DNA from: an uncultured archaeon
GTDB taxonomy: Archaea > Asgardarchaeota > Heimdallarchaeia > Heimdallarchaeales > Heimdallarchaeaceae
Direction of reading: 5' to 3'
DNA length: 24,000 nucleotides
Assembly: GCA_964534625.1 (NCBI GenBank)
Contig: CAZHRF010000001.1
Span: forward strand, 12,436 to 36,435
Shown here: one piece after another, positions 1-24,000 of the stretch
How the letters are laid out: each line of letters begins with the position of its first letter
Position numbering within the stretch: position 1 is the stretch's first letter
Position numbers and translations under genes: made by a program
The notes under the pieces: generated by a model
The model's database searches: none
Told to the model about the DNA's origin: nothing
The model's input: the letters and a program-made list of their open reading frames with translations, nothing else

Positions 1-120
1 AGGCAAATTATGTGTAACTATAAGGCCACAAACGAGTACAATCGTTGGGAATGTATTTGTGGTGTTAATACTGTTTTAATTTATGTTAATAAGGTTATGC
101 GAGCCGTACAGAATAATAGA

Positions 121-1599
<1,479 letters not shown>

Positions 1600-1612
1600 A
1601 TGTTTGGAATAA

Positions 1613-1642
1613 AAGTTCAAGAGGTCATCTGACCTTTGAACT
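1613..1642 (+). other. Strong hairpin in the 16S 3' trailer
   Basis: AAGTTCAA(G)AGGTC / GACCTTTGAACTT forms 13 bp with one bulged G and a 4-nt loop, 14 nt after the 16S 3' end. It lies inside the 16S flanking stem (108-121 pairs with 1677-1690), and a T6 run follows at 1693-1698. Confidence 0.6.
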
Positions 1643-1832
1643 TCCATTCCCTTATTATTACAATATTTGCTTAGGGTTCTTGTATTCTGTGGTTTTTTGA
1701 TTAAAAATTATTTCTTCAATTTTTTGACTTTTTATTCTCTTGTTGTTTTTATTAGTTTTTTATAGTATTCTTTTCTTCATATTTCTTCATCTTTCCATAA
1801 AAATTATTATAGAGAACGTTTTAACTTTAATT

Positions 1833-2234
1833 ATGAACTTTCAATCATCTCTCCCCACTCTAATTAAACAAGCAAAAAAAGCCTATTCTTTGGCTTTTGC
1901 GCCTTATAGTAATTTTAAAGTTGGAGCTGCTTTACTGACAGAAGATGGAAACATTTATTCTGGTTGTAATGTTGAATTTGCAGATTATTTAGTTTTACAT
2001 GCTGAGTTAAACGCAATTGGGTCTGCAGTAACTTCAGGCGAAACTAGTTTTGTAGCTATGGTTATTTATTCTAATCGCGAACCTCCTGTTCTCCCTTGTG
2101 GTTCTTGTAGACAAAAAATTTATGAATTTTCGGCTCTTCATAATACTGATATTAGAGTTATTGCTATTAATAATAATACTCAGATAAGTTCTTCGATAAA
2201 AACGCTTTTACCTGATGCAGATATTTTTAATTGA
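1833..2234 (+). CDS. cdd: Cytidine deaminase (small CDA-type zinc deaminase)
   Basis: Zinc-ligand motifs LHAELNAI (H/C-A-E) and PCGSCRQKIYE (PCxxCRQ). 133 aa from the ATG at 1833, which fits tetrameric CDA size. The track ORF starts at TTG 1740, but that extension is a low-complexity F/I/L-rich read-through of the AT-rich promoter region. Confidence 0.8.
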   Translation: MNFQSSLPTLIKQAKKAYSLAFAPYSNFKVGAALLTEDGNIYSGCNVEFADYLVLHAELNAIGSAVTSGETSFVAMVIYSNREPPVLPCGSCRQKIYEFSALHNTDIRVIAINNNTQISSSIKTLLPDADIFN

Positions 2235-2277
2235 TTTTTTAAAGTATTAAACACTTAAACGAAATCTACTTTTATGT

Positions 2278-2424
2278 TTATTCTATTACTTTATAATTCA
2301 TACAATTAGCACATAACCAGAAATCCTTCACTTCTTTCAATTCTATATCATCTGGAAGATAATCGTGTTTTTTGATCATTGTTCCCCCACATTTTGGACA
2401 TTTTTTTACATTTTCGTCATTCAT
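2278..2424 (-). CDS. Small zinc-ribbon protein, 48 aa (hand-translated, below the ORF-track cutoff)
   Basis: Minus-strand ATG at 2424-2422 to TAA at 2280-2278: MNDENVKKCPKCGGTMIKKHDYLPDDIELKEVKDFWLCANCMNYKVIE. Two CxxC pairs (CPKC ... CANC) are typical of a zinc ribbon. A TTTATA-like box (plus coordinates about 2455-2461) sits about 30 nt upstream. Confidence 0.45.
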   Translation of the reverse strand: MNDENVKKCPKCGGTMIKKHDYLPDDIELKEVKDFWLCANCMNYKVIE

Positions 2425-2494
2425 TTGTTTTCACGAGATAATATTGAATACCACTATAAATTATTTCTGCATCTTAAGTTTTTTTCCTTCCTTA

Positions 2495-2532
2495 GTAGTT
2501 ACAAAATAGTACTGTAGTTACAAAATAGTACT
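2495..2532. repeat. Perfect tandem direct repeat, 2 x 19 nt (GTAGTTACAAAATAGTACT)
   Basis: Units at 2495-2513 and 2514-2532 are identical. Each contains the AGTACT palindrome core. The repeat lies in the divergent intergenic region between the zinc-ribbon ORF (minus) and the GC-rich RNA (plus). Confidence 0.9.
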
Positions 2533-2624
2533 CTATTTGTATGATTTTTGTGATGAGTTTTTTAGGCAGTTTTAGGAACTTACCTAAAAATGTAGCACTT
2601 CACCCAACTGGCAACGTGACGAAG

Positions 2625-3021
2625 AGGAACATGATGTACCTGTAGTCAAGGAGTATACGAGAAGAATCCGGGAACAAAAGGACATACTGGTCCTGTGGCG
2701 ATAGAAGCACAGATGATACGGACAAGGCTAAATGGCACGACCTTAGCGCCCGTAAGCGGGTTCATTGCACTATTGACCCTGGGACTCATGGGTGGCCCAA
2801 CTAGGTTTAGTCAGTCATCCTTAGGAAGACTACCACCTCCAGGGCGACAGACTGGTCATTCACGGAGAAGAACCAGAAACTGTCTGGTACTGCGACCAAT
2901 GGCCGAGTACGGTGAAAGAACGGTATAAAGAGAGGGGGAAATAAGAGTGAGAATGAAGGTCTTTAATCGTTGAATACTTGGCCATAATTACATAGTTAAC
3001 AAACCGCCTGGCTATGTTCTT
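2625..3021 (+). ncRNA. GC-rich structured RNA, candidate RNase P RNA (SRP RNA is the alternative)
   Basis: A sharp GC-rich island in AT-rich DNA with many local helices.
- Terminal helix AGGAACAT (2625-2632) pairs with ATGTTCTT (3014-3021), 8 bp.
- CR-I-like GAGAAGAATCCGGGA (consensus GAGGAAAGUCCGGGC), beginning about 2660.
- CR-V-like ACAAACCGCCTGGCTAT (2998-3014; E. coli ACAGAACCCGGCUUAU) directly abuts the terminal helix, as expected for P4-P1.
- Adjacent hairpins GCTAA..TTAGC and GCCCGtaagCGGGT resemble P8/P9.
- The proposed P4 pairing has an A-C mismatch and CR-II/III placement is unclear, so the identity is tentative. That it is a structured RNA is more secure (about 0.75). Confidence 0.45.
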
Positions 3022-3469
3022 GGCACCATTTAAGTCAGCATGGCATAGGCTAAAATTTTCTTTAAGTGGATGGAATCCTTAAATGTTTTCTTAATTCGGA
3101 TTAGTACTATTACTAAAGCTAATTATGAATAAAAATCTGTTTTTTTACCATACGTCTTCTAGCGGGTGTAGAACAAACCAAGATTATAACATTTATACTA
3201 AAATAGAGCGTTTTGTAACAAACACAAATAAGGTGATGAATAAAAATGCCATAAGCATTAAGGTTCTATGAAAATGGAATTTGAGAGAAAAAAAAGATTG
3301 TGTGGAAAATATGCTGTGATTCAGTTTTAAAGCTTCCAATTAAGTAATGGAGTTTTCACATATTCAGAGCGTAACCTTCTTAAACACAACAATGCTTTAT
3401 CTCGTGTTTGATATATCTAGGTATGTCTGATTTAAATTAACAAGTATATACCTAGTTTATTGATGTAAA

Positions 3470-5377
3470 TTGAAGGTGAATATATTGAATCTTGAACAAT
3501 GGATCAACGAAAAAGATTTACAAAAACTTGAATCTCTTAATAATGAAAAAATTATGAAAGTAATCCATGATTTTTTATCCCTCTGTAAACCAAAAGAAGC
3601 TAAAGTAATAGATGACTCAAAAGAAGACATTGCTTCTGTTCGTCAATTAGCTATTAAAAATAGTGAAGAGCAGCAGTTGAAAATGGAAGGACATACGATA
3701 CATTTTGATGGTTTTTATGACCAAGCTAGGGACAAAAAAAACACTTGTATTTTAATTGATCCTGAAGAAAAGGATAAGTATGGTCCTCATCTTAATACAC
3801 TTCCTAGAACTGAAGGTTTAGATGAAATTTTAAATATCATGGATGGTTGTATGAAGAACAAAATTGCTCTAATCAGATTTTTCTGTTTAGGACCAACTAA
3901 CTCTTCATTCTCTCAATGTGCACTCCAAATTACTGATTCTGCTTATGTTGCTCATTCTGAAGACTTATTATATAGACGAGGATATGAAGAATTTAAAAGG
4001 CTTAAGGATCCTAATGATTTTTTTTATTTTATTCATTCAGCTGGTGAGTTGACCGATGCAAATGTCACTAAGAATGTAGATAAAAGGCGTATTTATGTTG
4101 ATTTACAAGAAAATCGTGTTCTTTCTGTAAATAATCAATATGCAGGTAATAGTCTTGGATTAAAGAAGCTTGCACTTCGATTGGCTATTAATAAAGCTAT
4201 TTACAATGGATGGTTAACTGAACACATGTTTATTTCTGGTATTCATTCTCCATTCAAAGAAAGAAAAAGTTATTTTTTGGGTGCATTTCCAAGTGCATGT
4301 GGAAAAACTTCTACTGCCATGGTACCTGGGAATACTATAGTTGGAGACGATATTGCATATCTTCGTTTAGATAATAAGAATATCCCAAAAGCTGTGAATA
4401 TTGAAAGTGGTATATTTGGAATTATAAAAGATGTTAATCCTAAAGATGACCCTGTTATATATAATACTCTCACTACAGAAAATGAATTGATATTTTCAAA
4501 TGTTTTGATTAATGATGGAACCCCCTATTGGATTGGAATGGGAGATCAAGTAGATATTCCCCAAAAAGGAACGAATTGGTCTTCATCTTTATTAGGTGAG
4601 TGGTATAAAGGAAAAAAAGGTCCAGATGGTAATGAATTACCCCCATCCCATCCAAATGCTAGATATACTATAAAAATTGAAGATCTTGAGAACTTTGATG
4701 AAACTTTACATGATCCCGAAGGCGTAATTGTTTCAGGAATTATTTATGGTGGTAGAGATTCTGATACTTCAGTACCTGTTTTTGAGTCATTTGATTGGGA
4801 ACATGGAGTTTACGTAGGTGCAACAATTGAATCCGAAACTACTTCTGCGACATTAGGTAAAACTGGTGTAAGAAAGCATAATCCAATGGCAAACCTTGAT
4901 TTCATTGTTGTTCCTCTTGGTGATTATATCAAGTCTCATCTAGATTTTGGAAAGAAAATACCTGATGACAATAGACCATGTATATTTTCAACTAACTATT
5001 TCTTGAAAGATGAAGATGGTCAATATTATGATGAAATTCTTGACAAGAAAGTTTGGTTATCTTGGGCAGAAGGGAGATATCATGGCGATTATGAAGCAAT
5101 TGAAACACCTATAGGTTACCTTCCAAAATATGAGGACTTAGTAGATCTTTTTCAAAACATTTTTGATAAACCATATGATAAAAAAAGATACCAAAAGGAA
5201 TTTTCTATAAGAGTTGATAAATTCCTCGAAAAATGTGATAGAATTGAAGAAAGTTTCAAACACGAGAACCTCCCCAATGAATTTTATACCCAGCATGACC
5301 TTCAGAAAAAAAGATTGTTAGATATAAAGAAAAAATATAACAAATCTATAATCTTTCCTTCCGATTTTATCAAATAG
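3470..5377 (+). CDS. pckG: Phosphoenolpyruvate carboxykinase (GTP)
   Basis: 635-aa ORF with the GTP-PEPCK kinase-1a P-loop FPSACGKTS, plus GDDIAYL, NARYT and GGRDSDT-type blocks. The start is uncertain: TTG 3470, GTG 3476, or in-frame TTG 3485. The last is preceded by the SD-like AAGGTGA (3473-3479). Confidence 0.9.
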   Translation: MKVNILNLEQWINEKDLQKLESLNNEKIMKVIHDFLSLCKPKEAKVIDDSKEDIASVRQLAIKNSEEQQLKMEGHTIHFDGFYDQARDKKNTCILIDPEEKDKYGPHLNTLPRTEGLDEILNIMDGCMKNKIALIRFFCLGPTNSSFSQCALQITDSAYVAHSEDLLYRRGYEEFKRLKDPNDFFYFIHSAGELTDANVTKNVDKRRIYVDLQENRVLSVNNQYAGNSLGLKKLALRLAINKAIYNGWLTEHMFISGIHSPFKERKSYFLGAFPSACGKTSTAMVPGNTIVGDDIAYLRLDNKNIPKAVNIESGIFGIIKDVNPKDDPVIYNTLTTENELIFSNVLINDGTPYWIGMGDQVDIPQKGTNWSSSLLGEWYKGKKGPDGNELPPSHPNARYTIKIEDLENFDETLHDPEGVIVSGIIYGGRDSDTSVPVFESFDWEHGVYVGATIESETTSATLGKTGVRKHNPMANLDFIVVPLGDYIKSHLDFGKKIPDDNRPCIFSTNYFLKDEDGQYYDEILDKKVWLSWAEGRYHGDYEAIETPIGYLPKYEDLVDLFQNIFDKPYDKKRYQKEFSIRVDKFLEKCDRIEESFKHENLPNEFYTQHDLQKKRLLDIKKKYNKSIIFPSDFIK

Positions 5378-5605
5378 CATCTTAATTTGTCAATGAATAT
5401 AGTAGCCTTTAAAATTAGGCTCTATTATTTATTTTTTATACAAAATTCAAAAACTCTAATCTCATAAATGGTGTCTCGAATATTTAACGTACCGATTAAA
5501 ATGATCAAAACGTACACAGCAAAATTTTGAAACGTTTCATTTTTCTATTGAAATAATAAAGGTAAAAATATTTTTTAATGGTTGAATTTATTGTAGATTG
5601 ATAAT

Positions 5606-6133
5606 ATGACTGTTTTATGGAAACAACTAGAAACTGGTCCAAATCCACCTGAAGAGATTTATTGTATAATTGAAAATCCAAAAAATAATAAAAATAAATA
5701 TGAAATGAGTAAAGATGGTATAATTTATTTAGACCGGGTTTTACATTCCTCTGTTCATTTTCCTGGTGATTATGGATTAATCCCCCAAACGTATTATGAG
5801 GATGGTGATCCTCTTGATGTATTGGTCCTAATAACTGAACCAACATTTCCTGGTTGTGTGTTAATGGCGCGTCCTATTGGTGTTTTAAAGATGAAAGATG
5901 AGAAGGGATCTGATGATAAAATTTTAGCTGTAGCTTCTAATGATCCTTTATATATGAAGGTTCACTCTTTGAATGATATTTATCCTCATACAATAATTGA
6001 AATCGCTGAGTTTTTTAGAAGCTACAAAGGTCTTGAACCTTCAAAAAAAACTGAGGTTAAAGGTTGGGAATCTAAAGAAGCTGCTCTAAAAACGATAGTT
6101 GATTCAATGAAATTATATAATGAGCTATTTTAA
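5606..6133 (+). CDS. ppa: Inorganic pyrophosphatase, family I
   Basis: 175 aa with family I PPase blocks: YEMSKDG...LDRVL, FPGDYGLIPQT, EDGDPLDVLVL, DDKILAV. The antisense ORF 5505-5846 is an artefact. Confidence 0.92.
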   Translation: MTVLWKQLETGPNPPEEIYCIIENPKNNKNKYEMSKDGIIYLDRVLHSSVHFPGDYGLIPQTYYEDGDPLDVLVLITEPTFPGCVLMARPIGVLKMKDEKGSDDKILAVASNDPLYMKVHSLNDIYPHTIIEIAEFFRSYKGLEPSKKTEVKGWESKEAALKTIVDSMKLYNELF

Positions 6134-7040
6134 GGATAGCGCCTTATGCTTTCAATTTTTAAAATCTATAATTATTAAATCGAAACACACGATGAATAGT
6201 TCTGATATACTCACTATATGCTTAATCCATCTTATTCTTAACCAAATGTCTTTTTTTAATAATGATCCCTTCATTGTTTGATTTATTGAGACTCAATCAG
6301 AACTAATAATGACTTAATATCCAGTTACAAGACGTGTACTTGGTATAGGAGCCACTATACAATATATCAAGCAAGGTATAGTGTATCAACTATTCATTGA
6401 AACATAGTAAAAATGCATCTAGGCCTCACTCAACCTAACAAACGTAAATTTTTCAAAAGTTTAAAAAAAAGTATAAAAAAACATTAAGGTTTTTATAGTT
6501 TTCCTATACCATACTTTAATCTATAGGAACTAATGTAAAAGGACTTTGTCCGTCATGTCCATCATTTCTATGAGGACCATCGAATTTAGCTTTCATTTTG
6601 ATTTCACCCAATTTTTATTGGTAATTGAATAATAGAAGAAACATTCAAGATACCAACAGAAAAAAAGTGACAGTACATATGTAGAAATTATAGCTAGTTG
6701 GATTAAATCATAGTTGAAACAATCAAAGGAATCATAGAACAATATCTTTTTATCTTAGGCGAGATAAGTAAATATACGAACATCAAGTTCGTAAATTCTG
6801 ATATCTTACTTTAACCAGTAAGAAAATATTAATTTAAAATATTCATATCAATATGTATTTGTTGTTGATAATTGGTGTTTATGATCAAAACTCAAAGTAT
6901 AGTGGTAGTAATTTATATACTTACTTGAAAAAGTTAATGAACACTAATTTTATATATGTAACAAAAACAACAAAGAATGCATATAAGATTAGTATCAAAT
7001 CACCTCCTAGGATGAAAATCCACTAGTAATTACAATATCA

Positions 7041-7091
7041 AACTAGTTAGCTAACAAGAACTCTCCAAATAGGCGAAAACTGAATTATTAC
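7041..7091 (+). other. 23S processing stem, 5' strand, with BHB half-site
   Basis: Pairs with 10489-10538.
- Outer helix 7041-7068 / 10511-10538: 28 positions with one G-U and one C-A.
- Central 4-bp helix GGCG (7072-7075) / TGCT (10501-10504).
- 3-nt bulge AAA (7076-7078).
- Inner helix ACTGAATtATTAC (7079-7091) / GTAATATTCAGT (10489-10500). Confidence 0.75.
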
Positions 7092-7108
7092 TATTTTAAA
7101 GTAACCTC

Positions 7109-10100
7109 AACTATGCATACGCCATGCAGTGGATGACTAGGCTAGGGTGCCGATGAAGGACGTGGTAAGCGGCGAAACGCTACGGGGAGGCGCATACAGC
7201 CATCGATCCGTAGGTCTCCGAATCGGATTTCCGGTTACAGTTGATAAGACTGTAACAACCAGTAATGGTGGGGAACGGCGGGAACCAAAACATTCAAGTA
7301 CCGCCAGGAAAAGAAAACAATCGTGATTCCGGTAGTAACGGCGAGTAAACCCGGAACAGGTCAAACCGAATGCCTATATTAATAATATGGGTGGATGTGG
7401 TGTTTTTGACTATCAAAGGATCGTCAGAGCTAAGTCGAAATAGCTTATGAAAGCTATGCCAAAGAAGGTAATAGCCCTGTAGACGTAAACTCTCGACCTG
7501 ATAGATTTCAAGATTAATGTGGCTTGGATTTGTCGCATGAATTTGGGAAAACTTAGTCCCAAACCTAAATACATCCCTAGACCGATAGCGAACTAGTAAC
7601 GTGAGTGAAAGTTGAAAAGTATTCGAAATACGAGAGTGAAAAGTCCCTGAAACTGTATGGTAACAGACGTGAATGGCTTAAAAGAGTAGATTCTGAGTGA
7701 AGGAAATCATTGTGAAGTGTGAGTACGAATTCAGAGGATCGAGGTCATTCGTTCCGTCTCGAAACACGGGCCGAGGAGTTTAAATCTGTGGCAAGACAAA
7801 ACATTAGTGGTGTCGTAGCGAAAGCAACCAGCACGCAGCCGTAAGGTCAGGTGCGACGTCCGACAAGGGCGTGAAGTCACAGGTTTAAGACCCGAAAGCA
7901 GTTGATCTATCCCTGGTCAAGATGAAGCGCTTCGAAAGGGGCGTGGAGGTCTGAAGAGGTATTGATATGCAATTCATTCTTCTGAATTGGGGATAGTGGC
8001 AAAAGACCAATCTAAACTGCTGATAGCTGGTTCCTCCCGAAGTATAACCACAGTATAGCGTCATTGGAGGTCGTATGTGCGGTAGAGCGACGGGTGGGGG
8101 TTTCCGTGGAGTGAAATCTGCGCGCCCCTTTCCAACTCCGAACTTGCATACACCATAGAAGATGATAGACGGGCGCATATCCGCAAGGGATATGGCCGAA
8201 AGGGGATCAACCCTACGATGGGTTAAGGGCCCTAAATCCCGGTTAAATGTTAAACAGAATGGCGTCCAACAGCGAAGACAATGAGGCGGTAAGCTTAGAA
8301 GCAGCTAACCGTTAAAAAAAGCGTAACAGCTTACTCATCGAGTTGTTGGGCCCAGAAAATGGACGGGGCTAAACCGGGTCCCGATACCTGTCCGGACTTC
8401 AAAAGAGTCTCGGGTAGGGAGGCGATCGGATTGGACAGAAGCTGGGAAGTGATTTCCAGTGGACCGTTCTGATTTGCAGATCTCGGCGGTAGTAGGAGCA
8501 TAGTGAGGTGGGAATCCTCATCGCCAAAAGCCCAAGGGTTCCTTGGCACTGTTCGTCAGCCAAGGGTTAGTCGGTCCTAAGGTGGAACTTAATACGACAA
8601 ACCGAAAGGGAAACAGGTTCATATTCCTGTACCATACGTATAGTCGCGGCAACGCAAGTTCCGAGCTGACACTAGTGGGTAGGTGGTCTAAAAATCAAAT
8701 TTTAGTTAAATCAAGAAATCTGGGAAGAACCGTTATGGTGAGAACCAGACGAATTGATGAATAGGCGAGCCATTGGTTGCTTGCTACCATTGATCCCAAT
8801 AGTCCGTGAAAAAGCGAAGAAAAATACGATTACGTATGACCGTACCCAGAACCGACACAGGTGTGGCTAGCTGAGAAGGCTAAGGCGTGTTAGGATAGTT
8901 TAGGTGAAGGAAATCGGCAAATTGGCCCCGTACCTTGGGTATAAGGGGTGCCTGGAAAGGTGAATGCCTTACCAGGTCGCAGTGACAAGGGGCACCCGAC
9001 TGTTTAATAAAAACATAGCAAACTGCAAGGGTGAAAACCTGTGTACAGTTTGTGAATCCTGGCCAGTGCAGGTGATTGAAACCGGGGTACAACTCGGCTA
9101 AGACCCTGTAAACGCCGGAGCTAACTATGAGCTTCTTAAGGTAGGCAAATGCCTAGTCTGCTAATTACAGACGTCCATGAAGGGACCAACGAGGTGCCCG
9201 CTGTCTCCACCTAAAACCTACTGAACCCACAGTCCAGCGAACAGTCTGGAACGCACCATCGGGAAGAGAAGACCCTGTGGAGCTTTACTGCTGTCAGGGG
9301 CTGTTATACTGGTGTGCATGCATAGAATAGTCAGGAGATGTTGATGGTGTGTTCTCCGGGACACACTGAAGTTGATCTTGAAATACTGACCATGTGCATT
9401 GGTATGACTTACCTCTTGCGAGGGGGACACCCCCTGCCTGGCAGTTTCACTGGGGCGGTAGCCTTTTGAAAAGATATCAAAAGGGCCCAAAGCCGAGCTC
9501 AACCGGGACAGAAATCCGGTGTAGAGTGCAAGGGCAAAAGCTCGGTTGACTGTGAATCCAATTAAACGGTTCGCAGATGTTAACGCAGGGCCTAGCGATC
9601 TTTCGCATTTGCCATATGTAGGCGGCGGAAGTGACAGAAAAGTTACCCCAGGGGTAACTGCACTTCTAAACGGAAGTGGCTTAAAAACTGGGTAACAATT
9701 ACATTTATTATCTTTCAAAAAGGTTTATCAAAAAGGCAAAAATTTTTGGGTCTTCCTAAACGATTTATATAGTGAGGAAATAGTCAAGTAACTTCAGTTA
9801 CAGGCCTATTGATTTGAGCAGATAGATTAACCTGATATTAAGAAACCATCAGAACACAGTAAAACTATAAGAGCCATTATTCCGTGAGTGAACGATAGAT
9901 AGGTTAAGAGATTGGTAACTTGCCTTTACAGGCCGACAACTGGTCTCTAATAACCGATGTGCAAAAATATTTTGTGCAAGTGCAGCCCTGAACAGAGTTG
10001 TCGTGGGTAAGAGTTCACATCGACCTCACGGCTTGCTACCTCGATGTCGGCTCTTCCTAGCTTGGTGGTGATTAAGCCACCAAGAGTGGGGTTGTTCGCC

Positions 10101-10473
10101 CATTAAAAGGGAACGTGAGCTGGGTTTAGACCGTTGTGAGACAGGTTGGATTCTATCTGATGGTGCTGGCGGGCGATTGAGAGCAAAATCTCCACAGTAC
10201 GAGAGGAACAGGCGGTTGGGGCCGCTGGTGTACCGGTTGTTCTAAAGAGCATTGCCGGGTAGCTAAGCCCTTGACGATAAGAGCGGAAAGCATCTATGCT
10301 CGAAGCGTTTCTCAAAACGAGTCGCCCATTCTGCTCTATTCTGGGGACTGGTGACAGTAACCTTAAGAGTAGACGAGAGCGCGGAAAAAAGATCCGTTTG
10401 ATAGAGCGGGGGTGTAAGCGTCGAGCTTTGGCGAGATGTTTAGCCTACCGCTACTAACTGCTCAAGCATAGTT
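7109..10473 (+). rRNA. 23S large-subunit rRNA (archaeal), interrupted by a 335-nt insertion
   Basis: 5' region GGATGACTAGGCTAGGGTGCCGATGAAGGACGTGG. Sarcin-ricin loop AGTACGAGAGGAAC (10196-10209). PTC block ACCTCGATGTCGGCTC (10038-10053). GGGAACGTGAGCTGGGTTTAGACCGT is also present. Helix 1: AACTATGC (7109-7116) pairs with GCATAGTT (10466-10473). The ends are approximate (+/-10 nt). Length is 3365 nt with the insertion and about 3030 nt without it. Confidence 0.95.
9657..9991 (+). other. Putative BHB-type (archaeal) intron in 23S domain V, ORF-less, 335 nt
   Basis: Conserved sequence stops at ...CCCCAGGGGTAA (9657) and resumes at CAGAGTTGTCGTGGGTAAGAGTTCAC (9993).
- Central helix GGGG (9651-54) / CCCT (9986-89).
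- Bulges TAA (9655-57) and GAA (9990-92).
- Inner helix CTGCACTT (9658-65) / AAGTGCAG (9978-85), 8 bp.
- The exact cut sites are ambiguous within the shared AA. The length is 335 nt either way. Confidence 0.65.
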
Positions 10474-10488
10474 AGGCCAAATGAAGTG

Positions 10489-10538
10489 GTAATATTCAGT
10501 TGCTAAATACTTGGAGAGTTCTTGTTAATTAACTAGTT
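10489..10538 (+). other. 23S processing stem, 3' strand, with BHB half-site
   Basis: Partner of 7041-7091. In order: inner helix 10489-10500, central TGCT 10501-10504, 3-nt bulge AAA 10505-10507, then TAC and TTGGAGAG... forming the outer helix. Confidence 0.75.
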
Positions 10539-10650
10539 ATTTTTTATTTATTGCTTTTAAATTTCAAAGTGAGACATACAGATTTATTTTTGTAAAATTT
10601 TTATAAAAATGCGTGATGTGGAGTTTTTATATAATAAATAGATACTAATT

Positions 10651-13467
10651 TTGATTAACTCAAAGAGAAGATATAAATTGATATCAAAAAAATATAAAAA
10701 CAATTCATCCGGAAATCATTCAATCATTGCATTACTCTGGAAATTATTTTGTGGTTTTTTGAGGTTCCTTTTACCATACATTAATTCGTTTTTAGTGGGT
10801 TTTTTTATTCTATTAGTATTATTTCCTTCTACAATTGACTATTTTCCTAAAAGTAACTTTAGAAATGTTTTTCTCATTTTTAAAAGTATATTATCATTGA
10901 ACTTAACCATGTATATATTTTCCTATGAGTGGATCCATTATTTTTGTATAACTATAGTTGTAATTTTATTTTTATTTTGTACTAAATTTTTACCATACAG
11001 GGTATGTATCAAAGATAATGTGTATTACCAGAAGAAAACTTTTTTCCCCTTATATCGCTCTTTTAGTATTATTGCCGTGAAATCTCCTTTAGACTCTTAC
11101 TTTCTTAAAAATGATCGTTATGCAAAAACAATTCATCATGACTTTATTGAGCATCTCTCAAAAAATCTATCAAAGTATAACTTATTGATTACTAAGATTC
11201 AATCTAACGATGGGTCTATATTTGGTTCTGATGTTCCTTTTTTTTTGGTTATACCAACGACAAGTTTTTTTAGACATAATCTCATTAAAAAAACAGAAGC
11301 CAATCTACTATTTGTAAAACACTCATTGAAAGTTTTCTACGATGCCACTTCGACCGTTTTAACACCGGATGAAATTGACTGGTTCTTCAATTTTTTAAAC
11401 AGTTATAAACACCGAACTGTATTTTCTCCATCATATAAAGAAACAAAGATCCCAAATTTGACTGAACATATTTATTCATTATTTATAAATGAAACTATAG
11501 GCGATGCACAGTTTCTTTTCCATATTTCAAAAATAAATGAACATGACTATTATTTATGTGCTTCATGTCTAACTAGTAACAAAGAAACTAGTACTAAAAT
11601 ATATGAAACCATTGGTTTTAAACACAAAAAAAATTATCATATCCCCTTCAATAGAATTCAAAACATTCAAGCATTTTTTTCAACAGCGATCTCTAAAAAA
11701 ACAAGATTTAAAATAAGTCTAAATAATTTAAGTAATTATATTCATATACCCAATGGATATCTTGGTACTATAATAAAAAGAAAAGAGTTTTTAAGTACAA
11801 GTTTGACTTCAGAAAAGGATAAAATAGTTCTAGGGAATACTACTGATAATTTATCTTTTCCTATTTGTTTAAAAAAAGAAGATTTACTTTTCAACATAGA
11901 AATTTATGGCATGGTTGGGCGCGGAAAGACTCAATTAGTTAGTCTGATTTTAAAACAACTAATTAGTATAGATGTAAATATGTTAATTTTTGATATCAAA
12001 GGAGAATATGCCAGAGAATATGTTCAAAATCCAAATGTAGAAATTTATACTATAGGGCGTCCAAATCCCTTGTGTGTTAATGTTTTTGAGACTCAAGATG
12101 AAGACGATGTTCGTAGCACATTACTGATCTTAGAAGAAATGCTGAAAACATCTAATCAAGATTTTTCTCCTGCTATGAAAAATCTATTCGAAACTGCACT
12201 ATTTTTAACACATAAAACTAAAAGAAGACATCTTAAAACGTTTATAGAAAATCTAATAGACGTCACATCAAATCTCCGTATTCAAGGCAACAGTAATTAT
12301 GTCCAACAGACATTAGATGCTGTTTTAAATCGGTTAAATTTTATTTTCAATCCTATAAATTTTGATATATTTGGTGTTTCAAGAACCACTCTCGATTTTA
12401 CTAAATTTGAAAATGGAAAAACTATAATATTGGATTTTTCAGAGTTCCAAAGGAGGGCAGCAAGACCTTCTGATATATATCTCATTTGTAATATAATATT
12501 AAAAATGTTCTATAGATATGCAACGAGTAGAGGTGTGACAAATAAACTTAGATATCTAGTTGTACTTGAAGAGGCGGTAAATATTATTCCTAGAATATAT
12601 ACGAATGAAAGTTCGGCTTCTTTAATAAGCTCAGAAAACAACTTTTTGTTGGGAAGAAACCTTGGAATTGGCCATATAACTATTTCACAAATGTGGGATA
12701 GCGTTAGTAAGATTGTTCATGGTAATTCTTCTACAAAAATTATTTTTAGAAGTAGTGAAAAAACCGATAAAATAGCTCGTGCATTGAATATTGGAGAAGA
12801 TGAAATAAATAATTTACATAAATTACCAATTCAGCATTGTTATGTATTCAAAGACGGTTTTGAAAAAGCTTTGGAACTTAAAACAAATAATATTTCAACG
12901 AACTCTTACAATTACTCTAATTATCTCTCTCTACTAAGAAGAAAATATCCATCACGTCAATATCCCTTGTTGTATGAAAATTTTATTGAAATGCGAACAT
13001 CACTTTATAAACAAGTAAATAAAATTCAGACTTTTGAAAAGGACAAATCTTCTCAATCGGACCATTATCCTATAGAGCGAAATAAGAATGAAAATCTATC
13101 ATCTGTTAATAGATCAATATATCATAATCAAAGTACTATTACTATAGATCAATTATATCAAGATGATATTTGTAACCAATTATGCCAATTAAGTAATCAT
13201 TCTGTTCACTGTTATAAGGGCAAATACATTGCTATGATGTTTGTTGGAGAACTTCAAAAAAGATATAAGGATAAAGAATTACTAAATATAGTATTTAATT
13301 GCGACCTCTTTAATTCTGTTACTAGCCATGTAGAAAAAAATATTGGTATAAATATAGATCAACCAATAAAATTTTGTATCATTCAAAACCTAATATTCGA
13401 CTTACTAAAAAAAACGAATCTGTCTGAAAATAATGCAGTACAAATACTGAGAAAATATGTAGAATAA
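10651..13467 (+). CDS. Membrane-anchored P-loop ATPase of the HerA/VirB4/FtsK (DUF87-like) superfamily
   Basis: 938-aa ORF.
- The N-terminal ~115 aa hold 3-4 hydrophobic helices (IIALLWKLFCGFLRFLL, LVGFFILLVLF, IHYFCITIVVILFLFC).
- Walker A: YGMVGRGKTQ, followed by the HerA/VirB4-style IFDIKGEY.
- Walker B: YLVVLEEAVNIIP.
- GRNLGIGHITISQ ... TKIIFRS matches the HerA-type C-terminal ATPase blocks.
- About 300 aa before and 230 aa after the ATPase core have no motif I recognise.
- The start is TTG at 10651. The first in-frame ATG is 86 codons downstream and would remove two helices, so the start is uncertain. Confidence 0.75.
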   Translation: MINSKRRYKLISKKYKNNSSGNHSIIALLWKLFCGFLRFLLPYINSFLVGFFILLVLFPSTIDYFPKSNFRNVFLIFKSILSLNLTMYIFSYEWIHYFCITIVVILFLFCTKFLPYRVCIKDNVYYQKKTFFPLYRSFSIIAVKSPLDSYFLKNDRYAKTIHHDFIEHLSKNLSKYNLLITKIQSNDGSIFGSDVPFFLVIPTTSFFRHNLIKKTEANLLFVKHSLKVFYDATSTVLTPDEIDWFFNFLNSYKHRTVFSPSYKETKIPNLTEHIYSLFINETIGDAQFLFHISKINEHDYYLCASCLTSNKETSTKIYETIGFKHKKNYHIPFNRIQNIQAFFSTAISKKTRFKISLNNLSNYIHIPNGYLGTIIKRKEFLSTSLTSEKDKIVLGNTTDNLSFPICLKKEDLLFNIEIYGMVGRGKTQLVSLILKQLISIDVNMLIFDIKGEYAREYVQNPNVEIYTIGRPNPLCVNVFETQDEDDVRSTLLILEEMLKTSNQDFSPAMKNLFETALFLTHKTKRRHLKTFIENLIDVTSNLRIQGNSNYVQQTLDAVLNRLNFIFNPINFDIFGVSRTTLDFTKFENGKTIILDFSEFQRRAARPSDIYLICNIILKMFYRYATSRGVTNKLRYLVVLEEAVNIIPRIYTNESSASLISSENNFLLGRNLGIGHITISQMWDSVSKIVHGNSSTKIIFRSSEKTDKIARALNIGEDEINNLHKLPIQHCYVFKDGFEKALELKTNNISTNSYNYSNYLSLLRRKYPSRQYPLLYENFIEMRTSLYKQVNKIQTFEKDKSSQSDHYPIERNKNENLSSVNRSIYHNQSTITIDQLYQDDICNQLCQLSNHSVHCYKGKYIAMMFVGELQKRYKDKELLNIVFNCDLFNSVTSHVEKNIGINIDQPIKFCIIQNLIFDLLKKTNLSENNAVQILRKYVE

Positions 13468-13560
13468 TTATTGTGATTACTTTCGACCATTGAATCTTTT
13501 CGAAACTTTTAAATTATAACTGAATACGATTGATTTAACTACAATAGATATAAAAATGTT

Positions 13561-13646
13561 GCCAGGATAGCCAAGCGGACTAAGGCGCTGGTCTTGAAAA
13601 CCAGTTTTCTTTGAAAGCCGGGGTTCAAATCCCCGTCCTGGCTCCA
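13561..13646 (+). tRNA. tRNA-Ser (anticodon UGA), class II with long variable arm, CCA encoded
   Basis: Acceptor GCCAGGA/TCCTGGC. Anticodon stem-loop CTGGT-CTTGAAA-ACCAG (anticodon TGA). Variable arm TTTC-ttt-GAAA. T arm CGGGG-TTCAAAT-CCCCG. Discriminator T, then CCA at 13644-13646. Confidence 0.93.
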
Positions 13647-13678
13647 GTTCTATCTAAATATATAAGGAACTTATTCTT

Positions 13679-15763
13679 ATGATTGATCTACCAACATTTT
13701 ACACAATAGGTATATCAGAAAAACCTCAAGCTGCAAGAAGGATTGCTTGGGCTTTGGATGAAAAAAATGATCCTCAGTTTTATCGTCTTAATGGTGTTCC
13801 AATCTATCAATGTGAGAGAGGAGGAAGAATAATTATTATCGTTCCTGCTGTTGGTCATCTATTCACTCTTGATCAAATTGGGAAAACATGGAACTATCCA
13901 ATCTTGGATTATGAATGGCTTCCTACTTATAAAAAATCTTCAAAATCTTATACAAAAAAATTCGTTGAAGTTTTTAAATTATTAGCTGAAGAAGCTAATG
14001 ATGCAATAGTAATGACTGACTATGATAGGGAGGGTGAAGTAATTGGATACTTGATTTTAAAATATCTTCTTAAGAAAAAAGTTGCGGAAAGAATGAAATT
14101 TTCAACTTTAACTAAACGCGATATAATAGATGCATATAAGAAAAAAGATCCATATTTAAACAAAGGACTATTAAATTCAGGGCTCATTAGACATTATGTA
14201 GATTGGCTTTTTGGCATAAATTATACAACAGCATTGAGTACATCACTAAAAAAAACCACAGATAAGTTTAAAACCATTTCAATCGGTCGCGTTCAAGGTC
14301 CAACTTTAGGGTTCGTTATTGATAAAGAGGAAGAAATTAATTTGTTTATGCCTACTCCTTATTGGAGGATTCATTCATCAGTACTTATTGATGGTGAGAC
14401 CTATGAACCCATATATGAAAAAAAAGAAATAGAAACTAAAAATGCAGCGAATGAAATAGTAAATGATTGCTTCAGATTGAAAGGTGTTGTTAATGAAATT
14501 ACTGAAAAAAAGAATGTTCTCTATCCTTTCCCTCCTTATAATCTTAGCCACTTACAACGTGATGCGTATTTTTATCTTAAATACTCGCCAAGTAAAACTC
14601 TTGAATTAGCAGAAAAACTATATCTAAAAGCATTAATATCTTATCCTAGAACTGATAGTCAAAAATTACCTATGAAACTAGGTCATAAAAAAATCTTAAT
14701 AAAACTAAAAACGCAAAACGAATATTCAGATTTTATCTCGGAAATTTTAAAACGAAAAAAATTCAAGCCAATAGAAGGAAAAAAAACTGATGCTGCGCAT
14801 CCCGCTATTCATCCAACTGGGAAAAAACCTAGTGCTACCCTATCTGAAGAAGAGAAGAAAATATATGACATGATTATTAAAAAATATCTCTCTTTATTTG
14901 GTCCAAAGGCGATTCAAAGGGTAGTAAACTTCGAAATTATGATAGATTTTCATAAGTTTTCAATTGAAGGTAAAAAAATTACCACTAAAGGTTGGATAAA
15001 ATATGCAACACCTTATGTTTTCTATACTGATACACCTATTCCCAATTTGGAACTAAAACAGATTATAAAATTTGATCTTATAGAAAGTAAAGAAGAGTTT
15101 TCTGAACCACCCAGACGGTATAATGAATCTTCTCTTCTTCAAGAGATGGAAGCGAATGGACTTGGAACTAAAGCAACAAGAGCTTCTATTATTGAAACTT
15201 TATTTAAAAGGGGCTACATAGGAGGAGGTATTATTACTCCTACTGAATTGGGTATTGCAGTTGTTGATGTTCTTAAAATACATTATTCTATTATAGTGCA
15301 GACAAAAATGACAAAGAAGTTAGAAACATTGATGGAAGACATTAAAAACCGAGAAACAAATGTAGAAGAAGAAATATTAAGGATCAAGCAGGATTTGTTT
15401 AAAGATCTAAAATCCTTTCATGATAAAGAAACAGAAATTGGACTTTCACTCTATGAAAATATTAGAGAACTTGAGGAACATGACATTATTATCTTAGGTC
15501 AATGTCCAAGATGTAAAACTGGTAATTTAAGAGTTTTAAAATCTAAAAAGTCTGGAAAGTTATTCGTAGGTTGTAGTTCTTATTATGAATCAGATATTAA
15601 GTGTGAACTAACTTTTCCAGTACCTTATGGAACAAATTTCAAACCCACTAATGAAATTTGTCCTCATGATAATTTACCATTAATCGAAAAGAGAAATAAT
15701 GGAAATAAAAAGTTAGTATGTATCTCTCCTGATTGTGATTATTGTATTGATAGGAGTGATTAA
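13679..15763 (+). CDS. topA: DNA topoisomerase, type IA (TopA / Topo III-like)
   Basis: 694 aa. Toprim N-terminus with the acidic DxD cluster MTDYDREGE. Catalytic-tyrosine block LISYPRTDSQ. GTKATRASIIE block. C-terminal zinc ribbons CPRCKTG ... C..C. Confidence 0.92.
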   Translation: MIDLPTFYTIGISEKPQAARRIAWALDEKNDPQFYRLNGVPIYQCERGGRIIIIVPAVGHLFTLDQIGKTWNYPILDYEWLPTYKKSSKSYTKKFVEVFKLLAEEANDAIVMTDYDREGEVIGYLILKYLLKKKVAERMKFSTLTKRDIIDAYKKKDPYLNKGLLNSGLIRHYVDWLFGINYTTALSTSLKKTTDKFKTISIGRVQGPTLGFVIDKEEEINLFMPTPYWRIHSSVLIDGETYEPIYEKKEIETKNAANEIVNDCFRLKGVVNEITEKKNVLYPFPPYNLSHLQRDAYFYLKYSPSKTLELAEKLYLKALISYPRTDSQKLPMKLGHKKILIKLKTQNEYSDFISEILKRKKFKPIEGKKTDAAHPAIHPTGKKPSATLSEEEKKIYDMIIKKYLSLFGPKAIQRVVNFEIMIDFHKFSIEGKKITTKGWIKYATPYVFYTDTPIPNLELKQIIKFDLIESKEEFSEPPRRYNESSLLQEMEANGLGTKATRASIIETLFKRGYIGGGIITPTELGIAVVDVLKIHYSIIVQTKMTKKLETLMEDIKNRETNVEEEILRIKQDLFKDLKSFHDKETEIGLSLYENIRELEEHDIIILGQCPRCKTGNLRVLKSKKSGKLFVGCSSYYESDIKCELTFPVPYGTNFKPTNEICPHDNLPLIEKRNNGNKKLVCISPDCDYCIDRSD

Positions 15764-15764
15764 G

Positions 15765-16010
15765 ATGACGGAACTAGAAAAAAGAAAAAGATGTGTTATC
15801 TGTAATAGAAGAAAACTTAACCATTCAATATATTGTATTAAGCATTTTGATGCAAAAAAGATTTTGATGAAATATTATGAGCAATGGCAAAGAGCTTATG
15901 GAGTTTTATCTTGGGAATCTTATATTCAAAAAGTGCTAAAAATTGAAGATAAAGTAGGTATTTGGATAATAGAAGTTATCAAACACGAATTATATTTCAA
16001 ACCATCGTAA
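15765..16010 (+). CDS. Small zinc-finger protein (81 aa), translationally coupled to topA
   Basis: The ATG at 15765 is 1 nt after the topA stop (15761-15763). It is preceded by AGGAGTGAT (15752-15760), complementary to the 16S 3' end GGATCACCTCCT. Sequence MTELEKRKRCVICNRRKLNHSIYCIKH carries a C-x2-C-x10-C-x2-H motif. I recognise no family. Confidence 0.55.
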   Translation: MTELEKRKRCVICNRRKLNHSIYCIKHFDAKKILMKYYEQWQRAYGVLSWESYIQKVLKIEDKVGIWIIEVIKHELYFKPS

Positions 16011-16294
16011 TATCTAAAACGTTTATTAAAAAGTAATTATTGCGTATAAAATCATAATCAGACAACACATAGGGAAACAAGATAAAAGGCAAAAAGTAGT
16101 ACGAAATACTAATGGTTGATATTGTAAAGTATAGATTTTGGTGAAAATTTAGTACTTGCGAAATAGTGCTTTACTTGTATAATTTATGTGGTAGAATACG
16201 CTAAATACACTTTAAATGGATAGAACATTGAATATTTTCTTCATTTGGAAGTACTAAAATATAACTATACAAGAAATTGAACCAATTGCTCGAG

Positions 16295-16327
16295 ATCACA
16301 TTAATTTTTACTATAAATTAATGTGAT
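16295..16327. terminator. Perfect 13-bp inverted repeat just 3' of the glutaredoxin-like gene
   Basis: ATCACATTAATTT (16295-16307) and AAATTAATGTGAT (16315-16327) with a 7-nt spacer, 30 nt downstream of the minus-strand stop at 16357. It is either a terminator-like hairpin or a palindromic protein-binding site. Confidence 0.4.
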
Positions 16328-16356
16328 ATATTTACTCTAGATCCTTCCTTAATAAT

Positions 16357-16605
16357 CTAAGAGAAAAGTGCAGTATGTATTTGATCCAATTCTGGTATTC
16401 CTTCAAGCATTACATCACCAACAATAATTGTTGGTAGTGATTTTATTGATTTTACTCTAGTATTATGTTTTTGTTTTTTTTTATCTATGTGAATACTAGT
16501 ATAAGTAAATAACCCTTTATACTGTTCAATAGCTTCTCTTAATCGTTCTTCTGCTAAAGTACAATATGGGCATTCACTTGAAGTATATAAAATGATTTTT
16601 TTCAT
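16357..16605 (-). CDS. Glutaredoxin-like / NrdH-like small thioredoxin-fold protein
   Basis: MKKIILYTSSECPYCTLAEE has a CPYC active site directly after the first beta-strand. SLPTIIVGD matches the cis-Pro region (TVP-like). The track ORF extends to GTG 16626. I prefer ATG 16605, which gives the typical Grx N-terminus. Confidence 0.75.
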   Translation of the reverse strand: MKKIILYTSSECPYCTLAEERLREAIEQYKGLFTYTSIHIDKKKQKHNTRVKSIKSLPTIIVGDVMLEGIPELDQIHTALFS

Positions 16606-16700
16606 TTTTTGTTCATTTATTTTCACTTAACGTTCCTTAAAAAAATCATCAATAAAAACTGGACTCAAAACTTTCTTTTTTGTGTTAGTTTAGACTTGAT

Positions 16701-16961
16701 TTATATCTTACATCTACATGGATTAAAATGGCATTTTGGACAGTTTTTATTATATTTTTCTGTTGTGACCATCTGTGTATCAATTTCAAGCAAATTTGCC
16801 AGACTTAGTGTCCATGCTATAACATCTGCAATCTCTTCTTCTATTTTTCTTCTGTCCTTTAGTAAAAGTGCTTCTGATAGTTCTCCAATCTCTTCAATAA
16901 GTTTTAAAAAAGTTTTATATAAGCCTCTGTTTTTATCTTTTTCATAAAATAATTCCATCAT
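16701..16961 (-). CDS. MazG-like nucleotide pyrophosphohydrolase-fold protein with C-terminal Cys cluster
   Basis: 86 aa. KLIEEIGELSEAL ... EEEIADVIAWTLSLANLLEID fits the MazG EExxE...ExxD helical pattern. The C-terminus is CPKCHFNPCRC. The antisense ORF 16609-16947 is an artefact. Confidence 0.7.
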   Translation of the reverse strand: MMELFYEKDKNRGLYKTFLKLIEEIGELSEALLLKDRRKIEEEIADVIAWTLSLANLLEIDTQMVTTEKYNKNCPKCHFNPCRCKI

Positions 16962-17014
16962 GAGTTTTTGTAAGTTTTTTATTTATCTCACCCTCTGTAA
17001 AAACTCTTAAAATG

Positions 17015-17203
17015 TTATTGAAATGTTATTGTGATATTACCTACAAACACAGCTATGATTAGTATAATGGCTGTAGCAACAACAAACCACGGACCTACTT
17101 TTACACCTGGTAAATCTTCGTCATAATACCTCATGAGCCCAGCACCTGTTGCTGGCATTGGACTTGATTCTTTTTTCTTTGTTCTTCTCCTTGACTTACT
17201 CAT
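17015..17203 (-). CDS. secG: Preprotein translocase subunit Sec61-beta (archaeal SecG)
   Basis: 62 aa. Basic N-terminus, the conserved GAGLMRYYDED motif, then a single C-terminal TM helix (WFVVATAIILIIAVFVG). This is the tail-anchored Sec61-beta architecture. Confidence 0.8.
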   Translation of the reverse strand: MSKSRRRTKKKESSPMPATGAGLMRYYDEDLPGVKVGPWFVVATAIILIIAVFVGNITITFQ

Positions 17204-17280
17204 TTTTAACCATGTTCATCCTTTGAATATATATTTATATGGTTTTTCATAATCAATAAATTTTGTAAAAAAAATATTGT

Positions 17281-17357
17281 TGGCGATCCCGATGAGATTT
17301 GAACTCACGACCCCCAACTTAGAAGGCTGGTGCTCTATCCTGCTGAGCTACGGGATC
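17281..17357 (-). tRNA. tRNA-Arg (anticodon UCU), CCA encoded
   Basis: Reverse complement is GATCCCG-TA-GCTC-AGCAGGATA-GAGC-A-CCAGC-CTTCTAA-GTTGG-GGGTC-GTGAG-TTCAAAT-CTCAT-CGGGATC-G-CCA. All four stems pair. The anticodon loop is CTTCTAA, giving anticodon TCT. Confidence 0.93.
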
Positions 17358-17478
17358 TATTTTCTCTTTTAACTTTACTTCAATCTTTTTGATTGCTATA
17401 TTAAACTTTTTGATTCTAGGCTACTATTTTATTTCGAAAATTATATAATGATATGTTCTCTCTTCTTTTTGTATATTA

Positions 17479-19005
17479 ATGGATTCCTCTCAGATTTTAA
17501 AGAAATTATTCGCTGCTGGATATCAACTGACACCAGAGGCTTATGAATTTCTTGTATCGTTATCTTCTAAAAGAGTTATTATCGAAAGAATAATTAAATC
17601 TAAATCAGATTCTTTTTTACTAACAATAGACGAAATAAATAGTTTTAGAGAACAGGCAATAGATGAAAGTAATTCTAAAAAAAAGAATATTCTTGAAACA
17701 GAACAATCTCCGTTTAGCGAAGATAAAAAAACAAATCAATTCTCCAATTTGATATCAAATAAACAAGAAATAAATATTGAAATAATTTATTCACCAAATG
17801 CAGTTCCACCACCTCCTTCTACAACAAGTTTCCAAAAATATTTTACAAGTCGATATTTGCAAGTATCATCATTATTTAAAGGAAGAAAAGATATTACAAA
17901 CATTGTTGGATCTTCAAGCTTATTAAATAAAATCAAGATAAACTCTATGTCTTTTATTGGTCTGATTAAATCAAAGACATTCACTCGGAAGGGATCTTTT
18001 ATTCTTGAAATAGAAGATTTGGAAGGTTCGATTAAGGCATTGATTCCTTCTTCAAAACCTGATCTAATTCAACAATCCCATTATATCCTAAATGATTCGG
18101 TTCTCTGTTTTAAAGGTACCTGGTCTAAAGATATCTTGTTTGTGAATGAAATTAATTGGCCTGATATACCCTATACTCACAAACCCAATCGTTCTGATAT
18201 TGATGTTTGTGCACTTTTTCTTTCTGACATACACATTGGTTCAAAGCAGTTTTCAAATGTTCTTTTTCAAAAAGTAATTGATTTCGTCAATGGAAAACTA
18301 AAAGATTCACAATATAGATCTGTAGGTGAAAAAATAAAATATATTTTTATTGCAGGTGATTTAGTTGAAGGTGTAGGTGTGTATCCAGGTCAAGAAAATG
18401 ATTTAGTAGTAGATAATATTCATATGCAATATTTTTTGGCGAGTGAATTTATAGAGAAAATCAGATCTGACATAGAAATTTTTGTTATACCGGGAAACCA
18501 CGATGGTGCAAGATTTGCTGAACCCCAAACACCTATCTTGAGAGATTATGCTAATGAATTATATGAGTTGAAGAATGTACGTCTTTTAGGCAGTCCAGCT
18601 TATATTAAAGTTTCAGGAGTTGAAATTCTTATGAACCATGGAAATTCCATAATAGATATTAATGCTGCTATACCCAATATTAACCATGCAAGTTCAGTTC
18701 CTGCGATGGTTGAAATATTGCGCAATAGACATTTGGTTCCTATATATGGCCAAAGAACCCCAATTGCACCAGAAGCTGAGGATTCCTTATTCTTATCCCG
18801 AATACCTGATGTTTTTCATACAGGACATACTCATTTAGCTGCAGATGGGTATTATAAGGGAATAACTCTGATAAATTCGGGAACATTTCAACTACAAACA
18901 GATTATCAAAAAAGTATGAATATAAATCCAAATACGGGTATTTCATACATTATGAACTTAAAGACCCTCCAACGGACACGAATCGATTTTAACCAAATTA
19001 TGTAA
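17479..19005 (+). CDS. DNA polymerase D (Pol II) small subunit DP1
   Basis: 508 aa. The N-terminus ILKKLFAAGYQLTPEAYEFL is typical of DP1. Calcineurin-like phosphoesterase motifs follow: LFLSDIHIGS, IAGDLVEG, VIPGNHD, MNHGN, HTGHTH. Confidence 0.92.
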   Translation: MDSSQILKKLFAAGYQLTPEAYEFLVSLSSKRVIIERIIKSKSDSFLLTIDEINSFREQAIDESNSKKKNILETEQSPFSEDKKTNQFSNLISNKQEINIEIIYSPNAVPPPPSTTSFQKYFTSRYLQVSSLFKGRKDITNIVGSSSLLNKIKINSMSFIGLIKSKTFTRKGSFILEIEDLEGSIKALIPSSKPDLIQQSHYILNDSVLCFKGTWSKDILFVNEINWPDIPYTHKPNRSDIDVCALFLSDIHIGSKQFSNVLFQKVIDFVNGKLKDSQYRSVGEKIKYIFIAGDLVEGVGVYPGQENDLVVDNIHMQYFLASEFIEKIRSDIEIFVIPGNHDGARFAEPQTPILRDYANELYELKNVRLLGSPAYIKVSGVEILMNHGNSIIDINAAIPNINHASSVPAMVEILRNRHLVPIYGQRTPIAPEAEDSLFLSRIPDVFHTGHTHLAADGYYKGITLINSGTFQLQTDYQKSMNINPNTGISYIMNLKTLQRTRIDFNQIM

Positions 19006-19054
19006 AATATCAACCCACAAAAAATAAATAATAAGTGTATAATATTTAACTAAG

Positions 19055-19477
19055 ATGAGACTTGAAAGAAAAATAGCAATAGCTTTAGCAAAAGAGTTGA
19101 AACGCATAACACAAAAAGCAAAATTAGAAGCATTGGCTGTTTTAACCGCAACAGGAGATAGAATTGCTTTTTATGCTGGTGACAAACGTGCTAATTCAAC
19201 GGAACTCTCGGCAATAGGTGCTGCATTGGTTGCAGCAGCTCGTTTGGCATTAGAACGCTTAAATTTTTCACCTATTAATGATGTGATGGTTAGAGGTAAA
19301 AAGGGCTTTTTGATTTTGAAATCAATTGGTGACTTTCACTTGGTTGGTGGAACCAGTGACATTGAAGAGTTCAAATCGGCCATCTCTGTTCTATCACAAC
19401 ACGCACCAAAAATTGCAGATATCCTAACATATGTGAATATTGATGAAGATGGTGGAATTATTGTTGATACAGATTAA
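19055..19477 (+). CDS. Roadblock/LC7 (MglB-like) domain protein
   Basis: 140 aa. The pattern LEALAVLTATGDRIAFYAG ... ELSAIGAALVAAA ... INDVMVRGKKGFLILKSIGDFHLVG fits the alpha-beta-beta-alpha-beta-beta Roadblock fold signature. Confidence 0.75.
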   Translation: MRLERKIAIALAKELKRITQKAKLEALAVLTATGDRIAFYAGDKRANSTELSAIGAALVAAARLALERLNFSPINDVMVRGKKGFLILKSIGDFHLVGGTSDIEEFKSAISVLSQHAPKIADILTYVNIDEDGGIIVDTD

Positions 19478-19481
19478 GTCT

Positions 19482-19501
19482 AAAGGCTACTTTTAGCCTT
19501 T
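19482..19501 (+). terminator. Hairpin plus T-rich tract after the Roadblock gene
   Basis: AAAGGCTA-cttt-TAGCCTTT, an 8-bp stem starting 5 nt after the stop codon, followed by T-rich sequence. Confidence 0.4.
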
Positions 19502-19680
19502 TATGTATGTTGTTCTTCTATTATGATAAGTTTTGGATATTATCAGAATTACATTCTAGATTGTACTAAAAACGTTTTTTGTATTTTCTTTCCATAAGTA
19601 ATCTTTTTAAATATCCGTAATTAGACATCACTAAAGTAAAATCTATTATATTAGGATAGATTACAATAGGTGAATGATGC

Positions 19681-21939
19681 GTGTCTGGTAGAACTGAAAT
19701 GTCTGGTATATTCGGTAACTTTTGGGAAAAAGTCGTTGATCATTTTGAAGACTATGAAATTGATAAAGAATTTTTATTACACAAACTTGCTCTAATTTGT
19801 ATACTAACTGCAGGTATCATTATTCGACTTTTTTCTTTAATCAAGGGTTATGATATTATTATTAAAGCATTTGATCCCTATGTTCAATTTATAAGTGCCA
19901 ACTATATTGAACGGAATGGTTTTATAGATTTTGTTCATTGGGTAAAAAATGATTCTTGGTATCCTTTTGGGTTCCATATAGGTAGGGAATTGTATTGGGG
20001 CGTACCTATTAGTGCTATTGTTCTCCATTGGTTTCTTAATCTTCTTACTTTTAATGTAACAATGCAACAAGTTGCATATTTTATTCCCGTTATTTATGGT
20101 GGATTAACAATTATTGCCTCTTATTATTTGGGAAAAGAAACGATCAGTTCGAGAGCTGGACTGTTGACTGCACTATTTATGTCTATACTTCCCTCTTATG
20201 CCTCCCGTAGTGTAGCTGGCTTTTTTGATAATGAATATATTGGAATACTTTTTGTTGTATTGTCTTTATACTTCTTTTTGCGTGCCCTAAAAAGAGATGA
20301 TACCTTATCAGCATTTTTAGCTGGCATATGCTTAGCTGTGCTTATGGGCAGTTGGGGTGCATATAGATATGTGCTTGATTTACTGCCTCTTTGTGTGTTG
20401 TTCTTACTTTTATCGAGAAAAGTGACTTATAATCTAATAAAAACTTATACTATTACTAATTTTGTTGCTATAAGTTTGGGATTTATTGTTAAAAGAGTTA
20501 TTATGAATAAATTCTTTGGTATAGAAGTAATGATACCCATTTTAATGATAGCTTTGTTAATCTTTGTTGGGATAATACAAAATATATCAAGAAGTTTGCC
20601 TGAAAAAACATTCAAACAAGTACTTCTGATAGGGGCAATAAGTTCAATTTTATTACTTAGTATCATTGTGGGTGTGTTACTTTCTGTTGGTATATTTGAT
20701 AACATAGCTGCCAAATTCTGGGCTGTGATTATTCCACGGGGTAGGGTAGATATACCTATTATTAATTCAGTGAGTGAGCACCAACCTATGCCTTGGGGTT
20801 CACTATTCAGAAACTTCCACATACTAACATTTTTCATGCCGTTAGGGATATATTATTGTTTAAAAAAGCCAACTGATGTTAATATATTTATTCTAGTTTT
20901 TGGTGTTTCTGCTATCTATTTCACTGGATCTATGATACGGTTGGTCTTACTTTTAGCACCCGCTGCATCATTATTAAGTGCATTAGCTATAGATAGGATA
21001 CTATACCCTTATTCGTTGAGTGCTCATGGAAAAATAGCTTTAACTCGAAGGAAAGTACGTATTTCCAAATCAATAGGGCGGGATGAAGCAATGATTGCCT
21101 ATATTGTGATATCCTTACTCTTGTTGACTTTTGTCTTCCACTGTGTAAAAATCTCTGAAGGTTATGCTGCACCGGAGATGGCACCGCCGTCACCATATGG
21201 GAATTCTGTACCTATGACTGATTGGCAAGATGCATTAGCTTGGTTAAGAGAAAATGCTCAAGGACCTGGTGTTATTCCTAATAGCCCTTCTGTTGTTTTG
21301 AGTTGGTGGGATTATGGTTATTGGATAACCAATTATGGTAATGCTACTACTCTAGTAGATAATGCTACGACAAACAAAACGCAGATTGGTACTGTGGGTA
21401 CTATGCTTATGTGGAACCTCACCGAATCTATACGGTTAATGTATAGATATAATGTCAAATACGTGTTGGTCAATAGTCAAGCTGGTGTTACTTGGTTGGG
21501 TTCTGATCTAGGAAAATCTGCTTGGTGTATCCGTATTGCAGAAGCCGATGTCCCTCATTATGGGATTAAAGAATCTGATTACATTGTAGAAGAAAGTGAT
21601 GGGAGGCGCATTTATGCGAAACCTTTCTATGAATCAGTTCTATATAGATTATCGGCATATGACAAAGACACTGGTTTTGCATTTGACGGGCAGTATGGGC
21701 CCACAGGCCAAAATGCTCCATCTATATTTGCAAAAGCATCAGATTATCCTGTTAAAGATTTAAAAGGGCCTGATGGTCATATATACTTTACTGAGGTTTA
21801 TAGAAGTTACGGATTGGGAACTGACTCCGCAGGTACAGGAAGAGCCTTTCCGGGTGTGCGTATTTATGAAGTTATTTATCCTCCAAATATAGCCCAATTA
21901 GCAGCTGAACTTGATATGTTATATCCTAAAAATGGATAA
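19681..21939 (+). CDS. aglB: Oligosaccharyltransferase AglB (STT3 family)
   Basis: 752 aa. Multi-pass N-terminal membrane domain, the catalytic WWDYGYW motif (LSWWDYGYWIT), and a soluble C-terminal domain. The GTG start at 19681 is preceded by AGGTGA (19668-19673) with 7-nt spacing. The ATG at 19699 is an alternative. Confidence 0.9.
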   Translation: MSGRTEMSGIFGNFWEKVVDHFEDYEIDKEFLLHKLALICILTAGIIIRLFSLIKGYDIIIKAFDPYVQFISANYIERNGFIDFVHWVKNDSWYPFGFHIGRELYWGVPISAIVLHWFLNLLTFNVTMQQVAYFIPVIYGGLTIIASYYLGKETISSRAGLLTALFMSILPSYASRSVAGFFDNEYIGILFVVLSLYFFLRALKRDDTLSAFLAGICLAVLMGSWGAYRYVLDLLPLCVLFLLLSRKVTYNLIKTYTITNFVAISLGFIVKRVIMNKFFGIEVMIPILMIALLIFVGIIQNISRSLPEKTFKQVLLIGAISSILLLSIIVGVLLSVGIFDNIAAKFWAVIIPRGRVDIPIINSVSEHQPMPWGSLFRNFHILTFFMPLGIYYCLKKPTDVNIFILVFGVSAIYFTGSMIRLVLLLAPAASLLSALAIDRILYPYSLSAHGKIALTRRKVRISKSIGRDEAMIAYIVISLLLLTFVFHCVKISEGYAAPEMAPPSPYGNSVPMTDWQDALAWLRENAQGPGVIPNSPSVVLSWWDYGYWITNYGNATTLVDNATTNKTQIGTVGTMLMWNLTESIRLMYRYNVKYVLVNSQAGVTWLGSDLGKSAWCIRIAEADVPHYGIKESDYIVEESDGRRIYAKPFYESVLYRLSAYDKDTGFAFDGQYGPTGQNAPSIFAKASDYPVKDLKGPDGHIYFTEVYRSYGLGTDSAGTGRAFPGVRIYEVIYPPNIAQLAAELDMLYPKNG

Positions 21940-21942
21940 ACT

Positions 21943-21969
21943 CTTTTCTTCTTATTTTTTCTATTTTTT
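21943..21969 (+). terminator. Oligo-T tracts downstream of aglB
   Basis: CTTTTCTTCTTATTTTTTCTATTTTTT directly follows the stop. Archaeal transcription typically terminates at oligo-T runs. Confidence 0.35.
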
Positions 21970-22243
21970 ATTGGAATATTTGAAGAGATGTTTTAGATTA
22001 TTCTTATTTGTAATATAATCTTGGTACTTTCGCTCCGTTAGTCTTTGTAGTCTTAGTACTATTTGTTACACTTTTTACATAAAGAATTGAAATTAATCAG
22101 AAATATAGAAGATATGTATGTGTTCAGTATAGAACCTCTCTTTCAATTAGTGTTCAAAGATGGGACTAATTTTAGTTAAGCTAATAGGTTGCTCTTTAAT
22201 AGTAAAATTTTAATTGTTTTGATGATGAAATAAATTGAATAAT

Positions 22244-23005
22244 ATGACTAATTTTATCCATAAAATCATAAATCTATTTAAAACAGAGGAAACAAAATTT
22301 AAAACAGAAATGACAGAGAGACTAGAAAAAGAAAAACATATTAATTTAAAGACCGTCAATACAAAACTGCCCATAGATAACCGTATTTGTTTATTTCAAG
22401 AAATTGTGAAAAAAAGAAGAATTAACGGTGTTTATCTTTCGAAACACTATCATTTCTTTTTAATGTCTGAAATGGATATTTCAAATATAAAAACAAAATT
22501 AAAAAGAGAAGGAAGAATAGAAATAAAAGATTTTTTCCAAAAGTGGAATGTAGACAAGAAAGTAATCGCTAGTTTACTAAACCAATTTGAGCGGGGAATT
22601 ATGGGTAAGAGAGAATATTACGCTATCTCTCACCTAGAGAATAGTTATTATTCAAAACTTAGGAACGTTGATGAATATGAACTTGAAAAACTAGAGGACG
22701 AAAACAAAGATTTGTCTATGGAACAAATTCATAGCATCATAAATAACCTTATTGAGACAAAAAGATTAAAGGGCACTATACAAAGCAATTCAAAATATCT
22801 TAGTGGTTCTAAATTCAGAGAGATTATGACCGAATATCTAGAAAAATTAGCAGAAAAATTTATTGAAATTTCTTTTAGTAAAATTAGCAGAGAACTAGAA
22901 ATAAAAAAATCAGAAATTGAAACATTTCTGATTGAATATGTAAAAAAGAATCCCAGCAAAATTACTATATATCCCTTAGACCAAAAGATTATATTCAAAA
23001 TATAA
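22244..23005 (+). CDS. Hypothetical protein with two winged-helix-like modules
   Basis: The track ORF begins at TTG 22235. The first ATG is at 22244. Two segments look like wHTH modules by eye: IEIKDFFQKWNVDKKVIASLLNQFERGIMGKREYYAIS and IEISFSKISRELEIKKSEIETFLIEYVKKNPSKITIYPLDQKIIF. There is no TM segment and I recognise no catalytic motif. Confidence 0.55.
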   Translation: MTNFIHKIINLFKTEETKFKTEMTERLEKEKHINLKTVNTKLPIDNRICLFQEIVKKRRINGVYLSKHYHFFLMSEMDISNIKTKLKREGRIEIKDFFQKWNVDKKVIASLLNQFERGIMGKREYYAISHLENSYYSKLRNVDEYELEKLEDENKDLSMEQIHSIINNLIETKRLKGTIQSNSKYLSGSKFREIMTEYLEKLAEKFIEISFSKISRELEIKKSEIETFLIEYVKKNPSKITIYPLDQKIIFKI

Positions 23006-23149
23006 GATAATAGGTACATATCTTTAATAGAATAGATCTCTTTCTATCAAAAACCACTAAAATAAGATGGGATTTAGAAACGGATTAAAATTAATCTTGA
23101 AAAAGTGTTGAGTTTATTTACTAAAGTTGTTTTATTATAACAGATACAA

Positions 23150-24000
23150 ATGGAAAACAAAAAAAGAATTTCTTCAGGCATCACAGGTTTGGATGCCCTA
23201 ATGTATGGAGGGCTAGTAAAAAATACAGTTAACTCTATTGTGGGAGGCAGTGGAACAGGGAAAACAACATTTTGTTTATCATATATGCTTCAAGGATTAC
23301 GCGAGGATGATCATATTCTATATCTGTCATTTGAAGAAACACCATCTAAATTGCTTGTTGAAGCAAAATCATTAGGAATAAACTTGGACAAATATGTATC
23401 AGATATAACTAATGTAATACACTTAGTGGAAAGCGAGAAAATTGTTGAATTCATTGTTGATATTTTACCTAGTTTAACAAAAAAGTTGAAAGACCAATAT
23501 ATCAAACATACAAGGATTATAATAGATCCATTAACACCCGTTTTATGGGAATTTCCTTCAGAAAAAGATCAGAGAAAAGTATTAACAAAAGCATACCGGT
23601 ATTTGAGTTCTTTAGGTACAGTCTTACAAACTGTTGAAGAAGCCAACCCTTTCGGACAAGACAACATAGGAACAAGTGAAACTAGGGTCCCCATTTACCT
23701 ATCAGATAGCGTAATCCAAATTCAGAACTTAGGCTTTGGAGGTAAATATAGTAGAACATGCAAAGTCATAAAATCAAGACAAACTGCTCATTACGAAGGT
23801 ATTTACTCAATGAATTTTGCGTATGGATCCGGGATATCGATTGATGTAGAAACTAGAGATAATCACATCTCAAATGAAATAAATACGGAATATGAACGGA
23901 TTTTGACAGTTCTTCAAACTTGGTCCAGAGCTAAGGATCCAAAAAAGAAACTAGTGTCTCAAATTGCAAATAATCTTTTAGATAAATCAAAGAGAACGGT
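23150..24000 (+). CDS. KaiC/RecA-superfamily ATPase (KaiC-like), 3' end outside the window
   Basis: Absent from the ORF track because no stop lies inside the window. Hand translation from ATG 23150 is open to 24000 (283 codons): MENKKRISSGITGLDALMYGGLVKNTVNSIVGGSGTGKTTFCLSYM... The GITGLD motif, Walker A GGSGTGKT, Walker B-like RIIIDPLT and CKVIKSRQTAH fit single-domain KaiC-like ATPases. The antisense ORF 23311-23505 is an artefact. Confidence 0.8.
   Translation, partial: MENKKRISSGITGLDALMYGGLVKNTVNSIVGGSGTGKTTFCLSYMLQGLREDDHILYLSFEETPSKLLVEAKSLGINLDKYVSDITNVIHLVESEKIVEFIVDILPSLTKKLKDQYIKHTRIIIDPLTPVLWEFPSEKDQRKVLTKAYRYLSSLGTVLQTVEEANPFGQDNIGTSETRVPIYLSDSVIQIQNLGFGGKYSRTCKVIKSRQTAHYEGIYSMNFAYGSGISIDVETRDNHISNEINTEYERILTVLQTWSRAKDPKKKLVSQIANNLLDKSKRT

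Follow-up and report, generated by a model that had tools for sequence, protein, structure and literature searches.

The 23S rRNA gene of a Heimdall-group archaeon is interrupted in its peptidyl-transferase loop by a 335-nt insertion, which is probably an archaeal endonuclease-dependent BHB intron located between A2450 and A2451 (E. coli numbering). The insertion itself is real. The gene lies on the plus strand of the window, the whole stretch of 24,000 nucleotides that was analysed, and matches Rfam RF02540 from end to end (2419 bits, model positions 1-2987). At one point of this alignment 362 nt of the gene stand against 27 in the model, giving 335 extra nucleotides which begin after GGGGUAAC. 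Intron-less archaeal LSU genes carry an uninterrupted GGGGTAAC followed directly by AGAG or AGGC; 46 nt separate it from CTCGATGTCGG there, compared to 381 nt in the gene of the window. The archaeal LSU covariance alignment and the intron-less genes, which are continuous at this position, thereby confirmed the insertion column.

7105-10477, plus strand: archaeal 23S (LSU) rRNA gene, with exon 1 at 7105-9656 and exon 2 at 9992-10477 (RF02540)
9657-9991, plus strand: intron of 335 nt in the register predicted from the BHB rule (RF02540 alignment, intron-less LSU genes, homologue L123)

A reading made earlier from the letters without database searches (the sequence-only reading) had already claimed a 335-nt ORF-less insertion in the peptidyl-transferase centre, and both parts of this claim were borne out: the longest ORF lying fully within the 335 nt comprises 23 aa, and no LAGLIDADG or other endonuclease ORF was found there. 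The same reading called the insertion AT-rich and unalignable. With a G+C content of 35.5% compared to 49% in the exons the former is correct, and the latter is true with respect to rRNA; nevertheless, the insertion can be aligned to homologous introns of other genomes. The placement between U2449 and C2452 was likewise upheld by checking the numbering on rrlH of E. coli MG1655 (G2444-G2447, A2448, U2449, A2450, A2451, C2452), in which U9655 corresponds to U2449, A9656 to A2450 and C9993 to C2452, so that the insert follows U2449/A2450 and precedes A2451/C2452. The suspected indel or substitution at A2448 proved to be a plain A-to-G substitution and not an indel. G2448 is an ordinary archaeal variant, as over 100 archaeal LSU genes lacking an intron also read GGGGTAAC, and was consequently rejected as an intron-linked change.

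The ends of the insertion form a splicing motif composed of the following elements:

9651-9654, plus strand: central helix H, exon strand GGGG (23S 2445-2448), pairing with 9986-9989 (40 of 40 cells paired in 10 homologues)
9655-9657, plus strand: 5' splice-site bulge UAA (UAU in L123), identified from the sequence and the homologues, with a cut predicted at 9656/9657 from the endonuclease rule
9658-9665, plus strand: inner helix h', 5' strand CUGCACUU, pairing with 9978-9985 (8 bp, 80 of 80 cells paired, three compensatory pairs)
9978-9985, plus strand: inner helix h', 3' strand AAGUGCAG (pair counts)
9986-9989, plus strand: central helix H, intron strand CCCU (pair counts)
9990-9992, plus strand: 3' splice-site stretch GAA with a cut predicted at 9991/9992 and no adjacent closing outer helix (mini-substrate folds)

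Helix H thus comprises 4 bp, the bulges UAA and GAA each lie 3' of their own H strand, and the perfect 8-bp helix h' joins the two intron ends. This is the relaxed BHB proposed in the sequence-only reading (GGGG/CCCT, bulges TAA and GAA, 8-bp inner helix), and it is clearly supported by a comparative set of 10 distinct sequences, i.e. the window and nine distinct homologues representing 12 copies in total. All 120 cells of the 12 pairs in H and h' are paired, both unpaired stretches are 3 nt long in every sequence, and three pairs show compensatory changes, all of them in h' and contributed by homologues from five clades (G-C to A-U, A-U to G-C and C-G to U-A). Slid controls reached 32-51% pairing, and none of 500 shuffles attained the covariation score. 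The BHB register is further favoured by homologue L012, because its change from CCCU to CCCC converts the G.U pair of H into G-C in this register and would create an A.C mismatch in the competing one.

Several observations count against the BHB reading. In free-energy folding of the mini-substrate, a register shifted to CAGGG/CCCUG with a bulge of 4 nt is more stable by approximately 3 kcal/mol, the minimum-energy fold of the window traps the 5' site in an exon hairpin, and the exon GGGG is also required for helix 74 of the mature rRNA. The outer helix, previously described as weak, does not form next to the motif in the mini-substrate folds; the strict hBHBh' form is therefore absent and the motif is of the relaxed HBh' type. 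The nearest exon-exon pairing, UUACCC (9643-48) with GGGUAA (10005-10), is distant and, if it forms, places the 3' site in a loop of about 15 nt, which again speaks against this reading.

The trinucleotide AAC at both intron ends results in four equivalent registers in the window (9656-9990, 9657-9991, 9658-9992 and 9659-9993), all of which yield the same spliced sequence. The homologue L123 (GGGGUAUCUGC..., 5' bulge UAU) allows only two, excluding 9658-9992 and 9659-9993 there, and one of the two is the cut expected from the BHB rule: cleavage behind UA of UAU and behind GA of GAA would result in spliced GGGGUAACGGAG. Cleavage by the splicing endonuclease takes place behind the second bulge base, and in the window this rule predicts GGGGUA joined to ACAGAG, which is the intact sequence of the peptidyl-transferase centre as found in intron-less genes. 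The junction assumed earlier, with a break after 9657 and the exon resuming at 9993, is one of the four equivalent window registers but is excluded in L123; from the endonuclease rule, the likely cuts are 9656/9657 and 9991/9992.

Eleven further copies of the insertion (nine distinct sequences, 341-381 nt) were detected at the same site, all of them in LSU genes of the Heimdall group. The 12 copies derive from independently assembled contigs, including seven genome bins of different studies. This finding and the match of the LSU gene with 2419 bits over its full length argue against an assembly artefact or a dead rRNA gene, an explanation for which nothing specific speaks other than the metagenome-type assembly of the window and whose probability we regard as negligible. 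Neither an interior-motif scan of metagenome contigs nor a model search of 60 archaeal LSU loci revealed the element elsewhere. Viral contigs, phages and plasmids contained no match to the intron, leaving a mobile-element or viral origin unsupported, and an origin by duplication of nearby sequence was rejected since nothing similar to the intron occurs elsewhere in the window. Exon identity is 92-100% among the carriers and does not exceed 74% in comparison with other Asgard LSUs. The clades of the introns mirror those of the exons, while intron identity falls to 57% where the flanking rRNA is still 92-96% identical. Based on these comparisons, we propose vertical inheritance of the intron family within a single Heimdall clade.

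The insertion might also be no intron at all, being an expansion that the mature rRNA retains, or else an intervening sequence excised without ligation, leaving a fragmented 23S rRNA. Insertions of 46-52 nt do occur in the helix 89 region of other Heimdall-group LSU genes, and we know of no expansion that is tolerated in the catalytic loop between A2450 and A2451, where the present one is located. Large expansion segments have been described in Asgard LSU rRNAs, but they are confined to fixed peripheral sites (PMC7594248). Together with the conserved and covarying splicing motif at the ends, these points render an explanation other than an intron highly improbable.

Between clades the interior of the intron is only 57-77% identical, yet at least six internal helices covary. 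The complete nested fold model contains 61 pairs, of which 12 show double changes, with 92.6% of cells paired.

9670-9682, plus strand: 5' strands of the interior arm, Hc ACGGAA 9670-75 (partner 9880-85) and Ha UGGCUU 9677-82 (partner 9871-76) (block alignment, pair counts)
9683-9870, plus strand: central domain with the blocks CUGGGUAAC, (A)UCUUUCAA, GUGAGGAA, UUGAGCAGA and AGAGCC, forming several hairpins (tentative detailed fold)
9871-9885, plus strand: 3' strands of the interior arm, Ha GAGCCA 9871-76 and Hc UUCCGU 9880-85 (pair counts)
9902-9955, plus strand: long conserved hairpin with stem a 9902-05/9952-55, stem b 9908-16/9939-47 and apical stem 9922-25/9930-33 (RNAalifold, pair counts)
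9959-9977, plus strand: hairpin X, directly 5' of the 3' strand of h' (95% of cells paired, one compensatory pair)

The arm formed by Ha and Hc is present in the minimum-energy fold of the window; Hc carries one compensatory pair, and Ha is longer in L047 and L123. Helices of the central domain correspond to columns 101-144, 145-219 and 185-201 of alignment A3. The long hairpin, on which the covariance model R1 was built, contains the near-invariant GAUUGGUAACU and GACAACUGRUC, and both of its stems a and b show compensatory changes, including column 350/391, which changes from A-U to G-C and is paired in 10 of 10 sequences. Judged from these comparisons, the interior is a conserved structured RNA and not unconstrained filler. 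A pseudoknot Hb (ACGCUUAU/AUAAGCGU) crossing Ha would be possible in L083 and L123 but was rejected, because one of its pairs is broken in six of the 10 sequences and its 3' strand is shared with the better supported nested Hc. A box C/D guide RNA, considered for CUGA after GACAA and for AUGAUGG upstream in one clade, was also rejected, as CUGG stands in place of CUGA in the window and a C box is missing from it. Two further features of the interior were observed: the helix 89 strand AGUUGUC of the 3' exon has its complement in the conserved GACAACU, and the splice-site sequence GGUAAC occurs in three copies.

The insertion site corresponds to L2449, where the ω intron of yeast mitochondria and the nuclear L2449 introns of myxomycetes are inserted. 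A side remark of the sequence-only reading had pointed to a hotspot of group I introns; the site is indeed L2449, but a group I nature of the insertion found no support, as neither a conserved guide pairing nor a P3/P7 core was detected. Were the insertion a self-splicing group I intron of this site, the internal guide sequence would provide a G as the partner of U2449, and G9990 would represent the terminal ωG. The register required (U9655/A9656 and G9990/A9991) is permitted in all homologues including L123, the U before the 5' site and the G at the intron end are both invariant, although G9990 at the same time begins the 3' bulge, and both a size of 335-381 nt and a conserved, structured interior are common among group I introns. 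However, the intron ends pair in an 8-bp covarying helix beside both splice sites, and to our knowledge no group I intron pairs its own ends in a helix at this position.

A P1-like pairing of exon GGGGU with intron GCUCU (columns 52-56) is formed in 86% of the cells, with U.G in eight of 10 sequences, compared to 68% in the slid control. Nevertheless, the invariant exon places it beyond a covariation test, three sequences (the window, L123 and L060) have it lost or displaced, and its intron strand is better explained as the strand of Ha facing the invariant AGAGCC. Enumerating all conserved complementary column stacks yielded a single candidate helix set in the correct order, P3 86-90/349-353 and P7 343-347/386-390 (columns), with 90% of cells paired; this set is without compensatory change, its values were reached by 500 out of 500 shuffles, and it excludes stems a and b, which do show such changes. 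No arrangement of a P3/P7 pseudoknot, P4-P6 and P8 in canonical order was compatible with the covariation of the 10 sequences. Searching the insertion against Rfam with E values up to 10 gave no RF00028 match and only chance matches to U5, a snoRNA and a viral pseudoknot. This silence is uninformative, as DPANN LSU loci with large insertions also remained without an Rfam match, and the Rfam group I model is insensitive to archaeal group I introns (PMC6125680). L2449 is absent from the archaeal group I sites found so far, namely L1923, L1931, L2500 and L2593, where introns of types IA3 and IB4 match the group I subtype models (PMC6125680). These introns resemble the Heimdall family in host gene and length, and some of them lack an ORF too, whereas the Heimdall family resides at a different site. 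Taken together, we consider a self-splicing group I intron very unlikely.

Alternatively, a former group I ribozyme at the ω site might have acquired a BHB motif and passed its splicing on to the endonuclease, the interior being a remnant of the old fold. PMC6125680 summarises a proposal of such a takeover by Tocchini-Valentini et al. 2011 and also describes group I introns of comparable size. The site shared with classic group I introns, the conservation of an ORF-less interior and the P1-like pairing that can still be drawn would all agree with this origin. A recognisable P3/P7 pseudoknot or P4-P6 arrangement does not survive the covariation test, however, and similar targets of homing endonucleases or the tolerance of the loop to insertions could also account for a shared site; we therefore judge a group I relic improbable. 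It also appears rather unlikely that the ORF-less interior is a functional RNA in its own right, either as an L2449 group I derivative spliced by the tRNA endonuclease or as a stable circular RNA acting on the ribosome. If it were a group I derivative, the intron would be a still-extant intermediate on the path along which BHB introns have been proposed to arise from group I introns.

Compared to the group I introns at L2449 (yeast ω, myxomycete), the Heimdall intron shares the insertion point to the nucleotide, the U before the site and the G at the end, but has paired ends and a BHB motif, and neither a conserved guide sequence nor a P3/P7 core was found in it. The myxomycete L2449 intron has been reported as a clade synapomorphy (PMC3511172), which is consistent with vertical inheritance.

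For the endonuclease-dependent intron we favour, splicing might proceed as follows. In the precursor the intron ends would pair via the 8-bp h', and CCCU, the last four bases of the intron ahead of the 3' site, would pair with the exon GGGG to form the 4-bp H, leaving UAA and GAA unpaired, each 3' of its own H strand. A host splicing endonuclease of the (αβ)2 type would then cut after the second base of UAA and of GAA. RtcB ligase would join ...GGGGUA to ACAGAG... (extended junction ...CCCCAGGGGUA + ACAGAGUUGUC...), restoring the catalytic loop, and would circularise the 335-nt intron with the junction ...CCCUGA-ACUGCAC... (extended: ...GCAGCCCUGA-ACUGCACUU...). The main role of the interior would be exerted in cis, by aligning two sites 335 nt apart and preventing the A+U-rich insert from disturbing the folding of the rRNA. 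No EndA gene was found within the 24-kb window. Asgard archaea have been reported to possess an (αβ)2 EndA with an L1 loop conferring cleavage of relaxed HBh' motifs (PMC5829648). Together with the missing outer helix, this fits the earlier suggestion of a relaxed BHB processed by a broad-specificity endonuclease.

All archaeal rRNA introns characterised so far carry the BHB core motif (PMC4496867). The crenarchaeal representatives (Desulfurococcus mobilis 23S, Pyrobaculum/Thermoproteus 16S; PMC4496867) resemble the Heimdall intron in their position in a conserved rRNA loop, in a core motif formed at the junctions, and in the expected removal by tRNA splicing endonuclease and RtcB with a circular product. 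In contrast, the Heimdall family belongs to an Asgard host and resides in the catalytic loop at 2450/2451; no member contains a LAGLIDADG gene or resembles a decayed remnant, the interior is a conserved covarying fold, and the motif lacks the outer helix (HBh'). With the relaxed HBh' introns of archaeal tRNAs, which are cleaved by (αβ)2 or ε2 EndA (PMC5829648), it has in common the 4-bp H, one proper 3-nt bulge, the inner helix, a second site without a closing helix and a host group for which the matching enzyme is reported. The substrate is an rRNA and the intron 335 nt long, whereas the tRNA introns comprise tens of nucleotides.

No earlier description of this ORF-less, fold-conserved, single-clade intron family, nor of any archaeal intron at 2450/2451, was found in the literature searched. 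The family would extend endonuclease-spliced rRNA introns to Heimdall-group Asgard archaea, a lineage in which none was found described in that literature. Among archaea, the lineage of the Heimdall-group host is the one most closely related to eukaryotes. A BHB intron at the exact ω site L2449 would be a further case of both intron types at a single rRNA position and bears on the question of whether archaeal introns descend from group I introns. The maintenance of a complex fold without a homing endonuclease points to selection on the RNA itself, making the family a good candidate for studying which requirements a long intron has to satisfy to present a relaxed motif, as well as for circRNA-seq. 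In addition, the 23S gene of the carriers is 335-381 nt longer and split in its most conserved region, affecting rRNA gene calling, primers and phylogenies of the clade.

Folding of the flanks revealed a second motif around the same LSU gene:

7061-7085, plus strand: 5' strand of the LSU processing stem, H GGCG 7072-75, bulge AAA 7076-78, h' ACUGAAU 7079-85 (flank folding)
10494-10518, plus strand: 3' strand of the LSU processing stem, h' AUUCAGU 10494-500, H UGCU 10501-04, bulge AAA 10505-07 (flank folding)

The processing stem carries a canonical hBHBh' motif (7072-78/10501-07), and the LSU precursor is therefore a plausible substrate of the endonuclease in any case. BHB motifs in archaeal pre-rRNA processing stems share enzyme and motif with the proposed intron, but release the whole rRNA, whereas an intron BHB removes an internal segment, after which the exons require ligation.

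Rfam models placed an archaeal SSU rRNA at 120-1599 and an archaeal LSU rRNA at 7105-10477 of the window, the latter with 2419 bits across the full model. In the LSU alignment, 362 nt of the window face 27 model positions, and the surplus of 335 nt starts directly after ACCCCAGGGGUAAC. Scanning one genome per species for GAAAAGYTACCCYRGGGGTAAC yielded at least 119 archaeal LSU loci, in most of which the sequence continues uninterrupted as AGAG or AGGC. Since CTCGATGTCGG follows 46 nt downstream in the uninterrupted loci but 381 nt downstream in the window, the 335-nt insertion is genuine, and the covariance-model alignment and the uninterrupted loci both bear out the 23S insertion proposed by the sequence-only reading. 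Its description as AT-rich and devoid of a meaningful ORF holds as well (35.5% G+C compared to 49% in the exons; longest ORF 23 aa). E. coli numbering was taken from MG1655 rrlH, in which GGGGAUAAC represents G2444-C2452; U9655, A9656 and C9993 are the window equivalents of U2449, A2450 and C2452. At A2448, where an indel or a substitution had been considered, only the substitution stands: the G at 9654 is present in many intron-less archaea and is unconnected with the intron. Among the at least 119 species listed, G2448 is widespread in Nitrososphaerota, Asgard archaea, DPANN and some Thermoproteota and Euryarchaeota. A further exon variant, A to G at 23S 2453, changes the first post-intron exon bases from AACAGAG to AACGGAG in three intron-carrying loci (L012, L047, L123) and occurs also in several intron-less Thermoproteota.

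The insert had been called unalignable, which is correct with respect to the LSU model but not to other archaea. Seven of the at least 119 genome loci listed (L012, L047, L060, L077, L083, L089 and L117, all from Heimdall-group or unclassified Asgard bins) are interrupted at this position by 342-381 nt that can be aligned with the window's insert. Scanning metagenomes with a motif from the intron interior (GTAACT..CC..GG...ACAAYTGRTC..CRATGT) added four contigs, each an LSU gene with the element at the identical site. The search of the 335 nt against other archaeal rRNA found relatives at the same site in Asgard and Heimdall-group carriers; with the window's own intron, the distinct sequences number 10 and fall into about five clades. 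The window intron is 57-62% identical to those of the other carriers, with 92-94% identity in the flanking exons; for the carriers overall the respective values are 57-77% between clades and 92-100%, whereas exon identity to other Asgard LSUs in the set is at most 74%. Exon clades are mirrored by intron clades, which indicates that a single clade has passed the intron on vertically. When the intron 3' domain was turned into a covariance model (R1), this matched only the 12 copies in 60 archaeal LSU loci (439 kb in total), and nothing resembling the intron was found in the viral contigs, phages and plasmids searched.

Judged by the predicted pairing, the intron ends have bulge-helix-bulge (BHB) geometry:
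9651-54 with 9986-89, plus strand: central helix H, GGGG/CCCU, 4 bp
9655-57, plus strand: 5' unpaired stretch UAA, 3' of the exon strand of H
9658-65 with 9978-85, plus strand: inner helix h', CUGCACUU/AAGUGCAG, 8 bp
9990-92, plus strand: 3' unpaired stretch GAA, 3' of the intron strand of H

These are the helices and bulges of the sequence-only reading, and in a block alignment of the 10 homologues (A3) their 12 pairs are formed in 120 of 120 cells, compared to 32-51% in slid controls. Compensation is seen at three pairs: the L060 clade has A-U in place of G-C, five sequences have G-C in place of A-U, and the homologue L123 has U-A in place of C-G. No shuffle reached the covariation score. 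RNAalifold settled on CAGGG/CCCUG, two positions away from this register, and mini-substrate folding also favours that shift by about 3 kcal/mol. In L012, which has CCCC, the register of the sequence-only reading gains a G-C pair, whereas the shifted alternative has A.C. The outer helix had been regarded as weak. The mini-substrate folds contain none adjoining the 3' site, the sole exon pairing being the distant UUACCC/GGGUAA, and the motif is therefore of the relaxed HBh' form. The window hairpin 9661-9678 (CACUUC-UAAACG-GAAGUG) competes with both h' and the interior helix Hc and may be a folding switch or chance; comparable hairpins exist in L083 and L060, but none in the L047 clade.

It is established that the splicing endonuclease cleaves each bulge behind its second base, a rule for which Xue et al. 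2006 is cited. Such cuts would yield GGGGUA+ACAGAG. The window has AAC at both insert ends, so that four junction registers give an identical spliced product. In L123, the 5' junction is GGGGUAUCUGC, and GGGGUAAC can be restored there only if cleavage follows U or UA, the predicted cut being one of these two. HBh'-type motifs are reported to be cut only by (αβ)2 and ε2 endonucleases with a specific loop, and Asgard archaea to possess the (αβ)2 type with an L1 loop (PMC5829648), in agreement with the broad-specificity enzyme expected earlier from a relaxed BHB.

The interior is constrained. Its nested model, with 12 helices and 61 pairs, is 92.6% paired (slid controls 35-42%), has both-sided changes at 12 pairs, and forms a three-arm junction closed by h':
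9670-75/9880-85 (Hc) and 9677-82/9871-76 (Ha), plus strand: arm 1, leading into the central domain
9902-9955, plus strand: arm 2, long hairpin whose stems a and b covary
9959-9977, plus strand: arm 3, hairpin X

The central domain holds the conserved blocks CUGGGUAAC, UCUUUUCAA, GUGAGGAA, UUGAGCAGA and AGAGCC; its fold in the window is uncertain because the region aligns poorly. In arm 2, which contains the near-invariant GAUUGGUAACU and GACAACUGRUC, one pair switches from A-U to G-C and is paired in 10/10 sequences. An alternative helix Hb, which would form a pseudoknot with Ha, was less well kept than Hc. GGUAAC occurs three times, at the 5' junction (9653-59) and in two conserved interior blocks (9691-96 and 9914-19). 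The invariant GACAACU (9935-41) is the exact 7-nt complement of the 3' exon AGUUGUC (9996-10002), the 5' strand of helix 89, for which about 0.7 chance occurrences are estimated; UUACCC of the 5' exon likewise has a complement in the interior, GGGUAA. As the exons are invariant, both pairings lie beyond a covariation test.

A structured interior of this size would also be compatible with a group I intron, which has a U before the site and a G as intron end in its favour. The insertion lies at L2449, the ω site, and the earlier remark on a classic group I hotspot was apt; L2449 is reported to be used by vertically inherited myxomycete introns too (PMC3511172). The Rfam group I model did not match the insert, but this silence carries no weight: in the study that reported archaeal group I introns, the model detected none of them (PMC6125680), and DPANN LSU loci in which large insertions are present drew no match either. 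A P1-like pairing of exon GGGGU with intron columns 52-56 is possible in 86% of cells (slid control 68%), the invariant exon offering no covariation to test; the window, L123 and L060 have it displaced or lack it, and its intron strand also pairs with the invariant AGAGCC as Ha. When all conserved complementary stacks were listed and the order P3, P7, P3', P8, P7' was required, the lone sensible core candidate was 90% paired, without compensatory change and no better than shuffles, and it requires strands of the covarying stems a and b. Moreover, the covarying 8-bp helix between the termini adjoins both splice sites, an arrangement that is to our knowledge foreign to group I architecture. Group I splicing is therefore unlikely, although the interior may be of remote group I ancestry.

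The LSU flanks form a long stem (7041-7085 with 10494-10538) carrying a textbook hBHBh' motif with helices of at least 7 bp on both sides, the usual archaeal site of pre-23S excision and circularisation:
7072-75/10501-04, plus strand: H, GGCG/UGCU
7076-78 and 10505-07, plus strand: bulges, AAA/AAA
7079-85/10494-500, plus strand: h', ACUGAAU/AUUCAGU

The LSU precursor is therefore expected to be an endonuclease substrate regardless of the intron. We propose that (αβ)2 EndA would cleave the intron ends and RtcB would ligate the exons and circularise the intron, with the interior acting in cis to bring the ends into register. The element would work like crenarchaeal rRNA BHB introns and relaxed tRNA introns; of the features that define the BHB family, it has helix H at the centre, helix h' inside, both unpaired stretches of 3 nt and a correct splice product, and lacks only a strict outer helix. 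It is set apart by its host, by its site and by forming a structured family that is conserved although ORF-less, of which no description was found in the literature searched.

Other LSU insertions were observed. Two Heimdall-group loci (L061, L062) and one from Hodarchaeota (L087) have 46-52-nt insertions slightly downstream, in the region of helix 89, behind GAGAGYUCAYA, where the LSU sequence also breaks off in L019, L044, L053 and L057 (Altiarchaeales, Nanoarchaeota, Methanosarcinales and Micrarchaeia bins). An Iainarchaeum LSU (L079, 5956-7918) extends over 1963 nt where the model has about 830 positions, hence roughly 1.1 kb of insertions, which the Rfam group I model did not recognise even at E up to 10.

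Rfam detected no 5S rRNA in the window. The SSU-LSU gap of 5.5 kb (1600-7104) contains protein genes on the same strand:
1740-2234, strand of the rRNA genes: cytidine deaminase
3470-5377, strand of the rRNA genes: GTP-dependent PEP carboxykinase
5606-6133, strand of the rRNA genes: inorganic pyrophosphatase

The gene content, including Roadblock/LC7, STT3 and a PCI/UFM1-ligase-like protein, fits an Asgard host. Beside the STT3/AglB gene (19681-21939), two eukaryote-signature-like proteins are encoded at 19055-19477 and 22235-23005, one with a Roadblock/LC7 domain and the other matching PCI and E3 UFM1-ligase profiles.

Follow-up and report, generated by a model that had tools for sequence, protein, structure and literature searches.

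A membrane-anchored ATPase gene of Heimdallarchaeota, which its sequence assigns to the FtsK-HerA superfamily, within the HerA/VirB4 clade, is a vertically inherited core chromosomal gene, and by analogy with known systems its product is perhaps the motor of an undescribed Ced/T4SS-like apparatus for DNA exchange or DNA uptake, a reading that we hold tentatively. Eukaryotes have no closer known relatives than the Asgard archaea. To our knowledge, very little has been reported on DNA exchange, chromosome segregation or the assembly of surface structures in this group; the ATPase family is among the few tangible points of access to such machinery. If the ATPase moves DNA, Ced-type exchange would extend from hyperthermophilic Crenarchaeota to Asgard archaea and would inform how genetic exchange arose in the stem lineage of eukaryotes. 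If it acts at cell division instead, an archaeal functional analogue of FtsK would have been identified. This strongly conserved family of VirB4/CedD-like motors is present in most of the Asgard families sampled, and no description of it was found in the literature searched, including Beltran et al. (2023).

The gene and its immediate surroundings in the window (the whole stretch of 24,000 nucleotides that was analysed) comprise the following features.

10600-10609: second A/T stretch, TTTATAAAAA, upstream of the ATPase gene
10625..10640, plus strand: run of A/T resembling a TATA box, TTTTATATAATAAATA, ahead of the ATPase start, read by eye from the sequence
10651..13467, plus strand: ATPase open reading frame, 938 aa from a TTG start, encoding the membrane-anchored HerA/VirB4/CedD-like ATPase
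10720..10995, plus strand: membrane anchor, residues 24-115, two long hydrophobic helical hairpins with 2-4 spans
10996..11820, plus strand: N-terminal alpha/beta domain, residues 116-390, without a Pfam match
11821..12900, plus strand: HerA-type P-loop ATPase core, residues 391-750
11908-11931, plus strand: Walker A motif of the ATPase core, residues 420-427
12559-12576, plus strand: Walker B motif of the ATPase core with the catalytic Glu, residues 637-642
13051..13164, plus strand: disordered linker, residues 801-838, with pLDDT below 50 and 12% mean identity
13165..13464, plus strand: C-terminal helical domain, residues 839-938, with Cys841, Cys845, Cys854 and Cys909
13561..13646, plus strand: tRNA-Ser(TGA), 93 nt downstream of the ATPase open reading frame, a neighbour with no part in the function of the gene

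The 938-residue reading frame put forward in the original prediction is real and intact, as is its reported setting, with the 23S rRNA ending upstream at position 10477 and the tRNA-Ser following. The database gene call begins at the next TTG, at 10678, an alternative start that yields 929 aa. Judged from the sequence, TTTTATATAATAAATA and TTTATAAAAA are candidate promoter elements of the ATPase gene itself, located downstream of the 23S processing stem. The unusual AT-richness that had been noted is borne out: GC content is 27.5%, compared with a mean of 33.1% (SD 2.6) for open reading frames of at least 300 aa, which places the gene in the lowest 1.7% of these, and it is the most AT-rich long open reading frame of its neighbourhood. 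Among relatives, GC content follows that of the host, from 25% to 49%, with a mild mean deficit of 1.5 points. The gene is intact and under strong purifying selection.

The ATPase core is readily recognized. The Pfam DUF87/HerA model matches residues 392-604 (E 3.6e-15, 57.1 bits against a gathering cut-off of 23.2 bits), the Pfam TrwB P-loop model also matches, and all four motifs named in the original prediction were located (GRGKTQ at 423-428, IFDIKGEY at 446-453, VVLEEA at 637-642 and GIGHITISQ at 672-680). Within these and beyond them, the core contains DIKGEY at 448-453, ISQ at 678-680 and Arg700, as well as the family signatures AVLNRLNFIFNP at 557-568 and RAARPSD at 602-608. Across 23 sequences, G420, G423, G425, K426, E640, E641, Q680 and R700 are invariant. 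All catalytic residues are kept. The description of the protein as a membrane-tethered ATPase of the HerA/VirB4 clade holds. The prediction had also considered that the Walker motifs might prove non-conserved and the gene decaying, which their invariance in the relatives contradicts, or that profile searches might place the protein firmly in a characterised family, which no profile does.

Upstream of the core, hydropathy analysis identifies long hydrophobic stretches at residues 23-66 and 73-121, and the AlphaFold2 (AF2) model, with a mean pLDDT of 78 for the whole protein, places the anchor helices at residues 24-64 and 71-112. Hydrophobic stretches at the N-terminus, one to four in each protein, recur in 18 of the 19 relatives checked. 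Membrane anchoring was thus predicted correctly, the 3-4 transmembrane helices then proposed becoming 2-4 spans in two stretches. The next 300 or so residues, previously considered unrecognisable, proved otherwise: residues 116-360 are modelled as a confident alpha/beta fold (pLDDT about 85-92), and the last third of this N-domain falls within the alignment to the CedD profile, where profile positions 107-507 correspond to residues 301-727; the relatives align from about profile position 200. The domain order, accordingly, is N-terminal membrane helices, alpha/beta N-domain, HerA-type P-loop core, flexible linker and Cys-bearing helical domain.

CedD is the closest studied relative, as the suggested kinship to the crenarchaeal Ced ATPases had anticipated. 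It provides the best NCBIfam match (NF053655, E 1.2e-18, residues 301-727), with a score of 67.1 bits against an equivalog cut-off of 600 bits, and is the top match for five of the seven relatives scanned, the best of which scores 97 bits. In the Ced DNA import system of Sulfolobales, CedD (SiRe_1715/Saci_0667) consists of membrane helices, an N-domain of unknown function and a HerA/VirB4-like ATPase, is required to import DNA, whereas aggregation pili do not depend on it, and is encoded away from the other system genes (PMC11868833, PMC11823120). The Asgard ATPase has the same layout, and its gene likewise stands apart from any other system genes. TedD of Thermoproteales is grouped with CedD as the closest known system. 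The Asgard protein, known here from its sequence and model, differs in its length (about 400 aa more), in its larger N-domain, in the additional linker and Cys-bearing helical domain, and in its host, a mesophilic Asgard archaeon rather than a crenarchaeon.

Structure comparison points in a related direction. The top PDB matches in Foldseek are TrwK/VirB4 of the R388 type IV secretion system (T4SS; PDB 8rtd, 7o41-7o43; E 5.5e-16), with 806-845 aligned columns that span the N-domain and the ATPase; the TM-score of 0.30-0.34 is low, as expected for a multi-domain model, and still weak. Among viral structures, VirB4-like membrane ATPases of large Bacillus phages match best. The N-terminal membrane hairpins are, as we see it, presumably reminiscent of VirB3-VirB4 fusions. 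Unlike VirB4, however, the Asgard ATPase matches neither the VirB4 N-domain family PF03135 (CagE_TrbE_VirB) nor TIGR00929, and its gene is chromosomal and solitary rather than part of a conjugative element. HerA ranks behind TrwK (550-640 columns; PDB 4d2i, 9x1m), sharing the ATPase core and its motifs (DUF87, DxxGEY, hhhhEEA, Q and R sensors); HerA is soluble and partnered by NurA, Mre11 and Rad50, whereas the Asgard ATPase is membrane-anchored. A sequence-profile search of the PDB gave weak matches to HerA P-loops only, and a partial PHROGs match to a terminase-type ATPase is uninformative beyond superfamily membership. HerA proper, the helicase of double-strand-break repair, was rejected as an identity: the NCBIfam HerA models score the protein at 33-42 bits against cut-offs of 800 bits (HerA_Thermprot 32.6), it has a membrane anchor, and no gene for NurA, Mre11 or Rad50 lies nearby. 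In the studied genome, the usual work of HerA already falls to other genes, a NurA-HerA pair and a HerA-Mre11-Rad50 set located on contigs C6 and C86.

By analogy with CedD/CedB of the Sulfolobales Ced DNA import system and with VirB4 of T4SS, the ATPase would form a hexameric ring, held by its own anchor against the cytoplasmic side of the membrane, and would spend ATP on moving a polymer, most probably DNA, to an envelope channel or through it. The remaining parts of the apparatus would be encoded elsewhere, candidates being a pilus-type ATPase, a tiny pilin-like open reading frame and a surface glycoprotein 24-33 kb away. The original suggestion of a DNA-uptake or DNA-transfer motor with partners elsewhere retains its plausibility from family, fold and layout; the comparison of about 45 loci revealed no conserved adjacent partner gene.

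The gene is by no means the orphan that it had been taken for. About 60 full-length homologues were found; of the 28 genomes sampled from its Heimdallarchaeota family, 25 encode full-length orthologues, with identities of 36-41% overall and about 60% in the ATPase core, and collinear relatives extend across most Asgard families and Korarchaeota. The ATPase tree groups by genus and family, and the studied copy, taken alone, is an ordinary, well-behaved family member. Short forms of 530 aa, considered as possible split genes, turned out to be truncated second copies beside TnpB.

VirB4-like ATPases are typical of conjugative elements, and a gene that abuts a tRNA and is among the most AT-rich of its genome (lowest 1.7%) could be the remnant of a mobile element integrated at the tRNA-Ser, as the original prediction had allowed. 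The evidence contradicts this explanation and makes it exceedingly improbable. The window contains no integrase or other element genes and the tRNA sequence is not repeated on either side of the ATPase gene; the orthologues in the family occupy related positions, and the relatives keep the catalytic motifs invariant while tracking host GC content. Vertical inheritance at conserved core positions is what these observations describe.

The surroundings of the gene are housekeeping and origin-proximal. In several genera, the orthologue adjoins the 23S rRNA, the operon for the L1/L10/P1 stalk proteins or the tRNA-Ser/topA block, the last of these in three genera and in differing orientations. The window also encodes topA and the small subunit of PolD, and a Cdc6 gene lies 31 kb from the ATPase gene in the studied genome. 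Among the relatives, those of family f6 are located directly upstream of Cdc6/Orc1 in all four loci, and the small protein encoded beside Cdc6 is also encoded near the relatives in f20 and f29.

Such a DNA-related setting would suit a housekeeping translocase of the FtsK/SpoIIIE type, an anchored hexameric pump that clears or segregates chromosomal DNA at the division site or acts near the replication origin. FtsK/SpoIIIE, from the same superfamily, is likewise a ring ATPase anchored in the membrane, with a long intervening region between anchor and motor, and is encoded by a stand-alone chromosomal core gene, all of which agrees with the Asgard ATPase. The Asgard protein nevertheless belongs to a different clade: Pfam FtsK_SpoIIIE (PF01580) gives no match up to an E value of 0.01, the N-domain finds its counterparts in VirB4 and CedD and not in the FtsK linker, and the C-terminal domain has no recognisable gamma-type winged helix and no PDB match. 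Moreover, the gene was found in only 2 of the 68 sampled genomes of family f14, with weak matches only in f5 and f2, and therefore does not encode a universal Asgard division component. We consider an FtsK-like role unlikely.

The search for partners of a DNA-exchange motor, the reading that we prefer, covered the studied genome and the compared loci. The window contains no gene for NurA, a pilin, a pore protein or an integrase, in line with the absence of nearby partner genes reported originally. In the studied genome, which is 89.8% complete, neither CedB (best score 22.8 against 700 bits) nor TrbL/VirB6 (13.7 against 25.9 bits) was found, and the VirB4 N-domain PF03135 had no match anywhere; no VirB6/TrbL or other T4SS gene lies beside the ATPase gene in the roughly 45 loci. 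CedA, CedA1, TedA and TedC are described as too divergent for sequence searches (Beltran et al., 2023), so that the non-detection of CedA- or TedA-like channels is uninformative.

The most suggestive associations come from family f11, where, in nine loci of several genera, a relative of 1240-1280 aa is encoded beside a TFB paralogue, a T2SSE ATPase, a hydrophobic mini-ORF of 70-106 aa and a divergently transcribed Ig-like surface protein; no description of these longer relatives was found in the literature searched. From the membrane helices through the N-domain to the ATPase, they are collinear with the Heimdall protein; the cores are 27-31% identical, and the signatures FD[IV]KG.EY, [AV]LLNRL, VVLEEA.N..P..YT and N.STKI.FR are common to both. 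They differ at the C-terminus, where an extension of about 500 aa replaces the 190-aa Heimdall tail. Partial clustering of the ATPase relative with the T2SSE ATPase, the mini-ORF and an anchored Ig-like surface protein is also observed in f28 and f29. On the contig that carries the ATPase gene in the studied genome (C1:50-59 kb), homologues of the TFB paralogue, T2SSE ATPase and mini-ORF are accompanied by an anchored, sequon-rich surface protein of 964 aa, which has an architecture like that of its f11 counterpart and no detected sequence similarity to it. This module lies 24-33 kb from the ATPase gene; its T2SSE gene is at C1:50262-51605, with a 269-aa multi-span protein encoded downstream, and its pilin-like mini-ORF, of 62 aa, is at C1:58876-59064. 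The T2SSE and ATPase genes are 5 kb apart in f11, 8 kb in f6 and f20, 16 kb in f17 and 20-24 kb in f1. The f11 clustering, the homologous module and these distances count in favour of the DNA-exchange reading.

VirB4 drives pilus biogenesis in type IV secretion systems. The Asgard ATPase, for which VirB4 is the best structural match, might by the same token assemble a surface filament or secrete proteins in a manner akin to pilin dislocation, with the T2SSE ATPase, a tiny Flp-like pilin and the surface glycoprotein as partners and a substrate other than DNA. The f11 clustering, its partial forms in f28 and f29 and the homologous module of the studied genome all favour this explanation, which we still regard as rather improbable. 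The tight clusters of f11 contrast with Heimdallarchaeaceae, in which these genes are 20 kb or more from the ATPase gene, and 107-150 kb from it in the two complete Heimdallarchaeum genomes. The module is near-universal, being present in 261 of 301 Asgard genomes, and does not co-vary with the ATPase gene. Since family f14 has the module in 57 of 68 genomes and the ATPase gene in almost none, the module is independent of that gene, and the linkage may be merely shared origin-proximal synteny, which weighs against the DNA-exchange reading as well. The closest profile, furthermore, is that of CedD, with its role in DNA import and not in aggregation pili.

Other neighbours were rejected as partners. 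The helical c6 protein (about 560 aa), which adjoins the gene in genera g4 and g2, is soluble, multi-copy and without a Pfam match, and it is missing beside the ATPase gene in the studied genome, g3 and g5, so it is not an obligate partner. The CBS-domain and metabolic neighbours of distant relatives are ordinary housekeeping genes. Two-span and polytopic membrane proteins are encoded downstream of the relative in locus L039 (a 111-aa two-span and a 291-aa six-span open reading frame) and upstream of the gene in Heimdallarchaeum (a two-span open reading frame of 64-73 aa), with no recurrence at other loci.

A part in anti-phage defence, as a HerA-type component, is suggested by partial matches in PADLOC, to mad8 and to HerA models (47 bits at best), and by HerA-Sir2 and HerA-DUF4297 complexes among the structural matches. 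It is very unlikely, given that no effector gene (Sir2, DUF4297 or nuclease) stands alongside in about 45 loci, that the protein combines a membrane anchor with a VirB4-like N-domain, and that vertical descent keeps its gene at a conserved core location, not in a patchy defence island.

A broader version of the DNA-exchange reading, to which we assign a low probability, is that the family and its longer Asgard relatives power a domesticated Ced/T4SS-like machine for the exchange of chromosomal DNA, together with the origin-proximal module of pilus-type ATPase, Flp-like pilin and surface glycoprotein, and that the Heimdall motor is tuned by a new, possibly metal-binding Cys domain. The C-terminus had been described as an Asn/Ser-rich tail of about 230 aa with scattered Cys; the Cys residues are indeed present, and the plain tail gives way to the linker at 801-838 followed by a folded helical domain. 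When residues 750-938 were modelled alone (pLDDT 68.6), a fold search of the PDB returned no match, the best E value being 2.8, and gave no sign of a winged helix or of another known fold. The domain is specific to the Heimdall family. Its Cys residues may bind metal: Cys845 and Cys909 never vary, and at least 90% of the sequences keep Cys854.

The DNA that holds the ATPase gene derives from an AT-rich, Heimdall-group Asgard archaeon and also carries archaeal 16S and 23S rRNA genes, with Roadblock, PCI-domain and STT3 proteins as neighbours.

10651-13467, + strand: ATPase ORF, 938 open codons from TTG

The sequence-level observations of the original prediction stand: the 23S rRNA gene ends 174 nt upstream and a tRNA-Ser(TGA) gene begins 93 nt downstream, the four ATPase motifs are all present (residues 423-428, 446-453, 637-642 and 672-680), and the GC content of 27.5% is among the lowest 1.7% for long ORFs of the genome. 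The predicted N-terminal membrane anchor is borne out by two long hydrophobic stretches (23-66 and 73-121), which correspond to two to four spans. The database entry for the identical protein (P0002) begins at the next TTG, 10678, and has 929 aa; its N-terminus, MISKK, is similar to the MxKK of homologues. Two TATA-like A/T boxes (10600-10609 and 10625-10640, in window segment 10590-10680) precede these in-frame TTGs; either TTG may be the true start, and either box may mark the promoter.

Among Pfam families, only DUF87/HerA and the P-loop piece of TrwB match the protein. The best NCBIfam model is CedD (67 bits, residues 301-727), followed by HerA models at 33-42 bits, all far under their cut-offs; CedD is also the top NCBIfam match for most Asgard relatives scanned, with scores reaching 97 bits. 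From an input of 57 sequences, AlphaFold2 gave a model (mean pLDDT 78) with the following layout.

Residues 24-112: helical membrane hairpins
Residues 116-360: alpha/beta N-domain, pLDDT about 85-92
Residues 390-750: ATPase
Residues 801-838: disordered linker
Residues 839-937: helical C-domain

Thus, the 300 aa originally taken as unrecognisable are modelled as a folded domain, and the supposed Asn/Ser-rich tail with scattered cysteines becomes a linker followed by a helical domain, in which three of the four cysteines (Cys841, Cys845, Cys854, Cys909) are conserved; modelled alone, this C-domain found no PDB counterpart. In Foldseek searches of the PDB, the full model matched first TrwK/VirB4 of the R388 type IV secretion system (E 5.5e-16), in alignments that take in the N-domain because they span 806-845 columns, and then HerA hexamers over 550-640 columns; the best-matching viral models were membrane ATPases of VirB4 type from large Bacillus phages. 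The protein is an intact, conserved HerA/VirB4-clade ATPase that is anchored in the membrane and whose N-domain resembles that of VirB4.

Elsewhere in the same genome lie genes for a NurA-HerA pair, for a set of HerA, Mre11 and Rad50, and for a DUF87 protein of 1007 aa (C2:1118-4141, locus L023). This last protein is soluble, with an N-terminal P-loop, no membrane anchor and weak matches to CedD, TraD, VirB4 and CedB; its gene adjoins that of an AAA_33/zeta-toxin-like kinase at a contig end, and may serve in defence or stem from a mobile element.

The gene, described initially as an orphan, proved to be widespread. Searching 5.8 billion protein clusters brought up about 60 homologues, the majority of which have 890-960 aa, share 36-41% identity along their whole length and derive from Heimdallarchaeota metagenome-assembled genomes (MAGs); all named ones are from Heimdallarchaeota, as are, among 185,579 species genomes, all occurrences of the two most conserved peptides of this tight family. 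Among 301 Asgard genomes, a full-length orthologue is present in 25 of the 28 from its own family, f1 (E 1e-160 to 1e-200), and 955-970-aa orthologues (E ~1e-100) occur in f6, a sister family within the class. In most of the remaining Asgard families, ORFs of 830-1440 aa encode collinear relatives, which match from residue ~350 to ~750; these are found in 70 of 76 f11 genomes and all sampled genomes of f12, f18, f19, f20 and f23, and family f14 nearly lacks the gene (2 of 68). When 1.84 billion representatives were searched exhaustively with a profile, 950 proteins matched at E <=0.001, but only ~14 full-length clusters; several remoter matches begin near profile position 200, inside the N-domain, and the wider family has named members in Odin-, Njord-, Hod- and Korarchaeota. 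Conservation contrasts sharply between domains.

Mean identity to relatives, ATPase core: about 61%
Mean identity to relatives, membrane anchor, N-domain and C-domain: 19-22%
Mean identity to relatives, linker: 12%

The catalytic elements (Walker A, Walker B plus its Glu, Q sensor, Arg700) are invariant, and, judged by its sequence, the gene is not decaying. BLASTP detected no paralogue in its own genome; shortened copies are confined to second copies in genus g4, often beside a TnpB gene. These second paralogues have 800-920 aa, are often followed by a TnpB (Cas12f-like TNB) gene (L021, L034, L037-L039, L066) and in some contigs are reduced to ~530 aa, comprising only the ATPase and C-domain; one g4 MAG holds five such loci or fragments. 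Unlike the main copy, the extra copies look like decaying genes.

The original prediction also considered a remnant of an integrated element. The low GC content and the adjoining tRNA gene had suggested this origin, which now appears extremely improbable, given that orthologues in several genera occupy core surroundings. In g4, the 23S rRNA gene is followed by an optional ~560-aa helical protein, the ATPase gene and then the L1/L10/P1 stalk-protein operon; a tRNA-Ser/topA/PolD small subunit/STT3 block adjoins the gene in its own genome, g2 and g5, in three different local arrangements; and in f6 the gene lies between NEP1 and Cdc6/Orc1. Furthermore, sequences in the protein tree cluster according to genus and family, the window contains neither an integrase nor a repeat of the tRNA-Ser sequence, and the GC content of relatives tracks that of their hosts across a range of 25-49%, lying on average only 1.5 points below it. 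In all four f6 genomes (L019, L040-L042), the ATPase gene shares its strand with the NEP1/EMG1 methyltransferase gene, which lies upstream, and with the genes for Cdc6/Orc1 and a 111-124-aa protein, which lie downstream; together they may form an operon located at an origin of replication. Short ORFs inside the 16S/23S rRNA genes (7137-10315; clusters c14-c19 in related loci) recur as apparent conserved proteins only because rRNA is conserved, and were rejected as artefacts; as markers, they reveal that the 23S gene adjoins the ATPase gene in several genera.

By analogy, the ATPase probably works like CedD/CedB and VirB4, to which it is most similar. Sulfolobales CedD, which shares this basic layout, is required for DNA import, and its gene lies apart from the other ced genes (PMC11868833, PMC11823120). 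The Asgard protein nevertheless falls outside these families: it falls short of the equivalog scores, lacks a match to the VirB4 N-domain sequence family, has no accompanying partner genes and adds a new C-terminal domain. Literature searches, and a term search within Beltran et al. (2023), found no description of this family. The leading, though tentative, reading by comparison with CedD, CedB and VirB4 is that it is the motor of a Ced/T4SS-like DNA-transfer apparatus, in which six subunits would form a ring on the inner side of the membrane, either to pump DNA or to help build a conduit for it. An FtsK-like chromosome translocase seems rather unlikely, a filament-assembly or protein-secretion motor is similarly doubtful, and a role in a defence system is very improbable.

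As noted originally, the gene has no partner beside it: no gene is consistently adjacent across ~45 loci. Profile searches recognised no CedB, TrbL/VirB6 or VirB4 N-domain in its own genome; CedA-type channels and pilins are, according to Beltran et al. (2023), too divergent for sequence searches. A soluble, all-helical ~560-aa family without a Pfam match (L005:8018-9694 and equivalents in L025-L033, L044 and L026) adjoins the gene in g4 and g2, sometimes in two or three divergent copies; its only homologue in the genome under study is weak (C4:64000-65940).

One lead on partners comes from f11, where, in nine loci from several genera, a 1240-1275-aa relative follows a transcription factor B (TFB) paralogue, a pilus-type/VirB11-type (T2SSE) ATPase and a 70-106-aa hydrophobic mini-ORF, with an anchored Ig-like surface protein encoded divergently to it. 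Parts of these kinds surround a Cdc6/Orc1 gene 24-33 kb downstream of our ATPase gene on the same contig, including orthologues of T2SSE (E 3e-76) and TFB (E 3e-66), a 62-aa hydrophobic mini-ORF homologue (E 4e-6) and a protein of 964 aa; the latter starts with a signal-like segment, ends in an anchor, carries 28 N-glycosylation sequons and resembles the f11 surface protein in layout only, with no BLAST similarity. This origin-proximal set (C1:48835-59064; L065 2835-13065), outside the window, runs: 205-aa ORF, 269-aa multi-span ORF, T2SSE-type ATPase, RFC small subunit (opposite strand), TFB paralogue, 964-aa surface protein, Cdc6/Orc1, a conserved 99-aa protein and the mini-ORF; its parts are of the kinds that directly flank the ~1250-aa f11 relatives. 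The distance between the T2SSE and ATPase genes varies among lineages.

f11: 5 kb
f6 and f20: 8 kb
f17: 16 kb
f1: 20-24 kb
Two complete Heimdallarchaeum genomes: 107-150 kb

These distances are compatible with the erosion, in Heimdallarchaeota, of an ancestral cluster and, equally well, with shared origin-proximal synteny. In f14, the T2SSE module is present in 57 of 68 genomes, against two with the ATPase gene, and is thus independent of it.
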